Origin: Rhynchobatus australiae
Taxonomy: Eukaryota
NCBI GenBank assembly: GCA_034780895.1
Contig: JAUZTB010000069.1
Span: 9,857,567-9,921,566, forward strand
Length of the DNA stretch: 64,000 bases
Reading direction: 5' to 3'
Below are positions 1-64,000 of the stretch, piece by piece. A program made the translations under genes and the position numbers. The notes under the pieces were generated by a model that made no database searches, had not been told where the DNA came from, and saw only the letters and a program-made list of their open reading frames with translations. Each line of letters opens with the position of its first letter. The first letter of the stretch is position 1.

Positions 1-404
1 GGCCATTTTTCAAGCTATTTAATTGACTTGAAACAGATGTTTTCTGACTGCCAGAGTGCTTACAGAACATTCTATTTTTATTCCTGATTTCCAACATATG
101 CAGTGTTTTCCTTTTGTAATATTTCCAAATATTTTTGTTGCCGGCTGTTCTAATCAATATCTCATGAGATTCCAGCAAGCGTTATAGTTCTCTTCCTCTG
201 AGAGCTCATTAAGATTAAATATGTTTTAAGTATAAATGCCTTTCTTAGTCACATCAGCCATACTTATTCTGGTATTACTTGAAGTTGTCACTATGAAGCA
301 AGTATTTGATTTCTTCATTAGGATTTCCATTAGCATAAACAGCTGATTTTGGAAGTGCAAAGAGCAAAAACCTTTATAGTAATACAGGAAGTGTTTTCTC
401 ATAG

Positions 405-545
405 ACTAATGAAGAATGACTTAAAAGACCTTGAGCGACATAAGGTTGAACAAGAGAGTATTCTGAACAAAATTAACAAAGAGGTATCTACAGGAAATTT
501 AGAGTTGCAGATACTTGTACAGAAAATGGAAAACATGACCAAAAG
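405..545 (+). CDS. CNTRL: Centriolin (CEP110) internal coding exon A
   Basis: tag|A CTA ATG...AAA AG|gtatgt; encodes LMKNDLKDLERHKVEQESILNKINKEV..., similar to human DAKDLEQHKIKQEEILKEINKIV; phase fits the next exon. Confidence 0.9.
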
Positions 546-1699
546 GTATGTGGTTAGAACTGTTACATGCTAATTTTTTTCCTTTCAGTTTTCAGTTAGG
601 GTTCTGTTAGAAGTTACTGGTTTACTATGCCACTTAGTCACCTTCAGTACCTTGGACCTTTTAATATCTGCATTCAACTCCTCTGCAGCAGATCTGGTAT
701 GTGATGCCTGCCTCCAACACTATAACTGATGCTAGTTCTTACATGCTAGTTATTCACCATGCTCTTCTAATCTGCCCTCTGACATTTTTGCAAAATGGAG
801 AAAAGGTTGGCTTTATTTAAAGGTCAGTGAAAGTGGCTGGTTTGTCAGGCAGAGTAAAGTAGAAATAAGAAAGGAACCATTGGATAAGGGTGAGAAGTGA
901 CCCAGTGCAGTAGATTGTATCGGATACAAAATTAAAACCTGACTTGAACCTGAGGTTTGATACTATTTTCCATACCCAACCTGACTGACACCATTAATGT
1001 AACAATCTCAAACATGCAATTAATTTTCTTAAGGATCAGATGTTTTTAAAAAAATGCACCTGAAACTCTCAACTTTCTGAAACTTACTTTCTAGCTAAGC
1101 AGGTGATCCTGGCCTAGGTAAAGAACTGAGCTGGGCTGGCACAGCACCTGATCCCATCCAAACTAGCAGGTTTTTATCAAATTATATACCCAATCCAACC
1201 CCACAGATACAATCTGGTCCTGTCAGGCTAGGATTGAATAGCCAGGCTCTCCTATGCCACAGCTCCTCCAGCACTGCCACTCATTAAAGCCATGAATTTC
1301 CACTTGTCAGTATTTTCTTTCTTCAAGAATGCAGGCAGTTTTTTCTTCCTCCCAGGGGCAACCTTCCAGTCAAAGTATGAATGGAAGATGCAAGAACGTT
1401 GATGACAGCTTGTTGTCTTTATTTTAAAGACTATGTGCCTGCCATGATAGAATAGTTCATATGCATTATGTGAGATGTAGTGAAATGATTATTGCATTTT
1501 TGAAAAGTTTTAATATGTGGTAAACCTGGTGGAGTGGTGTGGACGTTGTAGGAGTGTGACTGAATTAAGAAGAGTGTTTTCTATCATGAGTTGCAGGCAA
1601 TGGAGATACTGGAAGAAAATAAGGGAGTATATTTATACGTTGAGACTTTCCAGTGGGTTTGTTGAAGTATTTCACTGCAGCCTTATCTTTGAAGTATTT

Positions 1700-2280
1700 A
1701 ATGGTCAAGACTTCAAACCAGGCATAAAACTCGTGATCTACCAGTTAGGAGTGATCCCTGCCCTCCCAGTGACCTGGACAAACTACATTAGGCATCAGGA
1801 AAATTCTCTGCAGAATTCAACAAATTCACTGGAAGGATAAGCTAACCAACATCAGTGTCCACTCCCAGGCCAAAAGGTATGTGGTTAGGACACTGATTAT
1901 TTTCAGTTGAATACATTAAGCCAGCCATGTCATTCACATGCTCTTCACCAGACTCCTGAAATAAATGCTCTGTTCTGAGCTCTGTCGCGGAAGGAAATTA
2001 CCAGGCAGATAGAAAAACAAATTTGGGGAGGCTTTAAAGTTTCCCTTAAGAAGTGCAAGATCCCACTGACTTTTGAGAACCTCTGGCCCACTTTGAGTCA
2101 AAGTGGAGAAGGAACATTTGGGGCAGTATTGAGAACCTCAGCTATGCATCATGAGAACACACAAGCCCTGCACAAGCAATGGAAGGAGTACACCACCTGA
2201 AAAGTATCCAGTCCACATGACCCATCAGCCACCTCAGAACCCACAAAACTGGAGTGGAAGCAAATCATCCTCTAAGACCT
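1700..2280 (+). mobile_element. Degenerate RTE-clade LINE 3' fragment
   Basis: Decayed KILQIHWxDKxTNISV-like coding remnant at 1800-1870 and later RTE-like segments. Confidence 0.6.
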
Positions 2281-3683
2281 TGACAATTCCCAGTGAGGTA
2301 GCTACAATACTTTGAACATTGCTGCCTGGCCATTGAAACTAAGCTACATGCATTTACCATACTTTGCAATTCTTCCATTGGTGGTGGAATTACTTTTTGC
2401 AGGGCTTTCTGAAGGAAAACTGGTCTCCCTTTCTTGTCCATTGCCTGGTCTATTACCTCTAACCCTACAACACAGATGCAATCCCTAAAACTATGCTAGC
2501 CTCATTTTCCAATGTAGAAACTTCCTCAGTTTTCAAATGAATGAATTTCCTCTTTAAGAGGTGGTGATTGCTTTTAAGTATTTTTGTATGTTACTTCCCT
2601 GCCCTGTAAATGGGCATTACAAATTTGAATCTTAATAATAAACAGGCAGCACCATGAAATCATGTGAACTCCACGTTTTATTATAATCAAATTTCTAGGT
2701 CGTTAAGTTCAAATATCTTAATTCCTGGCAAAACCGAGTGCTTCCTGCAATTGTGAAAACTAAGGAGGCAGTTCCTTCTAATTAGATTAATAAACAGATC
2801 ACTGCAATGTTGGCACGATCTGTTGGCCATATTTTTGTCCATAGTATCCTGGAGGGCAGCAATTTAATGTGTTTTTGATTGACTTATGAGACAGACCTAG
2901 AGCCAAAGCCAATTTGTTGCCAAAAGTATTCAACTCATTAGCCTAGAAATTCAAGAACTTTAAGTAAAGACCTTGGAAGGATTAGTGACCAACAGGGAAA
3001 TGGATTGGACTGGAAAACTGGACATTGTGGACCTTGGGAAAATGGACGAAGACTCCAGCCTGGGTAGAATAAGGCTGAGGTGTCAAGGGAAATTGGGACT
3101 TGTATATGAGAGGTTAGAGAGAGAGTAGCAGCATTCAGGGACTGCTAACTATTGAATCAGAATTTCTTCCACACTTCCACATTGAAGAATATTACTTGCC
3201 TGCTTTGTTGCAGACATTCAAGAAAACTTTTTTCAGCTACAGCATACAATATTCCTGGTTACTGAGGGGAAAACCAACGTTGGAGCACACAAGCTAAACA
3301 TACCTAAGTTTGTTGCAAATAGATTTACAAATTAAGAGTTTGCATTCAAGACTTAAAAGAAACTTGGAGACATGAGAGATGGCAGATGCTGGAATATGGA
3401 GCAACAAACAATCTGCTGGAAGAGATTGTTTACAGGGTTTCAACTTGAAATTTCAACAATTCCTTTCCTTCCACAGATACTGCTCAACTTGCTGTGTTCC
3501 TCCAGCAGATCGTTTATAGCTGTTAAAGGAAACTTGATGCATTTGAAAATCTGAGTGTGAGCTAGTGACAATTTAATAGTTTGCAGACTTGCTTATTCTT
3601 GGGTTAATAGCAATTGATAATTGATACAACTGATATCTTATATTTTGCCACAGAGTTTACTAATTGGCCTTTATACCATTCAG

Positions 3684-3810
3684 TCTAGAAAAACTGCAAG
3701 CTGAGATTCTTTTGGCAGAAACCAAAGAGAAACAGCACCTGGAGACATTGGAAGAAGCAGCAACGTTGGTAGAGGACAAAAAGAGTGAATTGGAAAGCCT
3801 AAATAGCAAG
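3684..3810 (+). CDS. CNTRL: Centriolin coding exon B
   Basis: cag|T CTA GAA...AGC AAG|gtaatt; LEKLQAEILLAETKEKQHLETLEEAATLVEDKKSELESLNSK. Confidence 0.9.
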
Positions 3811-4235
3811 GTAATTGCAGAAAATTGACTAAATCCAGTTAATTAATATTGTAAAAGCATAATTCCTGTTTAGCTGGCAAGGATGAGTTTAATCAGGGTT
3901 TTGATTGGAAATGATGGCAGTAGTTATTGTTAAGGTATTGAATGAGATGCAACAAGTCACTTCATTATGTCCGGTAACAGATCAGTATCATTAAAGATTT
4001 GAAAGCTGATCACCCATGTGTTCCCTAGCTGAGGTGTTCTTTGTGAAATGGGAAGGTTTTGCTGAGAGAATCACCTGACGACAAAAAAAAAGTTTAAAAA
4101 AAATATTAAATGTGGTTGGTAAATGTAAAGCAAAATTAATTATATGTCACGTAGTAATATTAGGTCAAGGACCAAAACCAATTTATTAGAGGATTTGCAG
4201 CAGTGATATTGTGCCTTTTGTTCCTTTGCCATTAG

Positions 4236-4400
4236 GTTAAAGTGCTGAGGGAAGAGTTAATGACATTAGACAGATGTTCAGGTAAAAAGAAAGAAGAGCT
4301 TAACTTCCTTCAGAATGATATTGACAAGAAGAAAGCGAGCCTCTCAGAAGTTCTTTTGGATGCTGAGGCAGAGAGGGTTGATAAGCAGTGTCAAATTCGG
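4236..4400 (+). CDS. CNTRL: Centriolin coding exon C
   Basis: tag|GTT AAA...ATT CGG|gtcagt; LDRCSGKKKEELNFLQ, similar to human LDRQLGHKKEELHLLQ. Confidence 0.92.
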
Positions 4401-5294
4401 GTCAGTATGTCTATTTTTTTTGCACAAGAGATGTGGTTGAATTTTTTCAATATATATTCCTGAAATAGTGTTTTTTTTCAAATAAAAGGTTATTTAGGTA
4501 AAATTCTGTTTCACCACACTTGTCCCAATTTCATGCCTATGAGACTGCCTCAGTAGGAGTGTAGAGTTGGTATTTTAATTGTTATATAAAATTTGTTTGT
4601 TTTGGGTAACCCAACTTACTTGACTACTGCTTTTTGATGAATTTTATTCATTGCATATATTTTGGAGCAGCTCCATTCCACTTCAGACTGCCCTGTGAGG
4701 TAGTGTTAGCTGTCAGTTCTTTGAAAGTCTGCTAATTGCACAGAACCTGCCAATAGATCACTTCCCTCTGATCAAATTGTGCTCAATCAACTTCCCAGTA
4801 CATATAACTTACTAATGTCCTTTGGAGTTAATGGAACTACTCTAGGGACAAATCAAATTTGAGGGGGAAAAAACTAGATTCCATAACTCGTCCATAGAAG
4901 CTTGAGATGGGCTGAGAAAATTACTTCCAAATATCAGGACAAACACTGCTGGAATTACTTTCCTCTCCAAAATTATTCATGCTAACCAAAAGTGCAGGAT
5001 CTAAAAATTATATCCTGACTGCAGTAGAGTACTAAAATTTGGTTCCATTGATTTAAATGGGACTGAATTTTTGAGGCATAGTACAACACACTACTACTAC
5101 TCTCTACAAAAGGAATGAATTTCTAGGCAAATGCTTTTGATTAATAATTAAACCTGAAATGTTAATGTTTTGTTTTTTCTATGGATGTTGATTTATCTAA
5201 GATTTTTGCACTTTCTCTTATTTGGTGGGTATATTGGATAAAATATTTTGAATGTTTTCGATGACTAGTAAAAATAAGAAATCATGCTCGACAG

Positions 5295-5454
5295 GAACTG
5301 AAGGCGTTGCTTGAGGAGATGAGTGCACAGAAAGGAGAACTGAATGCTCAGATCACTGAAAAGAATTCACATCTCTCCTTATCAAAACAAGAAGTGAAAA
5401 ATGAGGAAGACAAACTTCAGAGCATCCAAGTGCAGATAAATAAGCAAAGGACAG
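5295..5454 (+). CDS. CNTRL: Centriolin coding exon D
   Basis: cag|GAA CTG...ACA G|gttaga; ELKALLEEMSAQKGELNAQITE, similar to human EVKSLLEELSFQKGELNVQISE. Confidence 0.92.
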
Positions 5455-5845
5455 GTTAGATTTCCCAAGATTAAGTAGATATTAAAGTACATGTACTAAT
5501 ATGAAACTTTAGACAATATTAGAACTTTAAAATATTTTTTTAAAAACCTCTAACTTTGATTAGGTGATGCAATAAGGTTTGCAGAATGGATTGTTTTTTT
5601 AATTGTTGGAAGAGTAGAAGTTGGCAGCTTTCTTCCATGCTTTTTAAAGATTGTGCGTATACAAAAATAGTAAAATATGTAATTTTCAAGTCTTCTCACC
5701 TGTGGATGCTTTACTCATAGCGATATAATAACTCAAAAATCCAAAGTCAACTTTAAATTGATCTTAAAGAATGTTCCTTTATGTGTTTATACTTCCCTTG
5801 TGTCTTTATCTAATTAGTTTTTGATTCCTGTAATTTTTACCCTAG

Positions 5846-6071
5846 AACTGAAACATGTTNNNNNNNNNNNNNNNNNNNNNNNNNNNNNNNNNNNNNNNNN
5901 NNNNNNNNNNNNNNNNNNNNNNNNNNNNNNNNNNNNNNNNNNNNNNNNNNNNNNNNNNNGAAACATGTTGTGGAAATGGTGCAGTTAGAAAATGATGAAC
6001 TCTTGGGAGTGAAACAGCAGCATGAAAAGAAAATCATGGAACTGGAGAGGACACAAGCTGTGCTGCGGGAG
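5846..6071 (+). CDS. CNTRL: Centriolin coding exon E (split by an artefactual 100-N gap)
   Basis: tag|AA CTG AAA CAT GTT [N100] G AAA CAT GTT GTG...CGG GAG|gtgtgt; collapsing the 10-bp overlap gives ELKHVVEMVQLENDELLGVKQQHEKKIMELERTQAVLRE, collinear with human. Confidence 0.88.
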
Positions 6072-7580
6072 GTGTGTAATCTGCATTACAGAATATGCTG
6101 CATTCCTTGACACTGAGAAAAGAATTACCCGTGTGTAGCTATTATCATAAGTGCACCTATGTGGAATACGATATATGAGTTGCACATAAGAATCAACACA
6201 ACATTCCAAAGGGGAGGTTGCTGCACAACAAAGGACATTCAAAGGTTCCTATGTGAGCCCCTATGAGAAACCACTGAACACTTCCCATTTACCTCTGTCT
6301 GCTTCCTGTCCTTTAGCCAATTTCGTGTCTCCATAGCCAGTATTCCTCTAACCCCTTGCAATTCACTTTTGCTAATGAATGTTTTGTGGCATTTGTCAAA
6401 TTACTTTTGAAAGCCAACAAACGATCTCGAGGTTGTACACTAGTTGCCCCTAGCTGTTGTTTCACCGTAAAACTCTGTCAAAGAAGTTGAACATGATTCA
6501 TCATTAACAAATCTCTNNNNNNNNNNNNNNNACCAGATTTTGTTTCCAAGCGCCAATTAATTTTGTCCCAGGTTATTGTCTAAATGTTTTCTCTACCATC
6601 AATGTTACACAAATACAACTATGGTTGCTGGGTGTATAACATTTTTGAACAAGTGTGCACCATTTGTAGTTTATTTGGCACTAGCCCCTTATCTCAAAAG
6701 AAGTGGAATTTTGTGGATAAAGCCACTGCAGTTTCTACTGTTCTCAGTAAGCTAGGATCCATCCCTCTGACTTTTCTCTGAGCCCTGACAACTTCCCCTA
6801 AGTATTTTTATTCCGTTTGCTTTCCCTACTGGCTTCTTTTTCATGAAATTGACAGGATCCTTTCNNNNNNNNNNNNNNNNNNNNNNNNNNNNNNNNNNNN
6901 NNNNNNNNNNNNNNNNNNNNNNNNNNNNNNNNNNNNNNNNNNNNNNNNNNNNNNNNNNNNNNNNNNNNNNNNNNNNNNNNNNNNNNNNNNNNNNNNNNNN
7001 NNNNNNNNNNNNNNNNNNNNNNNNNNNNNNNNNNNNNNNNNNNNNNNNNNNNNNNNNNNNNNNNNNNNNNNNNNNNNNNNNNNNNNNNNNNNNNNNNNNN
7101 NNNNNNNNNNNNNNNNNNNNNNNNNNNNNNNNNNNNNNNNNNNNNNNNNNNNNNNNNNNNNNNNNNNNNNNNNNNNNNNNNNNNNNNNNTATAATGATGA
7201 GGAAGAAGTCTGTTTGGCCATTAGGTCCATTCTGGCTCCCAGGGGATCAGTTCCATTGGTCCCATTCTCCTCCCACTGTCCCCCCCCCCCCACCCCTACT
7301 TATTTCCCTGTATCCCTACAACTTATCATCTTTCTTTTGTGTTATCATCAAACTTTCAGATATCATCATCAAACATTGAATTTTTATTCATAAATGGCCA
7401 CTCATTTGATTTTAAAATAGTTTACAAAATAAGGTAGGGCATGCATGCACATTCATTGAAATAACCTGTGTATAATGGTATATTTTTACAAAACATGCTC
7501 CGATTTTAGCTAGGGTAGGACTTTGTTCAGTATTACCACATTCATTTTCACAATGGTCATTAAATGTCATTTTACTTTAG

Positions 7581-7798
7581 GAGAAGAGTGAACTGGAAAA
7601 CCTGCAGCTTATCTCCCAGAGTCAACAAGCAGAAATAGAACATCAAAAACAGCGTATTGAGAAGGATCGGCAAGAGGTAGACCAACTGACCACAAAGAAA
7701 AATTCCCTTCGGCACAGTATTGAATCTCTGGATAAGGAGAAGAAACACATTGAGGAGAATTGCCTTGTATTGGACAACAAACTTTCTCAAGCAAAGAG
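7581..7798 (+). CDS. CNTRL: Centriolin coding exon F
   Basis: tag|GAG AAG...AAG AG|gtaagg; EKSELENLQLISQSQQAEIEHQKQ, similar to human EKLELENLQQISQQQKGEIEWQKQ. Confidence 0.93.
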
Positions 7799-8333
7799 GT
7801 AAGGAATTGGGCAAGTTATCAATCTAGATAATTTCCAATAAAACTAAGCATAAATATTCCAGATTACCTCATTGCTCAAATAACCTTTATTGTTGCAAAT
7901 CCTTGTAGCTTAGTTCTGATTGTTGGGCTAATGAAACACTATCTGTCATGGCTATGGCTGATTGTTCGATCTCACCTTTGCTCATCCATTATACTAAATC
8001 ATGGTGAAGTTTGTAAAAACCCAGAAGACAAAAACAGATGTTAAATCTAAAGCAAAAGCAAGCTAGAAGTGCTGAATCAACACCTTTGGGAAGAACAATG
8101 AACTTGTACATTTGATGGAGGGTTCACATTTGACGCACTCTGTCATGGTTAAGCCCCACTCCAGAGAACTGTGCACAATGTAGACCAGCCCTTCTGTGCA
8201 GTACTGAGTGAGTGCTGAAATACTTGAGGTGCTGTCTTTCAGATACAATGTAAACATCACCAATAACTTTTTCACAATTCTATGAACAAATTTTGATACA
8301 TAAAAAAACTTAAAAATCCACTTTAGATGTTAC

Positions 8334-9978
8334 ATAAGAACATAAGAAATAGCAGGAGGAGGCCATCTGCCCCGTCGAGCCTGATCCACCATTCAATAAG
8401 ATCTTGGCAGATCTGGCCGTTGTCTCAGCTCCACCTACCTGCCTTTGCCCCATAATCCTTAATTCCCCTACTATGCAATAATCTTTCTGTGTCTTAAGTG
8501 TATTTAATGAGGTAGCCTCTACTGCTTTCGTGGGCAGAGAATACCACAGATTCACTACTCTCTAGGAAAAGCAATTTCTCCTCATCTTTGTCCTAAATCT
8601 ATTTCCCCAAATCTTGAGGCTATGTCTGCTAGTTCTAGTCTCATCTACCAGTGGAAACAACTTTCCTGCCTCTGTCTTATCTATCCCTTTCATAATTTTG
8701 TATGTTTCTATAAGATCCCCTCTCATTCTTCTGAATTCCAGCGAGTATAGTCCCAGGTGACTCGATCTCTCCTCATGGGCTAACCCCTCATCTCTGGAAT
8801 CAACCTGTGAACCTCCTCTGTACTGCCTCCAAAGCTAGTATATCTTAAGTAAGGAGACCAGAACTGCACATAGTACTCCAGGTGCGGCCTCACTCGTACA
8901 CTGTACAGTTGCAGCATAACCTCCCTGCTCTTANNNNNNNNNNNNNNNNNNNNNNNNNNNNNNNNNNNNNNNNNNNNNNNNNNNNNNNNNNNNNNNNNNN
9001 NNNNNNNNNNNNNNNNNNNNNNNNNNNNNNNNNNNNNNNNNNNNNNNNNNNNNNNNNNNNNNNNNNNNNNNNNNNNNNNNNNNNNNNNNNNNNNNNNNNN
9101 NNNNNNNNNNNNNNNNNNNNNNNNNNNNNNNNNNNNNNNNNNNNNNNNNNNNNNNNNNNNNNNNNNNNNNNNNNNNNNNNNNNNNNNNNNNNNNNNNNNN
9201 NNNNNNNNNNNNNNNNNNNNNNNNNNNNNNNNNNNNNNNNNNNNNNNNNNNNNNNNNNNNNNNNNNNNNNNNNNNNNNNNNNNNNNNNNNNNNNNNNNNN
9301 NNNNNNNNNNNNNNNNNNNNNNNNNNNNNNNNNNNNNNNNNNNNNNNNNNNNNNNNNNNNNNNNNNNNNNNNNNNNNNNNNNNNNNNNNNNNNNNNNNNN
9401 NNNNNNNNNNNNNNNNNNNNNNNNNNNNNNNNNNNNNNNNNNNNNNNNNNNNNNNNNNNNNNNNNNNNNNNNNNNNNNNNNNNNNNNNNNNNNNNNNNNN
9501 NNNNNNNNNNNNNNNNNNNNNNNNNNNNNNNNNNNNNNNNNNNNNNNNNNNNNNNNNNNNNNNNNNNNNNNNNNNNNNNNNNNNNNNNNNNNNNNNNNNN
9601 NNNNNNNNNNNNNNNNNNNNNNNNNNNNNNNNNNNNNNNNNNNNNNNNNNNNNNNNNNNNNNNNNNNNNNNNNNNNNNNNNNNNNNNNNNNNNNNNNNNN
9701 NNNNNNNNNNNNNNNNNNNNNNNNNNNNNNNNNNNNNNNNNNNNNNNNNNNNNNNNNNNNNNNNNNNNNNNNNNNNNNNNNNNNNNNNNNNNNNNNNNNN
9801 AATTTTGGTAAATTATCACAAACGCCTCTACTATAACTTCCACCATTTCTTTCAGCACCCTGGGATGCATCCCATCAGGACCAGAGGACTTGCCTACCTT
9901 TAGGCCCATTAGTTTGCTCATCACTACCTCTTTAGTGACAGTGATTGTGTTGAGGTCTTCACCAACCATAGCATCCAT
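8334..9978 (-). mobile_element. 5'-truncated CR1 LINE (ORF2 remnant; gap 8934-9800)
   Basis: ORF remnant KSSGPDGMHPRVLKEM, NLWYSLP-type C-terminus, TTCTTATG-repeat 3' tail at about 8335. Confidence 0.88.
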
Positions 9979-10019
9979 AATGTGTTTTAAGTTTTGATTT
10001 ATTTTTGTGTTTATTTCAG

Positions 10020-10177
10020 AGCTGTTGAAGTCACTGAAGACAATAATAGAAATGCTCGCTCTAAACTACAGAAACTACAAACAGAGATGAATGAGCTGAA
10101 TCAGGAAGTAAATCAAATTAAGATCCAGAAGCAAGAGTTAAATAAGCAGATAGCATATACACAAAACTGTCTACAAG
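10020..10177 (+). CDS. CNTRL: Centriolin coding exon G
   Basis: cag|A GCT GTT...CAA G|gtataa; coiled-coil AVEVTEDNNRNARSKLQKLQ...; phases match both neighbouring exons. Confidence 0.9.
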
Positions 10178-10539
10178 GTATAACGGTTAATTGTGTCAAG
10201 TATAATGTGCTGAAGCTGGAAACCTCTGTGCATGTTACACTGTGGATAACTCAATGGAGATTATCTTTACCTACCTTGACTTTTGAAGGTTTGCTTTTTA
10301 CTGGCCACATCACTAAGGAACAATAAAATCAGAAGCCACTCACTGTCAACCAATGGTGTGGAAATAGCTCCATGAGATTGGAAGCAAATAAAACTAAATG
10401 AATGTTGAAGCTGCAGAGTTTTGTAGCATATTGGAGCTCCACTGTAGAAAGCATTATAAAATTCTGCAGATATGGTGATCTCTGTCATTATGGCATTAGA
10501 AATTTCCATCACAAATTTTTTTTGGTGTGAGCAGCATTG

Positions 10540-10970
10540 ATTGCAGCGTAAGTTCTAAGAAAGTTATTGGTTGAGAGGTTGGGCCCTATACTCATTGAAA
10601 CTTAGAGGAATGAGAAGTGATCTTGTTTGGGTCAAGATTCTGAGAGCAATTGTCAGCTTTGACTGCCTGCGAGGGGTATCTAGAACTAGGGAGCCTAGTT
10701 TCAGAAGAAGAGATCACATTTCAGAGATAGATTAGGAGGAATTTATTTTCTCAGCAGGTAGTGAATCTTTGGAATTTTCTACCCCCAGGAAGCTATAGAG
10801 GCAGAGTCATTGATTATATTAAAGGAGAGATTGACTGTAATTGAGGGACAGGAGTATGGGGAAAGTGGAATTTAGGCCAAGATTAGATCTGTAATGATCT
10901 TACAATCTGGTGGAGTAAGCCCAAAGTGCCAATTGGCATACTCCTACTCCTGTTCTTTATATTCTTATGT
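10540..10970 (+). mobile_element. CR1 LINE 3' fragment
   Basis: gtagtgaatctttggaattttctacccc...ctcctactcctgttctttatattcttatg tail. Confidence 0.75.
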
Positions 10971-11339
10971 CAGTAGGAAAGCTGACAGAATGTTATTTTT
11001 TATTGTCATGAGGATTTTATTACAAAAGTAGGCAGTTTATGTTGCTTTTATGTTGAAACTCTCTAGTCCTGCACCCTTGGCACCTGATTGGTGCCAGACA
11101 ACAGTAATTGCCCTCCGATCATCTTCCCCAGAGAGGAAGAACTGTTCTTTTTAAGTGTAGATGGTCCCTGGGTTATGTAAGGATTTTGGGAATTGTCTGT
11201 AACCCAAAGTTTTCGTAAATTGAGAACACTGTCAGCTGAGATTGCAGAAGTTGCACTGGTAGGTTAATTGGCTACAGATTAGTACAGACCTTAGTTAATT
11301 TTAGATCTTAGTTTGAGTTAAATAATTAGTACAGATCTG

Positions 11340-11800
11340 TATTCCAAATTCAAAGCATGCTTGACCACAGGACCAGAGAATTTCAACCTGTATATGGTTT
11401 TGTGAAACCACATCTGGAGTACTGTGTACAATATTAGCTTCCATATTTAAGGAAGGATGTAAATGTATTAGAAGCAGTTCACTGATTCCTGGAGTGGACA
11501 GGTTGTCCTGTGATAAAACGTTGCACAGGCTAAGCTTTGGTATCTTCTGGAGCTTAGAAGAATAAGAGGTAACTTGATTAAGATAAACAAGATCCTGTGG
11601 AGACTTGACAGTGTGGTTACGAGGAGAATGTTTTCTAGAATGTGAGAATCTAGAACTAAAGACTACCTTTTAAAAATGAAGTATTGCCCATTTAAGGCAG
11701 AGATGGGTCAGAATTCAGTTTCCAATCAGATCATTCATGATGTTAAGTGGTGGAGCAGGCGCAATAGTCCAGGAGGCCTATTCCTGCTCCTAATTCATAT
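11340..11800 (+). mobile_element. CR1 LINE fragment
   Basis: ccacatctggagtactgtgtaca (PHLEYCV), RGNLI-like motif, CR1 3' UTR. Confidence 0.75.
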
Positions 11801-11977
11801 TCACAATTGTCAATATTAAATTGAATGAGTTCAGATGTTTCTGATGGGGTTGTGGGATGGGCAGAAATCTTGCTCCTTTACACATAGAGCAGTAGATTAA
11901 GAGTCTTAATTTTGAGACCAGATTTTTGTGATTTGATTTTGAAATAACCTACAAAGAGGAAAGTATATTTTAAATGA

Positions 11978-12225
11978 GGGTGGCACAGTAGCATAGCAGT
12001 TAGCGCGACACTATTACAGCGCCAGCGATCGGGGTTCAATTCCCATCGCTGTCTGTAAGGAGTTTGTACATTCTCCTGTATCTGCGTGGGTTTCCTCCGG
12101 GTGCTCCGGTTTCGTCCCACATTCTAAAGATGTACGGGTAGGTTAATTTGGGGTTTAAAATGGGCGGTGCGGACTCATTGGGCAGGAAGGGCCTGTTACC
12201 ATGCTGTAAATAAATTTTAATTTAA
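11978..12225 (+). mobile_element. Young tRNA-derived V-SINE (HE1-like)
   Basis: A/B box head (tggcacagtagc...ggttcaattccc); V-domain tgcgtgggtttcctccgggtgctccggtttc; CpGs retained. Confidence 0.88.
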
Positions 12226-12267
12226 CTATGAAAACAATATTTTATCAAAAATATTTTTGTTGAACAG

Positions 12268-12341
12268 AGGAAAAGGCAGAACTGGAAAAGTTAATGGATA
12301 ACTTTCAAACTACAAAAGATCAGCTGCAGTTAGCAGAACAG
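12268..12341 (+). CDS. CNTRL: Centriolin coding exon H
   Basis: cag|AG GAA AAG...GAA CAG|gtaagt; EKAELEKLMDNFQTTKDQLQLAEQ. Confidence 0.88.
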
Positions 12342-12644
12342 GTAAGTATGTTATTTAGTTTTAGATTGAATATGCAAACTTCTTTAAATTTTACTGTCAG
12401 TTTTAAAAACTCAAACCTCCAACTCCCTGACAGTGCAAAGAAAATACCATCATCAAATAGTTGACACAGATGTGGCTCACCACCATCTCATGGGCAATTA
12501 AGAATGAGTATTGAATACTGGCATTGCCAGCAAGGCCCACATCTTATGTATATAAAAAAAAAGAACACCTTAGAAACCATGTAAATATTCATTTAGTTTA
12601 CAGCAACAGCACCTTTCCTTTTATATCACTGTTAACGTAGTAAA

Positions 12645-12925
12645 ATTGTAGAAAATAGGCACAGGAGTAGGCTGTGTTGTTGCTCAAGCCTGCTTGGACA
12701 TTCAGCAAGATCATGGCTAATCTTCTACCTCAAACACCATTTTCCTGCTTATCGCCATATTCCTTGATTCCTTTAATGTTACGAAATTTATTGGTCAATG
12801 TTTTGAACACTATCAATGACTGATTTCAGTTGTAAATGACTCACCCCTTATTTTGAGTCAGTGACCTGTAGTTCTAGACTCTTTAGTTAGGGAAATAACC
12901 TCCCCACATAGACCTTGTTGAGGCT
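12645..12925 (-). mobile_element. CR1 3' end fragment
   Basis: aataggcacaggagtaggc...cagcaagatcatggctaatc, reverse complement of a CR1 3' UTR. Confidence 0.65.
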
Positions 12926-13208
12926 TCCAAGAATACACCCTCTAAAATATCCTAAGACACTTAATAAGTATTGTTTCAAGCAAAATTTGATCTGCCCAAT
13001 TGATTGGAATCAGCTAAAATTGATGATGTTCTATAATGAAGAGCATACATGGGCTACAAATTTTAAAGTTGTTTAATTTTTAAAAATCTTGTAAAACACT
13101 TAAATTTTTTATTGTGAGATTAACTCTACCATGATGTTTTGCAGAAGTTGTATATTCTGCTGAATAATGTTAATGTCAGTATGTCATTTTTTGTCATTCT
13201 TGTCTCAG

Positions 13209-13397
13209 GATCTTCAGAATGTCACTAAAAAACGTGACATGTTAAAAGCAGAACAGCTGACTTTGAGGGAGAATGTTAACCAACATGCAAGTAAATACCA
13301 ATGCTATCTGGAGAATGAAAAAACGAAAGAACGGGAGTTACAGCGAATTCAGCAACAGGTGGAAGAAAAGCAACATGAACTCACAGAACAGCAAAAG
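13209..13397 (+). CDS. CNTRL: Centriolin coding exon I
   Basis: cag|GAT CTT...CAA AAG|gtatgt; DLQNVTKKRDMLKAEQ, similar to human DLLHTTKHQDVLLSEQ. Confidence 0.92.
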
Positions 13398-13980
13398 GTA
13401 TGTGAGCTAGTAAACAGTGTTATCATAAAGCCATCTAAGCCAATTAATAAACCAGAAACATATCAAAGATAATGAAAATGAGGATATTGATAACCGAGAT
13501 AGGGACATCATAAGTAATGTTAAGAATCGGAAAGATTTCAAATTTACTTCCTCCAATTTGAATGTCTCAGTTTTATATTATTTTATGCTGATGTTGTATT
13601 TCCATAATGTACACAATTCCCATGATCATTTTCATAGCGACTTTCATTTTTTGTGTCTGTAGATTCAATAGTATCTTTTAAAATCATTTTAATATATTTT
13701 TCCTACTTTTACCATGTTGTTCATTACAACTGACTATATTCTTCCTCTGATGTTTTTACTTTGGTTTATATTTTGCGCTCTCTCTATTTTTCTCCCCCAC
13801 CACTATCTCTGAGCACCTTCTCAATGCCCAAGCATAAATCAGGAATTTGGTATGCACATGAGTGAAACTTGTATGAGCAAGAGAGAATTGCACTATGAGT
13901 GCAGAGGTAGAATTGGCATGTGCTGCTTTACCGCATGATGTAGGAAGACTTCATTTGAATTTCTCATTTATTCCATTTAG

Positions 13981-14206
13981 ATGTTGCAGTATATTAAAAA
14001 GGATGTTAAATGTGAGGAGACAAAATTGGAGCAATCTGCAACTAAAGTAAAGGACCAAATTCAAGCTTTGGAGGCCAAACTATCAGACAAGAAAAATGAA
14101 CTTGAGCAGGTGATTGCAAAAGTGAACTTGATGGAAGAACGATCAAGAAAAGTGCAGCATAATGAAGAACAGTGCATTATTTTGGAGGATCAGATTGTCA
14201 CCCTGA
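13981..14206 (+). CDS. CNTRL: Centriolin coding exon J
   Basis: tag|ATG TTG...CTG A|gtaagt; CEETKLE...LEQVIAKVNLMEER, similar to human SEESKLE...LDQVLSKVLAAEER. Confidence 0.92.
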
Positions 14207-15035
14207 GTAAGTCTAGAGTTTGATTAAAAATAATAGTTCAGTCACTCCCATGACTTAGTACATTTCTCTTATAAGTAGCTGAGCCATAAAGAGAGATTAC
14301 AGATAAAATGACCAATCTATTTTGATCCAGCTAATCTCACTGGGAGCAACAATTAGTTTTGGCCACATTATGTTGGTAGACGTATGAAAAATAGACAAAA
14401 GAAAAACGGTGGAGTTCTGGCATTTGGTCACATTGTGCTTTGCTTTTTGATAGACAGTTGGCTGATGTGAATTTTGGTTGTATCATATGAAGAACTTGCA
14501 ATTGACAAGTCATGCATGTGAATGTTGAACGCTTCTCTGAAACGTAACCAAAGAAAAATTGACAAAGTAGGGAACTGGCATGTTCCAAAGTAGTACCCAA
14601 TTTACTCTCTCTGGTATAGAGCTAGATATTTTATATTACATTTAATCAAACAAAACTATTTTTTGATCATTTGAATGATCATGCACAATCACTAAGATAT
14701 TAATTTTAATGTTATTTTGATGAGCACGGCTGCTTTTGCACTGTGTTTAATGGAAGTGACCTGACTTCANNNNNNNNNNNNNNNNNNNNNNNNNNNNNNN
14801 NNNNNNNNNNNNNNNNNNATTGTTAGTGGCACCAAAGCGATGAGATTTGCTATTCCCACGGGGTGCCTGAATCATATTTGAGAGGAGAATTTTTAAAAAT
14901 TTCTTCGTAACCAAGGAAGCAGGAGACACTAAGCTGTGCTGTTAAACCTCCCTTGAACTTTTTCTTCCAGATTAAAAGGATTTGATGTTACTGCAAGATC
15001 AAAATATGTTTACCAGGTACACTATTTTGTTGCAG

Positions 15036-15241
15036 CACATCAGCTATCTGATCGAGAGCAACAGCACCAGGAAACAATGGATGAACTGGCATTTCTTCAA
15101 AGAGAAATTCAGTTCTCAAAAAACAATGTAATCCACCTTCAAGAATGGATTCATTCAGAGAGAAAAAAGGCAGAAAAGCAAGTTGCAGACATCACAGAAG
15201 AGTCCAAGACTCAGAGAGCTCAGCTAGAGAAGGCTCTTAAT
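15036..15241 (+). CDS. CNTRL: Centriolin coding exon K
   Basis: cag|CA CAT CAG...CTT AAT|gtaagt; contains ERKKAEKQVA (as in human) and QRAQLEK. Confidence 0.94.
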
Positions 15242-15513
15242 GTAAGTTGCAGTCACATTATAAAAAAAAGTACCATCCATTTCATCAGTTCAAGTACATA
15301 AACTTTGGTCAGACTCTCTGAAAATATTACTGTTCGTTCGTTACTTTGTCTTTTCATGTAATGATAGACACACAAAAAAAGAACATTCACTGAAGGTATA
15401 AAAGAGAAACTTTTTAAAATGTGCTTATAATGCAGAAATCTACAAGGCCCAGATTTCCTATACAGAATCTCGAAAATCTGATACAAGTTCTGATGTTGTT
15501 GTTTTCAACATAG

Positions 15514-15654
15514 GAACAAAAGTATGAAAATAACAGACTGCAGGAGGAATTATCTTCAAAAGACCAGGCTGCACGTGATAACCATGCCCGAGCTGAAAGT
15601 GTCATGAATGAATTAAGTGAGATGAGACAGAAATATTTTGAACTTAAACAACAG
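15514..15654 (+). CDS. CNTRL: Centriolin coding exon L
   Basis: tag|GAA CAA...CAA CAG|gtacat; EQKYEN...ARDNHARAESVMNEL, similar to human EQKQEN...AQDNHERARRLMKEL. Confidence 0.93.
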
Positions 15655-16101
15655 GTACATGATAAAACCTCACTAATTTTCTCATTTCGTGAAACTAAAT
15701 AAATATGTTCTTTACATGAATTGCTGGTGTCAGTATTTGGGTATTTATTTCTCTCATAATTATTCAATTATTCTGATGTTTGATTAAAATATGTTGTTAT
15801 TTTTTATAGTGTTATGAGGTAGGTTCAGATAATAAATAGAACATAGACTATGTTTATAACATAATCTGGATCTCTGAATGATTATTATTGCACAATAGTC
15901 TGCTGGTATTGAATTGTTTATAACCTAGAATTTTATAATGGAGCAAGAGAATGAATGTATAAATAAAAAATCGGGATAAAAAGCAAATTATATATTTAAT
16001 AATAATTTATGACTAAAACAAATGACTGGTCTGGCTTTGTTTATTCATGAAGTTTTGATTTATCATCTACTTCTCTCATTGATACTTAATCAATCCTTTA
16101 G

Positions 16102-16377
16102 CTGAGAAGTCAAGAACAAATGTAGCAACGCCAGAAAGAGATAAAGGAAGCCATAAGAATACTTCGGTCAGATGTCAAAGCAGAAATCGGCAGTAGTTTG
16201 AAAGATTTAGATCAATCTTGTGTGGAACCAAAGAATGATCTGGATGTTACTTTAGAAGAGGCAGAAACTCTTCAACATGAAAAGGAAAGTCTGAAGGAGA
16301 ATTTTCCCTTTGCTGCCAGTGAGAGAAGACAGCCAACTTACAATGAGAGGTTAAGGCTGACTAAATTCAATTTTAAG
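16102..16377 (+). CDS. CNTRL: Centriolin coding exon M (in-frame TAG at 16123-16125)
   Basis: tag|CTG AGA AGT CAA GAA CAA ATG TAG CAA CGC...TTT AAG|gtgcta; downstream ESLKENFPF is similar to human ESLKENLPF. Confidence 0.88.
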
Positions 16378-17279
16378 GTGCTATTCCTTTGATGCTTTTT
16401 TTTTTATTTTACAATTCATTATCTCCATTTTTATAATGCAGTCGAACTTGGCATCACACATGCCTAAAAAAGAGATCTGACAGTGGCTTCACTGGTGGAA
16501 GACGTACTTCCTTGGTGTGTTCTGAGCACACGTGATTTTGAAAATGTGCATAAGGAACAAAAAGGTGGATCCTTTGGCAATTTATGACAATTTGCTTCTT
16601 TATGCTTTTTTCAAAAGACTTTGACAAAGCTGGAAATTTAAATGTCATGACTTTTTTAAAGACAAATCCAGCATTTAAATTTCTTAACAACAGCTGTGGA
16701 CAAAGATGTGAACAGAAGAGCTATAATGATGACTTCTTTGACTATTAGGAAATTAAAAATATTATAGAGATTGGATTCCTGTTGGTTGATTTGGAAAATG
16801 CAGTTAAAATGTCTTTTCAATTGAACTTGTGAATTATGGAATTTGTTTTAATATAGAAAAGTCCTAAAGCATNNNNNNNNNNNNNNNNNNNNNNNNNNNN
16901 NNNNNNNNNCCTATGTCATAAAATCCATTAATATTGCACTGGATTTTCTGCTTTTATGCTCTGGTACTTGAGTGCAAAACACTTGCTTGCATATGAAATT
17001 GGGAACCACTTTTAATAGTAGAAATATTAATGGGAGTGATGGGGTTAGGGAAGCAGAATTTGAGAGAGTACCTGTGGGCACAGAAGTGCTTGTGCAGAGG
17101 TTAATTATCAAAGTACACTAGTCTTTTAACACCATAAAATGGCTGTCACAGATAACACGTGTAATGAGTTACTGAATTATTGAGATAAAGCACCCCAGTT
17201 TAAAAAAAATGCTTCTGCATAAAGGAAAAGAAGAAAGATGGAAAAAGGCAAATTAACCATAACTGCAGTTAAAGCTCTT

Positions 17280-17720
17280 AAGAACATGAAAGAACATAGA
17301 ACAGTACAGCACGAACAGGCCCTTGGGCCTGTGATGTCTGTGTCAACCATGATGCCAACTTCAACTAATCCCATCTGCCTGCACATTGTCAATATCCCTC
17401 CATTCTCCATCTGTTCACATGCCTGTCTAATGCCTCTTAAATGTTGCAGTGAAATAGAAGCAGGAGAAAGCCATATGGCCCCATATGCTTATTCCACCAT
17501 TTAATAAAATTATGGCTGATCTTTTACCTCACTGACATTTTACTTTAATGATGCCATATCCTTTAAATGTATTCAGTGACTGAGGCTCCACAATGCTTCA
17601 CTTTCTGAGTGAATTTCTCCTGAATAACCAACTCCTTATTTTAACACAGTGATCTTTGATTCTTCACATCCAAGCAAGAGGAAACATTAACTTGATCTAC
17701 CCTGTCAAGGTCCTTAAGAA
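17280..17720 (-). mobile_element. Two adjacent CR1 3' end fragments
   Basis: gaacatagaacagtacagcacgaacaggccc and aatagaagcaggag...aattatggctgatc tails. Confidence 0.65.
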
Positions 17721-17845
17721 TTTTGTTTAATGGCTTTTCTCAAGCCATTATGGAATTGCTGGAATTTGGTCAACTTCCTATATTGTTCATATAAGCATCC
17801 AGCAAGGAACAAGTGTTAAAGGAACATTATTCTTTCCTTATCCAG

Positions 17846-17908
17846 GATGAGCAGTGGCGAGGAGAGGTGCTAAGAGAAAACCTACGGCAACAGGAAGATC
17901 GGCTAAAG
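17846..17908 (+). CDS. CNTRL: Centriolin coding exon N
   Basis: cag|GAT GAG CAG TGG...CTA AAG|gttggt; DEQWRGEVLRENLRQQEDRLK, similar to human DEHWRGEALREKLRHREDRLK. Confidence 0.95.
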
Positions 17909-18065
17909 GTTGGTAAATGCCCATTGTAAAATTATCTTTATATAATGGTGACAACACTGGTTATATTTGTAAACAGAAAGTTCTAACTTTATTCTATAGA
18001 TTTACATCACTGATCTTTTAATGAGTTGAAGTTTGTTATTGATAATCTGTTTTTCTTTTGTTTAG

Positions 18066-18254
18066 GCACAGATTCGTCAGTGCATGTCAGAACAAGCTGA
18101 AGCACTCTGTAAGCAAAAGCAGCAGACAGAGGGTAATCTGACAAGCCTGAGAAGACGAGTGGATGTTCTGGACGAACTTGTTACTAGCATGAGTGTAAAC
18201 TCATCTCAGCATTACCAGACTGATGGCCCAAATAAGGCAAGTAGCAAACTGTAG
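18066..18254 (+). CDS. CNTRL: Centriolin coding exon O (ends at TAG 18252-18254, or at a GC donor after 18236)
   Basis: tag|GCA CAG ATT CGT CAG TGC ATG; AQIRQCMSEQAEAL...QTEGNLTSLRRRVDVLDELVTS, similar to human AQLRHCMSKQAEVL...QTEGTLHSLRRQVDALGELVTS. Confidence 0.9.
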   Translation, partial: AQIRQCMSEQAEALCKQKQQTEGNLTSLRRRVDVLDELVTSMSVNSSQHYQTDGPNKASSKL

Positions 18255-19259
18255 CAATGAAAGATGCGCAAACTAACCAGGGCTCCAGTGGCAAGGAAAA
18301 ACAATGATGAAAGATCAACTCAAGGCTTTATTGAAGAAAGAAACAGTAATGGGTAGAAATGGTGCTCAATGAAATAATAATAAGCTACAATGTATACAAA
18401 AGATTGTATAGTGAATTTTGTGTATAATTGAATAATAATATTAATTATATCATCTATAAATGACTATTTTCATTTTACTAATACAAATTAAGCTAGTTGG
18501 TTCAAATTTTCACTTCTAAGGAAACAGAAAACTATGTTGCTTCTTATAAAGATGTTTAAAGTCAGAAATTTTAGATCATTTGAAAAATTAACTTTATATT
18601 CATTAGTTTCTCATCGTGTATCAACTCTAACTGCCAAATACATAAAAGTTGTCAATAGGAATATCAAAAATGTTTTCACAGTNNNNNNNNNNNNNNNNNN
18701 NNNNNNNNNNNNNNNNNNNNNNNNNNNNNCATTTGCCTTTACTATACAATGTCTCTAGACTTCAGTATGCTGCTAAATGAAAGCCTAACAGCTCAAAGTG
18801 TTTGATTGTTATCAAGTCACTATTTCATCACAGTTATTAGGGCTAGTGTTTTGAACACCTAGTGCAATGCTTGATTAGTTACTGTACTTGCACTTTTTGA
18901 GTCCTGGAGCTACTGTTGCAATTGGTACCAAAGCAAAATGTTCAGTGAATTTGCAAAGGTGATTTAAAATGTAAAATGGAATAAAAGATGAACTGGTGTA
19001 ACCACTTATCTGGCAACTGAATGCAGAGAAAGTTTGAGTTCATCACGCTTTTCACACTTGGGCTTGCTGGAATTTTACTCCCTTTGGGCAAATGTTTGTG
19101 CCAATTCATTCATGACCTGTAATTCCTTTTGTGGTCAAGAGGATTGATAACTATGTTGCACTTTTCAGGTTTCAACTATTTTCCTTACTTGTAACACTAT
19201 CAAACCAGAATTAGTCATGTTCTTACTACGCAAGTAGTTGTGGTTTGGCCACAGTTAGT

Positions 19260-20090
19260 TAGTGCCCATCCCTGGTTACCCTGAGAAAGTGTTGAGTCCT
19301 GCAATAATTTTAGGAACTTAAGAATTTAAATCAAGCAGCAATGGAAATATGATTGAACAATCCCATTTCAAGATGTTATTTGAAGGCGATGATATTAGGA
19401 CATTGCTGCTCTTGCCCTTCGGAGTGGTGGAGTCTACAGGAGCTGCCAGTGAAGTTAAAGCAACTTTAAGTTGTTCGAGTGCATCCTGCATAAATACTGC
19501 AGCTAAATTGTCCTGATTATGAAGGTGCTAGGAACTGACTTAAGTAAAAGGAGCATAAATCAGGTGTCCTCTTTTCTCCTTGATGTTATTGTAGCTACAT
19601 TTGTCCAGATAGTTGGTGAGAGTTCCATCACACTGCTGATGAGTTATGCAGAGCCCACCACTGGCTGCTTCATTATCAGAAAAATTCAGAATGGAGCTAA
19701 ATACTCTTGAATCTATAGCAAATGACCTCATTCCTTTAATTATGATGGAAGAAAGTTTGTTGATGAAATGGTCGAATATAGTTGGGCCCAGGACACCTCC
19801 CTGAAGAATTCCCGGAGTGTTGCCTTGTGTTGATTTAGGGGTATGCTCATATATAAAATTATAACCCAACCTCAGTATAGCCAACCCAGGCACAAATATT
19901 TTTTTTCTATAACTAGCTTGACAAGCACAGTAAGCATAACATTCTGAAACATGCTTTTGATCCATATTGATGAGACTGCAACAAATGCCATGATCTTTTA
20001 TATCAGCCAATGGAGAGAAATCCCTCTTGGACCTTTTTGAGTTCAGTTTTCCCCTCTCTTTTGATGTTATTTCTACATCAAAGTCTTGTT
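19260..20090 (-). mobile_element. Degenerate LINE reverse transcriptase fragment (CR1/L2 group)
   Basis: Translated GILQGGVLGPTIFDHFINKL...FAID resembles RT GVPQGSVLGP...FINDL...FADD. Confidence 0.75.
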
Positions 20091-20789
20091 GAAGATGCCT
20101 TTTAAGTAAAAGTTTACAAGGCATTACATCATCAACCCATTTTGTTCCTCATCTTCTTTGTTTAATTTCTTAAACTTGTTAGCTACTACATATCATTTTT
20201 GACCACTTCCTTTGACTCCAGTTTTTGTTTTGTATCTGGAACCTTTTTCTTTCCAGCTTTGCTCTTTCATGTTGTTGGTCTTTTAAACTTTTGAGTAATT
20301 GTGTAGTTTTTCATGTGCACCATTTTATAGATTCCCTTTGTTTCTATACCATCATCATAAGACATTGTAATACCTAACTAAAGCATGGGATGTGGAAGTA
20401 ACAAATATTCGTTTTACAAAAGAGTTGCATTAATTAGTTTGTGTTATAAACAATAAAATCATTATTTGTTATGACCACCTTATTTGTAATTTCCCTTTTC
20501 ATCTTTGAATCCCTCTATTCACACTTCCATTCCTTCAGTAGTACCAAAAAGGTTCTTGGTGATCTCACAAATGGTGTTGTATATAACCATGGTAAGCTAT
20601 GACAAAGAAGGGGGGCATTCAGCCGATCACTGGCTGACTGTCAGACAATCCCATTCCTCCACTTATTTCTCTGTAACCTATTCCCTCACACATGCCTGTT
20701 AACACCCTTGTCCCCTGGATTCTCCCACCAATCAATAGGGGTGATTTACAACAACCAATTAACCTAAGAGCCTGCACATCCTTGGGATC

Positions 20790-20985
20790 TAATAAAAACA
20801 GAAAATGCTTAAGATGCTCAGCAATGTGAGGCAGCGTTTGTGGAGAGAGAAACAGAGTTGCAGGGTTATCAACCTGAAATATTAACTCATTTCCTTTCTC
20901 CATAGATGTTGTCTGACCTGCTGAGTACACCCAGCATTTTCTGTTTTATTTCATATTTCCAGAAAAAAATTTTTTGCTTTTTATT
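20790..20985. repeat. Palindromic Penelope-derived hairpin repeat
   Basis: aataaaaacagaaaatgct...ctcagca pairs with tgctgag...agcattttctgttttatt; related copies at 30-120, 3370-3520, 39390-39532 and 46975-47125. Confidence 0.7.
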
Positions 20986-21169
20986 TTGCATATATATTGA
21001 CAGTTTCTAGCTCTACCACATCACTTCATTTCACTTTCATCTCTTCCCAATATCCAATTCATTTTCTCTGATTTTTGCCATGCTCCTTGTCTAATGGACC
21101 AGTAGTTTCTTCCAACCAATTATAGGGAAGACCAGACCATTGCAAGCATGACGTCTTGTTTTACTGAGC

Positions 21170-21830
21170 TAACCACCTATCTGCCAGCTTACATCACATT
21201 AGTAATGCCCAACTCTTCCTCTGCCTCAGCTCATCTGCCTCTGAAACCCACTTGCCTACGTGACCTGCAGATGTGATTTTTCTAATTCTCTTCTGACCAG
21301 CCTCTCATCTTCCATCCTTCATTAACTTGATCTCATTGAAAGCTTTGCTGCCCTTTCCGTAATTTGATCCAAATCTATTTACCCTTCCTCCCTGTGTTTG
21401 CTGACCCATATTAACTCGGTTTAGCAAAACTTTGATTTGAAAATTTAAAATCTAATATTAAATCTTTTCCATTTCCTCACGATGCAAACAGCTCTAGCCC
21501 TACAAACATCCAAGATCTCTATATGCCTTCACCCTCTTGCACATCCCTGATTTTAATCACTCTATCATGACATCCTTTGCCTTGAAACCCAGGATGGTGG
21601 TGAGTTAAGAGTTGTACATCAGGCATATGTGTGCAACTTTGGAATTCCCTTCCAATGCCTCTTTGCATCCACCACTTTTAAAACCCACCTCTTGTTTAAG
21701 TTATTGTTAATCTATTAATATCTTCTTACATGGCTCAGCTCAGTAACACTTGACATTGTTTCTATGAAGCACCATATCTCAAGCATTTTACAATGTTGAA
21801 AGAGCTATGTAAATGCAAGTATTGTTGTTC
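21170..21830 (+). mobile_element. L2 LINE 3' fragment
   Basis: Pyrimidine-rich L2-type ORF2 end; tail gagctatgtaaatgcaagtattgttgtt. Confidence 0.65.
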
Positions 21831-21836
21831 TTTCAG

Positions 21837-21936
21837 ACTCTGCTGCAGGGAATATTCCAGTCACCTTCCAGAAGACCAGCTGAAAGATCTGTACAAGCAA
21901 AGCATTCCCGTTTGCTTGTTACTGAACAAGATTCAG
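21837..21936 (+). CDS. CNTRL: Candidate additional CNTRL C-terminal exon
   Basis: ttctttcag|ACT CTG...TCA G|gtaaac; open in phase 0 after the GC donor (TLLQGIFQSPSRRPAERSVQAKHSRLLVTEQDS); no recognised homology. Confidence 0.45.
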
Positions 21937-24699
21937 GTAAACAAGAGCTCAAGTAATGTACTTTTTTAATACCCAATTTTCCAGTTGCCTTTCTAGACAA
22001 TGTTTGGCCCACAATTAAAGAAGATTCTTCAAAAGTGANNNNNNNNNNNNNNNNNNNNNNNNNNNNNNNNNNNNNNNNNNNNNNNNNNNNNNNNNNNNNN
22101 NNNNNNNNNNNNNNNNNNNNNNNNNNNNNNNNNNNNGTAGATACAACTGTACCCCAGATTTTTATTAAAAAGCCATTATTTGGACCCAGAACTGAGCTTT
22201 TTGCTCTGTGACTGTACAGATGTTCGGGACTCCCATGCAAGCTTGTGCAAAGGTGGATGTCCCTAATTTCTGTGGAGTTGACTGCCACTGTCACCCACCT
22301 TCATGCTGACATTGAACATTACTGTGGAGCGCAAACGTTTGTTGTTTCTCAGCATTCAGTTTGGAGAGTCTAACAGTTGAACAGGTTCAGTTACTCCATT
22401 ATTTTCCATGGAGAGGTTCTACTGTACAAAAAATGAGTAAATTACAGATAATTTAGATTTTTAAATTGAATTAACTACCCTTTTCTGGTGTAATAAGTGC
22501 TTTAACTTATAGTTATTTAATTCTTAATAGTGCTTTTATTTTCCTATGTGCAAGCATTGATAGCTTTGACGGTTGGTAATGTTGGTGGCTCAACTGACCC
22601 TCAAAACATATCAGTGCGATTGATAATTGGCAAAGCTCTGTGCTGCTCAGAAGAGGGGAGTGAGACCTGATGGGCTGAATGGCCTCCTATGTCATTGTTA
22701 TAATTGTAAAGCAGGAAGCAGTACCCTTGTACAGTGCTTTAAAGGCTTTTTGTTACATTAGTTGCATGTTCAAAGTAAGATAGCAGGGTAACATTGGCAG
22801 ACAGAAATTTTAGTAAATATTTGGAGGATCTCAGATTTCTGGTAGAGTCATCAGCCTTGAATAAAGTCCATCACACTGTTCAATGAACATTTTCAGCTTT
22901 AAAGTCAACACAATTTTTATTACATAATTTTAGCAAAATTAATGTTTGTGCTTTCTTATCATGAATTCTATGAATATACAAACAACTCCCTTGCTGTGGA
23001 GGGGTTGGGTTCCTAGTAAACAGTCTGTATCGTGATTTTCTATAGCACAAACCCCTTTTTACCATTAAATCCCATGTTATAAGCGGAGATGTATTCCTCT
23101 GGGATGTTTTTCTCTTACGTTAAGCCATTTTATCGGCAATAACGAAGTGACCCACTGTTGTTATTTAACATCTGAGGCTAACAATAGACTCGATGAAAAA
23201 GGCAGGTGCAGTAGAAACAACATGTCTTGTCAATTTGTATTTTTAGTCACTTAGTACTGTGGAGCAGTAAGGTTTGGATATGACGTTAACGCATTGATTC
23301 AGTTGGCAGTCACAGTCGATGTGTGAACAGACGTTACAGAGTGAAGCGCTGCCACGCTCCTTATCTGCAAGACTCTTGGATTAGGAAAGGGTTTAGAAAG
23401 TAGGGAAATCAGGGAAAGGGGTGGGATTCAAGGATCAGGGTTCATGGGAGAAAAGTGGTGCAGAATGAGTTCAGGGGTGTAATGGGTTAAAGCACGGTGA
23501 CTTAGTGGCAGTGGAGTAAAGGGATTACTTTTAAGGAACTGGCCAGAGAAAATGGCTCGCACTCTGAGGTTTCTGTTGAATTGTCCTTGGACTGGAGAAG
23601 TTGTGGCAAAGTAAGGACTCAGTTGTGACTGTCAACCCTATCGATGCAGTGACATCATNNNNNNNNNNNNNNNNNNNNNNNNNNNNNNNNNNNNNNNNNN
23701 NNNNNNNNNNNNNNNNNNNNNNNNNNNNNNNNNNNNNNNNNNNNNNNNNNNNNNNNNNCATCATATCCAAATCTTGTTGCCCCAGAGCAGAGTAACTATG
23801 AGTAATATTTTGACATTTGTTGTTTCTTTCACATTTTGTTTATTCATTTTATCCCCACACAAATGCCATAAGGGTGAATTTTATTCCCAATCTCAAATTT
23901 TTGGGTAATGATTTGTGAATTCTGTAAGGGCAAATTTCCATTACCCAAATGACCATGACACAGGGGTCACTTGGAACAATGTATGAAATAGAATTGGAAT
24001 GGTTTAACATTTCAGTGCAAAAATACAATTGAGGTGCTTAATATATTGGCCAAGCTTGATGCAGCTTGTCAATGTGCAGGATTCTAAGTCTCTTACCTGG
24101 AATTGGTCACTGTCAGCACATTCAATAACTGACAATTTGCGTAGCTTCTTGTAACTGTAGTAGATGTGACGAAACCAATTCCGGGAAGATGTTTCAATCC
24201 AGTAATGATCAAGGCAATGTATTCAGTAGAAAATACAACATTAATAATAGATCTGAAGACTAGCAATTATAAACATTAGCACCAAATAGCACTAATCAAT
24301 ATTAGAGAAGGCACTTTTGACTAGTACCCTACTTTTAAATTGAAATTTTGACTACAAGTTTCAGAGCAGTTTATTCAAATTTTTTATTTGGTGTATTTTA
24401 GGAATACATTTTACTATGATTAAGGCGTAAAAGCAAAATATGTAATCAACACCAAATTATTTTATGTCTCCTGTCTTCTATGACTGGTAAGAAAAATGTT
24501 TGCATTTCAGTACTTCAGTACTACAAATTTAAAAGAAAACTAACAATTGCTTCTGTGGTATTGAAGGAACCACAGCATGTACTGAACACATTGCTCATTC
24601 ACAGTCCACTTTTCCACTGCGCCACAGTTTGTTCTTCACTTGCTTTTTTTTGAGTCACGTCTTAGATCTCTACAGAGGTCGCCTAAACATTCTGGTGGG

Positions 24700-25020
24700 C
24701 AGGACCTTACTGAGGTTGAATGAGCCTGTGCACACTGCTTGTCATATTCAATGGGCATCTTGAATGAGGCATTAAATTAATGCCTGTTCAGTGATTCAGA
24801 TGTATGTGAAAGACTGCATATTTATTTGAGTGCTCATGATATGGAAACTGTTAATCCCTCAACTAAATGTCACTTTAAAGAAAAACATTTTCTTTCTCCT
24901 TGGTGGGACATTGCAGTGTGTTACATGGATGCTGTGTTTGTCTGTTTAAATCAGTGTACTTCATAAGTAGTTTATTCAGTCTGATATGTGTGATAGTTTA
25001 TGAAATAAATGAGAGATCTT
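24700..25020 (+). mobile_element. Ancient DeuSINE (SacSINE-like) remnant
   Basis: gaggcattaaa...atccctcaactaaatgtcact...ggtgggacattgcagtgtg...tacttcataagta resemble the Deu domain and tail. Confidence 0.5.
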
Positions 25021-25034
25021 TTTCTCTTTTACAG

Positions 25035-25475
25035 AAGACAGTTGGTAACTTTGTGGGCTCTTTGCTGCAATAACGAAGAGACTTCTTGTGTTGCGGCTGT
25101 CATCAACGTCCAAGAAAACTGATCTACCTCAGTTACTTCAGTCTCCTGTGGATCTTCATGTAGCAAAGATGCAGGGTGTGGTCTTGTACGCACAGTTTCT
25201 TTTTTGTCACGGTTGCTATTAAAGTACTATGTGCCATACTGTTCATCAAGCAGGCCAATGCAGGTATTCTGGGATATTTTAGTATTTATCTCAGCTGCTG
25301 TTTTAACATTTGAATATTTAAATTTAGCAATTTTTTAATGCAATTCCACAGTTCTGTGCCATGACTGCACAGTAAGTTTGTACATTGTATTTGTATAAAT
25401 ATTGTACATGTGTATTTGTCTAAATTTTGCATTTTCTTTTTGCAGTAATAAAGATTCACTGAGATACTGTCATTT
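25035..25475 (+). other. CNTRL: Candidate CNTRL terminal exon and 3' UTR
   Basis: Strong acceptor ttttctcttttacag; early stop (EDSW* in phase 1); U-rich end with several TGTA motifs before AATAAA at 25447-25452. Confidence 0.5.
25447..25452 (+). terminator. Polyadenylation signal (putative CNTRL)
   Basis: AATAAA with multiple TGTA upstream elements and a T-rich tract downstream. Confidence 0.55.
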
Positions 25476-28400
25476 TCTTCCTTATTTTCAGTAAAAGCTG
25501 GCTAACCCCCTATGGCTGTCATTCATAGATGATATAGGGTCTGGGGTAGAGTGATCTTTTGCTATATTAAAAAGGTGGTTATATAGTAAAAGCTGGTTGT
25601 GGGATTAATGCAGAGATGAGCAGTACTACTTTCCAATTGCTGTACAGATGCTGTCTAAGGGAATGATGTCAAATATTCATATCACTAGCCAGCGTATAAT
25701 TACTTAGGGATTTCTGTGTTTAAAAAATTTCCACCTGCATTTAGGGAAGCTGTCTAATTTCAAACATGAAAAAATATCCAGGAGAATATGATATGAACTC
25801 TTTTTAAATACTTCTGGAATTTTGAGGAATGACATCTGAAGTGTGATGGATACAAACATGGTTTTCATTTTATCTATTGAGAGCATTGCTACGTGGTGTT
25901 ACTTGGGGATGTTGGTTAAAGTGCAAATGTCCCTAAGGGTCCAGTTGTATTTGCTCTGCAATTTTGAATTGATTGGCTTAGTTTAAGTAACTTGTCAGAC
26001 TGATTTTTATGTACTTTTGTCTATAATTGTTGAGTAAAAACAAGCCCAGATTTTGGGTTTGGGATACTAGAAGTTGGCATTTCTTTCTGATCAGTTTGAA
26101 GTTTCAACTGAGAAAACACAATGTTTAAAGATGCTTGGAAGCTTAAGGAAAAAAATATATTTGACCCCCATCTCTTTAGATGTACCAGCTTTAATATAAA
26201 AAATATTACTAAATTTATTTCTAGTAAATCTGGGCATGGACAGTATTTCTTTTGAACCTTGAGCTCAAGCTAAGTAAAATATGTTATTAGTATTCTAACT
26301 TAAATGGACAACCCCTTCCTCTGAAATTATGCCTGAGTTTTAGAATGATTTTTGCCTTTTTGGGGGATTGAATTCCATTGCAGTGTTTTATGATTTACCA
26401 GCCATGCAGGGGGGAGAGAGATGTATGTACTGTACCTTTCCATCAGAATACAAGATTCAGATACAAATTAAAACATCACCATCCTCGACCAGGATGTACT
26501 CTAGCCCTCTCCATGATTGAGAGCAAAGTAAGTCTCATGATTATCATTACTCAAGGCATCTGTGTTTGCAACATTCTGGCAGTATAATTTAACAGGTACC
26601 AGTACCTGGATCAGGAGTATTGTCGTGGGGTCTTGTGCTCATCTATCTAGTGACCCAGGCTGTTGATTTTGACAAAGTTCTGCTCCATGCATTTTGTTAG
26701 GAGGCGGCCATTGATTTAGCTTTCCCTATTCCCTTCTTGGCAGAGGATTGCATCATCCCCACCAAACTGATCCCAGGGGATCAGTTTGTTCTCTGCCCCC
26801 ACCTCCTTGGGGAATTTTTTCCAAGCCCTTAGCTGCATCTGGAGCTTCCAGGGTGGAGTGTTTTAGTTGATGACCATAAGTGTACTGGCTCCATGACAGA
26901 ATACAGCACAGGATGCAAGGCACTCACTTATGGTCAAGTCTCTAGACCACCAAACTGGATCATTATGGTGAATCCCAGAAGCCTTCCTCTTCCCATTTTC
27001 CCATCCAGAACAATCTTTGAGCTGCACATCTCTTGGTTTTTGTAATAATTTAAATAAACTTCAAGTTTTTAAAATAAAATTTCTACCTTGAATGGCACAT
27101 ACACTAAATCTAGAATCTATTAATACAATGGTTATATAGAAAACTAAAGAACATTTTTAATGTTCATGCTTTTTTTCTTAATTCAGTTTGTAATTCATAA
27201 TGAAATTCAGGATTGTTATAACCAATGTTTTTTAAAAGCAATGCTGGGGATGAGAGCCTCAGTATATTCTATTTAGAAGCTTAGTCTATGTCCTGGGACA
27301 GAAGCTTTAAAGTGGCAAGCACAGAGGGCAAACGTGGGCAGAAGGTCAGAGGATAATCTGTCCCATTCTCTTTATCTTAATTGGGCCCAGAAGATACTCA
27401 TTTCCTCCTTTCTAATGACCAGGAAGATCTATTGAAACTGCTTTGAAAAACTTAATTACTAGACAACTAAATATCTTAAGATATTGAAAGCAAACTGCAG
27501 AATTGTTCAAATAATAATCAAATGCATCTTAAGCAGAGAGGGTAAGCATTAAGGATTAACAAAGTGTATTTTAATGTTAAAAGCTCTGTGATCAAACAGG
27601 TCATTTGTTGTTGTTAGGGCAGTACTTAAAAAAAACCCCAAATGTTAGCCCTTCTATTTAAGACAACAAAGATTCTGCAAAATAGAACAGGTCATGCAGA
27701 AAAAGCTGGTCATTGGAAAGAGGGTCTTATGTGGAACATAGATTCCAGCCTGCGTGTGTTGAACTGAATGACTTGAGCCTGGCTATTGATCATTTTTCAA
27801 TCAATGTTTTCTCCAGTGAGCACTGTATTCAAAATGGTGAGTTATTTTTTTCAAAATTACCTCTAATATTATTGTGCTCCAGGGAATAATTCCCCCTTAA
27901 TATACTTAAAATAATATGCTGCTGCATTGAACTGAGAAAATCAAAATCTGATGGAATGAAAATATACCATTGCACGACAAATTACTTTCAACATGCTATC
28001 AACTGAAAATACACTGGTATTGTTCATGGACTTGCTAAAAGAATCCTGAGTGAAAATAAGTCAATATTACATGTAGTTTAGCACAGAAACCTTGTGCAAG
28101 ACTGCCATCTACTGGATCTTTGATTGAAGGCTTCAATAAAAGATGAGGCATTTAACAGATATTTCAATTTATACCCAATGAAGCTTTTGAAATTGAGAAC
28201 ATACTGCCTAACATATACCAAGTTAAAGATTGGATAGAAACCACCAACAGAATTTTTTGTTAAAATATGGTTTAGGAAAAAATGCATAATTGAATCCTTC
28301 CCCCAGTTTAGAGATTCTTTATTCTTACAGCTGGCTGTATAAAATCAAATGTCATTTTGTTATTTCTTTTCATGCAGGATTAACTGCTCTGCTGTTTTAA

Positions 28401-29249
28401 AAATTATTCTCACTTCCATTGTGATGCATCTGAGCTGTGGTTTGGGGGGAGGCGGGGAGAACAACACAAGTGCCAGGTATGTGTCAGCAATGCTTTGTTA
28501 CTGGAGGACACAGGTGGGAGAGACTGCCAATTCATATGAAATAAAGCTTCTAAAACTGTTGATACAAGTTTCTATTTTCATCTCTAACCCTTCCCCTCCC
28601 CACATCTTCTCAAAATATTTAGACAAAGTCTCCAGACCTGAAAAGGACAAGAATATTTACGTTGCAGCAGTTTAAGATTTGTTCACAAATATTTTTACAA
28701 TGCTGGACATGTCTTGTAGCAATGTTAAATAGGGCATATTTCTTGATGTTATAAGTAAAATATAATCCAAGTCATATCAATAATTTGATTCATTAGGAAC
28801 ATTGTAAGCACTACAACCTTTGAGTTTTCAAAAGTAGAATCTTTCCATTTATTTTCCTTGGCCATCTTCCCTCTTCAGTGACTATTTGTATTTCGATAGC
28901 ACCTTGAGCATAATTAAACATTCTAACAATTCATCTAGTCCTGAGAGCCCTGCAAGTTTTCTCCTTTCAGATACTTAACCAGCTCCCTTTGATCACTGCA
29001 CTTGAATCTGGCACAATTACTTTAATGGTGCCTTCCTGACATCAGCAACTCACTGAGTAAAAGATGTCCTCCTGTCATTTTTGGTTCATTTCCCAATTCT
29101 GTTCACTCCATGTCAGCTAAGCTCACGATTCCTCTGGCAATAGAAATGTGTTCCATCTATCTATGGAATCTTTACCCTTCATGATTTTAAACATCTTCAT
29201 CTAGCAAAATTCTTTTCGAAGAACAACCCAAACTACTCTAAACTGTCAT

Positions 29250-29680
29250 AATTACACCAGTATGAAGCATGATGTGCTTATGCACAAATTACATAGGGTC
29301 AATTTATCAGAAGCTTTGTTGTAAACTACCATTGCATTGCAAGCCTCACACTTTCCCAATTCTCCTCACTGCAATATTGCACCTCATCTTCAAAAAAGCT
29401 CCCTGCTGGAGTGCAGCTAATCTACCAGATGATTGGGAAACTGTTCAAACTCCAATGTTCCAGAACCAGATCCCTCCAACCTCTGTTGTCAACCTGCAGT
29501 ATACAATGAGCCTTGTGCATTTGCACATTTGGAGAGCAAACCTCAAATCACTGACTTGTTCAAAGGTTATACACACAGAACCTCAGCTAAAATGTTGGAA
29601 GGAGCTCACCTGCCCACCCCAATCAAATACCACCTGTCCCATCTGTGGCAGAATATACAAGTCCTAGCCCCACTGCACAT
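29250..29680 (+). mobile_element. Degenerate RTE LINE 3' fragment
   Basis: Terminal TCPICGRIYKS zinc-knuckle-like remnant typical of RTE ORF ends. Confidence 0.55.
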
Positions 29681-30889
29681 TGAGAGGGTAAGAGAACTAA
29701 CAGCAGTGTCCTTTCCCAGTCAACCTTCCCAGCATAGAGTCTGTAATTATACGGAGCTACCTGTAGTGGGCTGGCTACATCTCTTAAAAGGCTACCAAAA
29801 CAGGAACTCTATTTCTGAATCTTGTCACAACATAAACTGCATTAGAATTCACAGAAATGGAGAGGTAGCAAGTCATCCTCAGTCCTGAGGGAATCCCAAA
29901 GAAGAAATTTGCAATTACAGCAACATACTAAATAGGCTGAAGTTTAGGTGGGGCCAGAAAGATTGCAAACTAGATTGGGTCACTGGCAGATCAAACAAAC
30001 ACCTGAAACAATAAATCAATACAACCTGTGCTGAACTGGTGCTCAACAGCTGTTCTCTATATCTAGAACATAGGGTTGACAATAACTTCATTGAGAGGGC
30101 AAAAGACTAATGGAAAGGAAATGGATTAATGCCTGAAAGTTCTTCCAATAGCCTAGAATGAAGTTAAGTGAAGGTAATGAATAAACTTAAGGTTTGAGTG
30201 ATGGGGAGTGAACTGGCAAATTTTCTCCCAGGAATTTACAGCACAAACAGGCCATTCAGCCAACTGCATTGTGAAGGTATTTATGCTGATCACATCCCAT
30301 CTTACACATCAAACTGCTTTAAAGTTTCAAAGACCATTATCACAGCCTTCCAGATAAGAGAGCTCCCAATTATTTTTCCACCAGTCATATCTGCCATCAT
30401 CCTTTGAAATCCTGTTGTACATTTGTTCTTTTAATAATGTGACCAGACCTGTAAAGTTACTATGGCTGTGGTCTAGGTAAGGCTCTACATTTGAAAATCA
30501 TGGTTTTCTTTGCAATTTCTCTAGAAATGGATGCGAGTGCCTGCTTTGCAATTTGTGCCAACCTATATTACTACTATTAAGTAAGGCAAACCTGGGATCA
30601 CTCCATCCATCAACTCAACTTCCAAGGCAATCCTAGTTCCCAACCTCACTCTTACCTATACAGAGGTTAATTTGGCATTTACATACCCAAATCAGAACTA
30701 AGGCTGAAAGCACATGAACCCTTGCATGGATGTGTCTAGCTTGAATATTTCTCCCCTCATCACTGGAGTAACATCGTCCAGATGCGACTGTTTAAGTCAG
30801 ATCTTAAACTATGATACTAGTGGTAATGTACTACACTCATTCAAAATGCCCTTTAGCATGTTATCTTTTTCATCAAAGGTCTCCTGGAA

Positions 30890-32290
30890 ATAGTGGAGGA
30901 CAACAGGTCAAGATTAAATGAAATTGAAGAAATATGCATTAAGGAAAACTAGTATTGGAGAAATTAGGACTGAAAAACAATAAATCCCAGGAAATGATCT
31001 GTAACCTAGGATTTTAAGATAGAGGATGAACTACTCGTCTTTTGACAAAATTCTGTCAATTCTGGTAGTTTTAAACATTGGAAGCTCATTAATGGAACCC
31101 CTAGGAGAAAGAAAACAGGGATCACTTGGACAGTATTAACAGTGGGGAAAATGTTGGGATTTATTATTGAAATGGTAACAGGATACTTAGTAAATAATAG
31201 GACCAGGCAGATTCATGCAAGGGAAATAATGTTTGACATAACTGTTGTAATTCTTTGAGGCTGTAATCAGCAGAATAGATCAGGTAACTTACTTCAATTT
31301 TCAGAAAGATCTTCAATGAGGAACCAAGAGATTATTAAACAAAATTAGGGTACATGGCTGTAAGGGTAAGATACTGACATGGACTGAGGAATGCTCCACA
31401 GACAAAAAAATAGCAGAAATAAGTTGGCGATTTTCAGGTTGGGAGACTGATCAGTTGAGTGCCATGGTCTCACTTGTTCAATCTTCAATCAATGTTTGGA
31501 TGAGGGGGAATCATGTATTTTATATATCCAAATTTGCTGATGATACAAAGCTCAGAAGCAGAGTGGGCTGTGCAGGTATAGCACAGGAGACAGAAATGAA
31601 AGGATATGGAGACAGATGGAAAATAATTTAGAAAATTGAGAGGTCATCTGCTTGAGAGAGAAAAAAAGTATTTTTTAAAAATATGGTGACACTGTAGTGT
31701 TGGGAGTACAGATGGACTTTATTCTCCTTGCACCCAAGTAACAAAATTAATGTGCAGGTTCAGTAGATAATTAGAAATGCAAATAGTAGATTGACTCGTC
31801 AAAAGATTTGAATACAATAGACTTGCTCCAATACATGAAGCCCCAGTGGGCCCCCATCTAGAATATAGTGTCCAGGGCTAGTCTCACTACCCAAGGAAAA
31901 ATATGCTTACATTGAGGTTCACCAGATTAATTGCTGTGATAGAAAGTTTCTTGTACAAGGAAAAATTAAGTAGACTAGACACCCCCACCTGCCCCCCCAA
32001 AACTTGTTACCTCATTGAGAAGTACATTCTCATAGCTTGCTGAGATGGTGGTGGAGTGGATTACACTGGCCAAGGTGTCTAGAACTACAAGGGATGGTCA
32101 CAGTTCCAAAATAAGTAGTTTGTCATTCGAGATGGAAGTGAGTAGTCATTTCTTCACCTAGGGAATGATGAATTCTCAGAATTGGCTGAGTATATTTAAG
32201 ACAAGTGGCAGGGGTAAAAAAAATCAGCGGTGATCTTGTTGAATGATAAGTGGTGGCAGGAGGGGCTGAGTGGCTTAGTCCTGTTGCATC
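30890..32290 (+). mobile_element. Degenerate CR1 LINE ORF2
   Basis: atatccaaatttgctgatgatacaaagct (ISKFADDTKL) at about 31525; PHLEY motif; CR1 3' end. Confidence 0.85.
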
Positions 32291-32304
32291 TCTAGTTGAA
32301 AGCA

Positions 32305-32625
32305 CTGAGTCAGAGATAGAGCATGGGAACTAGCCCTTTGGCCCACCCAGTCCTCAAACATAAAACACCCATTTATGCTAATCCTACATTATCCTATTTC
32401 TTAGGCCTTCCACATTCTCATCAATCCCCAGATTCTACCACTTACACACTGGGTGCAGTTTACAGCAACCAATGCAGCTACCAACCTGCATTTCTTTGGG
32501 ACGTGGGAGGAAACTGGAGCAGCCATCTGGATTGTCATGTGATTACAGGGAGAACATGCAAACTCCACACAGCCAGGTCTCTAGTGCTGTGAGGCTAGTG
32601 CTGAGGCAGCTGCTCCAATTGTGCC
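32305..32625 (-). mobile_element. V-SINE/HE1-like SINE
   Basis: gtgggaggaaactggagca...acagggagaacatgcaaactccacacag is the reverse complement of the V-domain. Confidence 0.75.
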
Positions 32626-34689
32626 TGCAACACAATGTGGAAATTTAGACATGTTGTCTGAAGAAAACCTCTCGTCACCACCTTGTAATCAGTTTCAATT
32701 GTTAGGAGGCATAACTCAAAAGCAGAACTTGCTCCCAGAGCAAAATTCAGGTTGCTCTTACCCATGGCTAGTACACCAAACATGCACTGGAGGACAGATC
32801 TATAAATGGGCAAGTACAGGACCAATGCAGAATTACCTTCAAGGCCAAAATCTGTACGTAAAAGTCTGCTTATTCATTTTTATGAAAAATGAAAATAGTA
32901 CTTAAGTACATCTCATTCCCATAAGAAAAACAGATGAGTTTCACAAGTTCAACTTCAGGACTAAAAAAAAGACACTGAACAATGATCTTGTTTAGGAACA
33001 TTCCCAGAGTACGTCATCTCAATAAATGCAAGCCCAGCTCAAGTGGTTAAGATTTATTTTAAAGATGTAGAGAGCTTTCAAATTAACAGATGAAATTTTA
33101 GATCATTCCACGCAGTCTTTAAATTATTCAAAATTTTGTACAGAGGGGAAAATGGAACATCAAAATCCAAGGCTGAACATTTTGCATTCCTCATGCTGCT
33201 AACTTCCCAGTTTCAGAGGACACTTCAAGTGCTGCAGCATTCCTAGCAGTATAGTACCTTCAATGTAGCAAAATTGCACAGCACTGGAGAAACACACAAC
33301 ATAAGATAATCAAAAACATTGCTAGTTTAAGGTCCTTTTGTACTTAAGACGTTACAGTTCAATGTTGGAGGCGTAGTGTAGGCCCAGAAGAATTAAAAGC
33401 ATTTCCAAAAAAATACTATGAACAGAGAGAAAAATCAAATCAGCTCGAAGAATGTTCAACCCTTTAGGAGGTACAAACCAGGGCATACATGAGTGAGTGT
33501 TTGGATGTTCATGTATGGTGAAATGCAGAGAGAAATGTTGAATTAGCAATGAAAGGAGTTCATTCAGCAATACTGTCATCTAATTAGAGCCCTTGAGCGT
33601 GGAAGAAATTTGAGGCTCAACTCTGTTTTTGCAGCTTTGCTCCAAGAATTGAGTCAGGGCCAATAAAAGTTTGTAATAAAAAAGGGTAATAGAACAGAAT
33701 GCCCAAGATGTTAGTTTTAAGACTGGAAATTCATTGATATTCTGGAATTCCTACAGTAGATATGTAGCAGTAAAGCCAGTCACCTTGGCTCAGATACTTC
33801 AGCTAGGGCCCTCTGGGTAAATATCAAGGTACCATGTAAACTAAATTAGGCCCATGGGATGGACAAGTCCAGGTAAACTGCTGGCTATGTAAAAATGGAA
33901 CCACTCAATTGTTCCAAAGAATCATTGACACAGATTCAACAAACTTTGCCAAGGAGCTGCTGATTTTGGCTAGTGTCAACATTGGTGAAAGAGGTAAACT
34001 CATCGCTGTGGAATTGTATTCAATAAACTCAGATGAAAGGGAGGAAGGACATTGAAGAAACTGCTGTTGGCAAACAAGTCAGGAATGTACAAATAACAGG
34101 GCTAAAATAAAAATAGCCTATTAGAAAGGAGTACCCTACATCACAAACTGGATATGAAGTGGGCCTCAAGATAGAGGTGTTTAATATTGCAAAATGTACT
34201 CCTGATGGCATTCAGATCCTTGGATAACAAGGCAAGAGGTAAATATCCACTGGCTGCTTTTCCTGTTTAAAAAAAATTAGATGATGAAGTGAAAGGTACC
34301 TGAAGGATATTTCTGCCAAGAGAAACGGTATTTGAGGTTCAGCTGTCAGGAGAAGAGAGTAAACTGGCAAATGCAGTTTTTGAAGCTGCAGGACCATTTC
34401 CCTCCACCACCAGCAACCCCCCCCCACCCCCCCACTTTTTTTGGTTAAAGAAAACAATGAAGTCTGCAGTCCACTTTGACATTTAACATACAGTACTTAA
34501 ATTCTTCATATCCCACTTTGTAGCATCAATTCAATGTAGCAACCTCCCTCCCCACCCTAGGCTAAGCCTACATTGTATGACCCAGCATAGAATACAGTTC
34601 CCTCTAGCCATGAGGAATATCAATTAACCTAACTTACAGTCAGAAGGGCCAGTTGTAGTTAAAATTTTAAGTAATGAGTACAAGGACAG

Positions 34690-36662
34690 ATTAACTAGAT
34701 ACAGGTACTTTATTTACAAATATTCAGATTAATAGCATTTGTTTCATCAAATGAAAGGTACAGCAGTTCAAAGTCTTTTTCTGTCACATATAAACAAGAT
34801 CTACTGTAAGCTGTCCAGTCATCCAGATCTCATACCACCTAATGACTAAAGCAAACTTTAGCAAATTTAGAATGAAATACCTTGCCAAATCCCTGCATGT
34901 TGTACACACAGGCCATGGTCCCTGGGCAACACCCCACTAAAGCAAAGGCTTAACATCATAACGAAGACAACAGACTCCTAACCACACTGCCTTTGACAAC
35001 AATCCCATATATTCAACATAAAGGCTCACATTCTTAAAATTAATAGCAAGTTAGTTGCTTTTCTTCTATTTTGATTGAGACTTTAGTTGGAATTTTAAAA
35101 AACTNNNNNNNNNNGCAAGACTACAAACAAGGGACAGTGCACAAATTGACAAAATTTTCCAATATATTGCAGATTCCAGTTTGGCCTTCCCACAACTTTT
35201 CTGTACAGGATCCCATTTTTTCTACAAGAGTGAAGATTTTCCACCTGGTCAATGTCTTTATTATGGGTATTTGAACATTAAGCATCATTTCTATCAAAAA
35301 ACTAATAAGCAGTGCAGCCCCATTTCATACACAACTGAAGATGCATATCATTAATTAGCATTTTAACCACAATTATGCTGCCCAAGGCAAACGTGCTGAA
35401 TCACCATTGAAATTTAAACTACTTTCATCCCTTGAAATAAAATCAAAAATCACCCTACCCCAAAATATTTAATACAGTGAACAATATTTAAAAAATAAAA
35501 CAAATCTCCCTTAAGTCTGCTTTAGGAATGAAATTTGGCTATTCAATTCATTGAGGACAATTGCACCTAGATGTATTGAGTAAAAAGCACACATTCACCC
35601 AGTTATTTTTTTCTTGAATGACGTACTGCAGTAAATACAGCCAGAAATGCAAGACCATCTACAGAACATTACATGGTTGATTGCACAAGAATAGGATTAT
35701 TCAATGGTAGAGGTTTTCCCACAGTGCAATGATGGAACCAGATGACAAGAGAATATGAAACCCAACTAGTGTTAAAAGTACTGCTCATATTTTTCCTTTA
35801 AAATGTGATTATAACCATTCTAGTGCTTAAGGGGCAACATGGTCACTTAGATTGTACTGTACAAACTGGTACTTAATGCCAGTGATCAATTTGTTTCTTC
35901 ATTAAAATCATATACATACAGATGTATTTAAATGTTAGTTCAGTTCCTTCAAATTTTATACATATTTACGTATGTTAATAAGTGTAAAGAATAAAATGAC
36001 AAAAAGCACACTAAAGCCTTCTTTTGCATTTTAAGAGGGAATGATGAGTAATAGCCATTTCCCCGTGCAAGGTTAAGACAAGAGCTGGAATTAGAACCCC
36101 ATGAAGACATGTAACTGGGTGGGGAACTTATGAACAGCAACAAGCATACTCTACATGTTACAGACACCCTGTAGTTGAGCTGGATGTCAGTTCACAAAGA
36201 ACCTCAGTAACTTTGAACAGCATAGACAACAGTTGTATGGGCAAGAAGGGTTTTTAATGTACAAGAATCTTTTTAAATGGATAATGAGGTTATGCCTATA
36301 ACCCCTGTGGTGGCAAGATGGAATTATACAACATCAGCACATTTGTTTAGCTGACAAGCATTGAAATCGGATCACAGATTGAGGGATGATGATGAACTAC
36401 CACAAGAACAAGTAAGAAAATATTTCAATTCTAAATTCCATGCAGGAGAGGTTTTATTACTCTACTCATTTTCCTTGTAACCTGATAAACATCTACGGTG
36501 GTTTAGTGAGGAGCCATTTATCATTGTGTTAAACTGTTGTCACAGCAGCAAACTTTATCCTGTCAGATTATCAGCAGACAAGGAAGCAGCTAGAAGTACT
36601 GCTTTGACAAAGACACAAAGAGTAAGATGTGAAGGGTCAAGAGGTTCACTGGCTGAAGGTCA
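34690..36662 (-). other. RAB14: RAB14 3' UTR (about 2 kb), with AATAAA on the - strand at 35257-35262 and 34709-34714
   Basis: No recognisable TE in this AU-rich stretch after the stop; tttatt hexamers on the + strand. Confidence 0.65.
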
Positions 36663-36840
36663 CTAGCAGCCACAGCCTTCTCTCTGGGGCTGGGGCTCAC
36701 TGATTAGTCGACCACCTTGTGGAGCGGATGGTTTGTGCTGTACTCCGGACTCAGCAGCGTTGAGATCCAGGCTGCCATCCTGAATATTTTGGTAGATTTT
36801 CTTGGCTGCCTCCAGGAATGCATCCTCAACATTCTCACCT
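36663..36840 (-). CDS. RAB14: RAB14 last coding exon with CxC prenylation motif
   Basis: tag|A GGT GAG AAT...GGC TGT GGC TGC TAG; exon lengths sum to 648 nt (215 aa plus stop). Confidence 0.98.
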
Positions 36841-37225
36841 CTAGGAACAAAGTAACAGTCACTTATTTACTGTAGCAAAGTGGCCAGGCTAAAAACATTT
36901 CTTCCCCCGCAAACCCCCCCCCCACAAGGGGAAACAAATCCACACACTTGCATCTTACACCCAGTTCTCAAAGCATCACCAACCAGAGTCACACATTGGG
37001 GAGTTTTGGGGGCAGGTGGCTGTTTGCTGATTTTACAAAACCAACCCAAATACTGCAAGTGCTGCCAAGAAAAATCCACCCCCAATGTGGGAACATTCTG
37101 ATGTTAAATCCCCTGTTCTGTACAAAATAGAAAAGGATTTTATTAATGTCATGCAGCTTTTGAAAAGACCACCACTATATTAGTCCAAGATTTTTCAAGT
37201 GACTGAAGCCAAGCTGCACACTTAC

Positions 37226-37256
37226 GTTTTTGCACTTGCTTCAAGGAATAACAGAC
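37226..37256 (-). CDS. RAB14: RAB14 coding exon 6 (31 bp, G5 EASAK)
   Basis: cag|GT CTG TTA TTC CTT GAA GCA AGT GCA AAA AC|gtaagt. Confidence 0.96.
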
Positions 37257-38534
37257 CTGTAGAAAAATTTTAAAAACTTAGTGGCAGAAATACTCATGTT
37301 ATAAAGTTGAACTTAAACTTACCCCTAACCACAAAACAATTGAAACATACCCAAGATCACGATAATTAAACTATAAGCTACATTATTTGAAACTACTGAT
37401 CCCATGTGTAACTGTAAGGAACTTTACTCTTAGGCAAGAAGTTACCATACAAGACAACTCATTAGTGAAGAATCCAATCAACAGATGATTTGGAATACAG
37501 AATGCTGGAGATTTGGACTGATTTTAATCTGTGCTACCATTTCCAGCAAAAGAGAATGCAACAACATTCTACCTTCTAACCACATTACAAAATGTAAACG
37601 AGCAGTAATGTGGTGGTCTTGCTCTCCTCACCCACCATACAACTGCAAATGGATCAATTTAGTATGGTTGATACAAACCAAATAGCACACAAAAATCAGT
37701 ACATCACACAAATCCAAGTTAAATTCAAAATTTCAGCCATAGTTTAATACCAAAATCTACACAGGAGAGCGCACACCCAGGAAGGGCACAACAGATGTGA
37801 ATAAGTGTCAAGTAGTCAAAGTCAAAAGACTGATGGCAAGGAATTTTTAAAATGCCAATGTTTAAGAGGAAGTGATAAAATGTGTAAGAAATGTTGGTCA
37901 AGTATCAAATGCAGCCCTGGATGTCTCATTTGGTAACAGGATTCTACAACATATCAGCTAAATCTTGGTCAATCTTTGCTGTAACTATTGCAATGGAGAG
38001 ACTTGAGATACTAGGACTGTTGCCAATGGAACAGACAAGGCCAAGAGGAGGATTCAACTGAATTTTGAAATTATGCAAAAACACATTTAAGAGTCCAACT
38101 TCCTCTGGTTTGAAATCAATAAGGGTTCTTCAAAAGCCAGTGAAAAGAAATGTGCATCTTTCTGAGCAAGGACTATTAGAAGCAAGGAAAGGCTTAGGGA
38201 GACCAATGCATTCGTTTCCACACAAAAAAAAGATAAATGTTTAAAGTAAAGATTTAAGATCAGTTTTGAAATTACTCCAATAAGGAGCTGCCAAATACAA
38301 CTAGCTAGTCTTTCACAGTAGAATTAAAACTGTCACTAAACATCCTCTGGCTTGATAAAGTGGAAAATTTTAATAAGAGACTCATCCTAAGCATTTACTC
38401 CTCACCATCCATAATGCACGATCTGAGTTTAATTACAACCAGATCTTGGATAAGTAATGCTATGCTGCAGAATGGCATTAATCCAAACTTTTAATGCACA
38501 TACTGGAATCTCTTGCTGAGCAAGGATCTACAAT

Positions 38535-38745
38535 GATAGACAAAGAACACTACAGCAAGTACAGGCCCTTTGGCCCACGATGTTGTGCCGACATTTTCTC
38601 CTGCTCTATGATCTATCCAACCCTTCCCTCCCACATAGCCCTCCATTTTTCTATCATTCATGTGGCTATTTAAGTCTCTTAAGTGTCCCTAATGTATCTG
38701 CCCCCACAACCTCTGCCAGCACTAAAAAAGACTTGCCTCTGACCC
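38535..38745 (-). mobile_element. CR1 3' end fragment
   Basis: gaacactacagcaagtacaggccctttggcccacgatgttgtgccgac tail. Confidence 0.7.
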
Positions 38746-39264
38746 TGGTCTCAGCAGATTGTTCAATTTCTACAGCCAACTTCCAAAATCACTTCTTGAA
38801 CATTTGTTTATTTTAGTGCCCAAAGGATAAATTTGTTCTAACATGAGAGTCAGTTAGAAGCCCAATATCAATTCTTGGCAACTTTGACTATATCACCATA
38901 ACTCCAGCAGTATTTAAAATCTTCATTTGGGCTGGTGGTGAGGTTTGAGGAGTGTGGGGATTAGAGCTAAAACAGAATCATAAATCTGGATCACTTGGAT
39001 CTCCTTCCACTCTGGCCAACACTGTGTTTAGTGGTTGTCCTCTGATAGAGAGGAAACAGCGTGAGAAAATTGTTGCAAGACTCATCAGTTCAGATAATAA
39101 ACACCTTTGATACCAAAAAACAATGAAAGTTACATTTTCCAGATCTCTCCTTTAGATGACATTAAGGAATTATGCAACAATTTAGTTTAATCTTCCTTGC
39201 CCAGAAAACTTGTTTCTGAATAGAGGACAGCCCTACAAAACTCAACCCACAGAAGGAAATGTAC

Positions 39265-39352
39265 CATTTTCTTCAGCAAATTGCTTGGCCTCTTCATACG
39301 TTACATCTCGTTGAGCTTCAAGATCAGCCTTATTTCCTCTAAGAATAATCAC
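39265..39352 (-). CDS. RAB14: RAB14 coding exon 5 (G4 NKAD)
   Basis: cag|GTG ATT ATT CTT AGA GGA AAT AAG GCT GAT...AAT G|gtacat; [29 protein letters not shown]. Confidence 0.97.
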
Positions 39353-41097
39353 CTGTGAACAGAAATCAAAGTAAATATGGGAGAAATAAAAATCTAAATC
39401 AAAAAACAGCAAATGCTGCAAATATTCAGGTCAGGCCACATCCATGGGAAGACAAACAGTTAACGTTGACACCATTTCTCTTCCGACAGACAGTCTGACC
39501 TGCTGAGTATTTCCAACATTTTCTGTTTTAAATATTGCAGATTGCTTATCCTGTCAGATCATCAGCAGGCAGGGAAGTTAGTTTTCAGGCTTAAAACAAA
39601 TGTGCCCCTACTGCAAACCAAAGGCTTGTTTGACAACAACCAAGCTTCATACAGGTAACTTTAAACAGTTGCACTAATTGCAGTTTGTTAGAAAAAGCTA
39701 GACTGTAGCTGAACTGCAAAAAAATTCAGACAAGTACATAATGACAATCTATTTCTGGTGAAAAGAACAACAATCTGAATTCATATGCATTTCCCATTTT
39801 CATTGACAATAGCCCTGTCAATGCTGACCCTATGACTTTGTGCCTTTGATAAAAAACATCACTATTGACCAAACTCATTTGCTTTGAGACCCATTAAAAA
39901 AATTAAACAACTCAACTTAATCAATATGGATGTCTTACACATAAATCACATTTAATCACAATGTCTGACTGCCCAAAATGTGACATTAGAATTCAGTGAG
40001 CTCAATCGGATTCTCAACTGGAGCCATTTTGAAGGCTCACGTGACTGCCTGAAGGGGCTGAAGGCTACCTGGCAATTCCAGATTTCTGCACCGGTCCAAT
40101 TCAGTCAGTGCTCAAGGTCAGATGCAAGCACATCTCACCCCTTGGTTGCAAGTCCAGTGGTGAAACAAGTACAAGGGTATTCCATAGCTCATTTCTTATT
40201 TGGCCCCTCAGCTTTACACCAGCCATAGCTGGCTAATCTTCAAGTTTAATTCACCTGTGTTGCTGACCTACATTAGAGTGACTTTTTTTAAAATTTTAAT
40301 TACCTGACAAATTATTTTCTAACTAATAATTTTTTAGATTTTTTTCACCATTTCCAAATACCTGATTATTCATTGGTTAGACCTTTGCTTCTGCCTTGTG
40401 GGTTGGAGGCCACCTTGCCGCAGGGATGACAGCCAGTGTGACCACAAGGAACGAGCAGACTCACCCTTTTCAGGCTGCCAAATATAGTAGCCTTGAGCTG
40501 CTTTTGGGTTCTTCTTAAATTCAGATTCCAGGAGCCAATACCCAATACTCCATTTTTCCAGCCAGTGATGGACTTGAGATTGTCCACAAATTTGATTTTT
40601 TTAAATTAAAGCATAACATTGGAAGCAGATTCCTGAAAATGTGCATTTAAATACAAAAAGATTTTTGGATTACTCAGCAGTTTCACTCCAAGGCAAACTC
40701 AAGATTTGTATAATGAGAATCATTTGAGTTTGTCATTAAGACACGTGAAATTGCTGTCCCCACTGCATGCGTAGCACACTACTCGTCTCATTATCTGATG
40801 GAGATCCTTATCTCTTAACCAGAGATACAAGTCAAATAAGTGATCAGTTTTAGACTGGATGAAGTCATCCCTTTTGACATTCGTCTTTCCAGATCTGCAG
40901 ACGTGAGCAAAACCCCCTCCAGCACCTCCCATCCAAGTTCTAGGACACATTCTTGCTAAATTAGCTAATCAGCCTGGAGTCAGTAGAAGTGACACTTAAA
41001 TGGTGCAGGTTTCAAAGAATTACCCCAGAAAACACGTACAGAGTTGCAGTGAAGTAATGCAAAACTGAGTCATTGCTTCTACAAACCATTCACTTAC

Positions 41098-41164
41098 AGT
41101 ATGTGGATTGGTCAAGTTTCTTGCATCTGTAAGCCAGCTACTAAGGTGGTTGTAAGTACTTCGC
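41098..41164 (-). CDS. RAB14: RAB14 coding exon 4
   Basis: tag|G CGA AGT...CAT ACT|gtaagt; [22 protein letters not shown]. Confidence 0.97.
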
Positions 41165-41741
41165 CTAGGGAAAAACAATTCCCACAAATTTATTCAAATT
41201 CATCATTCAAGGGTATATTTTAAATGCAGCTGTAGAGAAAATACAAATCTAAAATTACTACAAGGCTTGTGACTAAACAGTGACACACAATGGTGCACTT
41301 AGAATTTTGTAGTTGTAAACCACACAAACAGGAAATAGTGAAGGTTACCAGTCACAATTTGCCTTGCATGCAGTACATCCTGAAGTACAAAAGGTCTTAA
41401 TCCAAAATATTGCCTACATTAGAGTTCTACTTATTTATAATCGTACTGCCATTGTCCTCAATTTGTAAACAGGTTCTTAAAATGCATGCACTTGCCACCT
41501 AGTCAGCTGATGCAAGGCAACATTACAAAAGATTCTACTACCTCTTAAAAATCAAACCATCCAAGATTACTACTCATAAGTCAAAAATTGTGACTTAAGA
41601 ATTCAAGTCGAAAGGATTGAGCTTGGATGTGAAGTCAGCCCATCAGCTAACACTATCACCAAGACTTTCAAATGAAGAGTGCCAATTTTGCTGATGCAAA
41701 AGAGGTCTCAATTTCAGCAGCTGAATTTCAGATGTACATTA

Positions 41742-41948
<207 letters not shown>

Positions 41949-43229
41949 TTACAAGCAACATGCCTTAACATTATTGGAGCAACTCCATTTTAAGCATTTA
42001 CACAAAATTACAACTTATTTACAGACCACACAGCACAATCTCAGTTAACCAAGTGCAACGATACAGTCATGCCTTTTTAGTTCTAGCAAGCATTCTGTTG
42101 ATGTGGGAGCACATCTGATATTTTCATAAATGTTCCCCAANNNNNNNNNNNNTATATACAGCAACAAACTGTGGCTGTGGAATTTCTGATAATTGGGCAC
42201 CTCCAAACTAATTCTGCCTCTGAACATCAAATTAAATAAAAGGGCATCCTAGGCGTGCTTTTGACTGAAATTTAAAGTTGCTACTTCTGAACTCAGGCTT
42301 TTGTTGCACATGTATATCACCTGTTTTGCAGAGGGAGAGAGAAAAAAATTGATGCCACAATATTTGTCCCATCATACCCATTGAGGAAAACTCTGCAGAG
42401 TAGGGGAAAATCCACTGCACGATGAAAAATGTTACCATTTGCAACTCTGCCTAGTTGGCCCTTAAATAGCTTTAGATAAGGAATTGGGTAATAAAAAGAA
42501 TGTAGTCGAGCTTATGTTAACTTAGCAGCCAGTCAGAAAGAAATAGAGGAAAAATATCAAGTCTGTGGCAGTGGATTAAATAGAAAGCAGGAAATTCAGA
42601 TCAGTGAAATTTTGAAGAAACTCACTATTCAGAGCCATTTTTTAAGATGCCTTTAAGACTTTGCCAAGTCTTTTTCTTCACACCTCAATGTAGTGTAAAG
42701 AATAATTAACTATGATGCCACCAGGCAACTTGAATACCATACATCTTTCAATGTAGTTAATGTTTAGGCAGGGTGACCTTGTTGCATCCATTGCTCCAAG
42801 GAGAGCCAACCACAGTTGGTATTCTTGGTTTCCCCATTCAAATACTACCCAGGAACAAATCTGTTTAGCTGCCGATATCAGATAGGATCAGTAGTCTTCA
42901 GACTAGTATTGTTAGAAAACAAAAATACCAACTGTTGGTCATCCAGCTCTTCAAGCCTGCTGCAATTAAATGATCATGGACCATCTTCTACCTCNNNNNN
43001 NNNNNNNNNNNNNNNNNNNNNNNNNNNNNNNNNNNNNNNNNNNNNNNNNNNNNNNNNNNNNNNNNNNNNNNNNNNNNNNNNNNNNNNNNNNNNNCATCTT
43101 CTACCTCAGCACCATTTTCCAATATTATCCCCATAAGTCCAATGATATAACAGTTTCTCTTCTCTCCCCCCCCCCTCCACACAAGGTGGAACACTGATAG
43201 AACCACACCCCTCCAAAGTGGTAAGGAAT

Positions 43230-43620
43230 TCTAAAGGTTCACCACTACATACAGAGTAATTTCTCATTGTCCCAAGCAGTCTACCTCTTATGGTCTTGAA
43301 CTCCTCAGTCACAGGAAACATCAAGCCCTTTAAGAACTTTGCAAGCTTCATTGAGATCTCCCCCTGTTCTACTAAACTCTGGAGACTAGATTCTCAATCA
43401 CTCTTCACACAGCAAAATCTGGAATGAGTCTTGTGAATTTTCATTGTACTCCCTCTATGGTAAACATCCTTTCAGGCAAGGAAGGAGACCAGAGCTACAC
43501 AACATGTCATTACTAGTGCCTTATTTAATTGCAATGCATCTTCATTACTCCTCTATTCAAATCATCTTGTAATAAAGGCTAACATAGCATCTACCCTCTT
43601 AATCATTACTGCACCTACAC
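43230..43620 (-). mobile_element. CR1 fragment
   Basis: gagatctccccctgttctactaaactc...ggagaccagagctacacaac. Confidence 0.6.
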
Positions 43621-44490
43621 CAATCATAATCCTACACTTCTACCCATCCATCACTAATTCAGGCCAGCTCCTCAACACAGATCAGTATTACACATCATGT
43701 CATCAGCAATTAGTTGTCAACCACAATTAAATCTGAAATGTGTAAACAGGAAGTTCGAGGACAAGACTAAAAATGTAAAATGATTTATCTTATTTGGTTA
43801 TTTTTTTATATATATACACACACACATATATACTTGGTGACATTAGATGAAAGGGGAAAGAGCATTGCACAAATGTTCAAACCTACTTAACTGGACTATC
43901 ACAATTAACATTCAACTGACAGCAATTGTTAACCAAGAACAAAGATTGTGCACTCAAATTCTGGACCAGCACAAATTCAGCTGCAAGTTGAGCTTGGTGC
44001 CAAGGCAAGTGAACACTTGGCAAAATCAGATTTAAATGGAAACAGTGGGAACCATTTTTCCCAGAACTTCAACTCATTTTTAAAACCAATAGATTTCCAA
44101 TTCAATAGAGATTTTCCAATTCAATTGCTGGAGGCGGGGATTAGGAGGGGCAGGGTGGGAGAGCAGACTCAGCAATTGATTAGTACATGGGATTAACACA
44201 TCCAATTAAACAGCTGCCTTAACAAGTGCCTTCATTACACAAATTGAGAGAACACACCTTTGTGTATTGTGCCACATCAGACACTAAGCAACATAACCAA
44301 TGAGAGGTTTCAATACATGTCCTCGTGGGAGGGGGCAGGGTTACTTCCTTTCATTTTGAAGGCTCATTTTTTAAATTTCACTACACAAGTTGGGACAAAT
44401 GCACTGGACTAAAACAGAGCTCAACTCAGGATCTATAGTTCAGTAATGTTCACAGTCAAGGTTTGAAAGTGGATTTCAATATTTACTTAC

Positions 44491-44544
44491 ATTTCTTTTC
44501 TGTAAATTGATGAAGCAAGCACGACTTCCCTACACCCATGTCTC
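44491..44544 (-). CDS. RAB14: RAB14 coding exon 2 (P-loop GDMGVGKS)
   Basis: tag|GA GAC ATG GGT GTA GGG AAG TCG...AAA T|gtaagt. Confidence 0.97.
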
Positions 44545-46657
44545 CTATTATAAAATAAACTTTCAGGTCAGTCATAAAAGGATTAAAGTCAACACAAATA
44601 AAAAATACCACATTTTGCTATGTCTCTGTATCTTTTGTTTCAAGCCAGAATATCTAATATATTGAAAGAGATGTAGAGCCTCTCAAGTCCCTGTCCTACA
44701 GGCATCATCTTTAATTTCAGTACCGGATGTTTCACACGATGCATTTAAAATTGAAGACGTCATGCATCATTACCACAGAAACAAATGGAGTGCTAAATTT
44801 ACATAGGCTTCCTTTCAAAAAGGAATCCTGTGCCAATCTCTCAATTCCACTGATTACATAGCCACTCTCTTTGCTGGAGTATTATTTGACCACACTTCTG
44901 AATTAAATTAGTTGTTCTTTTATATCTACTAGAGTGGCTTTACACTATTCAATGCAGCTGTAAAATATTCCTTGTTTTTTTAAATATATAAAAGAGGCAC
45001 CCAAAAAGATGGATATTTTAATTGGCAGAGCACAGGATCAAAAGTTTATAAAGGGATCACCACACAATGGAATCACCTTTTCATTTTAAAGGATATCCAA
45101 ATACAACTAACTTTTCCTTAACACTAAAGAAGAAACAATTCCAAAGCCATGATTACATTTAAAATGACTATTGTTCATGTTGTGAATTCATTTTAATCTT
45201 CAGCAAAGCAAAAGTACCAGAATTACGATTCAGAATTTCATTGCTTGGATAAACACAACTCAGTCTGGTTAAACAATATTTTGAAGGCAAGTGATACACA
45301 TTGCCAAATTAATAAGGTCAGCTATCAAGTACATCTCACATAGCTGGCATCCTGAAACATACTTTGCAACAGGTACACAATTCTTGCCTTCCATTACAAA
45401 CTTCCTGAAATTTCTTCTTCACATACAACCTTAAAGTTTACACTCAAATGCCTTGTCATTATCTTCAAATTATTAGTAACACACCACAAAGTGCTTGGAG
45501 GATGTTATAGATTATATATTAAATTCTACCACAGTATTTTAGCAATTTCTATATCCCACACATTTCATACAAAGCCAGACCCTATACCTGCCAATCAACT
45601 TTTGTGCTAGCATGCTGTGCAAAACTTTGGAACATGGAATACACAAAGTAACAAAATAAAATTAAAAATACCAGGATTGCCAGTTACCTTCAAGTAAAAA
45701 CAACTTTACACAAATAACTACATATCACTTGCATTCCCCTCAGAAACCCAAGCCTCAGTTGCTCAGAAACTTTCCATGCAAAATAACTCAAACTGTCATT
45801 ACTTCTAGTACACAACAATACAATGGAAATCTAGAAACCATTCCAGATGATGAACACAAAATTATAACATTAACACACACCAAATATCAGATTTGTACAC
45901 CAAATTCTATCCAAGATATAGAAGTTAACATAAATTATATCTAGAAAAAGAAAAACTTGCCATATTGCAAACCAAAGTGCATTACATTCAATTAAGTTTT
46001 ATCATTTTTGTAGACAGTCCATGCACAATATAACCCCAGAAAAACAAAGAAATAACCAATATGCTAATTTGCTTTAAGGTTATTGTTGGTGAATCAGAAG
46101 ATGGACAATATGGAGGGCTAGATAGAAAAAGTTACCTGATCTTCAATTATTCCAGGGAAACATGTCAAACTCAGACAGGAGTTTAATGGCTCACCTGACA
46201 CATGGAAGTGCAGTAAGTACTCTCTCAGCAGTACACTGGCCCAGTCTGAATTACTGCTTGAGAGCACAACTTTCTAATTAAGACTAAGAGGCAAGAGTCA
46301 TGTCATTTTTGGTAATATTTCTAACATCTATAGTTACAGAAACTTTCACAGACTTCTACTTTAATTTGCTTTCCACTTCAGATTGGAGTGTAGTGTGGTC
46401 AAAGACAAAGCTTGGTGTACTGTGTGTATCAAACAGCAAGAGAATACTTGGAAAGGAGTTGGAAGAGAATAGGAAGTTTGAAAACTGCCAAATGAATCAG
46501 TTATATTCTTAGTTCATTCACTCATATTTACATTGTTCTCAAAAGTTCTTTGAGTACTTTATGAATAGGTTACCTCATTACTACATGCAAGCTATTAAAT
46601 TGCATTGGATCCCATCTCTAGAAATTGAACTTGAAATCCAAAACCAAATGTACTCAC

Positions 46658-46709
46658 CAATTATAATATATTTGAAGATGTAGGAATAGTTGTATGGAGC
46701 AGTGGCCAT
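46658..46709 (-). CDS. RAB14: RAB14 first coding exon (MATAPYNYSYIFKYIII)
   Basis: Acceptor ctag|AGCCAGG ATG (exon starts at 46716); donor G|gtgagt; matches the human N-terminus. Confidence 0.97.
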
Positions 46710-49700
46710 CCTGGCTCTAGAAAAAGGGAAGGACAAAAAGGATGACTATAATAAAAATTCAGATTGTTCTGAATACATTATAGAACATTAATTTATTTAC
46801 TGATGTCCTCTAGTCTTGCAGAGTCATATTTAGAAATTACTGACTATAGTTCAAGTCTGTGGCATCCCTGCAATGGCAGGTAAGCTATTCCAAAATAGTT
46901 TAATGCTGTACCATTTCTGTCCCTCTGCTCAAAAGGGAAAAAGTTTACAATGAAACATTTTGAAAAAAGATTATGGAAAGCTGAAATAGAAACAGAAAAC
47001 ACTACAAATACTGAGATCAGGTAGTATCTGTTCTGCCATAGTCTCAGACACTATAATTTGAACTGTTTCCACAGACACTTCCCAATTTGCTGAGAGTTTA
47101 CTACATTTTCTGATTTGATTTAAGATATTACTTGCTCATCCTGCCTCTTACTCAAAAAGATGGAAGGGTGACAACTTGTCTGCTCAACTCAGAATATCTG
47201 AGTTGTTAGGTGGAAGATGAAATCTGATCCTTATCTTCTACAACAGTGGGCAGTTTCTACAAAGTAGAGGATAAAAAAACTCCTGCTGGTTAACTTCTAC
47301 ATGTGATTTACTTTATGAATAATACATTCTGTGACACTCAAAACATTCACTGTTCTTTTTAACCAAGCAGGAAGCACGTTTGACAAACTATTCCAGTCAA
47401 CACAGGAACAAGACCCTCTCAACCACACACTTCAGCCACATCCAACAAAAACTTTGCATTGCGTTTGTCTGACTACAGACTTTTACTTTTACAATCTTTC
47501 ATCCCCTTGCCACCCAAAAATATAGATTTACCTGTTAAATGTATTAAGCAAAAATTTATGCCACAACTTGTATTAATCGTTTTTGAGTGACAAATCATTA
47601 ACTGAGCAAGAAATAACGAAGATTTTCTTCAGGTGTCCAACTGCATTCAATTTATGTACTTCCAAAAGTACAATTTCATTGAATTCACTATAATCGTTTA
47701 GCAGTCCTTTAACATTTTGTAAAATAGAGCAAGAGATGGTAGAATTTGGAACCCAAGAAATGAGAGCTAGAATATTTGGGGGTGAAATCAGGAAGCACTT
47801 CAAACTCTGCAACAGATCTGGAATCAAAACCCAAGAATGACAAATTTTGGTGAAGGATTACAGAGCAATCCTTACTATGGAGAATTATGGAGCCAAAACA
47901 AAAATCAGGTAACTGAAATATATACAGGTCAGCCACAAATTTCACAATACAAGTATCATGCTCAATGTGCTAAATAACTTGATTCTGTAGTCATTGCAAT
48001 CAATTCTTCGAACTACATTTTCATGAGGCCTAACTAATCTTGTACTGTTTACCAGATTCTTCCTTCACATGGTGTATCAACTATTATCAAAAGGGCTGGT
48101 CATCCTCGAGGAAATTGTGCCTCACACCATAGATAACAGCAGGAATTCTTATTTGACTACAATATGCAGCAGTATCACACCCTCCACTTTAAATATCAGG
48201 AGAAGAACAGTTAAGAAAAACCAGTGGAACAATCAAATCACCATTAGTGTATTGATATCATTGAGCTACATACAAGATTATACTACATTTACTGTTGCTG
48301 TACGTAGCACATTTTTTAAAAAAGGGTTTCAAAGCATGCTGTTTACCCAATAGATACAAGTTGTATTTAACATGGTTAGAAAAGGTGCATAGTATTTTAC
48401 TTGCTCAAGGCCACAATGTAGGTCAAATACAAGAGCTAAGTGGATGGTTTACTGCTATAGTGCACCCTTAGTACTGAGCACAAAAATTTAAGAAAATTAT
48501 TCAATGCTTCACTGAATTGAAGAAAATAGATGCTTGTAGAGCATTTTAGAACCATCTGCAGTTCAACTTAATATAGTGACCCACTTGGCAAAAACCCAAC
48601 TTAAATCTACGTACAAGCATCAAAATGTAAAACAATGGAATGAGAGGGAGAAAACATGAATGTGCAATGACCATTTACTGTTGAAAACATTGAACCAAAG
48701 ATTTTTTGCTGGACCAAAATTTAAAAAAAACACTTATTTTGTGCAATGAGTTCAAAATAGTGTGCATTGTTGTGTATGTAGGCAGCTCCAACTGTCATTT
48801 GGTCTGAAACCATTCCACACATTCTAGTACAAGTAGCAATGAGCACTTTCACAAAAGCTTCCAAACCAATATCAGGAAACACCAAGGGAACCAGTGCTGA
48901 CACCTGTCAAACCTGACATGCTGGATAACCGAGTCTTTAAAAATTGTACTGCTCCGCTTGCGGGTTCTGCCAGTCCAGAACTGTCAATTCTTGCATTGTA
49001 TAAAGCCAAGCATTTATCAGCATGCTAAATATTGCAATTCCCATCTCCACCTCTACCAGACATGGACAAGATAAGCAATACTACACCACTCCACCCCAGT
49101 GATCTCATTCAAATCATATGCTAATATACATTTCCTTTGTCACCAATTCAAAAACTGCTAAGGTTGAAGGTTCATCATAAAAGCCTGCACTGATCACCTG
49201 AAAAACTATTTCATCAAATAGTGTTGCCCAAATAATGTTGCTCTTGGTCCTTCAATAGTAAGATTTTTTCTGCACTCCTATTACACAGCAATTTCACTTA
49301 AACAGCTTTTCTTCCATTACAGAATTGTGCAGCCCTCCTTCTTCCCAGCATCGACTGCAGAAGGCTCTGATCGACTCCATTCTTGAAATCAACATCACTT
49401 ATTAACCAAGTCTACTGGCCTCCACACTCTCCATGGTTCAGGGTCCTCTTACATTGGATTTGTTTAACAGAGGACTTTCAAACATCAACATGTACAAGTG
49501 CAGGTGGAAATTGAACCAATGCACACCCTCTTACAACAAGTATATAAAACTAAAGCATTTGAGCAACTGTAAGATCATCGAGTTGGAAGTGATCAATCAT
49601 ACAAGGGAAGTTTAAGTTAGAAGTGATGAGAGGCATTTATATCCTGTTCCTCACCAGATCCTCATTCAAATACAAGAATAATGCAAAATCTAAGAAGAAT

Positions 49701-50369
49701 TTGCCCTTGACCTTCACGATAGCTTCAATAGTTTGAGAAATGAATTTGAAGATCTTGTCTAAAAGAGTAGTTGTATGCAAGCATGACATGCAGAATTGCA
49801 GTTTCTGATATGCATTTACAACAAACATGTAACAGCAGTACCAAATCAGATGGAAACTTCTCCATCACAGATACATTTTCTAACTTCATTTTAGACATTT
49901 GGTCATTTGTTTGATTTACACACAAATTTGAGAACATGAACAGTTCCAAAATCTTTGTATTCGCCAATCTTGGTTAGAGGCAGAAGCGTAGTCAGAGTAG
50001 ACGAGGAAGGGAAAATGAACTATGGTTCATGTTCCTGACAGATTGAGACTCAGCTACAGCATTCTGTCCATCCTGTTGGACACAGGGTCATAAATGAATA
50101 TCAGGTATTAAAAAGACATGTCACAGCTTGCCAGAAAAGTAACAGTCACTAATTTCAGCATCCAGAGGATGGATGATACTCTGCAAAATACACCTTTAAA
50201 GTCTAATGTTTGCATATTTGAACTAGGCAAAACTACATAATAGGGCATGCTCAAAATATGAAGTCCAAAATAAATTGCTACATATGTTAATGTTGCATTA
50301 TTGAAGAGTTTGTTTATACAAATCAATACCCCAGTTGCATTTTAGAAAATAAGCAGTACACAGCTACAC

Positions 50370-50715
50370 TGGAGAGTACAGAGATTCACCAGGATGTTGC
50401 CTCATTTGGAGGGCTGATAGAAATATACATTATGAGAGCCATGGCAGGGGTATTAAAAACAAGTGGGTATAGGTTTAAAGGCAAGAGGAAGAAGTTTATA
50501 AAGGGGATCTGAGGGGAAGTTTTCACATAGAGAGTGGTTGACATCTGAACTCTGTCAGAAGTGGTGGTAGAATCAAATGCAATCACTACAAATGAAATAT
50601 TTAGACAGGCACTTAAATAGGCAAGGCATAGAAGTATATAGTCCTAATGGGCATAAATCAGATTGGTGTTACAAGGGAAAACAAAGGCCAGAATGGACGT
50701 GGTGGGCCATAGCTG
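50370..50715 (+). mobile_element. CR1 3' fragment
   Basis: agagtacagagattcaccaggatgttgcc...gtgggtataggtttaaag...agagtggttgacatctgaactctg. Confidence 0.7.
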
Positions 50716-50904
50716 TACAGCACAGAGACTGGCTCTATTAACATTCCCAGCTTTAAGTTAATTCCCAATTAATGAACACTATTAATTTGATGTTAGCTGA
50801 GATATTAATTGTATTGATGTTTGCATTTCTCTCCTCACACCATAAAAACTATAATATTTTTCAAGAACATGAAGAGTTTTCTCATTTTGACAAATCCAAC
50901 CATA

Positions 50905-51635
50905 AAGATTGCAGACAGAAAATGCTGGAAACACTCAGCAGAGTTAAGGAACATTTGTGGAAAGAGGAACAGTTATATTCCATGTCAAAGACCCTTTAGA
51001 ACTAGGAGAGAAAAATAGAGTTGTAGAAGATGGAAACGACAAAGGGAATGCCTCTGATGTGGCAACCCTGACCTTGCCCTTGTAATTCTCCATCCCACTC
51101 CACTCTGACCATTTACGGCCTCCAGTGCTGTTAGAGCAAGACTAACACAAGCTTGAGGAATAGCACCACATCTGTCCAGGCATACTGCAACCTTCCCAAC
51201 TATAAAATTCTGTAATTTCAGGCAACTTGCCTTCTCTGGCTATACAAGTGACCATTTCTACTACAAGCCATCAATCTGAATGTGGGCTTGGCTCTTCTCA
51301 TTTGTATAGCCTGACCAGTTGGCAATGTCACAAACCTACGAGCAGACATAGAGCTATAGTCTGTATTTTCACTTTAATTATCCTTTTACCCATTTGACTG
51401 AAGAGCCTGAACAACTTATCCCTACAGCAATCCTGATCTCACTCCATCACATATTCCTCTTCTCCACCCCTTTCCCAAGCACCTTAAAACCATTTTTCCC
51501 TTTACTTCCCTAATTCTGATAAGGAGTCTTCGAATTGAAATGACAAATGTTTCTTATTACAGTTGCTGCTTGACCTGCTGTGTTTCCAGCATTCTCAATT
51601 TTTACTTCAGATTTCTGGAATTTAGTTTCCACTTT
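50905..51635 (+). mobile_element. Penelope-like element remnant with inverted terminal arms
   Basis: Arms acagaaaatgctggaaacactcagca and tgacctgctgtgtttccagcattct; internal decayed GIY-YIG C-terminus (PSHS...KLEE*H...LQP...FR) at about 51085-51225. Confidence 0.65.
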
Positions 51636-54600
51636 TATTCAAACATAGATACTTGAAATGCTTTTAAATGCTCTCTCAATATTACATGCAATCCACCTTC
51701 TTGGATGGGATGACAGTGGGGGGAGGGGTGCAGAGGGGAAGGAAGAAAGAATTGAAATGTAGGACTGGAATAAGCAAAATGGGTTTTAGTGCTACAATTA
51801 CAAAGTGACATATTCTAATAACTGCACTATGCATTTCTGTTGACAACTCTCCCTTCAAGGATCAAAATGTTTAGAATATATGAAAACAGATTAACCAGTA
51901 AAGGAGCCAGTCATATCAGAACTGTACTGCAACTTTGATCATGAACTCTGCATTAAATCATTGAGTATTGTCTCTAACTTCCTGTAGCAGTTTACTGGCA
52001 TTCAAGCTACTCAATCTATTTTGCTGTTGATCATTTTTTGGTTCCTAAAACTGGAGCTCCCCATATTGCAAGCTTATTCAATATCTATGGTTTTAATTCA
52101 AGGACATTTAATTCAACAATCCCATATAGGCACCGGCAAAAGTACTAGTTGGATATACTACTCAGTTATTCCACAGAATTTGCAACACAGACCTATATCT
52201 ATTATAATGATGAGAAGTTTAGCTATGAAATTTTGTACCCAACTCTGCAAGAAAAAAAATTCTAACTCTAACTTGCAAGTTGACCTATTGAAGTACAACA
52301 TTAATCACTTTGAACCTTGTGCTTAGTTTTGAATAGGAATGTTTTCAGGTGCCCACTCTACATGTCAGGCATGTCCACCAGATGCATTGCTCCAACACTA
52401 CCTTGGCCCCAACTTGAGCATTCTCGTGACATTTTAATGTGACATCCTGAGACCTCAAGTACAACTGTCAATGCACTAAATTAAAATCAAACTTCCAATT
52501 TATCAAATTATGATCAGCTTCCTCAAAGAACTGAATGGAGACTGCAGAAATCTTATAAACCTGGATATTTCCACCATACAAGGTTAGCTTAAAAATAGCC
52601 ACTCCATCATCACCCCACCCAAAAAATTCCAGGAGACCACAGATTAATACATCTTGTATAATTTTGATGCCAAGTGCATTTTCTAAATGTTAATTTGGAT
52701 AACAAGGTTGCTGCAGTACAGAAATTCATCTGAAATCAACTGACATCAAAAAAATTTAGACATTAAATTAAACACAATTTCCAATACTTTCTTCAGATAA
52801 TATCCAGTTAAAAATAGATTTTGAAAATGTTTTCCTCAAATTGTAGTTTAAACCTTAATTACATCTAGTAATTGAGATTAACAATCCTATTTAACCTTAA
52901 ACATGTCTATACTCACAGAAAACAGCTGTTTGCAGCCAATGGCAATAATTCTTGCTATCCTCAAAAGTTACTTGCAAAGACCTAGCAGTGTGGGGTTTGC
53001 ATCGCCCTCTCTACCGACCCATTCTGACACCTGAAGCTGCAAATATCACTAACTGGAAGCATGGCATCTGACAGGGAACATCAACTGACTCTTCATGCAA
53101 ATCACAAGAACTTTAATATAGCCACCAGGAGCACAAAAAAGCAATACAAATTTAAAACATTGTGCAGTGCTAAGATCTGAACACATACAAATATTTAAAC
53201 ATTTCAAAATGCAAATCAATATACACAGAATGAGTTTGAGGGCTAGACAGCTGGCCATAATTGTTTAATGGGCCTTTTATAGCTCATGTTTATCTTTTAA
53301 AAAAAACTTGAAAACAATGTCGCTTCAGGTATTGCTTAGCTTTGCATCAAGATAAATTTATTTCCCTCAATTCCAGAGAAGGCTGCTTGCTGAATTACTG
53401 ACAAAAACTTGGGGATTCTAAATTTAAACTAGTTATGCAGAGAATCATTTTCAAATTTAATACACTACACTGTTACTCTTCCTCAAAACTATCAGAATGG
53501 CGATACTCAAAAAAAAAGGGGAAGCTGGGTCCCATGCAGCAGTAAGAGATGCACGGAAATACAATTTTTAGACAATTGCCGTAAGTGCCAGTGGAAATAC
53601 CTGCACCATTAAATGAAATACTTTAAATCAGGATATCTTGGCCCTGCATGTGTAATTTTGTCTCAAAATGATGGTTAAAATAAAAGGGCCTCTTAATATA
53701 GAAAACACAAGGGAACATTAGTGGGGAAAAATGATTGACTGCATTTGCAGGTTAAAGGAATTTAAGCAAAAAGGAATATTTTAAAATCAAAAATACAAAT
53801 TACAAAATTTAGACTATATTGAGCCAATGAAAGTTTAGCATGGAATTTGCATCCAAAGTATACTCATTCATGGCACATTTCATTTGAAGCTTTAAAAAGA
53901 AAGATCAGACAAAATAACATTTTAGTAGCTATTTAAAAATTCAGATTTAAATTCCTTTAAAATGTAGGGTATTATGTCATGATTTACACACACCTTCTGT
54001 AAGAGCATTTATGGTAGTTCCAAAAACCCACTTTTCCAATTTTAAGACCAGCTGCAGCTTATCAGGCTGGGAGGAATAGAAATACAAAAATGGAACATTA
54101 AGAAAATTTGAATCAATTTCCTTCAGGCCCATTTATAGCTCTGTAGTTCAACTGGCAAAATGTTTCCACAATACTGTGTCACCTGGCTGTTACAACTGAC
54201 ACAGACTCCACATCAACTCCTTACTTGTGGTTGCTGCTGAAAGCATCACAAAAAGGTTATCCATTCATTGCCATAGTACTGAACACCACCTTTACAATGT
54301 AATATACAACACCATTTACTTGCCTTAATGTTGCACAGATTAATGTAGCAACGACAAGGAAGTAGTTTCTAAATACAATAATGAGTTCACTCCACTCAGC
54401 ATCTGAGCAAACTTGGCACATTCAACTTAGTAGGACCTCAACACATTTCACATAAAAAATAAGCTGATCTAGCTTATAATGGTGAAGGTAAAGGCAGATT
54501 TCATATATCTGAAGGAAGCCAAAAATCACAACCAAGAATTGTATTCATCCAAGTAGTCCGTACTGGACATCAAACTTATCATTTAGGTTTCACAAACAAG

Positions 54601-57600
54601 TTCTTTTCTGAAAGTACTTCTCACTGAAAGAGTGAATCAAAACTTCTCTGGTAAGAGATCACTAAGCATGCAATTCCGGAAAAAAAGTTACTTGCTGTGT
54701 TTACTGGGTGAAAGCTGGTTTGATCGCCTGACTTTGTTTATAGCAAACTTGCATCTAAAATATTCCAAGTGCTTTTGTCAATTGCTTTGTTCTCACCAAG
54801 TCAGCAATTATCCCACATCTTGGGTAACCATGGGTACTGTGACCAAAAGTATTACTTCAGTTAAAAACATTTATTTCACATCAATGTAGCATGCCAAACA
54901 GTATTCATGTTCCTAATTTTTCTCAGGAAGATTGAAAACAGGTGGCATGTCTAACATCCCACACAATACAGAGACCAGAAAACAGCTCCTGTATAATTAC
55001 AAATACAATGGNNNNNNNNNNNAGGTCTTCTCTCAAAATGTATAGTTTCCTCACTACAATTTATTCCAAACTACCAAGAACAACTGCCCCTGCCAATGGG
55101 GCATACACCTGCTCAAACATCAACTTCCCTCATGCAGCAAAGGACTGAAGTGGAAATATCAATATTATCTGGTAAAGATGTAGAATGTGTCAATATATAC
55201 AAGAGTTAGAAACCTTTACAGACCCACGCATTAGCACATTAGGTCTATTACATTTTTCCACAAATGCACAAGTCAAGGTCTCAAAACCCAAACTTANNNN
55301 NNNNNNCACACTCCATGCAAATGCTTCTCCATTTCGATATTAATGGTTAGAAAATGTTTGACATTCAATCTTTCAAACTGAGCTATTAAACCAAAACTTA
55401 CTCTAAAATCACACCTTCATTGCCTCAAATCATCTCACAGCACACATGCCAAATGGAGTATTCTTGGTCACCGTTGTGATATAGAATGATCTTAGATCTT
55501 AATACAAAGATTTTAAACTGGAACAAAGCAAGACACTTGACAAATGAAAGTTCTTAATTACTAAAATGCACTTTTTAGCCATTCATTAACTTAACAACAA
55601 ATTGCCTTGAAACAAACCTCTACGCACAATTTTGATGTTGTTATTTATAGCTCTCCCACCCCCAACTTGTGCAAAGGCAGCTATCACACCAACACTAGAA
55701 ATACACAACTGGGCATCAACTATCAACATGCCCTCACATAGCAGCCATGCAGTCAAGAAACCAGTAAATGCTTCTTGCCACCCAGGGGGAGACTGCATAC
55801 AGGATCAATGAAGTCTAGAAGTAAAGGCATTTATTAACTAAAATGTTCAAATCATTGCAGAAATAATCATTTTAAATATTTATTTTCTGTATATTATCAG
55901 CTCTGCCAAACACTTTGGAGTTGCAGTAATGCTATGTAACACCCAAAATCTGAAGCCACATTGGTGAACAGTGGCTAACCATTTGTTAAAATGTACAACA
56001 AATGACAAAATGTATTAGTTAAAATGGAAGCTCCTCAAATTGTTGACAGGAAGTTAGGTATCACAATTCAATCCATCCATCTGGGTTTAAAAAACAATTA
56101 CTACCATTGATCTGAAAGCTTCCAAGTGCCGCCTTATTTCAATTCCAACTGCCAGATTAGTGAAGCTCCACACCCATGATACAATGCCAAATGCCATAAA
56201 GATACAAGAGCTTTTTGCCAATTTCTACATTATATGGGAAGAAATTACACAGATAATATTAATTAGGACTAGAGACCTCAGTTATCTTTTGGTCAGCATG
56301 TACCATTTTGGATTCTGATCTCTGAGGAGCTAGTCTCAAATGTTAGTATTTTCACTTTAAAAGAAGCAATCCAAACAGTACAACTGGTAGAACTTGCTCC
56401 AAAAAAAACTAAACCATGAAGACAACCAAGATGTTTTTTTTAAAAAAGACCCCAGCTTCCATTGCAGGACTCAAAACATTCTAAAAAGTTGTTTACATTT
56501 ATAAATGCCAGATTTCCACTTGACTGTTACTTTTACTGAACAATTTGATAAATTTCAAGCCAAATATTTGTATCATCAGAATCTTATCCACATTATCACA
56601 ACAATACAAAGTGCTAGAGTTAATCTCTACTTCCTTGTATCAGGTTTGACCAGGAGAACCATGCCTTCCTTAAAAGCTTTTTGTGTTCAGTGACTCAATG
56701 ATAACATCATAGAATAGAGAGACAGAGACATGGATATATACATTACAAGATAATGGTGGATTCAAGAATACCTTTCAGGGTTAGTGCAGTGGGTTAAAAA
56801 CTTTCACCCTGAACTTCGGTTCAAATCCAGACCAGAGTCATGGGATGGAAGTCTTCTCTCAACTGGCTGCAAGAATCCAAAGGGAAATCAGTTTGAGCAA
56901 TCGCAAACCAGTTCAATTTGGAGACAAGCCTACATAGCACATAACTACACTAATTTGGCACAGATTATTAATTTCTGAGATGCCACAATTTAGTCAGTCT
57001 GGATGACAAAAAAAAATCAGTGGTGCAGGACCAAGTGCTATGAAATCAGGGCAAAAGTATCAAGAGATGGAGTTTTACCCTGCATCTGTCAGTGTTATCA
57101 CTCTAGTTGTTTAATTTTGGCACTGGAGAGTCAGTTACCCAGCTTTTTTATACATTAACCACACCTTATTAAAGCTGAAATCAATTTGATTTTATCCTGC
57201 TAATACGCATATTCTTCAACCCTAAACAAAATTACCCCTCCAATTGGTTTAATGCTATTTCCTGGCACTGATCCCAAATCTGCCTGTTATGCATATAAAA
57301 CTCTGCAAATCACAAAGTTATCTAATGCTAGTCACAATCAATTTCCTATTCCTACATACAACAAAGTCAATAATCAATGTGAATAATGTATTCATTCAAA
57401 ATGCTTCCATTTGACTAGGCATTTGTGCCAGTCAGAAAGGAAAGAAAAAGTTAAAATGAAAATAGTAATCAGGAATTACATGCATATAAAGAGCAATAAT
57501 TAGGTCCAGTAAAGCAAACTAGTGATGTCATTGTTGTGTGAAACAACATTCAAGTTCACAAATGAATCCATTGTTACACAGATGACTAAGAATCCTCCCA

Positions 57601-57899
57601 ATACAAATACTGCAGAGGAATGTCATGAGGATCTGCTGCATGAAACAACTAAGCCCCAGAACATTAAAACTCCACGGGAGATTGTGAAGTGTTAACGTTT
57701 GAGCGTCACCAGGTTGCAATATTCCACATACCATGCGAAAATATCACCCTGCAAACGCTGACAGCCTAAGCAAACACAATTGAAGCTGCTATCCACCCTA
57801 TAATCGCACAGCAGAGCCCATAATTCATGCAATGCAGCCTTCTCCCAATAGAATCCCCTTCTCCAACAGGATCCACTTCCCCACCCAACCTTCCAATGT

Positions 57900-58650
57900 C
57901 AGCTAGATCAGGAGGTCCCTGCAACAAAACAAAAAGCAGCCGGATTTTCTGCCGCACGAAGATTCTATTTAAGAGGGGGAGGAAAGAAATGGAGGTGAAA
58001 CAGGGCCACCTCCTNNNNNNNNNNNNNNNNNNNNNNNNNNNNNNNNNNNNNNNNNNNNNNNNNNNNNNNNNNNNNNNNNNNNNNNNNNNNNNNNNNNNNN
58101 NNNNNNNNNNNNNNNNNNNNNNNNNNNNNNNNNNNNNNNNNNNNNNNNNNNNNNNNNNNNNNNNNNNNNNNNNNNNNNNNNNNNNNNNNNNNNNNNNNNN
58201 NNNNNNNNNNNNNNNNNNNNNNNNNNNNNNNNNNNNNNNNNNNNNNNNNNNNNNNNNNNNNNNNNNNNNNNNNNNNNNNNNNNNNNNNNNNNNNNNNNNN
58301 NNNNNNNNNNNNNNNNNNNNNNNNNNNNNNNNNNNNNNNNNNNNNNNNNNNNNNNNNNNNNNNNNNNNNNNNNNNNNNNNNNNNNNNNNNNNNNNNNNNN
58401 NNNNNNNNNNNNNNNNNNNNNNNNNNNNNNNNNNNNNNNNNNNNNNNNNNNNNNNNNNNNNNNNNNNNNNNNNNNNNNNNNNNNNNNNNNNNNNNNNNNN
58501 NNNNNNNNNNNNNNNNNNNNNNNNNNNNNNNNNNNNNATGCGGAGGGTGGGCGGTCCCCGTGGCTGCGGCGGGGAGGGTCCCGCTGTGCCCCAACCGGGA
58601 CGTCCCGGACTGCAGCGTCGGGCCAGCACGTCTGCAAGGATGCATCTGCA
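57900..58650 (-). promoter_or_regulatory. RAB14: GC/CpG-rich island; probable RAB14 promoter and non-coding exon 1 (mostly in N-gap 58015-58537)
   Basis: Sharp CpG enrichment beside the gap; GC box GGGCGG at 58549-58554; the first coding exon starts with an acceptor, so an upstream exon is required. Confidence 0.7.
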
Positions 58651-58734
58651 CTTTAAGTCATAAATGGCATTATTTTAGAACATTATAAAGGGATCCCCAT
58701 CATCCACTTCCTGGAGTACAACTTTGATGTAGTT

Positions 58735-59240
58735 ACCATTGGTATTGGTTTATTATTGTCACTTGTACGGAGGAACAGTGAAAAACTTGTCTTGCATACT
58801 GTTCGTACAGGTCAATTCATTACACAGTACAGTTACATTGAGTTAGTGCAGAGTGCATTGATGTAGTACAGATAAAAACAATAACTACAGAGTAAGGTGT
58901 CACAGCTACAGGGAAAGTGCAGTGCAATAAGGTGCAAGGTAACAACAAGGTAAATCGTGAGGTCATTGTCCATCTCATTGTATAAGGGAACCTTTCAATA
59001 GTCTCACAGTGGGGTAGAAGCTGTCCTTAAGTCTGGTGGTATGTGCTCTCAGGCTCCTGTACTTTCTACCCAATGGGAGCGGAGAGAAGAGAGAATGACC
59101 TGGGTGGGTGGGGTCTTTGATTATGCTGGCTGCTTCACCAAGACAGCGAGATGGAAAGACAGAGTCCAAGGAGGGGAGGCTGGTGTCCGTGATGCGCTGG
59201 GCTGGGTCCACCACTCTGCAGTTTCTTGCAGTCCTGGGCA
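58735..59240 (-). mobile_element. Young Rex1/Babar LINE 3' end
   Basis: ORF AQRIT...LPSLD...IIKDPTHPGHSLFSPLPLGRKYRSL...RLKDSFYP, then 3' UTR with AATAAA and a short repeat tail. Confidence 0.85.
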
Positions 59241-59244
59241 GAAC

Positions 59245-59512
59245 AGAATATCAACTCAAGTTTATTGTCATCTGCACAAGTACATGTATGCACAGGTTGC
59301 AATGAAAAACTTACTTGCAGAGCATCACATAGCATTGGAGACACAACATTCAAAAGAGAAATTAATTAAGCATAAATTATACAAAATTATAAAAGAAAGA
59401 ACACAAAAAAATCCATTGTCATGCAAAGTGTCAACATGGTCACAGCATTGCTATACTGAGGTAGTAATTATGGTTGTGCAGGTTGGTTCAAGAAGCTGAT
59501 GGTTGAAGGGAA
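59245..59512 (-). mobile_element. Second Rex1/Babar-type 3' UTR fragment
   Basis: aagtttattgtcatctgcac...gttcaagaagctgatggttgaagggaag. Confidence 0.65.
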
Positions 59513-59629
59513 GGGAATATTACCCCATCATTGTCTTACTACAATGTTCAGTTTTCACCATTTTTTTTCATTTGTAGAATCCACTCACTGAAACAAACAA
59601 TATTCTTAAGGGTTTCTGGCATCAGCAGT

Positions 59630-59960
59630 TTTGTTTTGCTGTTCAATATTTTTATGGGTCTTGGTAATGTAGATAGAGGGACAATGTTATCCCGGCACTG
59701 TGTAAAGAGCCAGGGCTTGGTCTTAGTATTGGAGGGCTGCCATTCAGAATTGAGATGAGAAGAAATGTCTTCACCCAAAGGACACTGAATTGTCAGAATT
59801 CTCTACTCAAAAGTGAACGGGTGATAGACTTTTGGGTAAAAAGGGAATCAAAATATATCGAGTTAGTGAAGGGATATGGCACTGAAGTAAATGAGCCATA
59901 ATCTTATTCAACCACAGACACGAAGGCCAAATGGCCTACTCCTTCTGTTTCTTATGTATA
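59630..59960 (+). mobile_element. CR1 3' fragment
   Basis: gagatgagaagaaatgtcttcacccaaagg...aaatggcctactccttctgtttcttatg. Confidence 0.7.
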
Positions 59961-60897
59961 TCTAGAATAATGCATTTTAATTTTAAATCATGTATTTTTA
60001 TTTGTTATTTCTGCTTATTACTGTGTCCCCACTTCCTTGGAACCTTGATGCTATGAACACAATTTCATCATTGTCTTATTCCATCCTTCAGTGTACAGTT
60101 ATATCTGTAACCTTCCTGATTTGTAGAATTCACTCAAGATTTTTGAAGAAATATATTTGCTGAAAATTATTATTACTTTTTAAAATGGCTCTGATATCAT
60201 CTACTTCCTTGATTGCAGCTTTGATATATTGACTACAGTATCATTGAATATTAACTTTAGCACACACATTTGCAAGCATCTGTGTGTTTAATATGGATTA
60301 AAAGGAAATCTTGATGAACACATTTTGGAGAAAGGAATATAAGTTGTATTAAAGGCATTAGATAATGAGGGCTGTGGGGAAGCTCCAGCAAAGCAAAAAA
60401 AACCTGAGCCAAATACTGTCCTGTACATCTTGTGTCATCTTACATCATATTGCCATTGAGCTATGGATACACTTTTGGATCAGAAGCATATGATATCATA
60501 TTGATATGCTATCACATACAGTGATACACAAGCTATGTTATATCACAAGCTATTTGATACCATATCAGCTTTGAGTTAAAAATCTGTGAGGTCAAGCCTC
60601 ATTCCAGGGGTTTAAACAGAAAAACCTGAGGCAACACTTCTATACAGTAACATGAGAGTGCTAAATTGTTGGGGCTTCTCTCATATGGTTGCAATTTAAA
60701 AACAACTTGCATTCTTATGGTGCCTTTAATGTAGCAAAATATTGCAAGATGTTTAACAGGAATGTTATCAAATCGAATTTGACACTGAGCCACACAGGGA
60801 GATATTACACTAGATTAAAAAAATGGACTCATTATATCATAGGGCGAAGACAAAAGTTTTCATGCAACAATTGCTTAACCACTCTCTGCACAGATGA

Positions 60898-60900
<3 letters not shown>

Positions 60901-60948
<48 letters not shown>

Positions 60949-60964
60949 CCTCCCTCCCTCTCTC
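60901..60964. repeat. (TC)n/(TCCC)n microsatellite
   Basis: Directly visible. Confidence 0.95.
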
Positions 60965-61390
60965 AATATGTTTCTTTCTTTTATTTCACTAACTTATTTT
61001 TTTTTAATTGTTGCCNNNNNNNNNNNNNNNNNNNNNNNNNNNNNNNNNNNNNNNNNNNNNNNNNNNNNNNNNNNNNNNNNNNNNNNNNNNNNNNNNNNNN
61101 NNNNNNNNNNNNNNNNNNNNNNNNNNNNNNNNNNNNNNNNNNNNNNNNNNNNNNNNNNNNNNNNNNNNNNNNNNNNNNNNNNNNNNNNNNNNNNNNNNNN
61201 NNNNNNNNNNNNNNNNNNNNNNNNNNNNNNNNNNNNNNNNNNNNNNNNNNNNNNNNNNNNNNNNNNNNNNNNNNNNNNNNNNNNNNNNNNNNNNNNNNNN
61301 NNNNNNNNNNNNNNNNNNNNNNNNNNNNNNNNNNNNNNNNNNNNNNNNNNNNNNNNNNNNNNNNNNNNNNNNNNNNNNNNNNNNNNNNNN

Positions 61391-61650
61391 TTTCTTTTTC
61401 CCCCCCCCCCCCCGGCTAATACCACCTACAAATCTATAAGAGACAACAGGGAAGCCTTACCTTCAGCTACTTACCAGCCTCTTACCTTCCTTGCTCCTAC
61501 AAGCTGAAGCCCCTTGAGCCAAAGCCCGAACACCCTGCTCCCCAGTCACTCCACTGCCCGCTCGAAAGGCTGCTTGCTTTTTTAAACTGTCCACGCCGCG
61601 CCTGTGCAGTCCAGCCCTCACTCGCCCGGGTAAGAAAAACTTAAAACCCT
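61391..61650 (-). mobile_element. Probable 5' UTR of a young CR1-like LINE next to a gap
   Basis: GC/CpG-rich with cttacc repeats and gaagccccttgagccaaagcc, resembling elasmobranch CR1 5' ends in reverse. Confidence 0.4.
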
Positions 61651-63789
61651 TAAACTATTTACTTAGTTAAATCTAACCCTTAGATTTCTAACCCTTTTAA
61701 ACACTAACCCTTAAGCTTTACAGCCCTAAGAAAAAGATAGTAAAAAAAACTTCACTGGTCCAAAGTTCTCCGACCCAAAACGAAGCAAAGGAGAAAAAGT
61801 TATCACAGGTAATGTGTATTTGTACGTTGGTTGAAGTGCTGTACCATACAAGATTATGAATGATAGGCTTGAAACTGGCCTCTGGCTGGCACAAACACAA
61901 TAAGCCAAGTGGCCTCTTTCTGAGCTTTAACTTTCCATCATCCTAAAAGCTACACGCATTTTTGGTGCTGTTGATGTGGCAATGTAGATCAGTGTTCATC
62001 TGAGATTGGATGTTTATTAACTGTTCAGTTTTACTTTTATCAGATTAGGTCAGCTCTCCTGCTCAAATTCTGGAAGCATTTTGTGGAAGTTGGTAGCTCT
62101 TTAACTATCATCGGTCCAGAATGAGCCATCTGGTGATGTGTGGACCTGTAGCCATTGTGGCAAAGATTGTCATTCAGGCATAAGTCTCTTCTCCCATGGT
62201 AAGTTGCCCAATAAAAATTGACCAAAATTTCTATCCCAGCCTGAGGAATCAAGGGGCTCTTTAATGATCTTTTCAGTCAGTCTGTGAGCTGAGAGGAAAT
62301 ACTCAGGCTGTTTATACAAACACAATCAGCTTCTCCAAGCCCTTGCAGTGTAAATGCCAACAAAGATCTACAAGTCAACACATAAGATGGCACCAGTATG
62401 TCTGGTTCTGTCCCCAATAGCCTTTGAAAGCAGTAATCGTCTGAATCATCGCCAAATTGAAATCCGTTCACATCTCTTCAAAAGGTTGATTAAGGTTAGA
62501 CTTTTCTTTATCACATTATTTTTGTTGTGGTGACGGTTGATCATCAAACACTTCTAAATCAAGCAGGCAAACAGGATAAAGATGCTGCAATAAAGGGGAG
62601 ATGGTGTCAATCAAATAGTTCAACCTTTTAAAGTAAGGAAGGTTCAGGACCAATGTTAGCAACTTGCAGATAGCTGTGGACAGGATTGCATACATGGGAG
62701 CATTCCTGTGAGTAATCGCCAGGGTGGGTTATGTTTATAATCATCCAAAGTTAAAGAGCAATAATATTTAAAACTAAAGGCAACTTGCCAGGAAACTGTG
62801 GACAGGGATGATTGCCTGTACACTTGGGGATGAGTTCTCTCAACTTATAATTGGAATGAGTTGAGTTCAGAGTCAGAGTTAGAGCTAAGTACATTTGAGT
62901 GGAAATCACAGTTATAGTTAAGGGTTAAAGCTAAAGAGGTGAAATAAGTGTGCAATAGCTTGTAGTATTTTATATCATATAGTCTTCAGTGGTGTTATAT
63001 AACCTCATGTCATATTATTTATAGAGCTTGTATTTATTTTGCTTATGGCAGTTGCTTAGTCTTGACACATTCTGGGCCCTGCTGCTCTGTAAGCCTTCAT
63101 CAGTTTCATCCCACTTCCAGCGGGTTCAGGACAACCCCAAAGGATAGGTGATGGACAATCCTGCACAAAGTGACTTTGTCACATATCCTCTCCGAGTGGT
63201 GGCACAGACTCCCATGTGAGCAGAACTTTAGATTCCAACTCCAGATGTTCGTTCTGTACCTGATGAAGTTCCTGGCAAACTTTGATATCTGATGTCACAG
63301 CTAATCTCGCAGAGGGAAACTGATATTTTATTTCATATCTTTTATCAAGAATAATAACCAATTCTGGATACAGTAGTGTAGTGGCCGGGTTACTGGTCTA
63401 GTAATCCAGATAACTGCACTAATTGTGCCAGAAAATGCTGCAGTACCTTTTAATGGGGTTAACAAAGTTGCCCTGAAATTGTTAGTGAAAGTTGAAACAT
63501 CAAACCCTTCAATTGCAAGGCTCATAGAACGGCGTGGTCAGTTTTTCCTCTGCAACACTATGCTGAAACCAATCTATTGTAAGTTCTCACTGTTGCTGTG
63601 ATTTAGTATATTGGTGTGATCTCTGCAGCCAGCTATGAAAGGGGTACACATCAATACAAGCAACAGGTATAAAGGAGTGCTGCTACTGAATCAGTGGATG
63701 CTACAATGATGGGAGGGGTGGGTGACAGAAAGCTACTTTCTGTGAATCAGAGTGAGCTGGACAGATAAGTGAAAATCAATGCCTGCGAG

Positions 63790-64000
63790 AAGCATTTTCT
63801 TCAGGGTAAATGGTGAGTGGATGTTTCCTCTCATGGGAGAATCCAGAACCAGAGGGCGTGGTCTCAGAATAATGGGGTGCCATTTAAGACTGAGAGGAAG
63901 AAAAATTCCTTCTCTCAGAGGGTNNNGGATTTTTATAAACTCCTTGTTGTAGAGAGCTTTGGGGCAGGGCCCTTGGGTATAGTTAAAGGTGAGACAGATT
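63790..64000 (+). mobile_element. CR1 3' fragment running off the window
   Basis: atgtttcctctcatgggagaatccagaaccagagggc...ttcttctctcagaggg. Confidence 0.75.

Follow-up and report, generated by a model that had tools for sequence, protein, structure and literature searches.

We show that the centriolin gene of this ray, as assembled, carries a single in-frame stop codon, TAG at 16123-16125 (plus strand) of the window, the window being the whole 64-kb stretch of DNA that was analysed. It is the sole internal stop in an otherwise intact gene model of 40 coding exons and 2,233 codons, and all other sources examined have G at 16123. The TAG is a single G-to-T change, and our preferred reading, in which we place about even confidence, is that it is a heterozygous nonsense allele of the animal that was sequenced. 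As the stop is private to one assembly, it is likely to represent either a heterozygous null of one animal or a base error, and not recoding. In addition, we showed that a Gypsy-type element took up this exon from spliced mRNA, with the pol frame kept at both ends, and that the captured fragment spread before several ray taxa split. All degrees of confidence given here are judgements and were not computed.

Results

Direct reading of the sequence agreed with the initial annotation that the TAG lies in frame in a centriolin exon, which reads L-R-S-Q-E-Q-M-stop-Q-R-Q-K-E-I. The exon (16102..16377, plus strand, 276 nt, phase 0-0) is preceded by AG at 16100-16101, and a 447-nt GT-AG intron (15655..16101, plus strand) separates it from the preceding exon (15514..15654, plus strand), whose GT donor at 15654/15655 is in phase 0. 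Downstream, also on the plus strand, lie the next exon (17846..17908, containing DEQWRGE), with a mean identity of 91% among chondrichthyan proteins, the penultimate exon (18066..18236, containing QTEGNL), with a GC donor, and the last coding exon (21837..21956), which ends in the terminal TAA at 21954-21956. Between the TAG and this TAA we counted 201 codons, in line with the earlier estimate of at least 162 open codons. The TAG is codon 2031 of the model and aligns to Glu1590 of the known centriolin (CNTRL/CEP110) of Pristis pectinata (XP_051893173.1, here P0001), residues 1583-1674 of which are 91% identical to the exon. The marmoset and capuchin proteins have MANQKDLERRQMEI at the aligned site, as the initial annotation had given for human. 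The gene, the frame and the derivation of TAG from GAG had been called correctly.

The gene model was built from the window and 100 kb upstream and begins with the leucine-rich-repeat region and ends at the terminal TAA, with the gene's first exons left out. A protein search with the part of the exon downstream of the stop returned centriolin of Pristis pectinata (91%) and of Callorhinchus milii, and a Pfam scan of the same part gave no domain. The leucine-rich-repeat region in the upstream part of the ray gene matches the Callorhinchus protein (P0003). Identity to P0001 is 1522/1589 (95.8%) before the stop and 188/201 (93.5%) after it (p=0.15). A unitary pseudogene is recognised by several lesions or by decay after the stop; here the frame and the donors are intact, with one stop in 2,233 codons. 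The intact 40-exon frame, the high identity to P0001 and a RAB14-like neighbour argue that this is the orthologous gene and not a decaying pseudogene. That neighbour, a small GTPase gene at about 36700-46720 of the window on the minus strand, lies tail to tail with centriolin, an arrangement that we take to be that of the human genome, and those of its exon pieces that were seen are open. We also considered a second intact paralog that could cover for the gene. None was found in the animal's own genome, where the other matches are intronless fragments (search counts being lower bounds).

Several other features of the gene were recorded. Two of the 39 introns of the model have GC donors (window 18237-18238 and L007:4927-4928). 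A 100-N gap at window 5860-5960 hides the acceptor and the first four coding bases of one centriolin exon. By eye, the minus-strand segments 19540-20148 and 8783-10065 of the window appear to be decayed remnants of non-LTR reverse transcriptases in centriolin introns.

The T was sought in public DNA in 8 of 19 matching runs, all as assembled contigs, which give no allele counts and drop rare alleles. G was found at 16123 in all 19 covering contigs of these runs (X1, 1; X2, 4; X3, 2; X4, 4; X16, 1; X19, 1; X8, 4; X15, 2). Most of them are copies carried by the retroelement, and five represent the true locus or true mRNA, namely X3 record 17, X8 record 8, X15 record 4, X16 record 6 and X19 record 7. 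X3 record 17 covers 16006-16164, including 96 intronic bases, and is identical to the window at 158 of 159 letters, the sole difference being at 16123; its depth of 2.78 is under the program's error-warning depth of 5, and its G agrees with all the others. The X8 and X15 records also span into the intron. The X16 and X19 records are spliced contigs of 5.8 and 6.2 kb that contain the whole preceding exon, continue into the exon before it and have the 447-nt intron exactly removed. Splicing is thus normal in a relative, with 15654 joined to 16102 and no other joint listed in these two contigs, whose status as RNA is the program's guess and which come from one study.

Apart from the base at 16123, the three cleanest pieces of X3 show no substitution over 359 letters, which puts the divergence at 0.8% at most (95% upper bound); the figure for organism B is 2.4%. 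G is therefore present in the same species or in a very close relative of it. The organism code of X3 differs from that of X1, so that X3 may be a sibling species and the lesion could still be fixed in this ray. Record 22 of X3, whose 68 letters all lie in the exon, may come from a retroelement copy. In X1, the best-matching run, contigs of the true locus are missing between 15917 and about 16100, and this run is silent on the true locus at 16123; nearby, the window equals X1 at 1,409 of 1,410 letters. A second window-only base was noticed in an intron at 15472, where the window has G and X1, X2 and X4 have A. This difference and the one mismatch in 1,410 letters agree with ordinary polymorphism.

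At the protein level, Glu occupies the aligned column in 90 and Asp in 13 of the best 120 of 151 proteins. Of the 25 chondrichthyan records among the matches listed, 24 carry Glu at this position (the 25 being 24 by name and one grouped by score, several of the records being isoforms of one species). Stop-bearing orthologues are missing from protein databases, and the DNA contigs are therefore the stronger test. Comparison with orthologues, which the initial annotation had suggested, thus gives GAG or Glu in relatives and no use there of an acceptor at 16126.

The initial annotation had proposed that the TAG itself serves as a splice acceptor. The site (16106..16128, plus strand, with the cut before 16126) is indeed an in-frame YAG, the distance from the normal acceptor to the end of the TAG being 24 nt. 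Its strength does not bear the proposal out: with a small matrix made from 38 other acceptors of centriolin (leave-one-out scores -2.1 to 12.1), this purine-rich site scores -4.2, lower than any of the 38 real ones, and ranks at the 25th percentile among 240 decoy YAGs from exons, and it has 4 pyrimidines in 17 positions compared with 7-15 in real acceptors. Three other AG dinucleotides lie between the true acceptor at 16102 and 16126, and use of the site was not seen. The true acceptor is itself weak (score 1.0, with only 2 of the 38 lower). Since 21 of the 40 exons have an in-frame YAG within their first 36 nt, the coincidence is common and not beyond chance. An in-frame CAG at 16132-16134 was also tried as an acceptor and rejected at a score of -3.6.

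Leaky readthrough had been proposed as well, and here UAG-CAA does form part of the type I signal UAG-CARYYA, the stop being followed by CAACGC; CAR is matched, the CGC fails YYA, and the context is not found in relatives. CAR follows 46 of 449 codons that are one step from TAG. Both rescues are therefore unsupported: none of the 38 real acceptors scores as low as 16126, and CAACGC departs from CARYYA. The open frame downstream had been taken as a sign of selection. For so recent a change it is uninformative: the neutral probability of an open frame is 0.56-0.93 at 0.8-0.1% divergence, and a frame that is open by default at a probability of at least 0.56 for divergence up to 0.8% is no evidence of rescue.

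Exon skipping is a route that the initial annotation did not contain. Having 276 nt and phase 0-0, the exon can be skipped in frame, and in a predicted isoform X4 of Hemiscyllium ocellatum (P0095) EYLELKQQ is joined straight to DEQWRG, which skips exactly 16102-16377. To judge from these sequences, skipping of the whole exon would be a better escape route than either the 16126 acceptor or readthrough. The equivalent region is shorter by its first 39 residues in isoforms of marmoset and capuchin (P0103, P0104).

A stop triggers nonsense-mediated decay when the last exon junction follows it at a distance of more than 50-55 nt. The TAG is followed by three such junctions, at 252, 315 and 486 nt, so that the T allele should be a target of decay, one of the two outcomes that the initial annotation had anticipated for a premature stop at this position.

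Searching the animal's own genome, we found at least five further loci that match the exon edge to edge at 82-93% identity. Five copies (L002:404-757; L004:628-970; L006:1-186 and 436-585; L019:4844-5199; L020:4849-5171) are intronless; in them the whole exon is flanked by at most 28 nt from the exon before it and by 52 nt from the one after it, with both exon junctions joined; L006 starts 10 nt before the first junction. Their source spans 15627..17897 of the window (plus strand; 15627-15654, 16102-16377 and 17846-17897), or 354-356 nt when spliced. The flanks of the copies belong to an abundant LTR element, with an aspartyl protease (PF13650) upstream in L020. In copies of the element that are free of the insert, the reverse transcriptase (RVT_1) continues at the 5' switch point and the integrase core (rve) leads into the 3' switch point, and we conclude that the insert replaced nearly all of the stretch from the reverse transcriptase through the integrase core. 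The order protease, reverse transcriptase, integrase is that of a Gypsy-type element. The pol reading frame is kept at both switch points, where microhomology with the parent element was found by eye (ACAGAAA, 7 nt, at the 5' end; AGGAAG, 6 nt, at the 3' end). L020 has a 74-nt direct repeat on both sides (94.6%), which is cut by an N gap, and no target-site duplication could be read. In L006, the captured copy is split by an insertion of 248 nt (L006:187-435) that bears a short target duplication and whose ends recur as loose ends at 16238 in X1, X2 and X3.

The joined form or loose ends occur in contigs of X1, X2, X3, X4, X8 and X15, which represent five organism codes, and the capture therefore predates their split. 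Summed contig depth in X1 is about 90-116 over the exon compared with 3-6 in its flanks; although depth is not copy number, this suggests that more copies exist than were assembled. Selection on the copies at the protein level is unsupported, as mismatches by codon position are 7/9/9, 4/8/9, 5/9/10, 8/12/7 and 9/6/7 and two copies have stops. At the position of 16123 all five copies have G (four GAG and one GGG), which indicates that the copies are not the source of the T and that the change is younger than the capture. Import of the T from a copy by mis-assembly or gene conversion was rejected for the same reason. Exact matches across 16123 extend over 24-30 nt in four copies, none being scored in L020, and in contigs of relatives the match across the site is 50-53 nt long with one difference. 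It is unproven that words common to the locus and the copies led the assembler to a T path.

Discussion

We propose that a G-to-T change at 16123 in the sequenced animal created a nonsense allele of centriolin, that mRNA of the T allele would be destroyed by nonsense-mediated decay, and that a normal GAG allele would supply the protein. A review states that the centrosome function of centriolin needs its 170-residue C-terminal region (PMC8227969), and a list of cilia genes with variants in a human cohort of laterality heart defects includes loss-of-function variants of CNTRL (PMC13559085). These reports suggest that a homozygous null is less likely than a heterozygous one. Against a heterozygous null stands the absence of T from every other source, by which the allele is not demonstrated to be real and which a consensus error fits equally. 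Since the T is private to one assembly, the fallback of the initial annotation, a consensus error or a heterozygous variant, is the best reading of this stop.

A wrong consensus base in a gappy draft, with the animal GAG/GAG and its gene normal, is a serious competitor that we consider somewhat less probable. G-to-T is a typical change of oxidative damage. The T is in none of the 19 contigs, the genome is in 81,522 contigs, the window has 17 N runs, one of them over a centriolin acceptor, and the exon belongs to a repeat family over which public contigs break up. Older assemblies, moreover, needed more corrections of premature stops (PMC8081667). The near-complete match to X1 would nevertheless mean that the local sequence is accurate, with the qualification that the match is not independent if X1 is itself the source sample; also, no retroelement copy has T, so that the base was not imported from one. 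We regard as unlikely a homozygous stop, or one common in the species, that is tolerated by skipping of the exon, giving a protein 92 residues shorter. The phase 0-0 exon, its weak acceptor and the Hemiscyllium isoform would permit this, but that isoform is a prediction and one of 25 chondrichthyan records among the matches listed, X3, within 0.8%, has G, and the exon is conserved (69-83% mean identity in those records). It is also included in the spliced X16 and X19 contigs, although a skip to 17846 would have escaped notice in that stretch. Were such an animal homozygous and living on the skipping isoform, a wild vertebrate could dispense with 92 conserved residues in a protein of the centriole appendage.

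Rescue by the new acceptor, joining 15654 to 16126 and removing eight residues with the stop, seems more improbable still. In its favour the site is an in-frame YAG 24 nt past a weak true acceptor; its score, its few pyrimidines and the three intervening AGs speak against it, as do the conservation of the eight residues (83% mean identity) and the fact that no chondrichthyan record among the matches listed lacks only those. Relatives have GAG, and their RNA is thus no direct test of this site. We give least credence of all to programmed readthrough that restores the full-length protein. C after a stop makes a leakier context (PMC12817336), and CAA fits CAR, but the high-readthrough motif named in that source for mammalian cells is UGA CUAG and not UAG CAA. 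Furthermore, conservation would be expected of a programmed site, whereas this one is present in no relative, and CAR is a frequent enough neighbour of potential TAG codons, at 46 of 449. We would favour the heterozygous nonsense allele over any form of recoding.

The stop itself is ordinary, and without reads it should not be read as recoding or as gene loss. The captured fragment bears on how such reads are to be used. In a naive pile-up, most reads at 16123 would be G reads derived from the retroelement copies, and the result would falsely pass as proof of an assembly error; a decision is possible only with intron-anchored reads. The fragment also preserves the ancestral codon and the splice junction, and it extends the capture of host mRNA by LTR elements to rays. 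None of the papers listed by our literature search on this subject mentioned centriolin, and among them we found no report of its capture by a retroelement.

The case can be compared with known systems. Pristis centriolin resembles the ray protein on both sides of the stop and differs in having Glu1590 where the window has TAG. Isolated premature stops in drafts (PMC8081667) and private heterozygous loss-of-function alleles are alike in consisting of one lesion in an intact conserved gene that is absent elsewhere; the only difference here is the repeat family overlapping the exon, which complicates a check by reads. The type I readthrough signal of tobamoviruses, given as UAG-CARYYA (PMC5382211), shares UAG followed by CAR with the ray context, which differs in having CGC for YYA, in being unconserved and in having three exon junctions downstream. 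LTR-mediated retroposition by template switching, in which a partial spliced mRNA replaces internal ORF sequence with a median junction microhomology of 6 bp, was described by Tan et al. 2016 (PMC5131818). Judged from its sequence, the capture matches this model: a partial spliced mRNA lies in the ORF of an LTR element, the microhomologies are 7 and 6 nt, and the chimera was copied further. What differs from the system as described there is that in the ray both switches keep the pol frame and the copies are common to several ray taxa.
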